Positions 1 through 64,000 of a DNA stretch of 64,000 nt are shown piece after piece. Numbering within the stretch: the stretch's first letter is position 1; every line of letters begins with the position of its first letter. A model generated the notes under the pieces. It ran no database searches. It had not been told where the DNA came from and was given only the letters and a program-made list of their open reading frames with translations. The stretch lies in the NCBI GenBank assembly GCA_963734545.1, contig CAVTHO010000007.1, forward strand, positions 640,001 through 704,000. The letters are read 5' to 3'. A program made the translations under genes and the position numbers. The DNA comes from an uncultured Spirochaetota bacterium. GTDB taxonomy: Bacteria; Spirochaetota; Spirochaetia; SZUA-6; Fen-1364.

Positions 1-1194
1 GTGGGCTTCCGCATCGCCCCCCAGGGCGATCAGCACGTAGACCGGCTCCGAGAAGATGAGATCTCCCCCGAGGGCGAGATTCTCCGCCATGCGCTTCCTG
101 TCCACCACGAGTGAACTGATGATCGTGCGCATGCGTTCCGCGGCGGATGCGAGCCCGGCAATGAACTCGGGGACGAATCGAGCGGACGCGGAATTCGTGA
201 GGTCCCTCTGATGCTCGGAGATCTGGTCCATGAAGAATGTGATGACGCGGGGGCAGAACTCCTTCCAGAGGCTCTTCACATGCTCGGAGTTCCAGGGATT
301 GCGTTTCTGCGGCATCGTGGAGGAACCCACCTGGGTCGCCGCGAACTCCTCCCGGACCTCTCCGATCTCGGATCTCTGGAGGTTGCGGAGGTCGTCCGCG
401 AGATTTGCGATGACGCCGAAGGCCGTGTTCAGCTCGAGCAGAAGGGCAAGAAGATATTCCGGCTCGACGAGCTGCGTGGAATGCTCGGAAGGCGTGAGAC
501 CGAGGATTGCGAGGAACTCGGTCTCCAGCTGCTGCGGATCCTTCACGAGCAGGGAGGTCGCATTGTAAGCTCCCACCGCGCCGGCAAGCTTTCCTCTCAG
601 CCCTGCCGCCTTTTCGCGGATCCGCAGGATGCTCTTTCCGAGGCGCGCCACGTACTCCGCCAGGGCAAATCCGAACGTGATCGGCACCGCGTGCTGCCCG
701 TGCGTGCGGCCGATTTGAGGCGTTTCCGCCTCTTCCCTGGCCCGCCGCGCCAGCTCCAGCTCCAGGTCCACGAGGACGGGAAGGATCACGGTGAGGATCG
801 CTTCCTTGTAGCGGAGCGCGGCCGCCGTATCAAGGATGTCCACGGAGGTCGCGCCCAGGTGCGCATAGGGACGCACCGTCTCCGGAAGATGACGTTTCAG
901 GACATTGACCAATGCGCGCACGTTATGCTGGGTCTTTGCTTCCTCCGCGTACACTTCCTCGGGGCTGATCTCCGCGGCTGCCGCGTCGAGCCGCTCCTCC
1001 AGTCCGGCGGGTGCTTCCCGCGCCGGCAGGTGCCTGAGCAGAGCCTTCAGCAGCGCGATCTCCACGCGCGCGCAGTACCGTACCGAGGCCTCCTCGCCGA
1101 GGATGGCGCTCAGCCGGGCGAAGAGCGCAGGATCGGAAAGGGAGTAGCGGTGGTCGAGCGGCGATATGTTCTGATAGATGCTGCGCGCGTCCAT
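1..1194 (-). CDS. purB: Adenylosuccinate lyase (runs off the window edge at its 3' end)
   Basis: Manual translation from ATG 1194: MDARSIYQNISPLDHRY...HLGATSVDILDTA...GRTHGQHAVP...VGSSTMPQKRNP (fumarate-lyase signature). Absent from the ORF track because its stop lies outside the window. Confidence 0.93.
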   Translation of the reverse strand, partial: MDARSIYQNISPLDHRYSLSDPALFARLSAILGEEASVRYCARVEIALLKALLRHLPAREAPAGLEERLDAAAAEISPEEVYAEEAKTQHNVRALVNVLKRHLPETVRPYAHLGATSVDILDTAAALRYKEAILTVILPVLVDLELELARRAREEAETPQIGRTHGQHAVPITFGFALAEYVARLGKSILRIREKAAGLRGKLAGAVGAYNATSLLVKDPQQLETEFLAILGLTPSEHSTQLVEPEYLLALLLELNTAFGVIANLADDLRNLQRSEIGEVREEFAATQVGSSTMPQKRNPWNSEHVKSLWKEFCPRVITFFMDQISEHQRDLTNSASARFVPEFIAGLASAAERMRTIISSLVVDRKRMAENLALGGDLIFSEPVYVLIALGGDAEAH

Positions 1195-1200
1195 GCCGTC

Positions 1201-2607
1201 TCAGGAGGCGCCTTCCGCGCTGGGAGCTAGCTTGACCGTCTCCTGCATCTGGTCCCCGACCAGCGATTCCAGCTTCGCCATCTCCTTTTTCAGATCCTCG
1301 ATGATGCGTGTCACCGCCTCGGCGGAGAAGCGATTGTCTTCCACGACTGATCCGATGCTCTCAATGGCGCCCGTCACCTCGCGGTTTGCGCCAAGCTGCT
1401 CCTTGACCGATTGAGACAGCTCATGGATGAAGCCGGCGTAGGCGCCAAGATCATGGGCGATGGTGTCGAAGATCTTGCCCGCCTCGCGAGAGGACTCCCC
1501 GCCCCGCTCGATCACCGTTTCGATCTGCTTCACCCACTTGCTCACCTCGCTCGCGATTTCGGCGGATTTCTCCGCCAGCGTGCGAATCTCGTCCGCGACG
1601 ACGGAGAAGCCGCTTTGCTCGTCACCGGTGTGCGAGGCCTCGATTGCGGCGTTGAGGGCGAGCAGGTTGGTCTGGTCGGCGATGTCGTTGATGCGCGCGA
1701 GGGCGGCAACCATCTTGTCCACCACGTCATGAATGCCGAGGATCTCCTCGATGACCTTCTTCACGATGGTGTTCCCGCTCTGTGAAAACTGCGCGGTGGT
1801 CCCGATGGTGGTCGCCGATTTCTCGGTGGAATTCGATATGCTTTCCATTGCGCCCTGGAGCTGCTCCGCGGCGGCCGTCACCTGCTCGATTCCCGCCGCC
1901 TGGTTCCGGGCGCCTTCCGATACGGTTGTCGACACTTCCCCGAGCTTGTTGATGAGCTGGTGGAGGTTGAAGATGGATGCGGTCACAATGTCCATGGTCA
2001 TCTTCAGCCGGCGGCTGGCGCGCAGCAGGTCCTCCGTCACGAAGTTGTCCTTCAACACGGTGGTATATCGATGGCACGCGAGCGTGGCGAATGCCCCGAC
2101 GAGCGCGTTCAGGCCGGGAATGATGAGCAGCGCGGCGGCAATGCTGCCGGGGAAACGCAGCACCGCGTAACACGACACCAGGGCCGGCGTGAGAACAGCA
2201 ACGGCCGCTGACACGACGCAATCACGCACCGACATGCGCAAGGCCGCGAGAAGCGTCACGCTCAGGCAGTACGCCTCCAGAACGAAAAGGGTGGAGAGCG
2301 CCTCTTCGATTCGATCCGCGGTCAGGGCGGCGCCTCCCATGAGGAGCACCGCGAGCGCGTCCAGGAGTATCGCCGGCAGGAACAGCGACATCGTCCGCCT
2401 GCGAACATGAAGCATGTGCACGGCGAGTGAAAGACCGCCCAGGCAGGCCATTGTCACCATGGCGACGACGGCCGCCTCCCTCCTGCCCGTTGCCAGAGAG
2501 ATCGCGAGAATGACGCCGGTTGCGCCCAACCGTACGCCGATGGAGAGCCGCTCGGACGTGCCTGCCTGCTCTCCCGATATCTGCGCAAGGCTCGTTGCGG
2601 CTTTCAT
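1201..2607 (-). CDS. Methyl-accepting chemotaxis-type protein with multi-TM N-terminal domain
   Basis: IADQTNLLALNAAIEA...GFSVVADEIRTLAE signalling domain; about 5-6 hydrophobic helices at the N-terminus; start placed at ATG 2607 (ORF extends to 2646). Confidence 0.88.
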   Translation of the reverse strand: MKAATSLAQISGEQAGTSERLSIGVRLGATGVILAISLATGRREAAVVAMVTMACLGGLSLAVHMLHVRRRTMSLFLPAILLDALAVLLMGGAALTADRIEEALSTLFVLEAYCLSVTLLAALRMSVRDCVVSAAVAVLTPALVSCYAVLRFPGSIAAALLIIPGLNALVGAFATLACHRYTTVLKDNFVTEDLLRASRRLKMTMDIVTASIFNLHQLINKLGEVSTTVSEGARNQAAGIEQVTAAAEQLQGAMESISNSTEKSATTIGTTAQFSQSGNTIVKKVIEEILGIHDVVDKMVAALARINDIADQTNLLALNAAIEASHTGDEQSGFSVVADEIRTLAEKSAEIASEVSKWVKQIETVIERGGESSREAGKIFDTIAHDLGAYAGFIHELSQSVKEQLGANREVTGAIESIGSVVEDNRFSAEAVTRIIEDLKKEMAKLESLVGDQMQETVKLAPSAEGAS

Positions 2608-2635
2608 GGAGTATTTGTAGTTGAAAGGCGGCAAT

Positions 2636-2665
2636 TTGTAAAGCAATCCGCCTCCGTGCTATACT
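2636..2665 (+). promoter_or_regulatory. Sigma70-like promoter, probably leaderless, for the TPR gene
   Basis: TTGTAA (2636-2641), 18 nt, TGcTATACT (-10 at 2660-2665); ATG at 2673 lies 7 nt downstream with no SD. Confidence 0.6.
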
Positions 2666-2669
2666 GGCG

Positions 2670-4595
2670 GTGATGGGAAGCACTGACTACGCGGCCCTGT
2701 TCGCAGAGGCGCTCGAGGCCGGCAGGAAAAGAGACTATCCGCGGTCCATCGAGCTGCTGACACGTATCGTGGGAAGCACGGACCGCTTTCCACAGGCCCT
2801 TCTTTACCTGGGCCGCGCCTATCACGCCATCGGCGACTATTCACGCGCCGCGCAGGCGTTGAACTTCTACCTCCGCGGCAGGCCTGACTCCGTGCCGGGA
2901 AATTTCTTCCTCGGGCGCGCGTACATCGCACTGGAAGCGTATCCTGCCGCGGTCCGCCACCTGAGACGCGCCGTCGAGGGCGACGCCGGCTTTGCCCCCG
3001 CCTATGGACTCCTCGGGCTCGCATGTCTGAAGGCGCGAAGACCCGACAAGGCCATCTGGTGGTTCGCAAAGTCACTCGCCATCGATCCACAGAACAAGCG
3101 TCTGCAGGTCGGCTACCTCAATACCGCCCTGGTGCTGGCCATACGGCTCTTCTACCGTGGAGAGCTGATCGATGCCGCCCGACTCTTCACCGAAGTGCTC
3201 GAGCAGAGACGCGCCAGCATCCTCCCCCACTTGTACCTGGCGACGATTTACCGGGAACTTGGCAGGGACAATCTCGCCCTGTACCACATGGACGCCGCTT
3301 CTCAGATCTCGCCGCAGGATCCGTTCCTGCATCTGCAGAAAGCCGTGATCCTGCTCGCACAGGGCGAGAAAGCTTCGGCGGCCGAAGAGATCCGCATCGG
3401 GACGCAGCTCCTCAAGAGCGCCGGCAGTCCGGGAGGATCGCCCGAAGACATCCTCAGGTTCATCACCATCAACCTGTTCAAGGAGAAGCGCTACCGGGAG
3501 ACCGTGTACTACGGCACAAAGCTTCTCAAGGGCGCATACGACGACCCCCAGCTGCACGCGATTGTCGCCGAGGCCTACCGCAACATGGGCGAGCTTCTGA
3601 AGGCGAAGAATCACTATACGCGGGCCATCGAGAAGGATCGCGCGTCCCGAGAGCTCCGGTACGGCCTGCTGGCAGTCCTTTGGGAAAGACGGGAGTTCGA
3701 ACCTCTCCTGTCCGAAGCGGCGCGTATCCTGCAGGCTGACCGGGCCGACGGCCCCGGACGGTATTTCCACAGCCTGGCGCTTTCGCGCACGGGCGCGGCA
3801 ATCGAGCAGGTGCTCGCCGAGCTTCAACAGCAGGTGAAAGCCCGAGGTCCGGACCCCGTGCTCATGGCGGAGCTCGGGGCTGCGTATGTGCGCGCCGGTC
3901 TTCCCGAGCTCGCGGAAGGCTGGTACGTGAGGGTCTTGAAAGTCGCTCCGCCGGACGCGGAGGTCCTCCTGTCCCTCGCCGGAGTGTACAAATCCCTCGG
4001 CAGGCAGGATAGGCGGGGAGAGACATACCGTGCGTACCTCGAGATCCATCCGGAAGACCGCAAGGCGCGCCGCCAGCTCGTGCGCATACTTCTGGAGCTG
4101 GACTCCTTTGCCGATGCCGCCGAGCAGATTGCCATGCTGCTCCCGCTGGAACCGAACAATGTCAAGCTCAAATCGACCCTTGCCGTCTGCTACCGCCGCA
4201 CGGGCAGATTCCCGGAGGCGCTCGTGCTTCTCAAGGACCTTCTCGGAGAGTCTCCGGACTCGCAGGAGCTCATCAAGGCCGCGGTCTTCTGCCTGGACAA
4301 GATGGGGGCACGCGCCGTGGGGGTGCGGGCGCTGGAAAGCTTCATGAAGCAGCACGGGGAGAACCTTTCGCTGATCCTCATGCTCGGAGTGCTCCAGTAC
4401 CAGGCGAGCTCTCTCTCGAAGGCCGCTGAAACCTTCCGCAAGGCACTATCGCTGTCCCCGAAGGACTGGCGTGCCAATCGAAACCTGGGCATGGTCTACA
4501 GGAAAATGGGCAACGATGTATTCGCGGACAAGTTCCTGGCAAAGGCCGCCGAGTACCGCGCCGCGGTGGAGGCGGCCGTGTCCGAGGCGCCCTGA
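2670..4595 (+). CDS. Tetratricopeptide-repeat protein
   Basis: 641 aa with recurrent TPR patterns (LGRAY..G.Y..A, NLGMVYRKMG); start GTG 2670 or ATG 2673. Confidence 0.85.
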   Translation: MMGSTDYAALFAEALEAGRKRDYPRSIELLTRIVGSTDRFPQALLYLGRAYHAIGDYSRAAQALNFYLRGRPDSVPGNFFLGRAYIALEAYPAAVRHLRRAVEGDAGFAPAYGLLGLACLKARRPDKAIWWFAKSLAIDPQNKRLQVGYLNTALVLAIRLFYRGELIDAARLFTEVLEQRRASILPHLYLATIYRELGRDNLALYHMDAASQISPQDPFLHLQKAVILLAQGEKASAAEEIRIGTQLLKSAGSPGGSPEDILRFITINLFKEKRYRETVYYGTKLLKGAYDDPQLHAIVAEAYRNMGELLKAKNHYTRAIEKDRASRELRYGLLAVLWERREFEPLLSEAARILQADRADGPGRYFHSLALSRTGAAIEQVLAELQQQVKARGPDPVLMAELGAAYVRAGLPELAEGWYVRVLKVAPPDAEVLLSLAGVYKSLGRQDRRGETYRAYLEIHPEDRKARRQLVRILLELDSFADAAEQIAMLLPLEPNNVKLKSTLAVCYRRTGRFPEALVLLKDLLGESPDSQELIKAAVFCLDKMGARAVGVRALESFMKQHGENLSLILMLGVLQYQASSLSKAAETFRKALSLSPKDWRANRNLGMVYRKMGNDVFADKFLAKAAEYRAAVEAAVSEAP

Positions 4596-4626
4596 AGGCG
4601 TGGAGCGCGGGGCCGTTCGGCTGCCG

Positions 4627-4660
4627 AAAAAAAACGGCCGGGTCTTTGTTCCCCGGCCGT
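4627..4660 (-). terminator. Rho-independent terminator of the cfpA operon
   Basis: Stem ACGGCCGGG/CCCGGCCGT followed on the minus strand by a T run (A8 at 4627-4634 on plus). Confidence 0.8.
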
Positions 4661-4683
4661 CTTCTCGAAAGCTATGAACGATT

Positions 4684-7326
4684 CTAGGCGCCGGCCTTCT
4701 CCAGGTTGATCTGGGCAATTGCCAGCTTGGAAAGAGGTACCTGATAGGGAGAGCAGGACACATAGTCCAGTCCGGCTTCCATGCAGAAGCGGATGTTGTC
4801 CGGGATTGCTCCATGCTCCCCGCACAGTCCCACCTCGAGATCCGGCCGGGTCATCTTGCCTCTCTTCACGGCCATTGCAATCAGCTCCTTCACCTGCGGA
4901 TTCAGGTACTGGAAGGGATTGCCTTCCAGAAGGTCGAACTGGGTGTAGTCCGGCATGAAAGTGTTGAAATCATCCCGCGAGAGACCAATGGTCGTCTGGG
5001 TGAGATCGTTGGTGCCGAATGAGAAGAACTGGGCGTAGTGTGCAAGCTGGTCCGCGCCGAGCGCGGCGGCAGGCAGCTCCACCATGGTGCCGATCTTGTA
5101 GGGAGCAGCTTTTGCCTTGAAAGACGCCCTGACATCGCGTTCGACGTCCGATAGCCCGCGGATCTGTTTTCCCTCGATCTTCTTCCCATAGATGATGAGC
5201 TTCAGCTCATTCTCGTTCATGATGATCGGGATCATGATCTCGGGCTCCACGCGCACCCCTTCCTTCTTCAGGGTGTAGACGGCCTCGAAGATCGCACGGA
5301 CCTGCATCTCATAGATCTCGGGATAGGAGACGGCGATGCGGCAGCCGCGATGCCCCAGCATCGGGTTGAACTCGTGCATCGATTCGCTGCGCAGCCTCAC
5401 GTCCTTCTCCGTCAGCCTCTTGGCGCCCTTTTTCCCCGCGTTGAGATAGCGCATGAAGCGCTCCAGCTCCTGGTCGTTGTGAGGCAGGAATTCGTGCAGG
5501 GGGGCGTCGAGCAGCCGGATGATCACCGGATAGCCTTCCATGATCTTCAGCAGCTTGTAGAAGTCGGCTTTCTGCATGGGGAGAAGCTTGGCGAGGGCTC
5601 TCTTGCGCTCTTCCGACGAGTCGGAAAGAACCATCTCGCGGAACACGTTGATCCGTTTCTCATCGAAGAACATGTGCTCCGTGCGGACGAGCCCGATTCC
5701 TTTCGCGCCGAACTTGCGCGCAAGAGCGGCGTCCCGCGGTTTGTCCGCGTTCGCCCGCACGTGGAAATCCGGCACGTACTTCTCCACCAGGGCGAGGAAC
5801 TCGAGCATGCCCGACTCCTCGGGATCCGGTTCGATGAGCTCCGCCTTGCCGATGTACATCGACGGGGCGCCGTAGAATGGCACATTGAGGGTGATGTAGT
5901 CCCCTTCCTTGATGACATAGCTGCCCACCGTGGCACGGTTGCCCTTGATCTTCATGTCGGGCTTCACGAGGGACACCTTGCCGTACTGCCGCGCAACAAC
6001 CGATGCGTGGGCAGAATAGCCGCCCTCCGTGGAAAGGACGCCGGTGGCGACCTCGATTGCCTTCACGTCCTCCGCAAACGACGAAACCAGGCACAGGATC
6101 AGCTTCGTGTCCAGGCCCTTCTGCTGCGCGAGCTTGTGCGCCTCGAGAAGCCCGTCCGTCGTGAAGTACACTCTGCCGATGGCGGCGCCGGGCGCCCCCG
6201 TGATGCCGCCGGTAAGGACCGGCATGCCCTTGACAGTCGCGAAATCGATGATGGGATGGAGGATCTCGTTGAGCTGGCCCGGCTTGATCTGTTTGACCAC
6301 GTAGCGGTCATCCACGACCTTCCGCGAGTAGAGATCCAGAAGAAGCCGGATGTCCGCCTGGGTCGACTTGGTCATCACGGAGCGCTGGTCGATCAGCCAG
6401 AGGCGCTTGTTCTCCACGGTGAATCGAATGGAGCGGATTTCCTTGAAGTGGTCTTCCACCTTGTGCGCGATCTTTTCGAGCTCCGCGTGGTAGTTCTTCG
6501 AGAAATTGGCGATGTTGGAACCGCTCGTGCCGATGGCATTGAACTTGTTCTGGTAGTATTCGCCCTGGATTTCCTTGTCTCCGGTGACGATGTTGCGGGT
6601 GTAGAACTGACCGTTGGATGAATCCTTCCCGTAGTTTCCGTACACCATGGGCTGAATCAACAGCGCCGTGTCTTCCTGGTTCTGATCGGTGATGGCCAGG
6701 AGGTGGCTGATCCGCGTGAGGGCAATCTCGAGCTGATCGAAGGGATCCATGAAGTAGCCCTTGGGAAGCATTGCCTTGTAGCGCTCGATGCTCGCCTTGC
6801 GCTTCTTTGCGTCCATCTCCGAGCTGAGCTCCACGTCGAGCTCCTTGATGGCCTGCTTCAGGGATTTGGCCTCCTTCTCCTTGTTTTCCAGCTCCGCGAT
6901 GGCCATCTCGATTTCCAGGCTGCCGCGCGTCAGGAATTGAAGCTCGTGCCAGCCGAAGTTTTCCCCGACGAACCGGTTGAATCCGGGGAGCGTTTTGTCG
7001 GTGAGGCCGAAATTGTGCATTGTCGGGTACGATGCGATCACGAGGTTCGGGCTGACGACGATCTTCACGAGCATCGGATTTTCCGCGTCGCCGAAGGCCT
7101 TGCCGGTGAGCTTTGCCAGCCGATCGAACCAGGGGCGGAGCGCGCCCCAGATGTCGAAATCCTCAAGATGCGCCGCCACATCGGCGTCGATGATGAACCC
7201 GGGAAGTATGGGGAGGTCGAGGTCGGCGAGCTCCATGGCCAGACGTCCCCGAATGCCGATCCTCTCCAGGATCGGTGGTTTCACGTTCGCTTCGCCCTGG
7301 TCAAAGAAGTGGATGTTCTTCTTCAT
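4684..7326 (-). CDS. ppdK: Pyruvate phosphate dikinase homologue with degenerate ATP-grasp domain
   Basis: Collinear with PPDK: GGYSAHAS phospho-His loop, GLVRTEHMFF, EFNPMLGHRGCR, FSFGTNDLTQ, GLCGEHG. N-terminal nucleotide-binding residues are substituted (see findings). Confidence 0.9.
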   Translation of the reverse strand: MKKNIHFFDQGEANVKPPILERIGIRGRLAMELADLDLPILPGFIIDADVAAHLEDFDIWGALRPWFDRLAKLTGKAFGDAENPMLVKIVVSPNLVIASYPTMHNFGLTDKTLPGFNRFVGENFGWHELQFLTRGSLEIEMAIAELENKEKEAKSLKQAIKELDVELSSEMDAKKRKASIERYKAMLPKGYFMDPFDQLEIALTRISHLLAITDQNQEDTALLIQPMVYGNYGKDSSNGQFYTRNIVTGDKEIQGEYYQNKFNAIGTSGSNIANFSKNYHAELEKIAHKVEDHFKEIRSIRFTVENKRLWLIDQRSVMTKSTQADIRLLLDLYSRKVVDDRYVVKQIKPGQLNEILHPIIDFATVKGMPVLTGGITGAPGAAIGRVYFTTDGLLEAHKLAQQKGLDTKLILCLVSSFAEDVKAIEVATGVLSTEGGYSAHASVVARQYGKVSLVKPDMKIKGNRATVGSYVIKEGDYITLNVPFYGAPSMYIGKAELIEPDPEESGMLEFLALVEKYVPDFHVRANADKPRDAALARKFGAKGIGLVRTEHMFFDEKRINVFREMVLSDSSEERKRALAKLLPMQKADFYKLLKIMEGYPVIIRLLDAPLHEFLPHNDQELERFMRYLNAGKKGAKRLTEKDVRLRSESMHEFNPMLGHRGCRIAVSYPEIYEMQVRAIFEAVYTLKKEGVRVEPEIMIPIIMNENELKLIIYGKKIEGKQIRGLSDVERDVRASFKAKAAPYKIGTMVELPAAALGADQLAHYAQFFSFGTNDLTQTTIGLSRDDFNTFMPDYTQFDLLEGNPFQYLNPQVKELIAMAVKRGKMTRPDLEVGLCGEHGAIPDNIRFCMEAGLDYVSCSPYQVPLSKLAIAQINLEKAGA

Positions 7327-7348
7327 TCTTGTCCTTCCCTTTCAAATA

Positions 7349-8425
7349 TCAGAACAGGTTCAGGATCGCGCCGACTTGCGCCTTGAGGAAAGCCTCGAAC
7401 ATGTGGCTGGCGCCCTGCCGGAGATAACGCTGGAGCTTGGCCACGTCACGGATGTCGTCTCCCGCCACGGCGATCATGATTGCGCTCCCGTGCTTCACCT
7501 TCCCCCATTTGAAGAGGGTGTTGATGTCGTGGATGCGCTCTCCCTCGTAGAATACGTACACGTCGAGGCCCGGGTACTTGGTCGTATAGCTCTGGATGAT
7601 CTTCTTCCACGCCTCCACGTTGCCGTTGTGGAAAAGCTCGTTCGTCACGGGAATGGAGTACATGGGAGTCATCTTCTTCGGGGCGCCGGAAGGAGCCGCG
7701 GCCGCCGGAGCGGCCGCGGGCGCCTGTGCGACCGGGGCTTGCGGGAACGCGGCACCGGAGGCTGGCACAGCCGCGGCGGCAAGCGCCAGGTCCGCTGCCG
7801 CTGCAGCGCGGGAAGGGCGTTCCTTTGCGGCCTTTCGGGCTCCCCTCGCGGGTGCGGGAGCAGGAGGGGGTGCCGGCTGCTTCTTCTGGACGAACTTGCC
7901 CTTTGTCAGCGCGGCAGGCGTCTTGAGCCTGGCCCCCTCGATGAGCGCGATGAAGAGTGATATCCCATCCTGGTATTTCTTGTCGCCGTCTGTTTCACCA
8001 AAGGCGCCGGCAAAGACCGTTACCAGCTCGTTTTTCTTCAGGATCCTCACGCCGTCCCAGTGCGAGCGGTTCTTGGGGTTCACCACCACCATGCCGAGCT
8101 CGGGATGGGAGTAGGCGACTACCATGTCGATGGCGCGCCAGGTCGCCACCGTCGCGGTGAGGGCGTCGAAGTCCTCGAAGTTCTCCGCGAGGTTGTGGGA
8201 TCGGCACGCGTAATGATACTTGTCCACCAGGAGTGCGTTCAGCGTGGGAGGCACCTGCCTCGGCTCGATCGTTTTGTCGGCAAGGCACTCGCTCAGCGTG
8301 TCCGCCAGGTTGCGCCTGCGCTCGAACTCCCCGATGACCTGTGAAATGAACTTGAAGTGCTTGAGCGAGCGGTTGAAACCTTCCCGCGTGCTGAGCTCTT
8401 CAAATGCATGGAGTTGTTCCGCCAT
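7349..8425 (-). CDS. Hypothetical protein with C-terminal HPr-like domain and Pro/Ala-rich linker
   Basis: 358-aa ORF between cfpA and the PPDK homologue, with SD AAAGGGG; the C-terminal region aligns by eye with HPr. Confidence 0.75.
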   Translation of the reverse strand: MAEQLHAFEELSTREGFNRSLKHFKFISQVIGEFERRRNLADTLSECLADKTIEPRQVPPTLNALLVDKYHYACRSHNLAENFEDFDALTATVATWRAIDMVVAYSHPELGMVVVNPKNRSHWDGVRILKKNELVTVFAGAFGETDGDKKYQDGISLFIALIEGARLKTPAALTKGKFVQKKQPAPPPAPAPARGARKAAKERPSRAAAAADLALAAAAVPASGAAFPQAPVAQAPAAAPAAAAPSGAPKKMTPMYSIPVTNELFHNGNVEAWKKIIQSYTTKYPGLDVYVFYEGERIHDINTLFKWGKVKHGSAIMIAVAGDDIRDVAKLQRYLRQGASHMFEAFLKAQVGAILNLF

Positions 8426-8446
8426 CTGTCTTTCCCCTTTGACCGT

Positions 8447-8482
8447 AAATGAAAATGGTGACCCCCGGGAGGGTCACCATTT
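8447..8482 (-). terminator. Intra-operon hairpin/terminator after cfpA
   Basis: Perfect 12-bp stem AAATGGTGACCC/GGGTCACCATTT (8453-8482), 6-nt loop, ending in TTTTCATTT on the minus strand. Confidence 0.8.
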
Positions 8483-8497
8483 GATTCCCCGATTTCT

Positions 8498-10525
8498 TCA
8501 GATTTCTCTCAGCCCGACGTCACCGCCCTTGCGGGGACGACCTCTTGCTGCCTTGGCCGGCCGGCCGCGGCGTCGCGGTGCCACATCGACGACTCCCTGT
8601 CCCGCCGCCTTGGACGACTTGGCGTCCGCTCCGGGAACGTTGAGCATGTCGAGGTATTCGGACTTCGTGGTCTGCGGGGCTGCGGTCTCATCCGGGGTTG
8701 CCGCGAACGACTGCGCGATGTCCGCGCGGACGGTCGAGCGGCGGCGCGAGAACGAGGCGAATGCCGCGTCCTGGAACCCTTTCGACACCCCGTAGAGGAA
8801 CTCATTGAGGACGTTCGCCATGCCGTCCAGCGTGGCTTTCTTCCTCTTGATGGAAGTGATATTCACGTCCAGCAGGAGGCCCGGCTGGATGTGGTACGGA
8901 TTGATCAGGTACTCGAAGGCGAGGAACTGCTTCTCGAGGAACGAAAGGCGCTCCTCCATGACGCGGCGCTGGATCGGGTAGCGGTAGCCGTAGAGCTTCT
9001 GCAGCTTGTCCCGCATCATGATGATCCGCCGCTTGATCTCGTCCTTCTCCGCGATATAGGTGCGGTTCATGCGCTCCACGTCCGTGTCGCCCGAGCGGAC
9101 AAACGTCACCTCGCTCCATGACTTCTCGATGTCCTCGTACAGCGGGTCCCCTGTCTTCGCCTTGATTCTCCGCTTGATCTTTCCCTTGAGTCTCTTGGCA
9201 AGGTCATTGAAATCGACCACGCCCTTCAGGAACTTCGAGTCTTCGTACACCATTTCCAGCACGTCCCAGAGGTGCTGGATCTCGATCTCGAAAGTCTTGG
9301 CCTGTACGTCGTAGGACTTGCGCTCCTCGAGGAGCTGCGCCTGATCGTAGTATTTCAGACGGATTGCATAGCGCTCGTCCGGCAGGTGGTCAAAGTCGGT
9401 GTCCTCGTACTCGCGCAGGACCAGCTCGCGGGCATTCTTGAGGTTCTCCACGTGCTGGTAGCCCATCTTGGAGGTATCCAGGATCGAGGTGATCGAGTTG
9501 ATTGCCGTGTTGAATCCGCGGTTCCTGATGTTCTCGATGTCGATGATTCTCTTCAGATTCTCGCGGATGTTCACCGGGTCGTACTCTTCAGGATCGATCT
9601 CTGCCCGGAGGCCTTCGACCTTGTCCATCAGGCTCTTTGCGAAGTAGGAATACCGCTGGGACTTCGGGTCATCCTTCTCGTCGGAAGTGAACTTCTCCAC
9701 CCTCTTCATCTTCTCGAAGAGGATTTCGCCGTCACTCAGCTCTTCCCTTCCCTCGTCGATGACCTGGTCCTTGAGCTTCTCGATCTCCTTGTCAATGAGG
9801 TCCGTGATGTTCTTGGAGATCATGTCCTTGATCAGGAACTCGACCGTAACCTGATAGTGGAAGATGGGGCTGATGAGCTCCGAGTCGAGGATATTGACGG
9901 AGAGCTTCACATCCGTGACCGTCTTGGGCTTGTTGGGGTTGTCCTTGAACGAGCACTTCACGATCGAATACGCGTTTTCTCCGCGAATGAACGCACCGAC
10001 GTCCGTCTTCTGCCGCAGCAGGGAGTTGGTGAGGTTCTCAAGGTCGTTCACGCCCCTCTGAATATGGCCCTGCAAGTGGCCGTACATGTTGACGATTGAT
10101 TTCTCGATTTCGCCCGTATTGAACTTGTCAATGCCGCCGACCTGGTCCAGAAGCGCCGCGATCTCCTTGGGAGTGTAGCGCGCGAGAGACTTCATCTCTT
10201 CCTTGTCTATGAAGTTCCTCACCTTCTTCACCATTTCGTCTTCCGACGTGACGATGAAGCGGTTCATCATGTTCTGGTAGTTCTGGTTGAAGTAGTTGTA
10301 TAGCTTCTCCTTGATGCCGCCCATGATGTCGAGTTTTTCAGCGACCTCCTTGGGCAACTTGGAGGTAATGTGATTCATCACTTTGTCTACTTCTTCGCTC
10401 ATCAGGAGGTCAACCTCGGCCTGCTGATCACGGAACTCCTGGGCTAGCGAGTTTCGCGACCCGACCGCGCTCGGCTTTTCCGGGTGGAACACATTCGGGC
10501 TTTTCGGAAGGTCAATGGCAGCCAT
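8498..10525 (-). CDS. cfpA: Cytoplasmic filament protein A
   Basis: N-terminus [29 protein letters not shown] matches treponemal CfpA as I recall it; 675 aa, coiled-coil rich; SD AAGGAG. Confidence 0.93.
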
Positions 10526-10608
10526 AGAAGTCTCCTTTTCTCAGTTTGTTCAAACCTAGTAAACCATAAAAGACTATCTCTGTAAAGCACATTTTTTTTC
10601 TCTCTTCC

Positions 10609-10637
10609 ATTTTACCCACATTTGGTGCATCCTACAA
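10609..10637 (-). promoter_or_regulatory. Sigma70-like promoter for cfpA in an AT-rich divergent intergenic region
   Basis: Minus strand TTGTAG, 17 nt, TAAAAT; a weaker TTTACA-17-TTTACT pair preceded by an A tract lies closer to the gene. Confidence 0.55.
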
Positions 10638-10663
10638 GTACTTTATTCCAAAAGGGGGGCCTT

Positions 10664-12061
10664 ATGGGAGCCTGGAAACGCTTTCTAGCCGCTCTTGCGC
10701 TGTGTGCCGTCCTGGCGTCGCCCGTTGTCGCGGACGTCAGGAAGGACAACATCGACGTGATCATCGCCCTGGACAAGTCCCTCTCCATGGAGAACAAGAT
10801 AGGCGGTGTCAGGGAGTGGGTCAACTCCTCGATAATCGATCAACTCCTGATCCCGGGGGATACTCTCGTCGTCGTGGCGTTCTACGGGAAAGCAGACGTC
10901 ATCATTTCCCATACAGTCAAGGATAATGCCGATAAGAAGGCCCTTCAAGCCATCATCTCGAAGATTAGAGGGAATGGACGTTTTACCGATATTGGCAATG
11001 CGCTCGATGTCGTGCGGGCACAAGTGACTGACCGACAGAGCGATGGGCGGGAGAAGTACATTCTTCTCCTCACGGATGGGATACAGGAAGCGCCTCCATC
11101 GAGCAAGTACTACACCAAGGACGGCAAGTTCAACCACGAGTTCCTCGCCAATACAAAGACGATCCAGGAGAAGGGCTGGAAGATCATGATCCTGGGAATC
11201 GGCACTGACACTGCGGCAAAGGACCTCGCCCACGAGTTGAAGGGCACGTACAACGAAGTCACCGAGAGCGCGACAGCAGGCTCACTGGCGGAGACAACCG
11301 GAGCCTTCTTCGGCACCATCACCGCGGAAGGCGGTGTGCGTGTCGGCGGCGTATCCGCCGACGGCTCGAGCAAGCTCGCCCTCACGCTCAAGGCGTCCGG
11401 GCTGACGAATGACGCGAGCATTACGCTGGACTCCGTCACGGCCCGGATCGGAAACCGCGAGATCCCCAATGTCCTTCCCGCCCCTTTCAAATTCGGCGTC
11501 AAAAAGGAGGGGCCCACGCATGTCAGCGTGCCATTGCGATTCCCCACGGATCTGCCGCAGGGCCCTGCCACCGGTGCGCTTACCTTCTCCTTCGGCTCGG
11601 GAGCCGCCTTCTCCCCTGCAGAGGCAAATGTCTCGTTCGTCGTGAACAACTGGCTGCAGAACAATCTCATTCTCCTCATCTGCGCGGCGGTCATCGTTCT
11701 TCTTCTCGTGGCGTTCCTGGTCATGGTGGTCTGGCGCCTGACGCGGGGAAAGCCTCTTCAGTTCGCTTTGACAATCGACGGGGAGACCGTGGGCGAAGAT
11801 CCCGTTTCCCTGTCTGCAGGCCATGAGATGTATCTCAACGAAAACGCCGGCGTGTTCTCCCTCGTCGCCCACAGAAACGCCAAGTCTCTGGCCCGGTTCA
11901 CCGTCAAGGACGCCAAGCTTCTTCTCGGTGTGCTCAAAGAGGATCGATTCCCCAAGCTGAAGGAGGTGCCGCCCGACGCGCGAGGACATACATTCGTCGT
12001 CCGCTCGGAGAAAGGCGGAAACCTGTCGTTGAAGGTCCAGTCGAAGGAAAGGACGAAGTAG
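10664..12061 (+). CDS. Exported, membrane-anchored von Willebrand factor A domain protein
   Basis: Signal peptide; MIDAS motif DKSLS; TDIGNAL; LLLTDG; internal TM helix LILLICAAVIVLLLVAFLVMVVW. Confidence 0.87.
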   Translation: MGAWKRFLAALALCAVLASPVVADVRKDNIDVIIALDKSLSMENKIGGVREWVNSSIIDQLLIPGDTLVVVAFYGKADVIISHTVKDNADKKALQAIISKIRGNGRFTDIGNALDVVRAQVTDRQSDGREKYILLLTDGIQEAPPSSKYYTKDGKFNHEFLANTKTIQEKGWKIMILGIGTDTAAKDLAHELKGTYNEVTESATAGSLAETTGAFFGTITAEGGVRVGGVSADGSSKLALTLKASGLTNDASITLDSVTARIGNREIPNVLPAPFKFGVKKEGPTHVSVPLRFPTDLPQGPATGALTFSFGSGAAFSPAEANVSFVVNNWLQNNLILLICAAVIVLLLVAFLVMVVWRLTRGKPLQFALTIDGETVGEDPVSLSAGHEMYLNENAGVFSLVAHRNAKSLARFTVKDAKLLLGVLKEDRFPKLKEVPPDARGHTFVVRSEKGGNLSLKVQSKERTK

Positions 12062-12062
12062 A

Positions 12063-13244
12063 CTGAGCGCGATCGCGGCCTTCCTCTTCGATATCGGGCC
12101 CGTCCAGAAGCTCCCGGGCTTTGGAGACGATTATCATTTCTCCCTCCTGCCCTTCTGGGGAAATCATTGCCTCGTTGATTTCATGCTCGCCAACTTCGGG
12201 CTTTCCCGGGATGTCGATGTGACGATCGTGCTGGACGAGTCAGCCCGCGCCACCTCTCTCGCACTCTCGACACGATGGAAGAAGCAGATGGCGAGGGTAC
12301 ACCTGCTCGAGGGCGGTCTCGAGGAGCTGGTCCGGCTCATGGATGCCAGCGGCGCGGAGCAGATCGTGCTTGCCTCTCTCTCTTCCGTGTGCATCCTCGA
12401 GCCGGCTGCGCTTCTCGCCACTGCTGCGGACGCCTCTGCACAACTGGTCAAGATCTCCATCAGGCGCACGCCGATCGAGATGTACTGCGGGGGACGCGCC
12501 CACCTTCGCAGGATTCTCCTCGAGGCCGCTGCGCGCGCGCCCGGAAAGAGAAAACTGCGGGAATGCCTTTTCGAACAGGCGCTGCACTCCCGCATCGACC
12601 TCATCGAGGATCTGCCGGGGGAGCTGCTTTTCCAGAACGACCTGATGGACTATTACACCAACAATCTCTGGGTCATCTCCCATTGCGGAGACGAGCGTTT
12701 CCAGGGCGTGCTCGCCCGGCTGCCCGCTCTCGCCGACAAGGGCGCCGAGTCCCATGTCACGGAGAAGGGCTCGATAAGAAACTCCTGGCTCGCTTCCGGT
12801 GTCGAGGTCGAAGGCTCCGTCGAAGATTCCTTCATCTTCCCCAATGTCGTGATCAAGAGGAACGCGCTCATCTCCCGTTCCGTCGTGCTGAACGGCAATA
12901 GAATCGGCGCCGGCGCGGAAATTCGCAACGCCTTGATTCTCCCCTTTACCGCCGATGTTCCGCGCTCCGCTTCCAACATCGGAGACAATTGTGCGATAGG
13001 CGCCAAGACCTCCACCATGAAGAACGGCGATTTCCCCGGGCAAATCAGGGACGGGATCAGCGTCATCGGCACGAATGTGGACCTTCCCAATGGCTTCCGG
13101 GCCGAAGCCGCGACCTATGTGGCCCCCGGCGTGCCCTCATCGGTCCTGCGCAGGGCGAAGATCCTTCGCAGGGGCAGCAGCGCTTTTGTTGACGACGCGG
13201 TCCCTGGTCCGCGACGCGTGGTGGAGGCAGGGAACGCGCGGTGA
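12063..13244 (+). CDS. GlgD/GlgC-like (ADP-glucose pyrophosphorylase family) protein, probably non-catalytic; probable CTG start
   Basis: LLPFWGNHCLVDFMLAN (GlgC/D N-terminal motif) lies upstream of ATG 12183; C-terminal left-handed beta-helix (SIRNSWLASGVEVEGSVEDSFIFPNVVI). Confidence 0.7.
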   Translation: MSAIAAFLFDIGPVQKLPGFGDDYHFSLLPFWGNHCLVDFMLANFGLSRDVDVTIVLDESARATSLALSTRWKKQMARVHLLEGGLEELVRLMDASGAEQIVLASLSSVCILEPAALLATAADASAQLVKISIRRTPIEMYCGGRAHLRRILLEAAARAPGKRKLRECLFEQALHSRIDLIEDLPGELLFQNDLMDYYTNNLWVISHCGDERFQGVLARLPALADKGAESHVTEKGSIRNSWLASGVEVEGSVEDSFIFPNVVIKRNALISRSVVLNGNRIGAGAEIRNALILPFTADVPRSASNIGDNCAIGAKTSTMKNGDFPGQIRDGISVIGTNVDLPNGFRAEAATYVAPGVPSSVLRRAKILRRGSSAFVDDAVPGPRRVVEAGNAR

Positions 13245-14221
13245 ACGCCTTTCAGGGTGCCATCGATTTTCTCACCCGCACACAGCGCTTCATCATCACC
13301 TCCCATGAGACGCCGGATGCGGATGCCATCGGCAGCGAGTGCGCCATAGTGAGGGCCCTGCGGGGCCTGGGCAAGAAGGCGATCATCCTGAACGCGGATC
13401 CGATTCCTCGCAAGCTCACCTTTCTTGATCCCGACAAGCTCATCCAGGTTCTCGAGCGTGAGGATCAGCTCCCGGCGGACCTGGGGGAGTTCTCTTTGCT
13501 TATGCTGGACACAAACGACGCGCAGAATATCGGGCAGATCGCCTCCCTGGTGCTTCCCCGGGTGCGGGAGCATTTCATCATCGACCACCACGAGCAGGAA
13601 GAGGATCTGCTGGCGGGCAACTTCATCCAGAAAAGCGCTTCTTCCACCGCTGAGATAATCTACCAGCTCCTGCGCGAGATGAACGTCACCATCGACCTGG
13701 CAATGGCGCAGGCCCTGTTCACGGGCATCGTCTATGATACCGGCTCGTTCATCTATCCCAAGACCACGGCGCTCACGTTTGAGATTGCGCGGGACCTTGT
13801 GGCCAAAGGGGTCCGTCCGAATGTCGTGTACTCGAAGCTCTACGAGAGCAACTCCATCTCGGCTCTCATTCTGCAGACGCGCGTGCTCGCCACGCTGGAG
13901 CTGTTTTTCTCCAATCACGTTTCCCTCTTGACAATGACGCGCGAGATGGTCGTAGATTCAGGAGCCAACTACGAAGAGGCCGACCAGCTCATCAACATTC
14001 CGCTGAGGAGTGAGGATATTCGGGTTTCGGTATTCTTCAAGCAGAACCCCGCGGGATTGCTTCGCTGCTCGCTCCGCTCCAAGGCGAACATCAACGTCGC
14101 GGAAATAGCCCAATCCTTCGGGGGAGGCGGCCATCGAACAGCAGCAGGATTCAAGTGCCATGAGAGCATGGAGAAGACGAGGCAGATCGTGCTCGAAAAA
14201 CTGAGTAAGCTTTTCCCATGA
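13241..14221 (+). CDS. nrnA: DHH/DHHA1 phosphoesterase (NrnA-like oligoribonuclease/pAp phosphatase)
   Basis: HETPDADAIGS, IIDHH, YDTGSF, SLRS, GGGGHRTAAG motifs. Confidence 0.9.
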   Translation: MNAFQGAIDFLTRTQRFIITSHETPDADAIGSECAIVRALRGLGKKAIILNADPIPRKLTFLDPDKLIQVLEREDQLPADLGEFSLLMLDTNDAQNIGQIASLVLPRVREHFIIDHHEQEEDLLAGNFIQKSASSTAEIIYQLLREMNVTIDLAMAQALFTGIVYDTGSFIYPKTTALTFEIARDLVAKGVRPNVVYSKLYESNSISALILQTRVLATLELFFSNHVSLLTMTREMVVDSGANYEEADQLINIPLRSEDIRVSVFFKQNPAGLLRCSLRSKANINVAEIAQSFGGGGHRTAAGFKCHESMEKTRQIVLEKLSKLFP

Positions 14222-15757
14222 CCGATTTCCCCCTGCCGTTCCGCGTCGCCGCGCTTGCGGCCGCGGCCCTTTTCATCCTCGGCTCCTGCCAGCGCGCCCC
14301 CGTCCCTCCCGGAGGGGTGCGCATCGTCCCCCAGCCGCCCGGCGCGTCCGCCGCCGCGGCCCCGGCTCCGGCCGCGGCGGACGCGCGATTTGACCCGAAT
14401 GCGCTGCGTCCCCGCATTGTCGTCGATCCAGGTGACTCGGTGCTGCAGGTCGTGAATGCGAATCTCGATCAGACTCCCTACGGAAAGCAGGTCATCGCGG
14501 TCAAGCGCACCGGCGAGGTGGACTCCCCGATCAGGATCATCGTGGCCGATGCCGATCCCGCGCGGGGTACCTACTATTACCAGAGCTGGGAGTCGCCGAC
14601 AAACGCCACCGACACCCGCTTCTTTTCCCTCTCCGTGAAGGACCTTATCGGGGACCACGTCATGGAGATCGTGGCCAGCGGCATGAACAGCGTGGGCAAG
14701 CTCACGATCGACGTTTTCCGGCCCGTCACCTCGGCGCCGGGCAAGGAGCTCACGTACAAGGCCATCTGCCAGCTCGTTGCGGATGAGATTTCCATCGAAG
14801 AGGCCGATCGGGCGGAGAGCTACTCGACCGACCCGAAGCCCGGGCCGAGCTTCCCGGTTGTGGCGTACCTGCGGGATCCGGACTCCCAGAACGCAAGGGA
14901 CCTCGTAAGGATCCGCTACACGTGGAACCCAGCCGAAGGACGCTACGTGCCCGGCTCTCCCGAGAAGATCCCCGGTGAGAAGGTCCAGCAGGCGCAGGTG
15001 GAGACTCTCTATAACAGCAGCGGTGAGGATGTCTTCGAGCAATTCATTGCCCGGGTCCTGGGTCCAGCTCCAGCCCGCAAAAAACGGGAAGGGTCCCGAT
15101 GCAATAGCTTCCATCATCAACTTCGATCCTCGCGGAAGAAAGATCGCCCTCTCGTCGGGAAACACGCAGGAGGTCTACCTGTGGCGGCAGTCCGTCCGCA
15201 CGATCTACAATTCTCTTCGCGCAATAGGCGAAAACGAGACAGTTCTCGATATCCATCTCGAGAGCCGATTCAATATCACCGTCGACTCGGTGAACAGCCT
15301 CATGGTCAGCATCAGCGGCAGAGATTCGGAAGAATCGCGGCCGGTGCGATACACCAAGGTGACCGAAGATATCCAGGCGAATCTGATCGGGCGCCCGGAT
15401 ACGCAGGTCGTGATTGCGCCGCTGACCCTGAGCGGATACTACGCGGGGGACGACGGTCTCGCCATGGATTTCGCCGGATCCGGGCTGACCTGGACCTCAA
15501 AGGGCCAGCGTCGGGCGGGAAGCTTCGTCCTCTTTTCTCTCGGACCGCGGACTATTCTCAGCACGAGAGTGATCGGTCCACGAGGCACCCCCGACCAGAT
15601 CTCATCATGGCTCGTGGATTTTCACGAGAGGAAAGACTCCCTGCACGTCGTGCGGACACTGGGCCTTTCTCCCGTGCTGCTGACGGTAAAAGGGTATGAA
15701 GAGGCAAAAGGGGATGCGCTCGTTCTCGAACAGATCCAGGAATTGAAGAAGAAATAG
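14218..15757 (+). CDS. Lipoprotein resembling the pallilysin (Tp0751)-related adhesin family; frameshift near 15051
   Basis: Lipobox LGSC; ORFs 14218-15699 and 14975-15757 join as ...VFEQFIA/GSWVQLQ... if one C of GCCCGGG is removed; beta-rich C-terminus. Family call is from memory. Confidence 0.6.
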
Positions 15758-15762
15758 CGGCG

Positions 15763-16818
15763 CTATTTTTCCGTCACCAGGATTCCGCTGAACCCCTCCT
15801 GGAGCAGCTTTGAAAGAAGCGCGCGGGCCTGAGCCGCGTCCAGCCCGACACCGACGAAGACCCGGTAGTGTTCCTTGCCCTGCAGCGTTTCCGTCCTCTG
15901 GATCGGGGAAAAACCACGCTTCGACAGCTCCGTGAACAGGTCGTCAGCGTTTTCCTTCACTTGAAACGAACCGGCCTGCACCGCTGCTTTGCCGGGCTCC
16001 GCCGTCTGGGGCACGGGTGAAGACCGGCCGGGCGCTTCCCCTGCCACAAAATCATCAGGGCTCGGCATGAGAACCACCGGCGCTCCCCCGGGGCGTGCGA
16101 CAAGAGCCGTCTCAGGGGCGCCGGGAAAGGCCGCCGAGAGACGGGCCCGCACGTCTGCCAGTCCCTTCTGATCCTCGGCGGCCCTCGCCCGCACGTACAT
16201 GACCCAGAGCGCCTTGAGTGCGATGTCGGGGTCCCCGGACGACCCGGCAAGATTCACGAGGGCGGATTCAGCGGAATCCGTGTTCCCTGCTTCGATCTCG
16301 GCGAGAACCTGCAGCAGGGTCTCTGCGGCCCCGGCCCGGCCCTTGAGCCCGGCGAGACACTTCGCCATGGCATCGGTTTCATGCATTTGAAGAGAAAGAA
16401 GAAACGCGGAAACCAGGGTCGTGTCGGCCGCTCCTTCGGCGTAGGCGCTGAGATAGGCGTCGCGCGCTTCCCCGGTCATTCCCCCGATTTCGAAAAGCCG
16501 GGCTATTGCGGTGAACTGGTCCGCTGCACCGGGCAGGCCGCGTCCGGTCTTGAGAAATCCGAGTGACGCGTCGCGCAATGCGACGTAGTCATTCTCGAGC
16601 CTGAAGTAGGAAGAAAAAACGCGCGCGGAACCAGGAGCCCCGGCGTTGGTCTGGAGCCAGGCCGCGTACAGCCGCGCGGCCCCCTCTGCGTCACCCGCCT
16701 TTTCGCGTTGCTGCGCGCGGGGAATCAGCGGGTCTGCTTCGAGCGCCGCCGAGACAAGAAGCAGAAATACAATGAGAAACGGCAACCCGCCAGGGCTTTT
16801 CATATGTCGCGGGATCAT
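15763..16818 (-). CDS. SPOR domain-containing exported protein with helical-repeat N-terminus
   Basis: C-terminal VQAGSFQVKENA...YRVFVG SPOR pattern; signal peptide. Confidence 0.82.
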   Translation of the reverse strand: MIPRHMKSPGGLPFLIVFLLLVSAALEADPLIPRAQQREKAGDAEGAARLYAAWLQTNAGAPGSARVFSSYFRLENDYVALRDASLGFLKTGRGLPGAADQFTAIARLFEIGGMTGEARDAYLSAYAEGAADTTLVSAFLLSLQMHETDAMAKCLAGLKGRAGAAETLLQVLAEIEAGNTDSAESALVNLAGSSGDPDIALKALWVMYVRARAAEDQKGLADVRARLSAAFPGAPETALVARPGGAPVVLMPSPDDFVAGEAPGRSSPVPQTAEPGKAAVQAGSFQVKENADDLFTELSKRGFSPIQRTETLQGKEHYRVFVGVGLDAAQARALLSKLLQEGFSGILVTEK

Positions 16819-16828
16819 GCGCGCTTCC

Positions 16829-17177
16829 TCAGGACCTTGATCGCAGCCCTCGAAAGAATTTGACAAGCGAGTATATTCCGCCACCAAGAAAGACAAGACC
16901 GGCTGCCCCAATTAGCCATGGAAGTGGGCCGCCAAAAATGCCAGTAAGCAGTATTGCGCCGCCTGACAACAGCAGTGACGATTCCCGCCGTCCTGTCAGA
17001 CCGGGATCGGCTGAGGGCAAGGCCGCCGATCGCAAGAACCGCGCCGACTGCTATGCCGAACCAGCCCCAATGGGCAAGGAGGCTCGCAAGCACGAGAAGC
17101 GTTCCCCCTCCGGCGACAGCTCCGACACCTTTCACGCCCTGCTTCGTGAGTTCGCTCCTGGGCACTATGTCACTCAT
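16829..17177 (-). CDS. Small Gly-rich membrane protein (frameshift near 16965)
   Basis: SD GGAGG then MSDIVPRSELTKQGVKG...; the hydrophobic sequence continues in the 16829-17035 frame (GGAILLTGIFGG...). Confidence 0.6.
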
Positions 17178-17250
17178 ATACATCCTCCATCTGGTACACA
17201 ATGTACTGGGCGGCGCGTAAAAGTGTCCAGAGATCCAGTTCCGCCTCGAG

Positions 17251-17280
17251 TTGACATTGGCAGCATAAACCCTCTAGAGT
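17251..17280 (+). promoter_or_regulatory. Sigma70-like promoter, probably leaderless
   Basis: TTGACA, 18 nt, TAGAGT, 6 nt, ATG 17287; no SD. Confidence 0.7.
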
Positions 17281-17286
17281 ATCGGC

Positions 17287-18162
17287 ATGCGTCCCCTGAC
17301 GAAGCGGATCGCGCTCCTCGTCTCGTTGTTCTCGCTCGTCATTGGTTTGTTTCTGCTGGGGTATAATCTCCATTTCATCTCCGAGGAAGCGCGCTCCACT
17401 GCGCTCAATCTCTGGCCCATCCTCCTGGTGATTGCCGGCATCATGCTCGTGTTCGACTCGACCAAGAAACGCGTTTCCGCTCACGCTTCGGACGTGAGGA
17501 TCATGCAGTTTCCGATCCCGATGCCCCCCGGAGCCACGGAGCTTGCCTTCCGCGTGCATTTCTCCTATGGCAGACTCGTCGTCGGGCGCTCGTCCGGAGC
17601 CCCCTGCCTGGTCACGGAGCAGGTGGGATCGGGCGCTTCACCTGCAATCACCCAGGCGATGATGGGTGACAGACCTGAAATCTCGATCGCGATCAGCCAG
17701 CCCATCTTCCCCTCGCATTTTCAGCTCAGGAACACATGGCGCCTGAACCTGCCGCACGGAATGACTCTGCGGCTGGCGCTGCAGCTGCATGAGGCTGATC
17801 TCCGCATGGACCTGCGCGGGCTGGAGGTGGAGTCTCTGGATCTGCGCACGGACTCCGGCGCACAGGAAGTCCTTCTGGGCCGGCCGCGGAAAAAGCTCTC
17901 GGGACAGATCTATTCATCGGGAAGCGATCTCTCTCTCGTGCTCCCCTCTCACGTGTTCGCATGGGTGCGTCTCCTGAACCCTTTCTGCAGGGTCGACTAC
18001 CCCCAGGGGGACCTGGAAAAGAGGGAGGATGGCTCGCTCGTCACTCCCACTGCCGGTGATGCCCAGGGAACCGTGGAAATTGCGGTGGACGGTCCCATCC
18101 ATAATCTCGTGCTCGACGTCGAAGACGCCGTCATCGACGGCGGAGCCGGCGCGGCAACTTGA
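17287..18162 (+). CDS. Membrane protein with LiaF/LiaI-like N-terminal TM hairpin and beta-solenoid-like C-terminus
   Basis: LWPILLVIAGIMLVF motif; repeated beta-strand pattern (LRMDLRGLEVESLDLRTDSG). Confidence 0.6.
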   Translation: MRPLTKRIALLVSLFSLVIGLFLLGYNLHFISEEARSTALNLWPILLVIAGIMLVFDSTKKRVSAHASDVRIMQFPIPMPPGATELAFRVHFSYGRLVVGRSSGAPCLVTEQVGSGASPAITQAMMGDRPEISIAISQPIFPSHFQLRNTWRLNLPHGMTLRLALQLHEADLRMDLRGLEVESLDLRTDSGAQEVLLGRPRKKLSGQIYSSGSDLSLVLPSHVFAWVRLLNPFCRVDYPQGDLEKREDGSLVTPTAGDAQGTVEIAVDGPIHNLVLDVEDAVIDGGAGAAT

Positions 18163-18187
18163 TGAAGTGATCACGGCGTGCTACGAT
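18159..18187 (+). promoter_or_regulatory. Sigma70-like promoter for the outer-membrane protein gene
   Basis: TTGATG, 17 nt, TGcTACGAT; SD GGGAG before GTG 18211. Confidence 0.55.
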
Positions 18188-18210
18188 TCCCATACACCGG
18201 GAGAAGAATA

Positions 18211-18813
18211 GTGAAACGACCCTGCAGTCTCGTGTGCGCGATCGTGGTTCTTTTTGCATGCGCCGCCGCGCCCCTCTTCGCCGCCGGGGATTCCGGTAAC
18301 ACGCCGTCCCAGTATACGCTCGGCGATCAGACGATGTCGATCAATGCGGGATTGTTCATCCCCCTTTTCCTGCTGCCCACCGGTACAGTGCTGCTCGCGG
18401 GAAGTCCCCCGCAGCTCTCGCTCGGTGGAGTCGGATCGCTGTCCTGGGCCGCGTACGTGGCCCCCCAGATACGAATCGGCGCTGAAATCGGAGGGTCATT
18501 CTGCTTCTCCCCCAACATGAACGCCCTTCTCATGCTGCCTGTCATTGCCAAGGCCTCGTACGTGTTCACCGTCTACCCGTTCGAGATTCCCGTTACTCTC
18601 GGCGTGGGCATGAATATCATTTCGTACGTCGATCAGCATTACTTCGATCTTCTGATCAAGCCGGGGGCCGCCCTGTACTATATATTTAATTCATCATGGT
18701 CATTCGGGCTGAATGTCAATTACTGGATCGACATGCAGTTCTCTTCCGCGCCGGGCATGTCGCGCACGGGGAACTTCCTGGAGACATCGCTCTCGGCGCT
18801 CTACCATTACTAG
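18211..18813 (+). CDS. Small outer-membrane beta-barrel protein (TP0733/OmpW-like)
   Basis: Signal peptide, GDQ motif, about 8 amphipathic strands, C-terminal aromatic ...SLSALYHY. Confidence 0.75.
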   Translation: MKRPCSLVCAIVVLFACAAAPLFAAGDSGNTPSQYTLGDQTMSINAGLFIPLFLLPTGTVLLAGSPPQLSLGGVGSLSWAAYVAPQIRIGAEIGGSFCFSPNMNALLMLPVIAKASYVFTVYPFEIPVTLGVGMNIISYVDQHYFDLLIKPGAALYYIFNSSWSFGLNVNYWIDMQFSSAPGMSRTGNFLETSLSALYHY

Positions 18814-18823
18814 GGGACACGAA

Positions 18824-19972
18824 ATGAAGCTACGGTCCGCTCTTCCGCTTTCCGCCGCGCTCACATTGATTGGAGCCCTCTTCGCATGCACCGCGAACGG
18901 GGGATCGATCTACGCCACGATCGAGACAGAGCAAAAGGTGGTCACCTCGACACTCGAGCAGACGATTACCGTTCTCGATATCGTCAAGGTCGCGTCTGCC
19001 CCGCTGCCGTATTTCGTGGCTGCCGGTGCGGTCTACCACGGGGCACTTCCTGATGCGGACAATGTCATCGGCTGGCCGACTGTCGGCAGGGATCCCGTTC
19101 CCGTCACACCCCCTGCCAAGGGAGCATTGTGTCTGGCGCTGACCTATTTCGACAACGGGGTCCCGCTGGAGAGGGGACTATACGGCGGGTTCTTCGCGGA
19201 TGGGCCTGGCATGGGGTTGTACAAGGCGGATCCCGTGAGCCCGAGTTTTGCCACACCCATTGCAGCCATGTCAGGAAAACAGATTACCCATCTCTACTCT
19301 GACACTCACCAATCTCTTCGCGGTCGTCGCGACGCCGGGCAACAGCGGTTTTACGTACAGTCTCGAGTTCTCGACTGACGGCACCAATTTCAATCCGGCA
19401 ACGACCCCTGACGGCGGTTCCCCTGGCAGGCCTTCCAAGAATAACAGGGGTCGCCTTTTTCAAGGGCAACTACTACGTGACTTCCGGCACGACTTTGTAC
19501 GCCGGCCCCACTCCCACTTCACTGAGCCCGGTCGCCAGCATTCCAAACGGCGGCACCGACGTGCTTGAAGGTCTGACCGCGGACACGACCTACCTCTTCG
19601 TGCCGTCCAATAACGGAACCGTATTCTACACCGACAGACGGCACGACGTGGTCCATCGCCGCCACCAGGGACGAGATAAACGGCCACAGGATCGTCTTTC
19701 TCACGGTCTCGACTCAGGTGGGGACGTCTGGTCCTACTTATCTCGTGGGAGCAGATGGCGCCGGCTTCTACTATCTCAACGCGGGCACCGCCGCCCTCTC
19801 CCGATTCTCCGATGTGACAGTGACAGGCCTGTATGCAGGCTCGGTGCGGCGAATCTTCGTCGATCCGCCGCAAAGCAACACCGTGTTCATGGGCGCGGCG
19901 GGCACCGGACTCTGGCGCACCAATTTTGATCCGGCAACGGGGAACGTCATCTCGACCTGGATCCACGAATAG
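18824..19972 (+). CDS. Lipoprotein, probable beta-propeller (Tp0136-like); several frameshifts
   Basis: Lipobox LFAC followed by GSIYATIETE; the reading continues through ORF fragments at 19248, 19477 and 19718 and ends ...VFMGAAGTGLWR...WIHE. Confidence 0.55.
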
Positions 19973-19986
19973 GACAGGCCGCAGGC

Positions 19987-20577
19987 TCAGATTATTCCCG
20001 CGAGCTCCGGGTCCTCGTCATAGTAGTGCGCCTTTTTCTCCGCTTCGCTCAGCCCCACGAGCTCATGGCTCATGTAGTGGATCCAGAAATCGTCCTCCGG
20101 TGTCGCGAGCTCATGGAATCGGCACCAGTAGTCCGGCTGGACGGGGAGCTGCTTGGCAAGGTAGCGGCGAAGCTTGTAGTCGTGAACAGCCACCCGTACA
20201 TCTTCCCGCGGGATTCCCTTGTCCATGATGATCTCCACGAGATGGTTGACCGTCCTTCCCGAATCGAAGATATCGTCGACGAGAAGGACCTTGTCCCCGC
20301 TGCGCAGGTATTCCGGGTTGTACGTCCATCCGTCCACGCGCACCCTGTCCTGCAGTCCGACGTCCCGGTAGGAGCGCGCGACGACCGCGGCGTAGAATAT
20401 GGGGCGCCGGTCCTTGCGTTTCATCTTGAAGTACTCGCTCATGACGTTGCCCATCGCCGCCCCGCCGCGCAATGAAACATAGATCACGTCGGGGATGAAA
20501 CCTTCCTGGTGGACCCGGTGCGCCAGCTTGATGGCATTGTTGCGCACCGTCTGGTAAGAGAGGAATTCCTTGCGCAT
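19987..20577 (-). CDS. Type I phosphoribosyltransferase
   Basis: PRPP-binding loop VLLVDDIFDSGRT; LRGG motif. Confidence 0.88.
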   Translation of the reverse strand: MRKEFLSYQTVRNNAIKLAHRVHQEGFIPDVIYVSLRGGAAMGNVMSEYFKMKRKDRRPIFYAAVVARSYRDVGLQDRVRVDGWTYNPEYLRSGDKVLLVDDIFDSGRTVNHLVEIIMDKGIPREDVRVAVHDYKLRRYLAKQLPVQPDYWCRFHELATPEDDFWIHYMSHELVGLSEAEKKAHYYDEDPELAGII

Positions 20578-20589
20578 GTGACGGGTATT

Positions 20590-21339
20590 CTACTCGAAAA
20601 GGGTGAGGATTTCCATGCGATCCCGCAGGATCGCGACCGTATGCTCGAAATGCGCCGAATCGTCCCCGTCAGCCGTCACGACCGTCCAGCCGTCTTCAAG
20701 GAGCTCGATGTCGCCGGTGCCGGCGTTGATCATCGGCTCGATGGCGAGCACCATTCCCTCTTTCAGGCGCGGGTTGGGTCCCGGGCCCACGTAGTTGGGC
20801 ACCTGGGGGTCCTCGTGCATGGCAAACCCGGTGCCGTGGCCGCAGTACTCCCGTACGACGCCGAACGTATGACGCGCCGCGTGGTCGTACACCGCGCGCG
20901 AGATGTCGCTGATCCTGTTGCCCGGTACGGCCTGCGCAAGACCCCGCTCGAGGCATTCCTGCGTGACCTGCATCAGTTTTTCGCGCTTCTTCGATGTTGC
21001 TCCCACGGCGAGAGTGATCGCCGCATCGGAGAAATATCCGTTGAGGTCGACGCCGAGATCGATGCTGACAATGTCTCCCTGCCGAAGCTTTCGTGCCCCC
21101 GGAATCCCGTGAATGACCTCGTTGTTCAAGGACACGCACAGTGAGGCCGGGTAGTTCATATACCCGAGGAAGGCCGGTTTGCCGCCGTGGCTTTCGATCC
21201 AGGAACGTGCGAAGGAATCCAGTTCGTGCGTGCTGATCCCCGGAGCAACGAGCTTCTTGAGCTCCTCCAGGGTGACGGCGAGCAGACGGCCGGATTCCCT
21301 GATACCGGCTATCTCCTTTTCATTCTTGAGACGGATCAT
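20590..21339 (-). CDS. map: Methionine aminopeptidase type I
   Basis: EVIHGIP, SIDLG...YFSDAA, YCGHGTG..MHEDP, AIEPM, SAHFEHT. Confidence 0.96.
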   Translation of the reverse strand: MIRLKNEKEIAGIRESGRLLAVTLEELKKLVAPGISTHELDSFARSWIESHGGKPAFLGYMNYPASLCVSLNNEVIHGIPGARKLRQGDIVSIDLGVDLNGYFSDAAITLAVGATSKKREKLMQVTQECLERGLAQAVPGNRISDISRAVYDHAARHTFGVVREYCGHGTGFAMHEDPQVPNYVGPGPNPRLKEGMVLAIEPMINAGTGDIELLEDGWTVVTADGDDSAHFEHTVAILRDRMEILTLFE

Positions 21340-21346
21340 CACGCGC

Positions 21347-21811
21347 CTACTTGCCCGCGTCATCCTTCTCCTTGTCCCTGGCCTTTTCCCTCTTTTTTTC
21401 CTTGATGATCGACGAAAATGCGTCCTCGGTTTCCGTGCCGAACGCTTCTTCGATTATCCGCTTGGCGTCGTCCGTCTGCCCCGACGTGATCGTGACCTTT
21501 CCCTCGGTGATGACTCCCGGCTCGACGATGAGCTTCGGCGTCATGATGTTGCCCAGCACCCTTCCGGTATGCAGGAGGCTGACTTCCTCCGCCGCGGAGA
21601 TATTGCCGATAAGCGTGCCGGCAATGGTGACCCTGCGCGCCTGGATGTCCGTCTTGACCTTGCCCGTCGGCCCGACGGTAAGCTGGTCGTCCGTCCGGAT
21701 GTCGCCCTGGAACTTGCCCTCGATAAGGATGGAACCGTTCACATAGAACCGGCCGTCAAAAATCGATCCTTCACCAATGACGCAGTTGTTCGTATCATTC
21801 TTGTTCGGCAT
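21347..21811 (-). CDS. Bactofilin (polymer-forming cytoskeletal protein)
   Basis: VIGEGSIFDG...IEGKFQGDI...VGPTGKVKTDI...GRVLGNI...G..TEG beta-helix pattern. Confidence 0.9.
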   Translation of the reverse strand: MPNKNDTNNCVIGEGSIFDGRFYVNGSILIEGKFQGDIRTDDQLTVGPTGKVKTDIQARRVTIAGTLIGNISAAEEVSLLHTGRVLGNIMTPKLIVEPGVITEGKVTITSGQTDDAKRIIEEAFGTETEDAFSSIIKEKKREKARDKEKDDAGK

Positions 21812-21871
21812 TGTCTCTCCTTTTGCCGGTGCCGGTCCCTGCAGGATTACCCGCGGTTCGGGAAGAAGATA

Positions 21872-23530
21872 TCACTGTTGTCTCCCCGCTTCAAGTTTTC
21901 TCAATAGCAGGGCGGCGCGAAGGTTCCGCGGGTTCAGATCAAGCGAGCGCAGGAAAGCCTCCCGGGCCCCGTCTTCGTCTCCGTCCAGAAGCCGCGCTGA
22001 CCCGGTCAGCATCTCGATGCGGGAGAGCACGTCGAAGCGCTCCGCGGGATTTCCCCTGCGCGCGTATTCGTCCGCCGCAATGCCCAGCTCGGCAATTGCC
22101 GCTTTCCCGCTGCCGCGGCGAAGGAGAACGAGCGAGAGGTTATAGCGTGCGATTCCGTCGCCGGCAATCGCAGCCGCGCGTCGGAATGCGTCCGAGGCAG
22201 CGTCGTCGTCGCCCCGCATCGCCGCCACCATGCCCTCCGCAAGCATCAACTGCTGTCCCGGCGCGCCACCGGCAGCCGCATGCTGCTGAATGGCGATCCC
22301 GGCGCCATCCCAGTCATGAGAGGCGATCAAGGCCGATGAAAGCGCGGCGAAAATCGCCTTGTCGGAGGGGACTCGATCAAACGCCTTCCAGAGCCTGGCG
22401 CGGTACCCTTCAGGAGACAGGCCGGGCGCCTGCAGGTCGAGAAGGAAGAGCGCAACCTCCCCGTCCTCGGGATTTTCCGCGGCCAGTTTCGAAAGAATCG
22501 ATATCGCATCGTCCACGTTTCCCAGCCGCGACTCGAGCTGGGCCTGCTGAAGGCGGAGCTCCCGTGACTGGGGAAAAAAAGCCAGGCCGTCCTTGAGACG
22601 GCCGCGCGCGAGCGCCATGTCTCCTCTGCCCTCTGCGTGGAAAGCCAGATTGGCATATGCGGTCCAGGTCAGTGCGGGGGCCAACGACAGGGCGCGGAGG
22701 AGCAATTTTCCTGCATCAGCCGGCCTGCCGACCTCCTGGTAGGAGTCCGCAAGGACCAAGGCAACATCCGCGCGGTCGGGCCTGTCCCTGTCCAGCCTCT
22801 TGAGCCGTTCGATTGCGCTCCTGAAATCGCCCCCGTCGTACGAGATCAACGCTGCCGGCTCATCAAAGGCCGGCTCGCCGAGTCCGGTCCCTGCAATGTC
22901 TTTTGCTCTTTCGAGATTGCCTGATTTCATTGCCAGAAGAGCCGCATCCAGTGACAGGCGCGCATCACCCGTGCGGCGAGCTGCGTCGGCGTACACCTCG
23001 GGGCTCTGGCTCTCATCAAGGGAGAGAAGGTCACGGTAGAGAGGTTCTGCTGGTTTCCACTTCCTGCCCCTTTTGAGGACTGTCTCGCCCCGAATAAGGT
23101 CGCCCGTTTCAGCGGGAAGGGAGCCGCGTGCAATCACCTTTTCCGCTTCTGCAAGGCGTCCGGCCCGCACACATGCCAGCGCGGCTGCTGCACGGATGCG
23201 CGCGCTTCCTCCAGCCGCCGAGAGCGCCATGAGCCCGAGTCGGGACATCGCACGATAGTCTCCGCTCGCGCTGCCCGCCTCGAATGCCCGCTTCAGCAGG
23301 CGGAGAAGGTCGTCCTCGCCAGCAGGCAGACTCCTTATTCCGTCGAGCAGGTCCTGCGCAGTTGAAAGCGCTCCGGCGTCGAGCGCTGCGTCCAGCGATC
23401 GGAGAGTCGACAGGAAATCGCTCTGTGGGACGGGGGGAGCGGGATTCAGGATCAGATAGAGCGCTGCTGCGGCCGCCAGAAACGCGAAAACAACGGCCAC
23501 GGCGGCAATGAGCCTGCGCGGGTCCTTCAT
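21872..23530 (-). CDS. Membrane-anchored TPR protein
   Basis: N-terminal TM helix and TPR-like repeats (ARYNLSLVLL, SLDLNPRN). Confidence 0.75.
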   Translation of the reverse strand: MKDPRRLIAAVAVVFAFLAAAAALYLILNPAPPVPQSDFLSTLRSLDAALDAGALSTAQDLLDGIRSLPAGEDDLLRLLKRAFEAGSASGDYRAMSRLGLMALSAAGGSARIRAAAALACVRAGRLAEAEKVIARGSLPAETGDLIRGETVLKRGRKWKPAEPLYRDLLSLDESQSPEVYADAARRTGDARLSLDAALLAMKSGNLERAKDIAGTGLGEPAFDEPAALISYDGGDFRSAIERLKRLDRDRPDRADVALVLADSYQEVGRPADAGKLLLRALSLAPALTWTAYANLAFHAEGRGDMALARGRLKDGLAFFPQSRELRLQQAQLESRLGNVDDAISILSKLAAENPEDGEVALFLLDLQAPGLSPEGYRARLWKAFDRVPSDKAIFAALSSALIASHDWDGAGIAIQQHAAAGGAPGQQLMLAEGMVAAMRGDDDAASDAFRRAAAIAGDGIARYNLSLVLLRRGSGKAAIAELGIAADEYARRGNPAERFDVLSRIEMLTGSARLLDGDEDGAREAFLRSLDLNPRNLRAALLLRKLEAGRQQ

Positions 23531-23955
23531 GCCCCGCTCGCGGCCAGCTTCTTTCGTACCCCGTCGAGCACTCCGTTGACAAACCGGTACGAATCAGCCG
23601 TTCCGTACGTCTTTGAAATATCCACCGCTTCGTCGATGGTGACCGTCGGCGGGATGTCGCTCTGGTGCAGGAGACAGTATACGCTCATGCGCAGAAGGGC
23701 GAGGTCGACGCGGTTGAGGCGGCTGAAGTCCCAGTTCTCCAGCTGGCTCTTTATGATTTCGTCGATCCGGGGGAGGTTCTCCAGGGCCCCTGTTATCAGA
23801 AGACGCGCGAAGGCGAGCGTTTCGGGAGACATCTTCACCGCCCGGTCTCCGTCCATCCATGAAAAGTCGAGCAGCTCCGGGACGCTCGCCCCCGACAGGT
23901 CATATCTGTAGAGCGACTGGAACGCGATGATCCTTCCCTTCCTCCGCGCGCCCAT
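23527..23955 (-). CDS. nusB: Transcription antitermination factor NusB
   Basis: RRKGRIIAFQSLY...NWDFSRLNRVDLALLR...IDEAVDISK...FVNGVLD; ORF extends to GTG 23988. Confidence 0.95.
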   Translation of the reverse strand: MGARRKGRIIAFQSLYRYDLSGASVPELLDFSWMDGDRAVKMSPETLAFARLLITGALENLPRIDEIIKSQLENWDFSRLNRVDLALLRMSVYCLLHQSDIPPTVTIDEAVDISKTYGTADSYRFVNGVLDGVRKKLAASGA

Positions 23956-23984
23956 GACTCCCCGATGCGCCGCCGCCTCCCGGA

Positions 23985-25040
23985 TCACCAGTTGATATTG
24001 TCGTCGAACACCTTTATCTCTGCCTGCTTCTTGAGATCCGCGACAAGCTCATCCAGCGCCTTCGCAATGACGTCACGCTGGCGCTGCATGGCGAGAGTGG
24101 TCTTGATGTAATCCCGCACCGGGACCTGGTTCAACGGAGGGACCTTGTCGTCAAGGGTGAGGATCTTTGCATCTGACTTGTTCACCACCTGCACGATGTG
24201 GTAGCCCTGGTTGGATTGGATGACTCCGCTCGTGTCACCCTTCTTCAGCTTGAAGACAGCGTCGAAGAAGTCGTTGCCGAATATCTGTTTCTGCTGCTGG
24301 TTGGACCGCAGGAGAGGGCCAATGTCGCCTCCCTTGTACTTCGAGGTCGTATCTTCGGAGTATTTCATGACCAGGTCCCCGAACGCCGCCCCGGCTTTGA
24401 GCTCCTTGTATATGTCCTGCGCCCGCTTCGCGGCCTTGTCCTTGTCCTCTTTGCTCGTCAGCAGGTGCGTGTCGATGAAGAGATGCCGCAGGACCACCAT
24501 GTCGTCCCAGAAAAAACTCCCCTTGTTCGAATCGTAGAAGTCCTGCACATCCTGGTCGGTCACCGGCTTCACGCCTTCGATGAGGCCCTTTCTCTTTGCC
24601 AGAGTATAGTTGATCATGAGTTTTTGTTCGCGGACGCTCTTGAGATAATCTTCCCAGTTTCCGCCCGACATCTTGACGTATTGCTGCAGCTCCGCTTCCG
24701 TCATGTCCCGCCCCAGGTTGGTGGCCGCGCCGGCCTGTTTCGCCGTATTGGCCAGCTCCTGCTTGACTTCCGCGTCCGAGACGATGATTTTGTCACGCTC
24801 CGCCGCCTGCCCGATGAGAAGGGTAACCACGAGCTTGTCCAGGACGATCCTTCGTTCATCGAGGGTAAGCGCGCGCCTCGCCTGGGCTTCGAACGGCGCG
24901 AGGGCCTTCCGCAGCTGGCTGACGGAGACCGAGGCGGTTTTCGTGAGCCTGACCGTCGCGGCCGGCTTGTCAATCGCCTGTGCCCCGGCCGCCGTGGACG
25001 CGACTGCGAGAATTGTCGCGAGAATCAGGAATCTTTTCAT
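23985..25040 (-). CDS. SurA/PrsA-like parvulin peptidyl-prolyl isomerase
   Basis: Signal peptide; LRHLFI, KYSED..S...GGDIG, GYHIVQV. Confidence 0.9.
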   Translation of the reverse strand: MKRFLILATILAVASTAAGAQAIDKPAATVRLTKTASVSVSQLRKALAPFEAQARRALTLDERRIVLDKLVVTLLIGQAAERDKIIVSDAEVKQELANTAKQAGAATNLGRDMTEAELQQYVKMSGGNWEDYLKSVREQKLMINYTLAKRKGLIEGVKPVTDQDVQDFYDSNKGSFFWDDMVVLRHLFIDTHLLTSKEDKDKAAKRAQDIYKELKAGAAFGDLVMKYSEDTTSKYKGGDIGPLLRSNQQQKQIFGNDFFDAVFKLKKGDTSGVIQSNQGYHIVQVVNKSDAKILTLDDKVPPLNQVPVRDYIKTTLAMQRQRDVIAKALDELVADLKKQAEIKVFDDNINW

Positions 25041-25108
25041 CGTGAAATACCGCTCCTCTGTTGTGTATGTCGGGGCTGACTGCAGCGATCGTCAGTTAAT
25101 AGAAGGCA

Positions 25109-25918
25109 TCAGGAATTGTCAAGGCACACGGGGTATCCGATCCTTTCCATGAGCTTCTTCACCCCTGACAGCTTCCGATCCAATTGTAGCCCCTTTTGAA
25201 GATAATGCAAAGCTGTGTCCTGCTGTCCCAGTGATGCGTACACCTCGGCAAGCTTCTTGCAGAAGAATGCATTGTCCTTGCGGGAGAAATTCAAGCGGAT
25301 CATTTCCTTCAACCGGGCAATCGCATCTGCCGCCGCGAGGCCGGGAAGCATCTTGAAACACAGCAGGGTCCGCAGGCGGTCGATCACTTCGTCGATGAAG
25401 TGATGGAAGTAAGGCTTGTCCCGCTCGTAGAAATACAGCTTGCGATACAGCTCGTATGCCTCCGCGTAACGCAGCCGGGCCTCGAATACTTCCGCCAGCA
25501 GGAAAGCGCAATCCATGTAGTCTTCCCGGGAGAGATACTTCTCCAGCTCGAATCCGCGCCCGTTCGTGAGGCTTTCATACAGCTCGACGGCTTCGTCCTG
25601 GTGGTTGGCAAGCAGATCGTGGAAAATCAGCTTCGACTGGCTCAGCGGATCATTGGTGCGCCGGCGGAGAAACTCACGATAGTCGAAGCCCTGCACGCGC
25701 AGATAGGCCAGAAGCGCCCGATCATACTCGTCACGCTTGTCGATGTCATTCAGGACCTCGTAGGCGGTGAGGAGCAGGCGCATCTCCTCCTCGGAGCGCT
25801 GCTCAGCCTCGGGACGGACATCGGGGTGTATCTCCTTGGCCCGTCTGCGGAAGGACTTCTTTATTTCCTGGGCCGTGGAGTTCTGGGCAATTCCGAGGAT
25901 TTCGTAGTAGTTGATCAT
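25109..25918 (-). CDS. J-domain (DnaJ-like) protein with C-terminal TPR-like region
   Basis: NYYEILGI...IHPD...AYEVL...R.EYD. Confidence 0.88.
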   Translation of the reverse strand: MINYYEILGIAQNSTAQEIKKSFRRRAKEIHPDVRPEAEQRSEEEMRLLLTAYEVLNDIDKRDEYDRALLAYLRVQGFDYREFLRRRTNDPLSQSKLIFHDLLANHQDEAVELYESLTNGRGFELEKYLSREDYMDCAFLLAEVFEARLRYAEAYELYRKLYFYERDKPYFHHFIDEVIDRLRTLLCFKMLPGLAAADAIARLKEMIRLNFSRKDNAFFCKKLAEVYASLGQQDTALHYLQKGLQLDRKLSGVKKLMERIGYPVCLDNS

Positions 25919-26009
25919 CGTAGAGTGCTATGCAGATGGTAATGTCTCACTGGATCGTCTGTCAAGATGTGTGCGCCGAACTGGGTCATTCTGACCCTTG
26001 CGCACCAAT

Positions 26010-26038
26010 TTGACCAATTCATTCGGGCGTGATAGGGT
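26010..26038 (+). promoter_or_regulatory. Sigma70-like promoter, probably leaderless
   Basis: TTGACC, 17 nt, TGaTAGGGT, 6 nt, ATG 26045. Confidence 0.65.
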
Positions 26039-26044
26039 CTTTCC

Positions 26045-26818
26045 ATGTTCGGATTTCTCATCAAGAAGGCCTTTTTCGACATGTGGGACAACCTGTTCCG
26101 CATCATCATCATGAATATTGGCTATATCGCTGTTTTTGCGATTTTTTTCCTGCTTGCGCCTCTCGTGACGTCGCTGCCTTTGCTCTTTTTCGCTGTCGTG
26201 GCTCTCGGAATAGCTGCCCTCTCCGTCTACACGGGGGCGGTAAGCCGGATGTGCGCGGACATCGCGGATTACCGTCAGCCCGGCTTTGCCGATTTTTTCC
26301 GATTCCTGAAGGAAAGCTTCCCTTCGAGCCTTCTCTACGCCCTCGTGCTCACCGCGTACACGCTGGTGGTATGGTATGCCTTCCAGTTCTACGGCGGAAT
26401 GAAAAGCCTGCTGGGGCCGCTCGCCGTCGCTCTCCTGTTCTGGGTCACCGTCGCTTGTGTTTTCGCCGGGCAGTATTTTTTCCCCATTCAGTCACGGCTG
26501 GACAGGAAATTCCGGAAGATCTTTCGAAAAACATTCCTCGTCTTTTTCGACAATCCCGGCTTCTCCATCGGCCTGCTCCTCTGCGCGTTCATTATCCTGA
26601 TCGTTTCATTCTTCACGGCGCTGCTGCTGCCGGGGATTACGACGCTGCTTCTCTGGTGGAACATCGCGTTCAAGCTGCGGCTGTACAAGTATGACTGGCT
26701 CGAGCAGAATCCCGGCGCCAAACGCCGGCAGGTTCCCTGGGACGCTCTCCTGGTGGAGGACAGGGAAAGAGTGGGCAAGCGCACGCTGAAAGGAATGATC
26801 TTTCCCTGGAAGGAATGA
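26045..26818 (+). CDS. Polytopic membrane protein of unknown function
   Basis: 257 aa with about 6 TM segments. Confidence 0.75.
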   Translation: MFGFLIKKAFFDMWDNLFRIIIMNIGYIAVFAIFFLLAPLVTSLPLLFFAVVALGIAALSVYTGAVSRMCADIADYRQPGFADFFRFLKESFPSSLLYALVLTAYTLVVWYAFQFYGGMKSLLGPLAVALLFWVTVACVFAGQYFFPIQSRLDRKFRKIFRKTFLVFFDNPGFSIGLLLCAFIILIVSFFTALLLPGITTLLLWWNIAFKLRLYKYDWLEQNPGAKRRQVPWDALLVEDRERVGKRTLKGMIFPWKE

Positions 26819-26966
26819 GACTCGGACCTCTTTCCGTACCTCCGTAGGGCGGCAGGCGCGCTCGCGCGCCGGGAGCCCGTGTACTCGTCGGCCCTCTTAC
26901 CGCGCCCGACGCGCCTTCCGCTCCTGGCGGAGTTTGCGCGTCATTTGGCGCGGTAGACCTCCCTGT

Positions 26967-27380
26967 CTATGTCACATGCAGCCGCTTTCCGATCTCCTCC
27001 GCCTCGGCGGGAGAACGCAGGATATCCGAGCTCTTGATGAGCATCCCCTCCCCCTCCATGCACTTCATCAGCGCGGAAAGGGATTTGGCAGCGCCGAATG
27101 TCGCTTTCGACACGAATGCATAGGATCTCTTTCCCGCCACGGCCCCGGCCGAGGCGAGAAAAGTGCGTACCGATTCCGGGATCTTGCCGCCGAATGTGCT
27201 GATCGGCTCCGCTCCCAGGACGATGTACTGGTAGATGGTCAGCTTGACATTCGGGTCTCGCGCGCCGTCAAAGGTGTCGACCTGGTTTCCCTGGCTCCCC
27301 ACGCCTCGAGCGATGGCCTGGGCGAGCCCCATGAGCTTGCTACGATTCTGTCCAGAGAAAAAGACTACCGCCACTCTCAT
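26967..27380 (-). CDS. Flavodoxin-fold protein (FMN loop degenerate)
   Basis: VAVVFFS...LAQAIARG...YQYIVLG...G.IPESVRTFL...GKRSYAFV pattern. Confidence 0.7.
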   Translation of the reverse strand: MRVAVVFFSGQNRSKLMGLAQAIARGVGSQGNQVDTFDGARDPNVKLTIYQYIVLGAEPISTFGGKIPESVRTFLASAGAVAGKRSYAFVSKATFGAAKSLSALMKCMEGEGMLIKSSDILRSPAEAEEIGKRLHVT

Positions 27381-28068
27381 CGCTCTTCTTCGCCTCCGTG
27401 TCCGGTTGGTTAAGCAGCTGTCGCAATATCATCCGCGTGCGGCTCACGCAGAAATAGGCTGTCAGCTCTCCTGCAGACGCCTTGCGTCTGTCCGTTGTCA
27501 GGTCCGCCACCTCCGCCTTTTCAAGCGATATCCGGGCGTATCGCACTCTTCCTCTCCTGCTCTTGGTCACCGTCATCTCGAGGTACTTTTCGTCACGCAC
27601 GCGAAAAACCGGGATCTTTTCATGCACGACCATGTTGCGGATCCACCGTATCTCGTGCGCGAGCAGGAGCGTGCGGCCGTCCGTGATGATTCCCTCCGCC
27701 CGGGCCAGGTCGAGCATGTCCACGAGCTCGAGCTCCAGCAGATCATGCCGGGTCTGGAGCCATCTCTTCTCGCCCTGTCGCGCGAACTGGACCGCGCCCT
27801 TGCGATCCAGCAGGACTCCCAGGCGGTAGATGAGACCCTGCTCCAGCAGCGTCCCCGAGAGTATACATGCACTCTCGGCGAATCCGAAGTAGTAGGTCTG
27901 GTGCATCTGCGCGAGGAGGAATTTCACTCTCCCGCTGCCCGGGCTTCCGCCGATGTGAATCCGCTGATAATTGAGATGCGCCCTGCGGACGGCTGCCTCT
28001 CGCAATCTTTTTTCACCATAGCGCTGCCGCAGTGTGCTGAGGTGCCGCTCTGTACTCTCCCCGAGCAT
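27340..28068 (-). CDS. HEPN/DUF4145-like protein with intact R-x4-H motif
   Basis: SACILSGTLLEQGL helix and IRWIRNMVVH; start at ATG 28068 is supported by promoter spacing. Confidence 0.6.
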   Translation of the reverse strand: MLGESTERHLSTLRQRYGEKRLREAAVRRAHLNYQRIHIGGSPGSGRVKFLLAQMHQTYYFGFAESACILSGTLLEQGLIYRLGVLLDRKGAVQFARQGEKRWLQTRHDLLELELVDMLDLARAEGIITDGRTLLLAHEIRWIRNMVVHEKIPVFRVRDEKYLEMTVTKSRRGRVRYARISLEKAEVADLTTDRRKASAGELTAYFCVSRTRMILRQLLNQPDTEAKKSDESGGSLFLWTES

Positions 28069-28074
28069 TGCGGT

Positions 28075-28104
28075 AGTATAGTTTTTCCGGAAAAACATGG
28101 TCAA
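28075..28104 (-). promoter_or_regulatory. Leaderless-type promoter with a 16-bp palindrome in its spacer
   Basis: TTGACC (28104-28099), 18 nt, TATACT (28080-28075), 6 nt, ATG; GTTTTTCCGGAAAAAC at 28081-28096. Confidence 0.7.
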
Positions 28105-29224
28105 GACAAAAGCCACACTTCTTGCGAAAGCCGCACTTCTTGCGGCCCTTGTCGTCCTTCTGGCGTGCTGCACGCAACGGCAGCAGGGCTTCCTGCTCCA
28201 TCCCGAGAGCATGGCGATTCCCGTGAACACGCCGGGCCGGTTCATGTCGCTCGCGGTGGCCGGCACGAACCTGCTGGCAGTTTTTTCCGAAAAAGAGACC
28301 ACCACGTTGAAATTCATGCAGCTCCCCCTCGGCGCCCGCCTGCCGGCTGAGGCCCCTGCTCCGACGATCGTGGACAAGGTCGATGTGTCACCGCCTCTCT
28401 TCCCTGCATTCGGTTCCCACGTGCTTGCCGCGCGCGGTGACGCAATCGACATCCTCTATCTGGATCGAGAAAGCGAGGACAGGTTCGTTCTGAAGCTCGC
28501 ATCGAAATCGCTGGAGGCGCCGCTGTGGAATCTCGACGTCCTGGAGCCCGCAGGTGAACCACTCGCGGTGCTCCCTGCTGAAAATGGAGGCGTAACCGCA
28601 TTCTGGTCGGCGGGTGGGATTCTCTCGCGCAGGCTCCCCGGTGCTTCACCTCTGTCGACATTGCGGAGCTCATTTCAACCCGCCGGGCAGGCAAGCGTCT
28701 TTGCACCTGACGGATTCACCGTGTTTGATGCTGTCTCAGGCTCCCTGATCGTGGTGCGGGGGAGCGAAGACGGCTTCATCAGCCGCGAGCTCGCGGGGGC
28801 AACTTCGGTCCATTCGTCACTCCTCGGGTCGAACGGACTGCTCGCCGTGCTGACGTGGGATGCCCTGACACGGCGCCTCTCTCTCCTGGAGCAGCAGGCG
28901 GACATGCAGAAGATCTCCCGCACCACTATTACTTTGAGCGAAGGGACGGACGCATTGGCCTTGCTGCCCGCCCCCACGCGATCGACCTACATGTTTCTCT
29001 TCGATGAGGAACGACAGATGGGCGGCATACGCGTGCAGCACCAGCTTTCGATCATCGCTCCGGGATACCTGCTGGGCGCAATCGGGGCTCGGTACAGGAA
29101 AGCCACCCTTCTCTCCGGGACAGAGCCGATAGAGGGTTTTTCCGCGGTCGAAGCGCAGGGCGCGCTCTACGTTCTCGCGCTCCAGGGGCGTCTCACGCTC
29201 CTGCGTCTCGGGCTCGGCAGATAG
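28097..29224 (+). CDS. Hypothetical lipoprotein, beta-rich
   Basis: Signal peptide ending LLACC; 375 aa. Confidence 0.7.
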   Translation: MVKTKATLLAKAALLAALVVLLACCTQRQQGFLLHPESMAIPVNTPGRFMSLAVAGTNLLAVFSEKETTTLKFMQLPLGARLPAEAPAPTIVDKVDVSPPLFPAFGSHVLAARGDAIDILYLDRESEDRFVLKLASKSLEAPLWNLDVLEPAGEPLAVLPAENGGVTAFWSAGGILSRRLPGASPLSTLRSSFQPAGQASVFAPDGFTVFDAVSGSLIVVRGSEDGFISRELAGATSVHSSLLGSNGLLAVLTWDALTRRLSLLEQQADMQKISRTTITLSEGTDALALLPAPTRSTYMFLFDEERQMGGIRVQHQLSIIAPGYLLGAIGARYRKATLLSGTEPIEGFSAVEAQGALYVLALQGRLTLLRLGLGR

Positions 29225-29306
29225 GCTGCGACCGCGGCCCTGCCCGCAAGGTACCGCAGCCGGCCGGCGGAATACAGCGGCCCGCGAGCGGAATACCGCA
29301 GACGGA

Positions 29307-29978
29307 CTAGTTGACGATGACTATTTTCGATCCGAGATGTTCGTACAGGAACTTCTGCGCCCATGCATGCCATGCGCTGAAATCACCGCCCTCGCGCTCC
29401 GCTGCGGGACCGGCCGCCAGGAATGCCTGCAGCTCCGCGATTCTCTCCCGCGCGCTCTCGGGAACTGCACCGGCCTTCAAGAGAGCATCAGCGGCCCGCA
29501 GCATGCCGCAGGTCTGATCGAGAGAGATACCCCGGGTTTCGGCGAGCTTGCGCAGGGCCTCGCACACCACTGTTTCCAGCACTCCCAGCGCCTTTTGCCC
29601 TTCTCCCCTTTCCGCGAACAGGAGCGCGCGGGAAAGGAACGAGTTGAAAATGTTGACGCTGAGCATGAGATCCTTGTGGTAGAAATACCCCTTCCGAATG
29701 TCGTCACGCGCCCCCTGAAGGATCCCCAGGTAGAGCAGCGTAGAATTGTAGTGGTCGAAGAACTTGAGATTGGCGAAACTGTCGTAGTGTGGACTGGACG
29801 TGCCGAAGGTTGAGCGGAGAAGGGTCAGGCAGCTCGTACGCCATGCTTCGAACGCCTGCGCATCTATCGCCTTTTTCGCGCCGGCGAAATACATCTTCTT
29901 GCACTCATCCTTGATCAGCTCGCCCTTGCTTATAAGGTCGTCGAAGAGCCCGATCACATTTTTGGGAACATCCACCAT
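29307..29978 (-). CDS. DUF4145/HEPN-like protein lacking the catalytic motif
   Basis: W...CLTLL...FG..S.HY..F...GILQGA..DI..G N-terminal pattern plus EALRKLA helical HEPN-like half; no R-x4-H. Confidence 0.55.
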   Translation of the reverse strand: MVDVPKNVIGLFDDLISKGELIKDECKKMYFAGAKKAIDAQAFEAWRTSCLTLLRSTFGTSSPHYDSFANLKFFDHYNSTLLYLGILQGARDDIRKGYFYHKDLMLSVNIFNSFLSRALLFAERGEGQKALGVLETVVCEALRKLAETRGISLDQTCGMLRAADALLKAGAVPESARERIAELQAFLAAGPAAEREGGDFSAWHAWAQKFLYEHLGSKIVIVN

Positions 29979-29984
29979 CGCTGT

Positions 29985-30014
29985 ATATTAGTCTGATGAG
30001 ACCTTTGGTGTCAA
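29985..30014 (-). promoter_or_regulatory. Sigma70-like promoter, probably leaderless
   Basis: TTGACA (30014-30009), 18 nt, TAATAT (29990-29985), 6 nt, ATG 29978. Confidence 0.7.
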
Positions 30015-30043
30015 TGACAGGTGCAAGTGATACTATCGCATGT

Positions 30044-30526
30044 CTATAATTTCCTGTACACCTGGTCTATCTCCGGCTCTTTCACCACGAGAATCGAGCA
30101 CTTGGAATGTTTCAAAATCTCGCGGTGCTGGCGGCTGAGAGCGTCCCGAAAGCTTCCTCTCTCCTCGAAACCGCCCAGGAGAATAAGGTCAGCGCCATTC
30201 TCCTCGGCGGCTTCGACGATTTCTGTCGAGATCGCGCCACGCCGCAGCAGCTTGTCCACCGCAACGCCTTTCTTTTCGGCCAGCTCGTCCACGTAATTGA
30301 GATAACGCTGACCATTCTGCTCGAGGCTCCTCTCATATTCGGAGCTCTCATCTTCCACGAAGATCTTCGACAAGAGCAGCTCCTTGAGCGTGGCCGTGTC
30401 CACGACATACACCGCCAGGAGCTTGCAGCGGTAGAGCTTCGCCATGGCAATGCCGTACTTGGCGGCATTGATGGAAGCCTCGGACCCGCTGACCGCAACC
30501 ACGATTTTCTGCAGCAGCAACTTCAT
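30044..30526 (-). CDS. Universal stress protein (UspA family)
   Basis: KIVVAVSGSEAS..A...ADLILLG...ILKHSKCSILVVK; its ATG overlaps the subunit D stop (ATGA). Confidence 0.9.
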   Translation of the reverse strand: MKLLLQKIVVAVSGSEASINAAKYGIAMAKLYRCKLLAVYVVDTATLKELLLSKIFVEDESSEYERSLEQNGQRYLNYVDELAEKKGVAVDKLLRRGAISTEIVEAAEENGADLILLGGFEERGSFRDALSRQHREILKHSKCSILVVKEPEIDQVYRKL

Positions 30527-31153
30527 ACTCTGTCTCCCAGCAGGCGCGCTTTCAGGATCTTCTGCACGAAGAAGACCTCGCGCTCTCTCTCTTCGAGCAC
30601 GCCTTCGATGAACTTCTTTGTATCTTCGACGTCGGGGATCACGATCCGCTCGAGCGCGTTGACGCGTCGCTGCGTCTTTCGCACTTCCTTTGCCAGGCGC
30701 CACACCATTGTCCGTATTTCCGCCATTCGCGCAATCGAGCTTCAAGAGCTCGAAGAACTCGATCGTCAGCCTGTCACACGAGCTGTCCGTGCTCATGAAC
30801 GAGTACTTCAGCTCCATGTGCGGCATATCCATCTCGAGGGTCGGCAGAGGGATCCCCATCAGCTTTCCCTGCCTCTCGCGCACCGCATAGTCGAATCGTA
30901 TTCCCGCGCTCACGTCGCGAGCCGTCTCCCGCCCCATGCGTGCGAGCATGTTCTTGAGGGACCCGTAGGAGGTCGCGATCCTCTTGTCCATGTCGTGCTC
31001 GAGCAGCTTCACTTCCTCCACCATGCGCATGAGCTCCATGATCAGGATCTCACGCTTCTGCTCCAGCAGCTCGAATCCCTCCCGCGCGATGCCGAGCTGC
31101 TCCTTGACGGAGAGGAGGGACGATTTTGTCGGGGGAACATCGTAACGCGCCAT
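30523..31153 (-). CDS. atpD: V/A-type ATP synthase subunit D (frameshift near 30735)
   Basis: PTKSSLL...GFELLEQKREIL, then EVRKTQRRVNALERIVIP in the 30523-30726 frame. Confidence 0.9.
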
Positions 31154-31154
31154 G

Positions 31155-32573
31155 CTACTTCTTCGTGCCCCCCGCCCGCTCCTGCAGCGGCGCATCGCTG
31201 CCGGAAGGGAAATACTTGCGCAGCGTCTCCTCCCTGACCCTGTACAGCTCGGTCCGCGGCAGCGCGGTCAATATCTTCCAGCCGAGATCGAGGGTCTGGT
31301 CGATGCTCCGATTTTCACGCTCCCCCTGGGCGAGGAACTCTCTCTCGAAACGGTCCCCGAAGCTGAGGTACCCCTTGTCCAGATCGGACAGCTCTTCTTC
31401 ACCGATGACAGCCGCGAGCGACCTGATACTCTTGACCCGCGAATAGCCGGCGAAAAGCTGCGACGCGAGCTCCTTGTGGTCTTCCCGCGTCATTCCCGGG
31501 CCGATCCCGTCCTTCATGAGCCGGGAAAGCGAGGGGAGCCCGGCGACCGGTGGATAGATGCCTTTCTGGAACAGCTCCCGCTCCAGCACGATCTGCCCTT
31601 CGGTGATGTAGCCCGAGAGGTCGGGCACCGGGTGGGAGATGTCATCATTGGGCATTGTCAGCACGGGGATCTGGGTGATGGAGCCCCGTGAGCCTTCGAT
31701 CTTGCCGGCCCGTTCATACAGGGAAGCGAGGTCGGAGTACAGGTAGCCCGGATATCCCTTTCGCGAGGGGATCTCTCCGCGAATTGTGGACACCTCGCGA
31801 AGCGATTCGCAGTAGTTTGTCATGTCCGTCATGACCACGAGCACGTGCATGTCGCACTGGTAGGCAAGGTACTCCGCCGCGGTAAGAGCGCAGCGCGGCG
31901 TGATCAACCTTTCTATGGACGGATCGTCCGCGAGGGAAAGGAACATGACCACGTTGGCCAGGACCCCGCTCTCCTCGAAGGTCTGGATGAAAAACCTCGC
32001 CACGTCATATTTGACGCCCATGGCGGCGAACACCATGACGAACGGCTCATCCGACGTAAGGATTCTTGCCTGCCGGATGATCTGGGCGGCAAGCCTGTTG
32101 TGCGGAAGGCCATTGCCGGAAAAGATGGGCAGCTTCTGACCCCGAATGAGGGTATTCATCCCGTCGATGCAGGAGATTCCGGTCTGAATGAAGTCCTTGG
32201 GGTACGTGCGGGCATCGGGATTGATCGGCACTCCGTTCACGTCGAGCAGGAGGGAGCTGAAGGCCGCCGGGTAGCCGTCGATGGGCTTGCCGAGGCCGTC
32301 GAAGATCCGCCCGAGCATGTCACGTGAGACACGCATTTCCATGGGCCGTCCGCTGAACTCGACCGAGGAGGTGTCCGTCGAGAGGCCCGTGTTGGTGCCG
32401 AAGATCTGCACGGCGACAGCGTTTTCGGAGATCTCGATGATCCGTCCCGTGCGCTCGGCCCTGCTTCGATCGTATACCCTGACCAGCTCGCCCAGACCGA
32501 CGTTCTCCGTTCGCGCAAGGATGATGATGGGGCCGTCCACTTTTGTCAGACCGCGGTGTTCCAGCCCTTTCAT
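31155..32573 (-). CDS. atpB: V/A-type ATP synthase subunit B
   Basis: [46 protein letters not shown]. Confidence 0.97.
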
Positions 32574-34324
32574 TTCCTGTAGCTCCTCTCCAGATCGTCC
32601 ATCTCCGCCGTCATGAGAGATTCAATGTCCGTAAGCTTCGCAAGGTCGTCGTTCCTGATCGTCGACTTGGCCCGCACGATGCGTTCCTGGCAGGAGAGCT
32701 CCCTGATCTTCAGAAGCGGCGCGCCGAGGTTGATGAGGGCCAGAGCGCGGAAATAGAAATCCATGATGAGCTTCAGGGTCCTCACCTGCTTGTCGGGCAC
32801 ACAGAACATGTCGATCTCATCATACGCGTTCTGCTGGAGGAACCCGTTCTTGATCATCTCCGCCGCAAGGAGCACGAGTCTCTGGTTGTCGGGAAGGGCG
32901 TCGGGGCCGATCAGCTTGACGATCTGGCTGAGCCTCTGCTCCCGCTTCAGAAGCTCGATGGCCTTTTCCCTGGCCGCGCTCCAATCCGGGTTGACCTTTT
33001 CCCACCACGGCCTGATCTCCTCCGCGTACTCACTGTAGGAATCAATCCAGGAGATCGCGGGATAGTGGCGCGCATTTGCCAGGTCCCTGTCCAGCGCCCA
33101 GAAGCAGCGGATGAACCGCTTTGTGTGCTGCGTGACCGGTTCGGAGAAGTCTCCGCCGGGCGGCGACACGGCTCCGATCACCGAAATCGATCCGAGCCGG
33201 CCTCCCAGGGCCTTCACTTTGCCCGCCCTCTCGTAGAATTCGGCAAGCCGGGTGGGCAGATACGCCGGGAAGCCTTCATCCGCCGGCATCTCCTCCAGGC
33301 GGCCCGAGAGCTCGCGCAGAGCCTCTGCCCAGCGTGAGGTCGAATCCGCCATTATTGCCACGTCGTACCCCATGTCGCGGTAGTACTCGGCCAGCGTGAC
33401 ACCGGTGTAGATCGAAACCTCCCGGGCCGCAACCGGCATGTTGGAAGTATTGGCAATGAGGATCGTCCGCTCCATGAGGGATTTGCCGGTACGCGGATCC
33501 TGGATCTTGGGGAACTCCGTGAGAACGTCGGTCATCTCGTTCCCGCGCTCGCCGCAGCCGATATAGACGATGATGTCGGCGTCGCACCATTTGGCAAGCG
33601 CGTGCTGCGTCATGGTTTTTCCGGTGCCGAACCCGCCGGGGATCGCAGCAGTCCCGCCGCGTGAGATGGGAAAAAACACATCGATGACGCGCTGTCCGGT
33701 GACCAGCGGCTCATCCATCCCCATCTTCTCGATGTAGGGGCGCGGCTTCCGTACCGGCCAGTACTGGGACATCGTCATTTCCCGGCCGCCTGGGAACTTC
33801 GCGACCACCTCGCCGAGCGTGTACTCTCCCTCCGCGGCGATCCATTCGACTCGGGACTCCTTCATTTCGGGGGAGGCGATGATCTTGTGCAGTATCGTCG
33901 CGGATTCCTGTACCTCCCCCACGATAAGTCCTGGGGCGGCCGTGTCGCCGCGGCTGCAGCGCGGCACGAAGCGCCATTTCCTCTCCATGGGCAGGGGCTC
34001 GATCTTGATCCCGGGAGTGATGAATCCACCAGACGTTTTCTTGATCTCCTCGAGGGGACGCTGGATCCCGTCATAGATCTGTCCGAGAAGCCCGGGCCCC
34101 AGGTGAACAGAGAGCGGCCGTTCCAGAGAATACGCGCTTTCCCCTATGCGCATTCCCGTGTTGTCCTCGTAGATCTGGATCGTGGCCTTGTCCCCTTCCA
34201 GGCGGATGATCTCGCCGATCAGCCGTTTCTCCCCGATCTCCACCACGTCATACAGTCCGCTGCCGCCCAGACCGGTGGCCTTGAGGATCGGGCCATTTAT
34301 CTGGATTACTCTGCCTTCGATCAT
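32570..34324 (-). CDS. atpA: V/A-type ATP synthase subunit A
   Basis: Walker [40 protein letters not shown]. Confidence 0.97.
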
Positions 34325-34965
34325 CTCTGCACGTCTCGGCGCGGTACTTCGCGCATTTCTTTTCCAAACAACGCGATCATGAGCTCTTCGCGACGCTCCT
34401 CGAGGAGGAGTCCCGTCAATTCATTCATCGTTCCCCGGTACCGTCTGCTGCCGTCAATCGTCTCCAGGATGATCCCCTTTCCCGCCAGCGCGGCCGCTTC
34501 TTCGGGAAGCTGCCTGACATCTTCCACGATCGCGCTCGGGATGCAGTCCTGGACGATCCGCCGCGCCTCGTCGGCGCCCATCCCGGTGAAGGAGACCGCC
34601 ACCCGCGCACCCTTGAATGAGTCCGACGCGCGCCTGAGCATCTGTCCGACGATCCGATTCAGCTCGAGGCTCGAGAGTCCTTCACATACATCCCGGAGCG
34701 CCCCCGCGACCGCCTCCTGAATGAATACAAGCCTCGTCCGCAGATATTCCAGGGGGAGCGAGGATGCAAGCTCCTGGCGCAGGGCGCCGAGACGGGCGTC
34801 ACGCGCGGCATCGAGCCGGTCGGTCTCCTCCTGGAAGCTGCGCTGCCACTCCGCGCGCAGCGCGCTGCACTCTTTGTCCGCTGTCTCCAGAAGCCGCCGC
34901 GCTTTGTTCCGTGTATCCTCGAGGATCTGGGATTCCATTGCATCGCTTGTTCTAAGGATTTCCAT
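34321..34965 (-). CDS. atpE: V/A-type ATP synthase subunit E
   Basis: Operon position; N-terminal coiled coil; GIILET.DG..RY C-terminal motif. Confidence 0.8.
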
Positions 34966-34992
34966 TACCGTTCCCTTCGGCATCCGGTCGTC

Positions 34993-35298
34993 TCATACAT
35001 GGAGCCCGACGGCTTCGCGGATTGCGTCGATCAGGCCGGCGCGGCCGGCCACATGTCCCGCGATGCCGGGTATTTCCACCAGAAGCGGGTAGACGCCGCT
35101 CATTTGCCAGTCCATCACTTCGCGGGGAATCATGGCAGATACCTGCTCAGAGAGGATCAGTACCCTGACCTCGGGGGACGTCGTGGCAGCCCGAAACGCT
35201 GCGCGCGCTTCATCAGCTGTCTCCACGACGGTTCCCGGAACTCCGACGAAGCGGAATCCGATCACGAGCTCTTCCCCGCCTATGATATGGAACGCCAC
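34993..35298 (-). CDS. atpF: V/A-type ATP synthase subunit F
   Basis: IIGGEELVIGFRFVGV...PLLVEIP...IREAVG; GTG start after SD GGGGAG. Confidence 0.9.
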   Translation of the reverse strand: MAFHIIGGEELVIGFRFVGVPGTVVETADEARAAFRAATTSPEVRVLILSEQVSAMIPREVMDWQMSGVYPLLVEIPGIAGHVAGRAGLIDAIREAVGLHV

Positions 35299-35418
35299 GC
35301 GACGAACTCCCCTAGACCGCACCGCCCGTAGGGCGGTATACGGGGGTACCCGTTCGGCGCGAACGCCGTCCACGCGCCGGGCGCGACCGTCTTTTGCTTG
35401 TCATCGCCCTGCACGCTC

Positions 35419-35724
35419 CTAGGCGGAAAGGATCATCAGCGCGACAATGAACCCCCAGAGGCATATTCCTTCCGCCAATCCGACAAAAGGCAGGGCCTTT
35501 CCCGAGAGATCCGGGTTCTCGCTCATCGCGGCCATGGCCGCGGCGCCGATCTGTCCCACTGCGATGCCGCCTCCAAGCGTTGCCAGCCCGACGGCAACCG
35601 CGGCAGCGATGTATTTGACGACCGGCGCGGGCGCCGCGCCCGGCGCGGCCTCGGCCTGCGCAAACGCCGCTGGCGCGGCACACATCACCAGCAGCGCAAA
35701 GAAGACAATGACTCTTTTCTTCAC
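35419..35724 (-). CDS. atpK: V/A-type ATP synthase proteolipid (subunit K/c)
   Basis: GGGIAVGQIGAAAM...ENP...GLAEGICLWG with the conserved Glu. Confidence 0.92.
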   Translation of the reverse strand: MKKRVIVFFALLVMCAAPAAFAQAEAAPGAAPAPVVKYIAAAVAVGLATLGGGIAVGQIGAAAMAAMSENPDLSGKALPFVGLAEGICLWGFIVALMILSA

Positions 35725-37718
35725 CTCAAACCTCCCGACGTGCGCAGAATAAAAGGCGTGAACTCCTCTCCCGTTTCGTTGAAGAACTTGGAGAAGAACT
35801 CGTAGTATTGAAGCCTGACGATCTGGATCGTCACGATAAGGCCCTCGAGAACGATGATGATGGCGTTCCCGATCAGTATGACAAGTATCTGAAAAACGAT
35901 TCCTGCCGGGGCGCCGCCCACCATGTCCGCCAGAAGGAACACGATGGAGCTGAGCACCGTGTGCGCGAGCCCGAAGGCGGCGACACGGAGAAAGGACACC
36001 GAGTTCGAGACGTAGTAGATCGTCGACTCGAGAATCTCGACGATGCCTTCCATGATGAAACTGAAGAGTCCGTCCTTCAGCACCGGCCGGTGCCCCTCCG
36101 CCAGGCGCACGAGGGGCTCACGGAAAAACAGCGCAAGAAGCGGGAGTGCGACTAGGATCGCGTCAACACCCGAGGCGTGCCCGCCGAGAAGGATCCGCAC
36201 CGCGACAAAGAGCACGTACCAGAAAAAAAGCGCCCCGGCCAGTCCTGTCTTGGAGAGAAACGCCTTTTCCCAGTTTCGGCGGGCCACATGGTTGACGATG
36301 TTGATGGCGAGACCAACCGAATTGATCACCGCACCAATGCCGACAGTCACGCCGAAAAACAGGATGATCTTCTGGAAACCTGCAAGAGAGAGAATGTGGT
36401 CCTGCGGGCGGCCGATGAGCAGCCGCGTCACCATCCGCGTTGCCGGTATGAGCACCTCCTCGTTTGCGAAAAACGATCCATACAGGAAGCCGGCCGCCAT
36501 GGAGGCAATACCGGCCAGGATGAACAGGGTGCCGAAATTCTTTCTGCGGTAAGCCTCGAATGACCGCACCCTCGCCGAATTGATGAGGACGCCGAGCGCG
36601 AGGCCTATGAATCCCTGCCCGACATCACCGAACATGATGCCGAAGAGCAGGACGAACATGACGGCGACAAATGGCGTGGGGTCGACTGTGCCGTACGGTG
36701 GTATGCTGTACGAGAAGACCATCCGCTCGAAAGCGCGAACGATCCTGCCGTGAGGGGTGGAGACAGGCACCCGTGTCTTTCCGGCCTTCACATCGGGAAG
36801 CTCTTCCGGGTCGAACGTGCGGAGGGCGATCGTGCCCCCCGTGAGCGACTCGATTCCCGCTGTGACTTCCGTGAGTCGGCCCCGTGGAATCCACCCGCTC
36901 ACCTTCTGCACGCTGCCCGTTGATGCGAAGCCCTGCTTGACCGCGTCAATCGAGACGTCAATCACGAGATTTGCCAGAAGAAGCCTTATTTCCTCCGACC
37001 ATCTGTCGCGGGCGCGCAGCTTCGATTCCTGGAGCTCCCGCAGTGACTCGTCCACCGAAGCCAGGTCGGCGCGTACCGCTGACAGCATGTCTGAGGGGAT
37101 TCCCTTCGTGCCCTCGGGAAACCTCTTCTCCTGGAAGCCGAGCTTCTTCAGCTCCGAATCCAGGGCCCAGCGGTATTTCTTCGGGCCAACGGCGAGAAAC
37201 TGGCCGGGAAGGTTCAATTTCAGCACGATTGCCCTTTTTTCGAGCCGGCGTCCGAGGACTTCGAGCTTCTCCGGCTCTACGACGCCCATGCGGTATGTAA
37301 GGTGGGTGAGCTGATCGATGTCGCCGAATGACACCTTCAGGTCCGAAAATGCGGAGAGCTCCTCAAGGGTCCGATTCAGGCTCAGCCGGCGCTCCAGCAG
37401 CTGGCGTTCCTGTTCCACGAGTCCCTTCAGATCATCAAGGAGCTTCAACGCGCGCTCCCGCAGCAATGGGCGCTCCGGCGCCGTGATCTGCGCAGTCCCT
37501 TCATCCCCCTCCGGCACTCCGAGGAAATGGGCGAGAGACTCGACCTTGACCTGGAGCTCGGCGACTTCACGCTCGTCCCGGGACAGCTCCCGCTGCTCAC
37601 CCATTTCGGAGATGAGCTGCACGCAGCCGGCATTTCCCAGGTAGCGCAAGACTGCGTCCACGTCGCTCTTCAGGACGAGGAGCTCCATCTTTTTCATTCT
37701 TTCCGTGAAAAGCATCAC
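35721..37718 (-). CDS. atpI: V/A-type ATP synthase subunit I (a)
   Basis: DPTPF, FGIMFGDVGQG, SNSVSFLRVAAFGLAH, RLQYYEFFSKFF. Confidence 0.96.
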   Translation of the reverse strand: MMLFTERMKKMELLVLKSDVDAVLRYLGNAGCVQLISEMGEQRELSRDEREVAELQVKVESLAHFLGVPEGDEGTAQITAPERPLLRERALKLLDDLKGLVEQERQLLERRLSLNRTLEELSAFSDLKVSFGDIDQLTHLTYRMGVVEPEKLEVLGRRLEKRAIVLKLNLPGQFLAVGPKKYRWALDSELKKLGFQEKRFPEGTKGIPSDMLSAVRADLASVDESLRELQESKLRARDRWSEEIRLLLANLVIDVSIDAVKQGFASTGSVQKVSGWIPRGRLTEVTAGIESLTGGTIALRTFDPEELPDVKAGKTRVPVSTPHGRIVRAFERMVFSYSIPPYGTVDPTPFVAVMFVLLFGIMFGDVGQGFIGLALGVLINSARVRSFEAYRRKNFGTLFILAGIASMAAGFLYGSFFANEEVLIPATRMVTRLLIGRPQDHILSLAGFQKIILFFGVTVGIGAVINSVGLAINIVNHVARRNWEKAFLSKTGLAGALFFWYVLFVAVRILLGGHASGVDAILVALPLLALFFREPLVRLAEGHRPVLKDGLFSFIMEGIVEILESTIYYVSNSVSFLRVAAFGLAHTVLSSIVFLLADMVGGAPAGIVFQILVILIGNAIIIVLEGLIVTIQIVRLQYYEFFSKFFNETGEEFTPFILRTSGGLR

Positions 37719-38710
37719 CGCGTCCCGACGAGGCCGAATATCTCCTGCTCGGACATCGAAAGCCAGATGGCCTCCGCGGCGGTCTTCAGAAGGGTCGTCT
37801 CGTATTCCTTCAATTTGAAAAAGGCAAAAAGCGGAGTCAGCGTGAACGGGTTCTGGTGAAAGAGCTGATGCGCCCTCGTGTACATCCGCAGGTCTGCGTG
37901 CCGCGCTGCGCGAATGGGGTCCGGCGCCTGAAAGGATTCACCGAACTGGTCCTCGATGAGCCAGGCGAACCTCCATTTGCGCCATTCCTCGATTGAATCA
38001 GGCGGGATCTCGAAGGCCCTGCCGACCGCCCTGCGCGGGGTGTCCACAAGGCCGGGAATCATGAGGGGGCGGGCATTCTCCCAGCTGAAGCCGAAGAAGA
38101 ATCGCAGCCGGAGAGCCCAGACCACGTTGGCGAGCGCGATCTCCCGCTGTACAAAACGGAGGATGCCCGTTCGGTCCACCGCGGGGAGCGCCCGCGCGAG
38201 CGCGAGCAGCCGGGAGTAGTACTCCGTATCCAGCATGTTTTCGACCAGCGCCAGGGGCTTTGTACGCGCATGGGGCAGGACCCAGGCATAGGGGCTGGCC
38301 CTGAGGGCCTTTTCGTAGTCTTCCGCAGCGTCGAGTCTTATTGCCGCGTAGGGCCCGAGATCCCAGATTCGCACGGATTCGGTCTTGCCATGTCCCATTC
38401 CGCGGATGAGGGTCTTCACGCTCTGGTATTCGAGCCTTCGGAGCAGGTGGACCAGGATTTCAACCGGTTTTCCCAGGGTCTCCAGGACATACGTCATCGA
38501 GTCGACGCCGGCCCTGACGATACGCGTTTCCAGCTCCCGTGCAAGCGCGCGAGGCAGAGCCTCCGGGCGCTCTCCCGGGAAGAGAAGGTCGTACAGGTCC
38601 GCTACCTTTTTCACCCTCAACAGGTCGCGGTAATTTCTGCCGACGTAGGACCGGGCAAGGATGCCGTAGAGCTTCGCGAGTATGAACGCGTAGCGGGACG
38701 TGCGGATCAC
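37715..38710 (-). CDS. atpC: V/A-type ATP synthase subunit C (d)
   Basis: Operon position; YAFI.AK, LDTEYY, EIALANV.W.LR, FF.LKEYE. Confidence 0.82.
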   Translation of the reverse strand: MIRTSRYAFILAKLYGILARSYVGRNYRDLLRVKKVADLYDLLFPGERPEALPRALARELETRIVRAGVDSMTYVLETLGKPVEILVHLLRRLEYQSVKTLIRGMGHGKTESVRIWDLGPYAAIRLDAAEDYEKALRASPYAWVLPHARTKPLALVENMLDTEYYSRLLALARALPAVDRTGILRFVQREIALANVVWALRLRFFFGFSWENARPLMIPGLVDTPRRAVGRAFEIPPDSIEEWRKWRFAWLIEDQFGESFQAPDPIRAARHADLRMYTRAHQLFHQNPFTLTPLFAFFKLKEYETTLLKTAAEAIWLSMSEQEIFGLVGTR

Positions 38711-39012
38711 GCGCCGCCCTTTTCGATAAATGAAATCGCGGCGCGCGCGAATGCCTCGCGGTTCTTCGGCATACCGGCAAGCTCTTCCTTGTATGCCCGG
38801 ATCAATGCCTCCCGTTCGGCCGCAATGCGCTCCTTCTCCGCGGCGACAGCGGCATCCCCTTCAAGCGTTTTTTCCCTCAGAAGCTCCGCATGCTTCTTCT
38901 GCGCCTCCGCGCGCGCTTCAACCTTGCGCCGGTTGGCCTCGGCCTCCGCTTCCGTGAGCAGGCGCGCCGCGTTCTTTTCCACGGCGAGGAGTTTTTCCAG
39001 CATGTCGGACAT
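38707..39012 (-). CDS. V/A-type ATP synthase peripheral stalk subunit G/H
   Basis: 101-aa Glu/Ala-rich coiled coil at the head of the ATPase cluster. Confidence 0.7.
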   Translation of the reverse strand: MSDMLEKLLAVEKNAARLLTEAEAEANRRKVEARAEAQKKHAELLREKTLEGDAAVAAEKERIAAEREALIRAYKEELAGMPKNREAFARAAISFIEKGGA

Positions 39013-39024
39013 GATGATTCCTGT

Positions 39025-39507
39025 TCAGACTCCCTGCGAGTCCAGGACTTCCTCGTAGGCGCGGATGATCCTGTTCACCTTCTCAGGATCGACGGCCGCG
39101 AGGGCGTCCTTGTAGAAATCCGGATTCTCGACGAGCAGCGCGATCTTCTTCAATACGGCAAGGTGGGTTCCCGCGTCCTCCTCGGAGCTCACCAGCAGGA
39201 AAAGCATGTGCACCGGTTCGCCGTCCAGTGATTCGTAGTCTATGCCCTTGCCGGAGATTCCCAGGACGCCGATCACTCCCTTTGTGAAATCGGTCTTTGC
39301 GTGGGGGATGGCGATCCCCTTCTTGATGCCGGTCGACATCTTCTCTTCCCGCCGCAGGATCGCGGCAAGTATCTCGTCCCGGCAGTCCAGCCCGTATTGG
39401 GTGACGAGGAGATCCACCAGCTCCTCGAAAACCTCCGACTTGTCTTCCGCTTCGAGGCGGCACTTGATCCTGCCGGGCACAAAAAGCTCTTGGAGCAGGA
39501 GCGCCAC
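39025..39507 (-). CDS. PTS IIA domain protein (Ntr/fructose type)
   Basis: REEKMSTGIKKGIAIPHAK phospho-His motif; GTG 39507 after SD GGAGG. Confidence 0.92.
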   Translation of the reverse strand: MALLLQELFVPGRIKCRLEAEDKSEVFEELVDLLVTQYGLDCRDEILAAILRREEKMSTGIKKGIAIPHAKTDFTKGVIGVLGISGKGIDYESLDGEPVHMLFLLVSSEEDAGTHLAVLKKIALLVENPDFYKDALAAVDPEKVNRIIRAYEEVLDSQGV

Positions 39508-39508
39508 C

Positions 39509-39958
39509 CTATTGACCTCCCTGTCCGGACGGCGGTGCCTTTGCGCCGGCGGGCGCGGTGCCGACCGAGCCGGGCCCGAATCCCCGGCAGGGGCGGTCAC
39601 TCCGCCAGGAGCGGAAGGAGTCGTGCCGCCAGGAGCGGACCGGTGTGGTCTGCACCCACCAGCTCTGCTGCTCCGTGGTCCCGAGGGCCTGCTGCCGTGC
39701 CCTGCCGATCACGTTCCCCGGCGCGGGCGTCCTGTTTATCCAGGCAACGCCAAAGCAGCACACCAGGAAAATGGTGGCGAGCACGGCGGTAAACCGCGTC
39801 AAGACGTTGCCCGAGCGTGATCCGAACGCGGTATTGCTGCCGCCGCCGAAAATGCCGCCGATGCCTTCACCCTGATCGTCCTGTACGAGCACGACGAGCA
39901 CCAGGAGAATGGCGCTGATGACGAGGATGATGAGGAGAATTATGCTGATAAGGCCCAT
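39509..39958 (-). CDS. secG: Preprotein translocase subunit SecG with low-complexity tail
   Basis: VLVQ...GIGGIFGGG....FG...NVLTRFTAVLA; the tail probably carries compensating frameshifts. Confidence 0.93.
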   Translation of the reverse strand: MGLISIILLIILVISAILLVLVVLVQDDQGEGIGGIFGGGSNTAFGSRSGNVLTRFTAVLATIFLVCCFGVAWINRTPAPGNVIGRARQQALGTTEQQSWWVQTTPVRSWRHDSFRSWRSDRPCRGFGPGSVGTAPAGAKAPPSGQGGQ

Positions 39959-39971
39959 TCAAAAAACCCCC

Positions 39972-40727
39972 TTAACGATCGTACTGCACTATGGGCAGGA
40001 AGGTCTCGAGCTTGAGGGAGGCACCGCCGACGAGAGCGCCGTCGATATTCTCCATTTTCATGAGCTCCCTGATATTATCGGGCTTGACGGAGCCGCCGTA
40101 CTGGATCGTCATGCCCTGCGCCGCCTCGGCGTTGTAGATGCCGGCCATGACTCGGCGGATGCATCTGTGCACCGCGTCCGCGTCCTGGGGAGTGGCGTTC
40201 TGCCCCGTGCCGATTGCCCACACCGGCTCGTAGGCGATGGTCACCCGGCCGAGGTCCTGCCCGGCCACCGAAGAAAGACCCACGCGGGTCTGGGCTTCCA
40301 CCACCTTCTCCGTCACACCCTTCTGCCTCTCCTCGAGGGTCTCCCCGACGCAGAGAATGACCTCGAAGCCCTCGGAGAGCGCCCGTATGACCTTGCGGTT
40401 CACGAGCTCGTCTGTTTCCCCGTAGACATGCCGGCGTTCGGAATGTCCCAGGATGACCACGGAAACACCCGCGTCGCGGAGCATGCGGAGGGAGATTTCC
40501 CCCGTATGTGCGCCCTCCAGCTCGGCGCAGGCATTTTGCGCGCCCAGGAGTATCCGCGATCCCCTGAGGGACTCCCTGACGGCATGCAATGCGGTGAACG
40601 GCGGGGCGATCATTACTTTCTTGCCCGTTTCCCCGGCCAGTGCGGCGGAGAGGGCCCCGGCCAGCGCGGTGGCCTCGCTCACCGTCTTGTACATTTTCCA
40701 GTTTCCGGCGATGAAGGGTTGTCTCAT
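39972..40727 (-). CDS. tpiA: Triosephosphate isomerase
   Basis: AGNWKM, GHSERR, AYEPVWAIGTG, YGGSVKP. Confidence 0.97.
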   Translation of the reverse strand: MRQPFIAGNWKMYKTVSEATALAGALSAALAGETGKKVMIAPPFTALHAVRESLRGSRILLGAQNACAELEGAHTGEISLRMLRDAGVSVVILGHSERRHVYGETDELVNRKVIRALSEGFEVILCVGETLEERQKGVTEKVVEAQTRVGLSSVAGQDLGRVTIAYEPVWAIGTGQNATPQDADAVHRCIRRVMAGIYNAEAAQGMTIQYGGSVKPDNIRELMKMENIDGALVGGASLKLETFLPIVQYDR

Positions 40728-40737
40728 GGGTGTGCGC

Positions 40738-41919
40738 CTACTTGTCCTGGAGCGCGACCACGCCGGGAAGTTCTCTGCCTTCCAGAAGCTCGAGAGAAGC
40801 GCCTCCTCCCGTGGAAACATGGGTGATCCGGTCCGCAAGCCCGAACTGATTGACCGCGGCCACGGAATCGCCGCCGCCCACTACCGTGGTGCCCTTGCAG
40901 TCAGCGACAGCTTTCGCGATCTCCAGGGTCCCCTTGCTGAACTCCGGAAACTCGAACACGCCGACCGGCCCGTTCCACAGCACGGTCTTCGCCTTGAGAA
41001 TCCGCTCTCTGAAGAGCGCCGCTGATTTCGGGCCGATATCCATCGAGACCTTTCCTGCTGGAATATCCACGCCGTCCACCGGTTCCGCTTTCGCGGTTTC
41101 CGAAAACTCCGCGCCCACCCTGTGGTCAACGGGAAGAAGCACTTCGGCGCCGGAGCCCTTCGCTTTCTCGAGGAAGCTTTTTGCCGTTGCCAGCAGGTCT
41201 TCCTCGACGAGCGAATTGCCTACCGAGTGCCCCTGGACCTTGAGAAAAGTGTACGACATGCCGCCCCCGATGATCATCGTCGTGACACGGGGAAGCAGGG
41301 CCTCGAGAACGGCGATCTTCGTGGACACCTTTGCCCCGCCAATGATCGCAACGAACGGCTTGGCGGGATTTTCGAACACTCCCCCGAGGAACTTGATCTC
41401 TTTCTCCATGAGGAAGCCCGCCACGCCGGGGAGAATCTTCGCGACTCCCTCCGTGGAGGCGTGCGCACGGTGCGCCGTGCCGAAAGCGTCGTTGACGTAG
41501 ACGTCCCCCAGGCTCGCGAGCTTGCGCGCGAACTCCGGATCGTTCTTCTCTTCCTCGGGGTGGAAGCGCACGTTCTCCAGAAGAACCACGTCGCCGGGCT
41601 TCATGGCCCGCACCACCGCCTCTGTTTCCGCCCCTATGCAGTCGGGAGCGAGGGTGACTTTCTTGCCGAGCAGCTCGGAGAGTCGTTCGGCAACGGGAGC
41701 GAGGCTGTTTTCCTTGTCCGGCTTTTTCGGCCGGCCCAGGTGGCTCATGATGACGAGGGAAGCCCCCTTCTGGTCGAGGATGTAATTCAGCGTGGGAAGC
41801 GCCGCGGTGATCCGAGTGTCATCCGTGATCCTCCCTTCCTTGAGGGGGACATTGAAATCCACTCTGACAAGCACCCGTTTCTTCCTCAAGTCCACGTCGC
41901 GAACGGTCTTTTTGGCCAT
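40738..41919 (-). CDS. pgk: Phosphoglycerate kinase
   Basis: [43 protein letters not shown]. Confidence 0.98.
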
Positions 41920-41979
41920 ACGCATGCTCCTTGCACTGTTGACTGCATTTCAGCGCGGGGATGGGTTGAGTTCCGAAAA

Positions 41980-42008
41980 AATATACGTGAAAGCCCCGGG
42001 AGTGTCAA
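41980..42008 (-). promoter_or_regulatory. Strong sigma70-like promoter upstream of pgk
   Basis: TTGACA (42008-42003), 17 nt, TATATT (41985-41980). Confidence 0.75.
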
Positions 42009-42070
42009 CGGCAACCGGGTGCGGGCACGCGGGAGGCACAACCTGACACGGCGCCCGGACAGCCGCTCCC

Positions 42071-44059
42071 CTACCCGCCGATTCTGAAAAGCCGCGTGAG
42101 GATGTTGCCCGTCCTCTGCGTCGCACCCACGTCGGGCTTCTCCGTTTTCTGCACGGGGAAGACCACCTGGTCACCGACATTCACGTAGTCGAAGTACCCT
42201 CGCCCGGTGACGGTGCCCTCCGATACGCCTTCATCGGGACCGGTCACCTCGAAATCTCCCACTATGTCCTTTTCGTTGTACGAGAGTCCGGGGGTATCCG
42301 GCTGCAGTCGTACCCCCCCCTGGCGCACGATCAACATCTTGTCGCCCTTCTTCAGGCCCTGGAAGGTCCCGAGGTCGACGAGGCCCTGCCCGAACTTCCG
42401 CACGAGAAGCGTTCCGCGGACCGGCAGGAGGCCGGCCATCTGCCCGCTCAGCCTCAAGAGCGAATCACGCACCCGGTCATTTCCCGTGCGAAACGCGGCG
42501 AAGCTTCCGATCCGGGCGCCGGTGCGCGTCAGGTAGATATCCGCCGAGGCGGAGAAGCTTCTCTCCGCCTCGTCCAACGCCAGCAGCACGAAGTAGTCCG
42601 TCTCGGCGACCCGGGCGGCGCGGAAAGCATCGTCGAATCCACCGACTCCCGGCGGCACGGCCGGCACCACGATCGCATCATCGCGGCCCAGCAGGGTGGC
42701 GAAATACCGCGCGACATCGTCGCTCGCCAGCGGATGAATCAGCCGATTTGCCGCGGTGACCGTGTACACGGGGATGCGGTAGCGGATCCGCTCCAGATTG
42801 TGCTGATCATACCCCCACACGCGCGAGATCCTGTCGGCGAGATCGCTCGTCAGCCCTTCGATCTCGTCCTGCACGAACGTGTCCTTCACGCCCAGCCGGG
42901 CAAGAACCTGGAGCTCGCTCAGGTACTTGTCCGGGAAGCCGAGGCTCCGGTAGATGCGCGCGTACGCAATCCGGCCGTCCCGCGAGGTTGCGTCAAGGAT
43001 GAGCGCCCTTCGGTATTCGGCCAGGGCCTTTTCCATGAAGCTTTTCTCCTCCAGCAATCTGCCCTGCGCAAGGTGAAAGACTGCCATCTTCTTTCGTTGC
43101 GCGTCGTCCATGGGCAGCGATTCGACGGCCGTCGATTCCTGCGCGAGCCGCGCGATCTCATCGTCCGGCCGGGCCTGCAGGGCGGCGGAAAGGCTGGAGA
43201 TTGCCATTGCCGCATCTCCCGATTTCCTGTACGCCAGGGCAAGTGAATACCAGGCGAGAGGATCCTTCCGGTCCTCCGTCACGATTTCTTTCAAAGTCGA
43301 TATCGCGTCGGGGTATCTCTGGGTCTGCAGGTAGATGCCGCCCAGCAGGATCTTTGCCGAGCTCATGTCCGGTTTCAGCGACAAGGCGATCTTTGCGCGC
43401 TTCTCCGCCGCGCTGAAATCTCCGCGTGATGCTGCCCATGACGCGGCGGCCAACTGGACGCGCGGGTCCGAGGAGTGGCTCTTGAGAGCGGCCTCGTAGT
43501 AGCGTGCCGCACCGCCCGCGTCCCCTGTCTCGTCGGAGAGCATTGCCAGGGAAAGAAGCGCTTTCGTGCTTTCCGGGGCGAGCTGCAGCGTCTGGCCGTA
43601 CAGGGCGAGAGCGTTTGTCGTCTTGCCTTCCGCAATCTCCGCTTCGGCCAGCCCCAGCCGCGCCTCTACGTTGTTGGGCTGCCGGGCGAGCACGCCGGTG
43701 AAAAGAGCCCGTGCCCGAGCAGTGTCCCCCTGACCCACTCGAATTCTTCCTTCCAGGACCGCGAGATCGGGATTGTTCCTGTCGTAGATCCGCGCGCGGG
43801 ACACGAAGCTGAATGCTTCGTCGTATTCTTCCATGAGAAGGAATGACTGCGCGAGACCGACCATCGGCTCAGGGTAAGCAGGGTTGAGCGAAAGCGCATC
43901 CTTGTAGCGCTCAATGGCGAGCTCGAAGTCCTCGCTTCCCTGCGCGGCGACGCCTGCCAGGTAGGCGGCGCGCGCGTTCGCGGCGAAAAGCCTCACGCTG
44001 CCCGCGGCAGCAAGAAGAAAGACGCACAGGAGGATTGTCTTGGCGGACGTTTTTTCCAC
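42071..44059 (-). CDS. Exported TPR protein
   Basis: Signal peptide, many TPR repeats and a beta-rich C-terminal domain. Confidence 0.82.
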   Translation of the reverse strand: MEKTSAKTILLCVFLLAAAGSVRLFAANARAAYLAGVAAQGSEDFELAIERYKDALSLNPAYPEPMVGLAQSFLLMEEYDEAFSFVSRARIYDRNNPDLAVLEGRIRVGQGDTARARALFTGVLARQPNNVEARLGLAEAEIAEGKTTNALALYGQTLQLAPESTKALLSLAMLSDETGDAGGAARYYEAALKSHSSDPRVQLAAASWAASRGDFSAAEKRAKIALSLKPDMSSAKILLGGIYLQTQRYPDAISTLKEIVTEDRKDPLAWYSLALAYRKSGDAAMAISSLSAALQARPDDEIARLAQESTAVESLPMDDAQRKKMAVFHLAQGRLLEEKSFMEKALAEYRRALILDATSRDGRIAYARIYRSLGFPDKYLSELQVLARLGVKDTFVQDEIEGLTSDLADRISRVWGYDQHNLERIRYRIPVYTVTAANRLIHPLASDDVARYFATLLGRDDAIVVPAVPPGVGGFDDAFRAARVAETDYFVLLALDEAERSFSASADIYLTRTGARIGSFAAFRTGNDRVRDSLLRLSGQMAGLLPVRGTLLVRKFGQGLVDLGTFQGLKKGDKMLIVRQGGVRLQPDTPGLSYNEKDIVGDFEVTGPDEGVSEGTVTGRGYFDYVNVGDQVVFPVQKTEKPDVGATQRTGNILTRLFRIGG

Positions 44060-44064
44060 TTTCC

Positions 44065-44520
44065 CTACTCCCCGATGATGCGCTCTGCCTTCAGGCGCTC
44101 CAGGAGATCTTCCTGGAGGGCGAGCATGGTCCTGCCCTTCCCCCGGCCATGGTCCATTCCCGCCAGATGGAGGATCCCATGGATGCTGAGCCGCTTCAAC
44201 TCCTCTTCCTCGGAGATACCGAACGCGTCGGCGTTCCTGCGCAGCGTGTCCAGTGATATGGCGATGTCCCCCGCGACGGCTCCACGCGTCCCTGCCTCAC
44301 TGCCCGGGAACGAAAGCACGTCGGTGGGACGATGCATGCCCCGATAGCGCCCGTTCAACGTCGTGATTCTGCCGTCGTCGCAGAGAAGGAGGCAAATCTC
44401 CCACTCCGCGAAGCCGGCGGCGGTGAGCGCCGCAGCGCAAAAACGCGAAAGTCTTTTCCGCCAGCGCGGGGCGGGGACACCATCGACTGCGATTTCGATC
44501 GAGCGCTTCGGCGCCTTCAC
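44065..44520 (-). CDS. ybeY: rRNA maturation endoribonuclease YbeY
   Basis: PTDVLSF, GDIAIS, IHGILHLAGMDH. Confidence 0.96.
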   Translation of the reverse strand: MKAPKRSIEIAVDGVPAPRWRKRLSRFCAAALTAAGFAEWEICLLLCDDGRITTLNGRYRGMHRPTDVLSFPGSEAGTRGAVAGDIAISLDTLRRNADAFGISEEEELKRLSIHGILHLAGMDHGRGKGRTMLALQEDLLERLKAERIIGE

Positions 44521-46796
44521 TGGCGTGCCTTGCGCGCTTTTCCCCCGGCTCCGTCCCCTGAAGCCTTGCGCGTCGACGCGGTGGCCTGCAGTCGTGCAAG
44601 CCGGGGGTACTCTATCCGGGTGTGGAAATACCCCTCCAGTATCTGGACAAAGCTCTTGCGGATAAGCTCCAGGTCGCGAAGGGTGAGAAGGGAATCCCCG
44701 AGCTCACCCGATGTGAACTTCGCCATGATCATGTCCTGTACAAAGGCCTCCAGCTTCGCCTCCGTCGGCCGTTTCAGGGTGCGTGACGCCGCCTCCACCG
44801 TGTCGGCGAGCATGAGGACGGCAGCTTCCTTTGTCTTCGGCCGTACACCCGTGTACGAGTAGTCGTCCCGCGAGACACGCGGGTTCTTCCCTTCCTTGAC
44901 GGCCCTGTCGTAGAAAAAGGTGATGAGACCGCGGCCGTGGTGCTGCGCGATGATGTCGATGATGGCCTGAGGGAGGTTCAGCTCCTGGGCCTTCTCGATG
45001 CCGATGCGGACATGGCTCTTGATGACGGCCACCGAAAGACTGGGCTTCAGCTCGTCGTGCCGGTTGAACGCTTTCTGGTTTTCCACGAAGTAGTCCGCCT
45101 GGTCCACCTTGCCGATGTCGTGATAGTACGCGCTCACACGGGCGAGGAGCGCATTCGCGCCGATGGCCTCGCACGCCGTTTCCGCCAGGTTGGCGACGCT
45201 GATGGAATGCGTGTAGGTACCGGGGGCCTGGGAGAGCATGCGCTTGAACGTGGGGGAGTTGAGGTCGGAAAGCTCCATGAGCTTGAACCGGGTGGGCGCG
45301 TTCAGGAGGAGCTCGAGGATCGGAAGGAACCCGAGAGTAAGGATTCCGCAGAGGAACCCATTCGCGACACCCCACCCGAGAAGCGACAGGAACATGCGAG
45401 ATTCGTAGTTCGCCAGGATTCCCTCGACGGACAGGATGAGAAGGTCCGCGAGTGACAGGAGGACGCCCGCCCTGACCAGGTCGATTCTTCTCTCCGCGTT
45501 CAGCACGACCGCCGTTGCCGCAATGCCGCTGAGAAAGGCGAAAAGGAATCCCTGGATGCTCATTCCGGTCAGGAGAAGGAGCGCAAGGGAGACCACCAGG
45601 GAGAAGGACACACCCACGGGCGTGGAAACGAGGATCGCGACGAGCATGGACATGGCGCTGGTGGGAATGGCGACCGACACCGGCACCCAGTCGGGCAGGG
45701 ACACGAGACGGACCACCAGCGCGCTGACGGCGAGATGACCCAGCCCCATGCCGAGAAGGAGGAGCACGTGGCTGCGCCGCAGCGGCACATTTGCGCCCTT
45801 TATGCTCAGCAGGTACAGGGCGATCACGAACGTGATGAGGAGGAAGAGAACGCTGCCGATGAGCTCATTGGTATCGACCGCACGCGTGTATTCCCCGAGC
45901 GCGCGGATCTTCTGCGCGGTGGATTCAGTGACGACATCGCCGGCGCGCACGAGCACCTCGCCCCGCGAGAGCTTTTCCGCCACCGGCTCCACTTCCGCCC
46001 GGGCCCTGCTCCTGCGAAGGACACTGCTCTCCTGGTCGTAGAATGTGTTGTTCACCGCGAATGCGCGGAGGAGCGCCAGGACCACACGCCGCTCGGCGTC
46101 ACTGTACGAACGCGGGAGCGCACGTGCCTCCGTCTGGACAGCGAGGTTTTCCAGCGTGGTCACCTGGTCCAGCGGGATTTCCTCCGATTGCACGCGTCCT
46201 TCCAGTATCCGTCTCACTTCTATCGCCCCCGCGCTGAGCGATTCGTCCCGGTGGGCAATGATGTCGACGATTCCGTGGGAGAGGGCCGCCTGCAGAAGGT
46301 CGCGCGCGTCTTCAAAGGCTTGCGCGATGTCGCTGTAGGCAAGGAGGAGTTTCATGTCGGCCCGGGACGTCTGCGCGGGGAAATCCTCGACCATGGCCAG
46401 GAGTATCTTCTCGTCGGAGCTGCCCTCCTTCACCCGCTGCAGGAAGGACTGGCTGAACCGGTCAAAATCGTCCAGGGCACCGGAGCTCACCACCGCATTG
46501 AGAGCGAAAACTGGAGGCACCCGCTTCTCCCGTGCGTCCCGCCGTGCCTGGGTTCCCTTCTCGTCCACATAGCGGAAATCTCTTTCGACGACGTAATCCT
46601 TCTGTGCGACGGCGCCCGCCTCCCACGTGGCAGTCCTGCTGCGGAGCATGATGCTGGGGAACAGCGTCGTCACGAGCACGATGCCCGTTGCCGCCAGGAA
46701 GGCAGCGGCAATTGCCAGGAGCGTCCAGCGCTCCAGGCGCGTGCGCCGCACGGACCCTGCCGCCCGCGCGAAGATCGAGAAGCGGCTATTCCTCAT
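44517..46796 (-). CDS. 7TM-HD (HDIG) phosphohydrolase, PgpH-like cyclic-di-AMP phosphodiesterase family
   Basis: Extracellular domain, 7 TM, APGTYTHS, YYHDIGK, QHHG, MLADTVEAA. Confidence 0.9.
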   Translation of the reverse strand: MRNSRFSIFARAAGSVRRTRLERWTLLAIAAAFLAATGIVLVTTLFPSIMLRSRTATWEAGAVAQKDYVVERDFRYVDEKGTQARRDAREKRVPPVFALNAVVSSGALDDFDRFSQSFLQRVKEGSSDEKILLAMVEDFPAQTSRADMKLLLAYSDIAQAFEDARDLLQAALSHGIVDIIAHRDESLSAGAIEVRRILEGRVQSEEIPLDQVTTLENLAVQTEARALPRSYSDAERRVVLALLRAFAVNNTFYDQESSVLRRSRARAEVEPVAEKLSRGEVLVRAGDVVTESTAQKIRALGEYTRAVDTNELIGSVLFLLITFVIALYLLSIKGANVPLRRSHVLLLLGMGLGHLAVSALVVRLVSLPDWVPVSVAIPTSAMSMLVAILVSTPVGVSFSLVVSLALLLLTGMSIQGFLFAFLSGIAATAVVLNAERRIDLVRAGVLLSLADLLILSVEGILANYESRMFLSLLGWGVANGFLCGILTLGFLPILELLLNAPTRFKLMELSDLNSPTFKRMLSQAPGTYTHSISVANLAETACEAIGANALLARVSAYYHDIGKVDQADYFVENQKAFNRHDELKPSLSVAVIKSHVRIGIEKAQELNLPQAIIDIIAQHHGRGLITFFYDRAVKEGKNPRVSRDDYSYTGVRPKTKEAAVLMLADTVEAASRTLKRPTEAKLEAFVQDMIMAKFTSGELGDSLLTLRDLELIRKSFVQILEGYFHTRIEYPRLARLQATASTRKASGDGAGGKARKARQ

Positions 46797-47746
46797 GGGC
46801 AGTTTCGTAGGCGTGCACGATCTTCCGCACCAGCGCGTTCCGCACCACGTCCCGTTCCTCGAAGAAGGTGAATCGGATTTCCCGGATCGGCGTGAGGATC
46901 GGGATCACCGTGAGGAGCCCGGAATCGGACTTGCGCGGAAGATCGATCTGCGTGATGTCTCCGGTGATGACCGTGCGCGCATTCTCCCCGATGCGGGTAA
47001 GGAACATTTTCATCTGCTCCCGCGTGGTGTTCTGCGCCTCGTCCAGGATGATGAACGCGTTGGAAAGGGTGCGTCCCCGCATGTACGCGAGGGGCGCGAT
47101 CTCGATCACCCCGTTCTCCTCCAGCCGGCGGAATACCTCCATGGGAATGAGGGATTCGATTGCGTCGTACAGCGGCCGCAGATAGGGGTGAATCTTCTGC
47201 GTCAGGTCCCCCGGCAGATAGCCCAGACTCTCTCCCGCCTCCACCACGGGCCGCGTGATGATGAGCTTGCGGCGCGTCTGGCTGAGGACCTGCTTCAGCG
47301 CCTGGGCAACGGCGAGGTAGGTCTTGCCCGGTGCCCGCGGGACCGACGCCGAAAACGATCTCGTGACGATTGATCGACTCGACATAGAGCGCCTGGTTGT
47401 ATGTGCGGGGATACACCTTGCGCAGCCCATTGGGAATGACGACGAGATTTCTCTTGAGGACCTCCACCTTTTCGTCCTCGCCGCTGGCAAGGGAACTGTG
47501 AATTGATCGAATGAGGTCCGGCCCCGGAAGCTGGCCGAGCCGAATGTGGTCCTGAAGCTGCTGCAGGAGCAGGGTAAAGGTCCGCTGCAGGGAATCGTCC
47601 AATGTGTCCAGCAGGATTTCGTTCCCGCGGGAGAAAACTGGCACACCGAGTAGTTCTTCGATCACCTTGAGGTTGCTGTCGTTCGCCCCGCAGATCTCGG
47701 GCAGGATGGTTTCGTCGCTTACGACGACTGTCAGTGGATTCTCCAT
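46786..47746 (-). CDS. phoH: PhoH family ATPase (frameshift near 47330)
   Basis: GPAGTG/KTYLA split between ORFs 46793-47746 and 46786-47646; RPVVEAGE, MRGRTL, DEAQN. Confidence 0.93.
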
Positions 47747-47889
47747 TCAGCTCCTTCATCTCAATCGTAGTCGAAAAATCGGAAGAGCGTCAATGCGGTC
47801 ACAAATGTCGCCTAACTGCACGGAGTACCGTGCAAGGTACGGTGACCGCGGTACTCGGTGACATTCGCGGCCGGCGGCATTCACGCCGG

Positions 47890-50800
47890 TCACTCCCCCC
47901 GAAGGAAGGTGCCGGTGTTGTCACCATGCACGTTGCTCTTGATCTCCGGCACCGCGTTCCACTGGATCTGAATGGCAAAAGTGGGAGACCACGTATACTG
48001 CGTTGTCTGCTTGGAAGTCGTTTTGTCAGTCGTGGTGATGAGCTGCGGCGATCCCTGGTACTGGAATGTCAGGTCCCAGTCGCCGAAATGCTGCACCGCC
48101 TTGGCCGTGATCGTCCGGATCTTGAATGACGAATTGGTCCTGGCCGTCTTGTCAAAGAAGTTGAACGAGTTTATCAGGTCGGTGATCGGATCGATCGGCG
48201 TCTGCCCGAGGGATCGTGCCATCGACGGGAAGTACAGATACGTCCTGCTGTTGTTGGACATGGAGGAAAATGAAAGATCCAGAAACTTGTAGATGGAAAC
48301 ATTGAAGGTGAGGGTAAAATCAAAGAGGTTGTCGGTGTACTTTTTCGGCTGCAAGTTCATATACCAATGGGTCTTCACCGACAGGTCGGTCTTTATCCTG
48401 TCCTTCCAGTACCACACCGGGTCGCCGCCCCCCTCGTAGCCCAGGCGGACAGTGGAGGGAACAAGCCCGTTCTGTGTGCGTTCTGCCACAAAAGCGCTGG
48501 AAAATCCGAACAGGGCAAGCTGTGAAGTCGATCGGGACATCGCTTGAGCGCTGAGGTCGAATTGCAGCTCTTCGGTTGCGGTCAGGGGTTTTCCGAAGTC
48601 AAGCGTCGCGCTTGTGACGAGGGGTTGGTACTGCCTGACCCCGGCGAGTTCGGCGAATCCCCCCTGGACCTTGCCCTTTGCCGGTCCCGCGGCGAGCAGG
48701 AGAAGGCCGGTGTATGTCGGCGTCAGGGGAGGAAGCTGCGCCGTCAGCGCCAGGCTGTCCGTGGTGAAGGGAGTGCTGAATACGAGTGACGACTGAAAAC
48801 TATGCTCGGAAACATTGCTCGGCGTCCAGGAAAAGTTCGTTGGTCCGAAGCCAGGATCGGGCGTACCGATTCCGAGATAACTGTACTGGTAAAGGCGGAG
48901 GCCCAGCCGGTACTGGAGGTTCGATGCGGCAAGCTCCGTGATCGCCGGGAGCGGCCGAAGGGTGCCCTGAAGGGCGCTGCGGAGCGTGATGCGGTCCTGC
49001 TGCAAGTCACTGTCCCGCAGGCTCTGCCAGTCCTGCAGCGCTGCATACGAAGGTTTCGGGTCGAACCTGCTGCGCCAGAGCCCATCGGCGCCGAGACTTG
49101 CGCTGAGATCGAAAAGCCTGTCCCAGAGCGAGGCAGCCGCCGTAATCGTGGTCGTGCCGCCTGTTTCGAACGTGCGATACAGAAGGCTGTAGTCGACGTC
49201 CTTCCTTGTGTTCCAGACACCCTGCCGGGCATCGAACGTGTGCTCGAGCGTTGCACGGGGCTGCACCTGATAGGACACCGTCAGGGTGGAATCGGCCTGC
49301 CCGGAGCCCACCGTGACGTCCTTCTGCGCCTCCGGAGCCCGAAAGGGAATCCGGGGCGGCTTGTCGCTGCTCTGCGTCGAGGCGGGGCTCGGCGTCGCGC
49401 GCGCGCGCAGGCCTTTGCCGGGGTCCCGGGGGCCTGCTGACTGAACGCCGCCCGCTTCTCCGGGAAGCGCAGCCGGCGGAGGAGGAGGCACGGGCTTCGC
49501 CGCGGTGCTGATGCTGAGAATATCGCCTGAAATGGAAAGAGAAACGTTGGGCGCGGTCAGGCTTGCCGGCAGATAGAAGGTGCGTCCCGGGTCGGCCGAC
49601 AAGGGATACGTGTTGTCCGGCGCGTCCCTGCTTTGCCACGTGAACTTGATGTCGAAGTTCGGCATCGTGAAGCTCTTTACGAACGGGAGACCGATTGCCT
49701 TTGTGAAATCGAGCTTGCTCGTAAAGTCCCAGGAAAGATTCGCCTGCTGGGGGGTTACCGCCCCGGTTGCCGTCGGAGGCGTCAGGACCGTGGAAATGAT
49801 GCCCGCTTCCGAGCGCGTGTAGAAATCGCTGGTGAAGGAAGGATCGGAAAAATACTGGAAATCAGCGCCTACCGAATAGGTGTCTCCGCTCGACTTGAAA
49901 GTCCCTTCCAGGCCGAACCGCAGCGGAATAACGGCTCCAAAAACCGACGATCTGTTCCAGAATTCCTGTCCCACGGAGTACGGACTGGTCACCGGGGCAG
50001 GCAGATACGGAGTGTACAGGGTCGTGTTCGGGTCCAGGAAGATGCTGCGGCTCAGGCCGACGCTCGTACGGAAGGTCGCCAGGGGTGAGAAATTCCCGTC
50101 CAGGCCCGCAAGGAATCCGAGCCGGGAGTATGCGTCCGCCATGAGCTTCAAGGTCTTCCCCTTGTCAGGGATCGGAGTGCTGACAGGGACCTTCCTGAGG
50201 AAAAGGCCGTTGAGCTCGAGGTTATAGCCGGCATCGCCCGACTCGTTGAGCTGAAGGAAGCCGAAAGGAGTGTCCTGCTTGGCCTTGCGCCCGACAAGGT
50301 ACGTCGTCGTCTGGAGGAACGAGCCTTCGCGGTTCTTGTAGCCGATATTCGGGTTGAAGAAAAAATCGTCCCCCGGCAGGAAGAACCCCGGGAGATACAT
50401 GATCGGTACCCGCCCGATCATCAGGACGGCGTTCTGTATCGCCCACTCCCCCGGCCCGAGCACCCAGACCTTGCTCGCACGCACCGAGTACAAGGGGTCG
50501 TCGGCATTTTCGCTGCTGGTGAAGCTGCCCTCATCGAGGATCACCGTGTCGTTCTGCATCCGGGAGATGGTCTGGCCCTTGAACGTATAGGGCACATCCT
50601 TTCCCCCCTTGGTGATCGTGCGCGTGGTGCGCCCGTCATAAAAGACCGCTTGGGAAGATTCTATGTCGAATGCGAGCCTCTGCCCCGTGAACGTGTCGGT
50701 CTTTCCGCCGCGCGTCAGCGTGTAGGTCACGTTTCCCTCCGCGCTGACGGTCTTTCTCGTCTGGTTGTACGTGACCGTGGCCGCCTTGATCACCTGCAGG

Positions 50801-51225
50801 GTGGCATTCGTCTCGTCACGCACCTCGATCACCACGTCACCGCGCAGGAGGACATACTTCTCGTTCACGTCGGGCACGGTGTAGTACTCGGACTCCCGGG
50901 CGGAGCGGACGGTGATGGTGCGCTTGGCCGCGGCGCCGGCGGCCGGCAGGGACACTTTGAAGTGCTGCGCAAGCCGGGCCTGCAGATCGGCCCGCGAGCC
51001 CGTATCGGGGAGCCCGAGCTCCTGACACCAGGCGACCAGCTCATAGTAGCTGTCCGTGGAGATGTCCTGGCCCAGCGTGGAGGAGACGAGGCTCTCCGCG
51101 GTCTGCGCGGAGGGGGTACCCGGCCCGGCGGCAGGAGACGCCGCGGGCGCGGAGGGCACGCTTTCCTGCGCGCCGACCAGGCACGGGATGAATACCAGGA
51201 TCAGCGCCAGGACGAGCGCGGTCAT
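47890..51225 (-). CDS. lptD: LptD-like outer-membrane beta-barrel protein
   Basis: Signal peptide, OstA-like beta-jellyroll N-terminus, G.VP..Y.P motif, long amphipathic barrel; coupled to uvrA by ATGA. Confidence 0.72.
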
Positions 51226-54047
51226 TCTCTTTTCAGCGCTGGCTTCAGGTACTTGCCGGTCCACGAGCCCGCGGTCTTCGCAACCTGCTCGGGTGTGCCC
51301 TCCGCCACCACCCGGCCTCCCCTTTCCCCCCCCTCGGGGCCGAGGTCGATCACCCAGTCAGCGCACTTGATCACGTCGAGGTTGTGCTCGATGAGCGCCA
51401 CCGTATTGCCGTTGTCCACCAGGAGCTGAAGGACCTCCATGAGCTTTTTCACGTCCGCAAAATGCAGGCCTGTCGTGGGCTCGTCGAGTATGTAGAAAGT
51501 CCGTCCCGTGCCGCGCTTGGAAAGCTCCAGGGACAGCTTCACCCGCTGCGCCTCCCCCCCCGAGAGAGTGAGCGCGGACTGTCCGAGGCGCACGTAGCCG
51601 AGGCCCACGTCGGCGAGCGTCGTGAGCTTCGGAGCCAGGGTGGGGATATGGCGGAAGAACGGCAGCGCCTCCTCCACCGTCATCTCCAGGACCTCGTGGA
51701 TGTTTCTCCCCTTGTATCGCACTTCGAGTGTTTCCCTGTTGTAGCGTCTGCCCTTGCACACATCACAGGTGACATAGACGTCGGGGAGAAAATGCATCTC
51801 GATCCGGATGGTGCCGGCTCCCTGGCACTTCTCGCAGCGGCCTCCCTTGACATTGAATGAGAACCGGCCCGCCCGGTAGCCCTTGGCCTTCGCCTCCGGG
51901 AGCTGGGCAAAGAGCGTCCGTATCGGAGAAAAGAGACCGACATACGTCGCGGGATTGGACCGAGGCGTTCGACCAATCGGACCCTGGTCGATATTGATGA
52001 CCTTGTCGATCGCCTCGACTCCGTCGATGGAGTCGAAACAGCCCTCCGGGAGCCGGGTTGCACCGACCCTGTTCGACAGGATCGGGTAGAGGAGGTCCGA
52101 GAGCAGGGTGGACTTTCCCGAGCCCGAAACGCCCGTGATGGCGATGAACGTTCCCAGGGGAAAAGCGACGGTGATCTCCTTGAGATTGTGCTCCTTCGCG
52201 CCGCGGAGCACGATGCTCTTCCCGTTTCCGGTCCTGCGCTCCTTTCGGCGCTCGATGATGAGGGCGCCGGAAAGATACTGGCCGGTCAGGGACCGCGGGC
52301 TGGCGCACACTTCCTGCAGCGTCCCCGCCGCGACCACCTGGCCGCCGTGCACCCCGGCGCCGGGTCCCAGGTCGACGATATAGTCAGCCGTGCGCAGGGT
52401 CTGCTCATCATGCTCTACCACGATGAGCGTGTTGCCGATGTCGCGCAGGTGTTTCAGCGTCTCGATGAGGAGGGTATTGTCCCGCTGGTGCAGCCCGATT
52501 GTCGGCTCATCAAGGATGTACAGAACGCCCACGAGCGAAGAACCGATCTGGGTGGCCAGCCGGATCCTCTGCGCCTCCCCGCCGGAAAGCGTGCTTGCCC
52601 TGCGCTCCAGAGTGAGGTAGGAAAGTCCGACATTCCTGAGAAACGAGAGACGGGCCGTTATCTCCTTGAGGATCTGGCGCGCGATCTTCTGGGCCGTGGG
52701 CGAAAGGGGAAGCGCCTCGAAATACCCCAGCGCATCCTCCACGGACAGGCAGGTGACGTCGAAGATGCTCTTTTCACCCACGGTGACCGCCAGCACCTCG
52801 GGCTTCAACCGTCGTCCGCCGCACGCGTCGCATTCCTTCTGTGACATGAAGCCTTCCATCCACTCCTTCACCTGATCGGAGCTGGATTCGAGATAGCGTC
52901 TCTTCAATTCGTTCAACACGCCCCGGAACGCGGACTGGAACTCCCACTTGCCCCTTCCGTCCCTGCTCTCGTAGCGGAAGCCGATCTTCTCCTTCGTGCC
53001 ATGAAGAATGGCGTCGAATACCTCCCGAGGCAGCTCGTCCAGCGGCGTGTCCAGGGAGAACTTGAAGTGCGCAGCCAGGGATTCGAACTGGCTCCTGTAC
53101 CAGTTCGCCTTCGGGTTCGAAGTCGCGATGCCGCCCTGGTTGAAGGAAAGGCTGGGATCGGGGACGACGAGTCGGGGATCGAATTCGAGCTTGACACCCA
53201 GACCCGAGCACGAGGGGCAGGCACCGAACGGATTGTTGAAGGAAAAGAGCCTCGGCTGGAGCTCCGGGACGCTGATCCCGCACGTCGGACAGGCGTTCCG
53301 CTGGGAGAACAGCAATTCGCGTTCCGCGTTCCTCTCCTTGAGAAGGGCGACCAGGGTTCCGCCGGACGTTTCCAGCGCGCCCTCCACGGACTCGGCGAGC
53401 CGGCGGCGCGCGCCCGTCGCAATGCTGAGCCGGTCGACGACGATCTCGATCGTGTGCTTTTTCTTCCGGTCCAGGCTGATACTCTCATCGAGGGACACGA
53501 TCTCGCCGTCGACACGCACGCGCACGTATCCCATTCGCTTCGCATCCTCGAGGATCTTCTGATGTTCCCCTTTCTTTGCGCCCACGACAGGAGCGAGGAG
53601 GACCACCTTCGTCCCCTCGGGAAGGACCAGGAGCGTGTCGACGATCTGGTCCACGGATTGTTCCTGGATTTCCTTCCCGCAGTTCGGGCAATGCGGAATG
53701 CCCACGCGCGCAAAGAGGAGGCGCAGATAGTCGTAGACCTCCGTGACGGTGCCCACCGTCGAGCGAGGGTTGCGGTGCGTGGTCTTCTGCTCGATCGCAA
53801 TTGCCGGAGAGAGGCCCTCGATGTAGTCGAGGTCGGGCTTGTCCAGGCGGCCGAGAAACTGCCGCGCGTACGAGGAAAGCGACTCCACGTACCGGCGCTG
53901 GCCCTCCGCGAAAATGGTATCGAAGGCAAGCGAGGACTTCCCCGATCCGCTGAGACCGGAAACGACCACCAGGGAGTCCCGAGGCATTTCCAGATCAATA
54001 TTCTTGAGATTGTGCTCCCGCGCGCCCCGGATGACGATGCTCTTCAT
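51222..54047 (-). CDS. uvrA: Excinuclease ABC subunit A
   Basis: GAREHNLKN, two Walker A motifs, two LSGGEAQR signatures, zinc fingers. Confidence 0.98.
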
Positions 54048-54286
54048 GTATCTTCTTCTGAACGCTCATCGCGCTGATGCGCGTTCTCATCTTCCGCAGG
54101 CCGGGGAGGCGGGGTGGCGGCAGGTTTTCTTGCACGAGGACGCGATCTCAGGACGCGCAGGGGAATCCGCCGGCGGCTCCTTGTCGATGCCAGGAAAAAG
54201 ACAAGAGGCAGCAGGAACATGACGAAGAGGCAGGCCGCAATCACTTCCCAGGATGAAAAGACGCTCAGGTAGAGCCCGGATTCCAT
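54044..54286 (-). CDS. Small single-TM hypothetical protein
   Basis: 80 aa; its TGA overlaps the uvrA ATG; preceded by a promoter. Confidence 0.65.
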
Positions 54287-54292
54287 CGGGCC

Positions 54293-54322
54293 ATACTATC
54301 GTCCCCCATCACAGATGATCAA
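54293..54322 (-). promoter_or_regulatory. Sigma70-like promoter, probably leaderless
   Basis: TTGATC (54322-54317), 18 nt, TAGTAT (54298-54293), 6 nt, ATG 54286. Confidence 0.6.
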
Positions 54323-54350
54323 GGGCGAATGCGCCGACTGCGGTGCAGAC

Positions 54351-56702
54351 CTACTTCAGAGTGACGATCGTCTTTCCGAAACCGCCCTCCTCGGGCGCGG
54401 AGAACCGAAAATCAGCCACGACATTCGAGTCCCGAAGGTACGCATGGATCGCGGTTCTCAGGATCCCCTCCCCTTTCCCGTGCACGATGCTGAACTCGCG
54501 CAGACCGTGAATGACCGCGGCGTCGATCTGCTTCTCCACGAGGCGCATCGCTTCATCCAGGCGCATCCCGCGCACATGAAGCTCCAGCACAGGAGGATCG
54601 ATCGGCGAGGCGGGAGTATAGCTCACGGACACGAGGGGGGACGCCTCGGCGGCATCCGCGGGACGCATTTCTCCGGGCAGCAGGGACAGGCGCAGCGTCT
54701 CGGTTTCCACGACCCAGCGCTTGCCCTTGTCCCTCCGCACGACCTTTCCCCTGCGGCCCGGTGCGGACAATGACGACGTCCAGCCCTTCCCGGGGCTCGA
54801 ACGACTGGGCCGGGCAGAAGCGCCTCTCCCTCCTGCTCGATCCGGCTTTCCTCGCGCGCGATTCTCTCCTGTATGCCAGCCGCGAATCGGCCAAAATCAG
54901 CTCCTCCCGGAGACAGCGCCCTTTTCGCGCAGCGCGTCCCATTCCCGGCGCGCCTCGCCCAGGAAATCCCGCAGCTCCTTCAGGCCGTGCCTGCGCAGCT
55001 CCAGCTCCTTCTGCCGCAGCGTGAGCGCTTTCAGGTCCGTGGTCCGCCATTTTTCCCGCAGATCGTGCGCAAGCGCCTCGTGTTCCTCCTCCGCCTTGAC
55101 CAGCTTGTGATGACGCTCGGCGAGATTCGAAACGATCCGCGAAATGTCCGTCCGCTCGCCGTCCAGGTAGGAGGAGGCGTTCGACAGAACGCTTTCGGGC
55201 AATCCGCTCCTGCGGGCTATTTCGAGCGCGTGACTCTCGCCGGGAACGCCCATGAGGATGCGATACGTCGGGCCGAGGGTCTGCCGGTCGAAACCCATCG
55301 ATGCATTCTGGGCTCCGGGCCGGGTCGCCCCGTAATTCTTGAGGATCCCGTGGTGGGTGCTGACCAGCACGAGGCAGCCTGCCGTCAGGAAATGGTCCAG
55401 GAGGGCCATGGCGAGCGCCACACCTTCCTGCGGATCCGTCCCCGCTCCCAGCTCATCCAGCAGCACCAGGGAGCGCGGGGTGACGCGGCGCACGATCCGG
55501 GAAAGGTTGCCGATGTGCGCGGAGAAAGTGGAGAGAGACTGCTCGATGGACTGCTCGTCACCGATGTCCGCGAAAATCTCGTCGAAAAGCGGCAGCAGGG
55601 AGCCTTCCGCCGCGGGGATCTCCATCCCGAATTGATTCATGAGGGCAAGGAGCCCCACCATCTTGAGACTGACTGTTTTCCCACCGGTGTTCGGACCGGT
55701 GATGATGAGCACGCGATTATCCGCCCCCGCCGACACCGACACGGGCACCACCCGCTGCCCCAGGAGGGGATGCCGGGCATCGCGCAGCTCGATGCAGCCC
55801 GGGCTCCCCACCGCTCCCTCGGACATGTCCGCGCGCCGGCAGGAATGCTGCAGCGCGTATCGGGCCCGGGCGAGAATCGTGTCAAGGAACGCGGCCCTTT
55901 CAACCATGAGGCTGAGCTCCCCTGCCCGGGCGCGAAACCTCCGCGGTAAGCTCGCGGAGGATCCGCCTCACTTCCAGCCGGTAGAGGTTTTCCTCCTGCA
56001 CGATGGCGTTGTTCTTCTCCACCACTTCCAGAGGCTCGATGAAGAGCGTCGAGCCGCTGGCGGACATTTCGTGCACGATGCCCTTCACCCTGCCCTTGTA
56101 CTGGGACTTCAGCGGAAGCACGACCCTGCCGTCCCGCTGGGTGGGGGTCGTTGTCTGCCAGTACGCGTGATAGTCATGGTCTTCCAGCAGTCCGCGCACC
56201 GCGCGGTCCGCATCTGCGCGGTGCCGGCGGATGCGCTCCCGGATTGCCGCGAGCTCCGGGATCTGTTTCTCCTTCAAGAGGCCCTCCGGGTCGACGATGT
56301 GGAAGATCCGTCGGGAGAGCGGCGTGAGGTCGGGGATCTCCGAGGCAATGGCGCCCAGCCGGCGCGCGCCTGACTTGAGAACGATCCTTTTCAGCTTGAG
56401 CCCGGAGAGCACCCAGCGGCCGATCGCGGCAAGCTCCTCACCTTCGAGCTGCATGCCGGGCTTCCCCAAGGGTCGGGAGAATGCCGTCGAGATCGGGGAA
56501 ATCGAATCCCGGCAGTGATTCGCCGGATTCAAGAATCGCGCGGAACTCAAGAGCAAGGGCGTGCGCATCAGTCAGAGACTTCGGCTCCGTGAGGAGGGGC
56601 TGGCCGCGCAGGGCCACCGCTCCCTCAGGGCTCACGCACAGCGCGGCCAGCTCGTCGATGATCTTCGGGAACTCGAGAAGGGCGAGGCGTGTGCTCATCC
56701 AT
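54351..56702 (-). CDS. mutS2: Endonuclease MutS2 with Smr domain (multiple frameshifts)
   Basis: Fragments LLEFPKI, S.SGSTLFIEP, ITGPNTGGKT, QSLSTFSAH, LLDELGAGTDP and Smr IVHGKGEGILR. Confidence 0.9.
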
Positions 56703-57631
56703 GCGCCGTTCTCCGTGCATCCCGAAGCTCGGACACTATGCGCAGGTAGCTTTCGTAACGATCCGGATGGATCTCTCCGCCCTCCACCGCGGAGGCGACC
56801 GCGCAATCCGGCTCGTCGACGTGGAGGCAGGGCTGATACGCACAGGCCTGCATGAAAGGGGCGAAATCGCGGAAGTGAAATCCGACCTCCTCCGGCAGGA
56901 TTTCGGCGAGCTCGAGCTCACGCACGCCGGGGGTGTCGACTATCCGAAGCCCCTCGCTCAGAAGGAACAGAACGGAGAAGTTGGTCGTGTGGTTCCCCCG
57001 GTCGTGCTTCTGGGACAGCTTCCCGACCCGCTGGCCCGAGTCCGGCGAGAGTGCGTTCAGCACGGAGGATTTCCCCACTCCCGAGTGCCCCACGAGCACG
57101 GCTGTCTTTCCCTTCAGCAGAGCGGCAAGCTCTTCCAGCCCCTCTCCCGTGAGCGCGGAACAGGAGTGCACCCCGTAGCCCATGCGCGAATAGTGAGCAA
57201 GCCTCTCCACGATCTCCGGCGGGGCACGGCAGGTCACATTTGTTGAGGAGCACGAGCGGAGTCACGCCGCCCGATTCGGCCGCCACGATGAGCCTGTCCA
57301 CGAATCGGGGCCGGAAGGGCGGCGAGCTCGGGCTGGTGACGCAGATGGCCAGGTCAACGTTCGCCGCGAGCACCTGCGGCGCCCTGCCCTTCTTGTTCCA
57401 CCGCTCGAGCCGGGTGCGCCGCGGCAGGACGGTGGCAATCATGCCCTCCTCGGGGCTCAGCCCATCGGGGATCACATCTACCAGATCACCCGGCGCGATG
57501 GGGTTGTAGCTTCGCGCGTCCTCCCTCAGCTTCTTGCCCTTGATCCTGCACTGGAGCCGGAGCCCGCCGGCGTTCACCGTGTAGATCGAGTTGATGCCGA
57601 GAAGGACTTCTCCCCTGATCGATTCCAGCAT
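56695..57631 (-). CDS. rsgA: Ribosome small subunit-dependent GTPase A (frameshift near 57230)
   Basis: LAANVD, NKCDL, GHSGVGKSS, G.HTT, DTPG, C-x4-C-x-H-x5-C. Confidence 0.92.
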
Positions 57632-57636
57632 GGGCG

Positions 57637-58432
57637 TCAGAGAGCGCCTTCCAGCCGAAGGTCGTATTGCCCGGCAAACCATCCATACCTCTCCTCCAGG
57701 GGAGCGGGGCCGGTGACGTGAAGCGAGGCCTCCCCGGGGTGACCGTTCGCCGAGGAGTGACCCTCGAGCAGGCGCGCCACCTGCCGCGACACTCCCTCGC
57801 GGGAATCCACGAGCGTGACGCCCTCCCGGTCGAGCAGGGTCCGGAATTCCGACTCCAGATGCAGGAAATGGGTGCAGGCGAGCACGAGCGCATCTATGCG
57901 CGCGTGGCGAAAACGATCGACCTCGCGCCTCACCCGATCCGCCCTTTCCGCTGGCCCGGCGCGGTACAGATCGCGCTCCACGAACTCGACAAGCCCCGCT
58001 GCGGGCAGGCTCACCACGGTGCATCCCGCCGCGTGCTTTTCGATCAGCGCGCGCAGGTAGTCGCCCTCCACGGTCTGGCGGGTGGCCAGGACGCCCACGC
58101 GGTGACTGCGGGAAAAGGACGCCGCGGGCTTGACCGCGGGGACCACGCCGACGAATGGGAGCGGAAATCGGGCACGCAGGGCTTCGAGCGCCACCACGGA
58201 GATCGTATTGCAGGCAACAACGATGAGAGCCGGATGGGCGCGCGCGATCAGGCGCGCAGTGACCGCCGATGCTCGCCTCGATGATCCGGGCCGGCTCCTT
58301 CTCCCCGTAGGGAAAGTTCTCCCTGTCCGCGACGTACACGTACCTCCTGTCGGGGAGCAGGCGCCGGGCGTGAGCAAGGTACGGGAGGCCTCCGACACCG
58401 GAGTCCAGGAATGCGACGGGCTCAGGAGTCAT
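57637..58432 (-). CDS. murI: Glutamate racemase (frameshift near 58270)
   Basis: DSGVGGL, FPYGEK, VVACNT, LACTHF. Confidence 0.93.
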
Positions 58433-58725
58433 TTCCGAAGAGCTTATCGAGCTTCCGTTTCGCCTGCTCCGATGCATCGGAGGGCGGAGCCCCGCGCTGC
58501 GCCGGCGGCGCCGGAGCGAAAAGAGAAAAATGTGCAGAAGTTCGCCCTGTCCTTGTCCTTCACAAGCTCATCCACTGATTCTGAGCAGTCCCAGTGCGCA
58601 CCGGGGCTGTAGAAACGACAATTCAGGCAGACCTTGAGGTCTTTGCCGCAGGAATCGCAGGTCGACGAGCGGTACACTTCTCGCGGGTTCTCGACGACGG
58701 CTCCGCACGAGTGGCACGCGTGCAT
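58422..58725 (-). CDS. Small Cys-rich (zinc-ribbon-like) hypothetical protein
   Basis: CHSC...CDSC...CLNCRFY...C...RANFC; probable C-terminus KLDKLFGNDS after a frameshift. Confidence 0.7.
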
Positions 58726-58731
58726 GGGGAC

Positions 58732-58791
58732 AGGATATATCAATTGCCGGCGCCCGGCAAGCTTGCTCTCTCCGCGTGGGAGGGGTACCAT
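58732..58791. promoter_or_regulatory. Back-to-back divergent promoters, both near-leaderless
   Basis: Minus: TTGCCG, 17 nt, TATCCT, 6 nt, ATG 58725. Plus: TTGCTC, 17 nt, TACCAT, 8 nt, ATG 58800. Confidence 0.6.
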
Positions 58792-58799
58792 TGCAGGGT

Positions 58800-59392
58800 A
58801 TGTTCACGCCGCGATCGTGCACGCACAAGAGCTGCGGGCGGCCCGCCCTTTCCGCCTCCGACTTCTGCATCGTTCACCACCCGGACCCGGAAGGCCATGT
58901 CATGGGCTCCTGCGGTCGCTGGGCAGCCCGCCCGCCCTGCGCGATCTCGATCTTCCCGGAATCATCCTGTCGGACGTGGACCTCAGCGCCGCGGAGATTT
59001 CGGGATGCCGGTTCACGGCCGCGACGTTTCTCCGAGTGAAATTCGGCGGCGCCCAGATCCAGCTCTCGTTCCTGGATCGGGCCACTTTCACGGAGTGCGA
59101 CTTTTCCGGAGCAAACATGCAGAACAGCGTGCTCGCCGGATCCACGGTCACCGGATGCTCTTTCGCAGGCTGTGAGATGGTGCAGGTCAACTTTCTGGGC
59201 CTCCGCTGCGTGCGGACCGGCTTCGATCATTCCAACCTGTACGGATCGCGTTTCGTGGGCTCCCTCATGGAGCAGGTCAGCATGAAAGACTGCAACCTCA
59301 CGCGGACAACCTTCGACGTGGGCCATCGAACCGCCGTGGACTTCCGCTCCTCCAATACGAACGAGGCCATATTCCTGGAGCCGATGCCGTGA
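58800..59392 (+). CDS. Pentapeptide-repeat protein with N-terminal C-x4-C...C-x2-H motif (frameshift near 58908)
   Basis: MFTPRSCTHKSC...FCIVH followed by ATFTE/CDFSG/ANMQN-type repeats. Confidence 0.8.
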
Positions 59393-59958
59393 GGTTTTTT
59401 TCCCTCTTTTCCAGCACGGGGTTCTCCAATACCTATCTGATCGGGCCTGACGGCGGCGGGGATGCGTTCCTGATCGATCCCGGCACATTCGATGCGCCGC
59501 TTCTCCAGGCCGTCGAGGGCAATGGTCTCTATGTCAGGTCGATCCTCGTCACCCACGCGCACAATGCGCACATCAACGGGATCCGGGCGCTGCTCAAGGT
59601 GTATGACGCGGTGATCTACGCCAACCAGCCCAGCGTGCTGGATTTCCCCGCCCGCCACATCCAGGAGGATGACGCGCTCTCCCTCGGGGAGTTCACGGCT
59701 CGGGTAATCGAGACGCCGGGGCATTCCATCGATTCATTGTCGTTCCTGCTCGGCCATATGCTTTTCACCGGTGACATACTTTCCGCCGGCGGGATCGGGA
59801 GCACGCGTGACGGCTACGCCCGCGGTCTCCTGCTGGAGACGGTGCGGCGAAAGCTGCTGCCCCTGGGAGACGAGATTCTGCTCTTCCCCGGTCACGGCCC
59901 TCCCTCAAAGATCGGAATCGAAAAGCTCTACAATCCGTTTCTGGGTGAAAAGCTCTGA
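59389..59958 (+). CDS. MBL-fold metallo-hydrolase (glyoxalase II-like)
   Basis: IDPG, THAHNAH, TPGHS, FTGD, FPGHG. Confidence 0.88.
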   Translation: MRFFSLFSSTGFSNTYLIGPDGGGDAFLIDPGTFDAPLLQAVEGNGLYVRSILVTHAHNAHINGIRALLKVYDAVIYANQPSVLDFPARHIQEDDALSLGEFTARVIETPGHSIDSLSFLLGHMLFTGDILSAGGIGSTRDGYARGLLLETVRRKLLPLGDEILLFPGHGPPSKIGIEKLYNPFLGEKL

Positions 59959-60885
59959 AGCTGCGTCAGGAGGGAACGGAATCTCGACGGCACCGGCGCG
60001 GTGAAAGTGCGCGGCTGGGCGTCTCCCGGGCAGCTTTATGACAAGGCTGCGTGCATGCAGCAGCAGTGATGCGTCTGGAAACCGCGGGTCCCGGCTCCCG
60101 TACAGGGGATCGCCGAGGAGGGGAGCCCCGAGGTGGCGCATGTGCACGCGAAGCTGGTGGGTACGGCCGGTGCGGGGTGAAAGAAGCAAATATGCATAGC
60201 TGTCCCTGCCCGCACCGAATGTACGCAGAACGCGGTACCGGGTGACGGCGAGCCGTCCGCCCGAGAGCACGCAGGTGAATCTCTTCCTGTCCCGCGGGTC
60301 GCGCGCGATCCGGGTTTCGATCCGCCCCTCTTCCGCGGGCATCCTGCCGTGCACGACCGCGATGTAGCGCTTGCGGGCGGTCCGGTCCTGGAATTGCCCG
60401 GCCAGGAAATGGTGGGCCGCGGAATTCTTTGCCACGATGATGACCCCGGATGTTTCTTTGTCGAGCCTGTGGACGATTCCCGGCCGCGGATCGCCCGGCG
60501 GAAAGCCGGCCGCGAGATGCGCAGCGTGAAAGAGGACCGCGTTCACCAGCGTGCCCGATTGGTTGCCGCTTCCCGGGTGCACCACGAGGCCCTGAGGCTT
60601 GTCGATCACGATCACATCCTCGTTTTCGAACAAGATCGAAAGGGGAAGGTCTTCAGGGCTCAGCTGCGAAGCCGGCGGGTCGGCGTAGGAAAGCGCCACG
60701 ACATCGCCGAGCTTCAGCTTCCGCCCCATGCGTGCCGGGGCGCCGTTTACCGCAAGGCTGACGACCCGGGACCGGGCCTGACTCCGCGTGAAGAGCCCGA
60801 GACGCTCCGTGATGAACACGTCCAGCCTGATCCCTATGTCCTGCGGGCGCTCAACCCTCGCCTCAATGGCGCGTGGCTGGCTCAT
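59928..60885 (-). CDS. rluD: RluA/RluD family pseudouridine synthase (probable frameshift near 60020)
   Basis: S4 domain, DKPQGLVVHP, HRLDKETSG, GRTHQLRVH, GDPLYG. Confidence 0.9.
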
Positions 60886-61255
60886 TCGCCCGACCGATGA
60901 GATAGTCGATACCGGCAATCATGAGGGATATTGAAACGGCCGAGACGGCAAGCCACGCGGTCTCCTGCGCCGAATACGTTGTGGCGATGCCGGAGCCCAG
61001 GGGCCACGGCGCGTAGCTCGGGTCGAATCGGCGGGTGACGTATCGGTAGGTATCGTACACCTCGAGGGTGAGGAACAGCGCGAAGGGGAAGGCGCCCACG
61101 GTGATGGCTTCCGCCCTCCAGATATCCTTCAGCCAGGGGGCGACCTCGCCGGGAGCCAGGGGCTGCGGAACGTGCTCCTGCGCACAAGCGGCCGCGCCGC
61201 ACGCAGCGAGCAGGACGATGCAGACCACGGCAACACGGGGAAGGCGGCGGCTCAT
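60863..61255 (-). CDS. Hypothetical membrane protein
   Basis: Signal peptide plus two hydrophobic segments; overlaps both neighbours in operon fashion. Confidence 0.65.
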   Translation of the reverse strand: MSRRLPRVAVVCIVLLAACGAAACAQEHVPQPLAPGEVAPWLKDIWRAEAITVGAFPFALFLTLEVYDTYRYVTRRFDPSYAPWPLGSGIATTYSAQETAWLAVSAVSISLMIAGIDYLIGRANEPATRH

Positions 61256-61956
61256 TTCTGTTCCCTCCGGCCGAAGAGGGCGGTTCCGACTCTCACAAGG
61301 GTCGCCCCTTCCTCTATGGCGATCTCGAAGTCACTCGACATGCCCATGGACAGCGTATCGAAGAACGGCAGCCCGCCGCCCGCCCGCACCTCCTCGAATA
61401 CGGAGCGGAGGGCGGCAAATGAAGAGCGAACTCTCTGCGTATCCTCGCTGAGGGGACCCACCGTCATCAATCCCCTCACCCGGAGGTGCGTCAGCTTCCC
61501 GATCCACTCCAATCCGGCAAGCAGCTCGCTGCGGGACAGAAACCCTGACTTGGTGGGCTCGCCGCTCGTATTGAGCTCCAGCAGGATGTCCACTGTCCTG
61601 CCTCGCTCTTCGCACCGGGCATGGAGGGCTTCCGCGGTCTCCCGCTTGTCAATCGACTGAACGCACGCGAACAGGCCCGAGGCCGCGCGCGCCTTGTTTC
61701 TCTGCAGGTGCCCGATGAGATGGAGCTCGAACCCGCCGGGCAGGTCGAGGTATTTCTGCTCTGCTTCCTGCACCCGGTTTTCTCCGAACAACGACAGGCC
61801 TGCCGCCCGCGCATCGAGCACGACCTGCTGGGGAAAGCCCTTTGTCACGGCCATGAGCCTGACGGCCGACGCGTCCCGGCCCGCCCTCTGCGCGGCGGCG
61901 CTGATGCGGTCCCGTACTGCCGCAACGGCGGACGTGAGAGTTCCTACCATCTCCAT
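61252..61956 (-). CDS. yggS: YggS family pyridoxal phosphate homeostasis protein
   Basis: AVTK, FGENRVQE, HLIGHLQRNK, LSMGMSSDF, VRVGTALFG. Confidence 0.95.
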   Translation of the reverse strand: MEMVGTLTSAVAAVRDRISAAAQRAGRDASAVRLMAVTKGFPQQVVLDARAAGLSLFGENRVQEAEQKYLDLPGGFELHLIGHLQRNKARAASGLFACVQSIDKRETAEALHARCEERGRTVDILLELNTSGEPTKSGFLSRSELLAGLEWIGKLTHLRVRGLMTVGPLSEDTQRVRSSFAALRSVFEEVRAGGGLPFFDTLSMGMSSDFEIAIEEGATLVRVGTALFGRREQK

Positions 61957-62468
61957 TGCCGCACCGGAGGATATGCCCTGCTCACCGCTGCGGCGACAAG
62001 TATTCCGAGCAGCACGCCTACGCCGCCCTGCAGGAGATTGCCCGGCACGTCACCGAGTGACGCCCCGAACCCCGCAATAAGAGACCCGCCCGCCAGGTAG
62101 CCGCCAGCCATGACTGCAATGCCGACAAGGCCGGCGGCGATGCTCAAGCCCACGTTCGCGGGCCGGGCGCGCGCAATGAGCCCTACCAGCAGTCCCTGCA
62201 GACCGTGCACGACGAGGGAGATCGGCGCCCAGATGGCAAACGGGCTCAGGAGATCGGCGAGTGCCGTTCCGATCCCCCCGGCGAACATCGCCGAAACAGG
62301 GCCGAGGGTTATGGCGGTAAACACGATCGCGACGTCCCCCAGATTGATGTACCCCCTGGCGGGAGTCGGTATCTGCACGACCCTTGTCAGCACGGTCGTG
62401 ACAGCAGCGAGAATCGCAATGGAAGCAATCCGAAATGCCGGTGACATGACCGGCCGATCATCGCTCAT
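61944..62468 (-). CDS. ECF transporter S component
   Basis: IP..RGYINLGD, GIGTALADL, VHGLQG. Confidence 0.9.
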   Translation of the reverse strand: MSDDRPVMSPAFRIASIAILAAVTTVLTRVVQIPTPARGYINLGDVAIVFTAITLGPVSAMFAGGIGTALADLLSPFAIWAPISLVVHGLQGLLVGLIARARPANVGLSIAAGLVGIAVMAGGYLAGGSLIAGFGASLGDVPGNLLQGGVGVLLGILVAAAVSRAYPPVRQWRW

Positions 62469-62594
62469 GCAGAGCCTCCCTGTGAGAGTATAGGCGAAAA
62501 ACAGCCGTCCGAAAAGAACATGCCGCGGCATCCGGCGGCGCTGCGCGATTACGGCGCGCGAGCATACGCGACAGCTGCGCGCGAGCCGGTGCGA

Positions 62595-63372
62595 TCAGGC
62601 CTGCCAGCGTACCAGCGCCGGACTGATGAACAGGAAGCTGAGACAGAGACACACGATCAGGTCGGCAACCAGGCGCCGGCCCTTTTTCAGTTCCGCGTAT
62701 ACGGTCCGGGGATTCCGTCTTCCGAATCCCCGGCTCTCGAGAGCCATGGCGAGCACCGGTATGCCCTTGACCGCCTCGATCAGCAGGGAGGTAAGAACCG
62801 GGCAGATAGGTATCGATGATCTTCTTTCTTCCCCGGGTCGCGGGCGGACCGGCCCGCAGCCGATGCGCGTCCAGCACGTTGTGCCAGGTCGACGCAAGGG
62901 AGGGCATGGTCCGCAGGGCGACGATCACCACCAGGCAGAACGTGTAGGGAAGACCGAACCATCTCAGGCTGAGGACAAGATCGTCGAGGGAGACGGTCCT
63001 GACAACCGCAAAGAACCCGAATGTGACTCCGATAAATCGCAGGAGCAGGATCAGGGTTTCGCGCACTCCGTCGCTCGTCAGGAGAACAAGGCCGAACAGC
63101 GTGACGACATTCGTGCCCGCCCGGTGAAAGGGCGGGGTCAGAAGGCAGATGAAGACGAGGACGGGCGCCATCGCCTCGAGCGGGGGAAGAAGCTGGCGGA
63201 GTCCCAGCGCCGACGCAGTGACGATCACCAGGGCCGCCGCGAATGGCGCAAGCACCAGGGGCGGAACGGGAAGGAAGAAGCAGATGAAGAGGGGAACAAG
63301 AAGGAGAAGCTTGGCCCGGGGATCGAAACGGTGAAGAAAGCTGTGCCCGGGCCGGAAAAAATCCACGCTCAT
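62595..63372 (-). CDS. ecfT: ECF transporter T component (frameshift near 62800)
   Basis: SFLHRFDPRAKL N-terminus; AMALESRGF in the 62595-62897 frame. Confidence 0.88.
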
Positions 63373-64000
63373 GAAGCGGCCTCCCGGGAAACAGAGGGTC
63401 GGAAATCGCGGCTCAGCTTCCCGGATTCCAGGACGAGAATCCTGTCGGCCAGCGACATCGCCAGGTCCATATCGTGCGTGATCAGGATGATGCCCGGCGC
63501 GCGCGGGATCAGCGCGTCGAGCAGGCGCTCGACCTCCCTGCAGGAAAGCCCCGAGTCGATCTCATCGAGGACCAGGATCTCGCGGGGCAGCAGGTAGGAG
63601 ATCGCCGCCTGCAGTCTCCTGCGGCCGCCATAGCTCATGAGCGCGGGAGGAGAGGCCGGGTCGGGCAGCGAAAAGAGCCCGACGGCTTCTTCGATTTTCT
63701 GTTCGATCTCGTCCCTGCTCATGCCCTGCCGCCGCAGGCCGAGGGCAAGCTCGTCGCGGACAGTGGGAAGGTAGATCTGGTGGTCGGGATTCTGAAAGAG
63801 ATATCCCACCCTCCCATTGAGCTCGTTCGCGGAAGCAGGGGAGAACCCCGAGCCCGAGCGCAGCGACACAACGCCGGTCTGCGGCGTCAGAAGGCCGCAG
63901 AGGATCCTTCCAAGAGTCGTCTTTCCCGATCCATTCCTTCCGAGGAGCGCGCATACCTCGCCGGCGCGCACGTCGAGAGAATCAATGGCCAATGAAAAGC
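63369..64000 (-). CDS. ECF/ABC transporter ATP-binding protein (5' end outside window)
   Basis: GRNGSGKTT, FQNPDHQ, MSYG..RR, LDE...GL, ITHD. Confidence 0.9.
   Translation of the reverse strand, partial: FSLAIDSLDVRAGEVCALLGRNGSGKTTLGRILCGLLTPQTGVVSLRSGSGFSPASANELNGRVGYLFQNPDHQIYLPTVRDELALGLRRQGMSRDEIEQKIEEAVGLFSLPDPASPPALMSYGGRRRLQAAISYLLPREILVLDEIDSGLSCREVERLLDALIPRAPGIILITHDMDLAMSLADRILVLESGKLSRDFRPSVSREAAS

Follow-up and report, generated by a model that had tools for sequence, protein, structure and literature searches.

A conserved spirochaete protein encoded between the cytoplasmic filament gene cfpA and a PPDK-like gene is predicted, from structural models, to contain two HPr-like folds with a disordered linker between them, and a putative phospho-acceptor function of its C-terminal fold is plausible, if only tentatively held. 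The gene, called X here, occupies positions 7349..8425 of the window (the whole 64,000-nucleotide stretch of DNA that was analysed) on the minus strand, as do all features described below, and its open reading frame and translation give a 358-amino-acid protein of the TP_0747 family. The peptide quoted in the first-pass annotation corresponds to residues 255–335 of this minus-strand frame, and the flagged stretch is the C-terminal third of the gene X product. A separate gene starting from the ATG at 7672 was considered and rejected, because the open frame extends upstream as far as 8425 and the homologues span its full length; this ATG is the codon for the internal Met252.

Homologues of X numbered 1959 at E ≤ 1e-3, and among the matches listed 120 of 120 were full-length (about 340–390 amino acids) and carried PF27497.1 (TP_0747_N), with 56–94% identity to X and mostly 100% coverage. 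X was 94% identical to a cluster carrying PF27497.1, with length and layout alike, and the three best Atlas clusters were all named TP_0747_N, with PF27497.1 in 92–98% of their members. PF27497 was assigned to X through these homologues; the Pfam release that was searched lacks that model, and the entry itself describes the N-terminal domain only. Sequence comparison places X in the TP_0747 family, whose N-terminal domain it carries, and its gene lies between cfpA and the PPDK-like gene. TDE0843 of T. denticola, encoded between cfpA and the PPDK gene, is on that ground the likely X orthologue. A literature search on TP_0747-family names found no paper on function, and TDE0843 was found only in a microarray table.

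The C-terminal HPr-like fold (7391..7663, residues 255–345) was modelled as a beta-alpha-beta-beta-alpha-beta-alpha arrangement plus a short extra helix, with a pLDDT of 94.8 and a pTM of 0.88 for the domain model. In Foldseek, HPr/Crh filled the first six rows and 32 of the 44 matches listed, with no match reaching E ≤ 1e-3, while in a structural search of 48,161 chains HPr ranked top by more than 1 Z unit above the next family, with the whole HPr chain covered; two different structure aligners agreed on HPr as the best match. The fold proposed in the first-pass annotation was thus upheld by structure search, HPr/Crh being the best PDB matches of the domain model, and an HPr-like fold is supported at the level of the model. 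In the predicted structure the domain is the open-faced sandwich of HPr, NPr and Crh, with its elements in matching order over the whole HPr chain. It differs from HPr in a helix A about 5 residues longer, an extra C-terminal helix, a conserved tail and its setting in a 358-amino-acid protein with a second such fold. The tail (7352..7390, residues 346–358) ends in ...LNLF; of 83 homologues, stand-alone forms included, at least 90% keep L357 and F358. The domain as a whole is almost invariant among 15 homologues of 59–81% overall identity.

The N-terminal half begins with a helical head of four helices (8219..8401, residues 9–69; DSSP on the full-length model), followed by the second HPr-like fold (7928..8212, residues 72–166). 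In its own structural search HPr was again first among 48,161 chains, more than 1 Z unit over the next family and with the whole chain covered. The residue before helix A in this fold is Asp85, not His, and NPKN at 116–119 is invariant; because this second fold of X is without the His, the HPr-like fold in the X family also serves something other than His phosphotransfer. Comparison of the two folds with each other gave a BLASTP E of 0.087 and an hhalign P of 0.26 in the correct register, sequence values that are suggestive of an internal duplication. The intervening linker (7676..7888, residues about 180–250) is Ala/Pro-rich, length-variable and predicted to be disordered, with pLDDT below 50 at residues 208–227, no predicted secondary structure over 175–255, and gaps and variability in the alignment of X homologues.

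Sequence comparison of the C-terminal domain with HPr gave a different result from the structural search. PF00381 had no match at E ≤ 1 to the 358-amino-acid protein, which had no Pfam match at all; as anticipated, standard HPr profiles are blind to the domain, and X does not score above the PF00381 cut-off. Searched against the whole genome, PF00381 matched only the canonical HPr (contig 5, 108.5 bits), an ordinary HPr gene that adjoins HprK elsewhere in the genome. BLASTP of the domain against this HPr aligned 11 residues at E 0.40, no HPr was found when PDB sequences were searched with a profile of the domain, and hhalign against 30 spirochaete HPrs gave P 0.057 and a probability of 0.95%. 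An NCBIfam search of X returned only low-complexity linker noise (SrfA, DnaX) and nothing for the C-terminal domain, and a protein Atlas feature search with residues 249–358 gave no usable match. The sequence likeness of the domain to HPr is not above chance by these comparisons; the parallel with the HPr consensus claimed in the first-pass annotation failed by Pfam, BLASTP, PDB profile search and hhalign alike, and likeness to HPr exceeds chance only in the predicted structure. In the hhalign register, residues 34–96 of the domain lie against 26–86 of HPr; the second and third segments of the earlier segment-by-segment alignment have this same register, whereas the first, in which 7 letters were set against 8, is one residue out. 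The absence of the ARP motif and of Ser46 was confirmed. In HPr the active-site His is followed by Arg17 and Pro18 (H-A-R-P), and X reads H266-N-G-N. Ser46 is the regulatory site at the start of helix B in Gram-positive and spirochaete-type HPr; hhalign set Asp300 opposite to it, in a column that, across 83 sequences, has D 37 times and N 32 times.

The X product is called spirochaete-only; homologues of the domain do exist as stand-alone forms, the named members of which belong to SAR324/Deltaproteobacteria. In 22 metagenome loci of stand-alone homologues no CfpA or PPDK-like match was seen, and neither a PEP enzyme nor CfpA was found at the stand-alone loci; in the 5 loci scanned, the domain gene was flanked by an AICARFT/IMPCHase-family gene and a UbiE-type methyltransferase gene. 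Such neighbours would suit a chance resemblance, in which the domain is a common two-layer alpha/beta sandwich, its HPr ranking is meaningless and its role, an unrelated one, is common to it and the stand-alone homologues, as would the non-significance of every sequence comparison with HPr and the lack of a Foldseek match at E ≤ 1e-3. This reading is quite improbable, given that for each of two separate domains of X HPr comes first among 48,161 chains and is covered in full, that two different aligners agree, that the hhalign alignments, weak as they are, have the register expected from the structures, and that the neighbouring gene comes from the one enzyme superfamily that phosphorylates HPr.

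The His codon had been placed correctly: CAC at 7628..7630, read 7630-7628 on the minus strand, encodes His266, the residue directly before helix A. DSSP assigned helix A to residues 19–35 of the domain model and 267–283 of the full-length model, and His266 stands immediately before it in both, as the active-site His15 does at the N-terminal end of helix A in HPr. His266 would thus be the equivalent of His15, by secondary-structure register and not by superposed coordinates. The motif V(T/S)NELFH(N/Y)GNVEAW was present in 87/87 cassette loci and 12/12 phylum loci, so that invariance of the His among orthologues held for 99/99 spirochaete loci; outside the phylum it did not, the His being kept in 69 of 83 diverse homologues and absent from 14, namely 10 of the 11 stand-alone forms and 4 full-length proteins. 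After the His, G268 was kept in 75/83 and N269 in 79/83 homologues. Because 14/83 homologues, including 10/11 stand-alone forms, are without it, the domain can function without the His, and its invariance is not special per se, because in close relatives the domain varies at hardly any position. Second copies of X in genomes G019 and G026 lie outside the cassette and retain the His; they do not discriminate between the readings considered here. The residues that spirochaetes conserve and the stand-alone homologues do not are those of the loop between beta1 and helix A, with the His, and LFKWGKVK at helix B. The partner-binding face of HPr is made up of the His loop/helix A and helix B regions, and the most constrained regions of the X domain, the His loop and helix B, resemble it in this respect.

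The gene order in the window is cfpA - X - PPDK-like, all on the minus strand. Cytoplasmic filament protein CfpA is encoded at 8498..10525, 72 nt upstream of X (NCBIfam NF040882, 1165 bits against a cut-off of 500), and the PPDK paralogue of 880 amino acids at 4684..7326, 22 nt downstream. The PPDK-like gene was directly downstream of X in 80 of 80 related loci, and seven more distant metagenome loci had a like cassette order, two of them ending at a contig edge. Among 301 genomes, X was found in 106, CfpA in 107 and the PPDK-like enzyme in 103; of the 109 phylum genomes that have at least one of the three genes, 100 have all three. A sigma-70-like promoter match, weak evidence as a consensus match alone, lies upstream of cfpA at 10796..10824 and is the single such match in 4400–10900; no terminator-like sites were found on the minus strand between the three cassette genes. 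In T. denticola, TDE0842 (cfpA), TDE0843 (hypothetical) and TDE0844 (PPDK) are listed as co-repressed (PMC3914990, Table 5). X and the PPDK-like enzyme appear to act together.

Linkage to cfpA bears on a reading in which the C-terminal domain binds CfpA or another ribbon component, its HPr likeness being a structural heirloom with no tie to enzyme chemistry, and in which another part of X, or nothing, contacts the PPDK-like protein. cfpA was directly upstream of X in 76/80 loci, the other 4 being without upstream DNA; CfpA and X occurred together in 105 of the 108 genomes with either; and the C-terminal domain and CfpA evolve at similarly slow rates (identity across the 80 loci was 68–98% for CfpA, against 52–96% for the PPDK-like enzyme). 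The title of Izard et al. 2004 reportedly speaks of bridging and anchoring components of the filaments. Against this, genus g73 and genome G079 have cfpA elsewhere and X and the PPDK-like gene still adjacent, and we regard a filament-binding role for this domain as distinctly unlikely. The converse split (cfpA and X adjacent, PPDK-like gene apart) was not noticed in the genomes checked, which were a part of the set.

The PPDK-like enzyme scored 664.8 bits against TIGR01828 (pyruvate, phosphate dikinase), below the equivalog cut-off of 843.45, with 510 bits to maize PPDK and 113 bits to the enzyme I model TIGR01417. The adjacent enzyme was rightly taken as PEP-utilising: it retains the phospho-His motif (His440, invariant in 37/37 sequences) the PEP-domain motifs RTEHMFF and GLCGEHGA, and the motif GGYSAHASVVARQYGK. 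The ATP-grasp motifs were not intact. In alignments to 1vbg and 1dik, and to the genome's own canonical PPDK, the motifs GGKG, VRSxxxxSMPGMM(D/E)T, GEDVVAGIRTP and D-x-E..Q-x-R, present in maize, Clostridium and the genome's own second, canonical PPDK, were replaced in that order by GIRG, VVSPNLVIASYPT, a deletion and S-I-R..D-Q-R. This state, with the His and PEP motifs kept and the ATP-grasp motifs lost, was conserved in 69 PPDK-like sequences. From the motif loss and the roles of the residues concerned, the ATP-grasp domain is predicted to be dead. In PPDK, Lys22 reportedly contacts the ATP gamma-phosphate (PMC4844700). Open frames of the PPDK-like gene reach 965–980 amino acids in some lineages; a fusion of X with the enzyme was considered for these frames and rejected, tblastn identifying an insertion of about 110 amino acids inside the N-terminal domain of the enzyme. 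Complex prediction with the PPDK-like enzyme (880 amino acids, 37-row alignment) and the C-terminal domain (110 amino acids, 83 rows) gave 0.00 against a mark of 0.32 and was counted neither way.

An enzyme with a dead nucleotide site and a live PEP-to-His half-reaction would need a new acceptor, and the HPr-like domain may be that acceptor. Docking of X on the PPDK-like enzyme and HPr-like acceptance of a phosphoryl group on His266 is the reading tentatively preferred here. PEP would charge His440 of the enzyme, the C-terminal domain of X would dock through its invariant face of His loop, helix A and helix B, and the phosphoryl group would pass from the phosphohistidine at His440 to His266. 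The helical head and the first HPr-like fold may tie the pair to another partner, for which the CfpA filament is the obvious candidate. The full scheme, a hitherto unrecognised PTS-like phosphorelay in many spirochaetes from a PEP-charged PPDK paralogue without a nucleotide site through His266 of the tandem-HPr-fold X protein to the CfpA filament, is unlikely as a whole.

Possible but rather doubtful is the use of the HPr fold purely as a protein-binding module on the PPDK-like enzyme (a regulator, scaffold or tether) that is never phosphorylated, with His266 as one contact among many. The whole domain, not the His alone, is nearly invariant, it has no equivalents of Arg17 or Ser46, the second HPr-like fold of X and the stand-alone homologues do without the His, two globular domains with a linker of about 70 residues are a typical tether layout, and X and the PPDK-like gene stay adjacent where cfpA has moved away. 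On this reading the enzyme, whose His and PEP sites are intact and whose ATP-grasp motifs are lost, would have no acceptor for its phosphoryl group, and it would be left unexplained why the His is kept in 99/99 spirochaete loci and lost where no such enzyme is nearby.

The preferred reading, phosphoryl transfer to His266, has parallels and differences among known systems. As in the HPr system, the X gene adjoins that of a PEP-utilising enzyme with a phosphohistidine domain, and as in the enzyme I–HPr pair, an enzyme with intact PEP and swivel-His domains is encoded beside an HPr-fold protein on one strand. The cassette enzyme is not an enzyme I but a paralogue of PPDK whose ATP-grasp domain is degenerate. 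To our knowledge PPDK lacks the helical subdomain by which enzyme I binds HPr, and the cassette enzyme would likewise be without an EI-type subdomain of this kind. Unlike the PTS, the cassette contains no EII genes, and its enzyme and HPr-fold protein are linked to cfpA. A precedent for turning the swivel-His machinery to a new phosphoryl acceptor is set by rifampin phosphotransferase and other PEPS/PPDK-family enzymes in which the acceptor site has been exchanged (PMC4844700). Enzymes of this type retain their ATP-grasp domain and have exchanged the PEP domain, whereas the cassette enzyme keeps the PEP domain and has a degenerate ATP-grasp site, and the acceptor proposed here is a separate protein. 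A literature search pairing 'HPr-like' with 'pyruvate phosphate dikinase' found nothing related.

CfpA filaments characterise the treponemes and their relatives, and X and the PPDK-like enzyme are two candidate CfpA partners, inherited with cfpA almost without exception. Chromosome condensation, filamentation and lost infectivity are described for a T. denticola cfpA mutant (PMC3398590). The conserved hypothetical protein TP_0747/TDE0843 gains a recognisable predicted fold, an invariant His and a neighbouring enzyme apparently built to charge a His from PEP. The routine annotation of the cassette enzyme as a functional PPDK is called into question, which bears on metabolic models of reduced-genome spirochaetes. 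Should phosphotransfer fail, X would still add to the HPr fold a branch that sequence searches do not see and that occurs twice within a single protein. If the phosphorelay is true, the PEP/pyruvate ratio, and with it the energy state, would be wired to the cell skeleton and division; in small genomes with only the PPDK-like paralogue, for example one of 1.1 Mb in the class, the annotated PPDK would not be a dikinase, and the model of the last step of glycolysis in such genomes would need revision.

The open reading frame at 7349..8425 (358 aa) on the minus strand encodes a TP_0747-family protein. The peptide that the first-pass annotation had proposed as a cryptic HPr-like domain corresponds to residues 255-335, and the histidine codon noted at 7628-7630 is present, encoding His266 (7630-7628, minus strand). 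A separate gene starting at the ATG at 7672 was rejected; as this ATG encodes internal Met252, the flagged stretch is the C-terminal domain of the protein and no independent gene. cfpA (8498..10525, minus strand; 1165 bits on NCBIfam NF040882) ends 72 nt upstream, and a pyruvate phosphate dikinase (PPDK)-like gene (4684..7326, minus strand) starts 22 nt downstream. Scanning the minus strand between the three genes found no terminator-like sites, and the sole promoter-like match on the cassette strand lay upstream of cfpA; this evidence is weak. The cassette is flanked by genes for a TPR protein (2670-4595, plus strand; 26-91% identity across related loci) and a VWA-domain membrane protein (10622-12061, plus strand; 28-84%). 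Since both recur at these places, on the opposite strand, in most of 80 related loci, the conserved block may comprise five genes.

At the level of sequence, the C-terminal domain is not HPr-like. As the first-pass annotation had anticipated for standard HPr profiles, PF00381 did not match the protein at E ≤ 1. Its one match across the whole genome (G000) was an ordinary 88-aa HPr on another contig (108.5 bits; locus L001, G000 C5:390433-393675) with the motifs GMHARPA (His15) and GKSIMG (Ser46). This canonical HPr lies directly downstream of HprK-like and ribosome hibernation-factor-like ORFs, in a regulatory PTS cluster separate from the cassette. BLASTP of the C-terminal domain against the genome's own HPr gave E 0.40, a profile search of PDB sequences with the domain found no HPr, and hhalign against 30 spirochaete HPrs gave a probability of 0.95% and P of 0.057. 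The proposed segment-by-segment parallel with HPr did not rise above chance in these sequence searches, and the hhalign register (domain 34-96 opposite HPr 26-86) was that expected structurally.

By predicted structure, the domain is HPr-like. The AlphaFold2 model, generated from an 83-row alignment (pLDDT 94.8, pTM 0.88), has the order beta-alpha-beta-beta-alpha-beta-alpha plus a short extra helix, which fits the HPr sandwich. Foldseek with this model returned nothing at E ≤ 1e-3; the top six rows were all HPr or Crh, as were 32/44 among the rows listed, and the best match was 2hpr (E 6.6e-3, TM 0.50/0.59, rmsd 3.5 Å). That the fold resemblance is meaningless was considered quite improbable.

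In the domain model and in the full-length model alike, His266 immediately precedes helix A, which we take to be the position of His15 in HPr. The motif V(T/S)NELFH(N/Y)GNVEAW was present in 87/87 Spirochaetota cassette loci, including seven from a deep lineage with CfpA ~40% identical, and in 12/12 loci sampled across the phylum. Among 83 diverse representatives, His266 was kept in 69; the remaining 14 comprised 10 of 11 stand-alone forms, short homologues (108-147 aa) of the C-terminal domain only, and four full-length proteins with Ser, Gln, Asn or Arg at this place. Invariance of the histidine extends to the spirochaete loci and not to the wider set of homologues. The residues following His266 are N-G-N, without an Arg17 equivalent, and Asp or Asn occupies the Ser46 place in homologues, in agreement with the reported absence of the ARP motif and Ser46.

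Source-named stand-alone homologues were from SAR324 or "Deltaproteobacteria" MAGs. When 22 metagenome loci of these forms (L136-L157; for example, L140:5914-6324 and L143:6001-6354) were searched, no CfpA or PPDK-like match was found, and in the five loci scanned these forms lie between genes for an AICARFT/IMPCHase-family protein and a UbiE-type methyltransferase. E271, A272, W273, I276, S279, Y280, K330, L331, L357 and F358 were common to both groups, while conservation of the His loop and of the helix-B stretch LFKWGKVK was confined to the spirochaete group.

The full-length model (pLDDT 86.7) begins with a four-helix head (residues 9-69) and another beta-alpha-beta-beta-alpha-beta-alpha domain (residues 72-166). 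A linker predicted to be disordered (pLDDT below 50 at 208-227) joins these to the C-terminal domain. In this first fold, the residue ahead of helix A is Asp85, not His. Aligned with HPr by hhalign (P 0.011), the first fold has its invariant NPKN (116-119) facing N-x-K-S46 of HPr; between the two folds, the resemblance was weak (BLASTP E 0.087, hhalign P 0.26). Phosphotransfer to His266 is held tentatively, as Arg17 is missing, some homologues lack the His, the first fold has none, and no sequence signal links the domain to HPr. It is nearly as likely that the C-terminal domain is a pseudo-HPr, serving as a docking module independent of phosphorylation.

No model in the Pfam release searched matched the protein. 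A large protein collection contained 1959 homologues, with PF27497, named TP_0747_N in the protein Atlas, on 120/120 among the matches listed; named members were from Spirochaetia, Treponema, Sediminispirochaeta and Marispirochaeta. When 1.84 billion representatives were scanned without a profile, the C-terminal 110 residues matched just 127 proteins at E ≤ 1e-3, indicating a narrow distribution of this domain. Across 15 homologues (59-81% overall identity), the last ~105 residues were almost invariant, the N-terminal half was variable and the Ala/Pro-rich linker changed in length. Second, unlinked copies (33-40% identity, His motif kept) were observed in some genomes, at L165 (G019 C20) and L166 (G026 C262); the former adjoins genes for a 980-aa TPR protein and a DUF2341 protein.

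In 80/80 genome loci, the PPDK-like gene directly followed the TP_0747-family gene on the same strand, and the latter was directly preceded by cfpA in 76/80; in the remaining four, no more than 330 nt of DNA lay upstream. Of 301 phylum genomes sampled, 106 had the TP_0747-family gene, 107 CfpA and 103 the PPDK-like paralogue, which a threshold of E ≤ 1e-190 told from canonical PPDK. Lists compared by hand placed all three in 100/109 genomes with any of them and none in 192; because related genomes are non-independent, this co-occurrence is given as a pattern, with no statistical test. Seven of the nine incomplete sets were in genomes 71-85% complete; in the remainder, CfpA was not found in G115 (97% complete) and only CfpA was found in G341 (93% complete). 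In genus g73 (six genomes) and genome G079, the TP_0747-family and enzyme genes are adjacent, with cfpA on another contig or 4.6 kb off on the opposite strand; family f82 retains all three genes, in dispersed places. Adjacency of cfpA and the TP_0747-family gene with the enzyme elsewhere was not noticed in the genomes checked, which were a part of the set. That the C-terminal domain instead binds CfpA, its usual upstream neighbour, is unlikely. Table 5 of PMC3914990 lists T. denticola TDE0842 (cfpA), TDE0843 (conserved hypothetical) and TDE0844 (putative PPDK) together, as genes that partner species repress.

The PPDK-like enzyme scored 664.8 bits on TIGR01828, under the cut-off of 843, and its PPDK_N match was limited to residues 274-324. 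In alignments to maize and Clostridium symbiosum PPDK, the C-terminal PEP domain was well kept (RTEHMFF, NPMLGHRGCR, FFSFGTNDLTQ, GLCGEHG) and the swivel-domain motif was GGYSAHASVVAR. N-terminal GGKG was replaced by GIRG, VRSxxxxSMPGMMDT by VVSPNLVIASYPT and D-M-E..Q-T-R by S-I-R..D-Q-R, and GEDVVAGIRTP was deleted. The roles of the changed ATP-grasp residues other than Lys22 are presumably those in the Clostridium enzyme literature. Lys22 of PPDK is reported to make contact with the ATP gamma-phosphate (PMC4844700). In 69 cassette enzymes the altered set of ATP-grasp motifs is conserved in its turn, H440 is invariant in 37/37 sequences, and the altered state recurs in a further four members of the class, among them the 1.1-Mb genome G169. 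Judged by these motifs, the enzyme that homology annotates as PPDK is a paralogue in which the ATP-grasp motifs are replaced or deleted and the His and PEP motifs intact. In nine genomes (G099, G171, G086, G123, G239, G219, G111, G192 and G186; for example, locus L134), the frame is 965-980 aa, with an insertion of ~110 aa between residues ~155 and 177 in the N-terminal domain.

The most economical account would be that the TP_0747-family protein and the enzyme form an EI/HPr-like pair assembled from other parts: the enzyme, its nucleotide site lost, would probably charge its own His from PEP, and its partner would supply a domain of HPr fold whose invariant His lies where HPr has its own. Pfam already lists the TP_0747 family as a domain of unknown function, and no paper on it was found in the literature searched by the locus names TP_0747 and TDE0843, a search that did not cover early cfpA papers. 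Going by these searches, there appears to be no published account of the HPr-like character of the two domains, of the nearly obligate association of the three genes or of the enzyme's degenerate nucleotide site.

A canonical second PPDK in the genome (G000 C9:281389-284095) retains all the motifs that are altered in the paralogue (947.7 plus 265.9 bits). It is split into two frames (L119 and L121) overlapping near 283556-283575, owing to a frameshift or else to a fault in the assembly of the genome, which is 89% complete. Genome G063 carries both PPDK types, and G169 (1.1 Mb, C1:810743-816533), G062 and G065 carry the cassette-type enzyme only, scoring 608-677 bits, under the family cut-off. 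These paralogue-only genomes bear on metabolic models that use PPDK for the PEP-to-pyruvate step.
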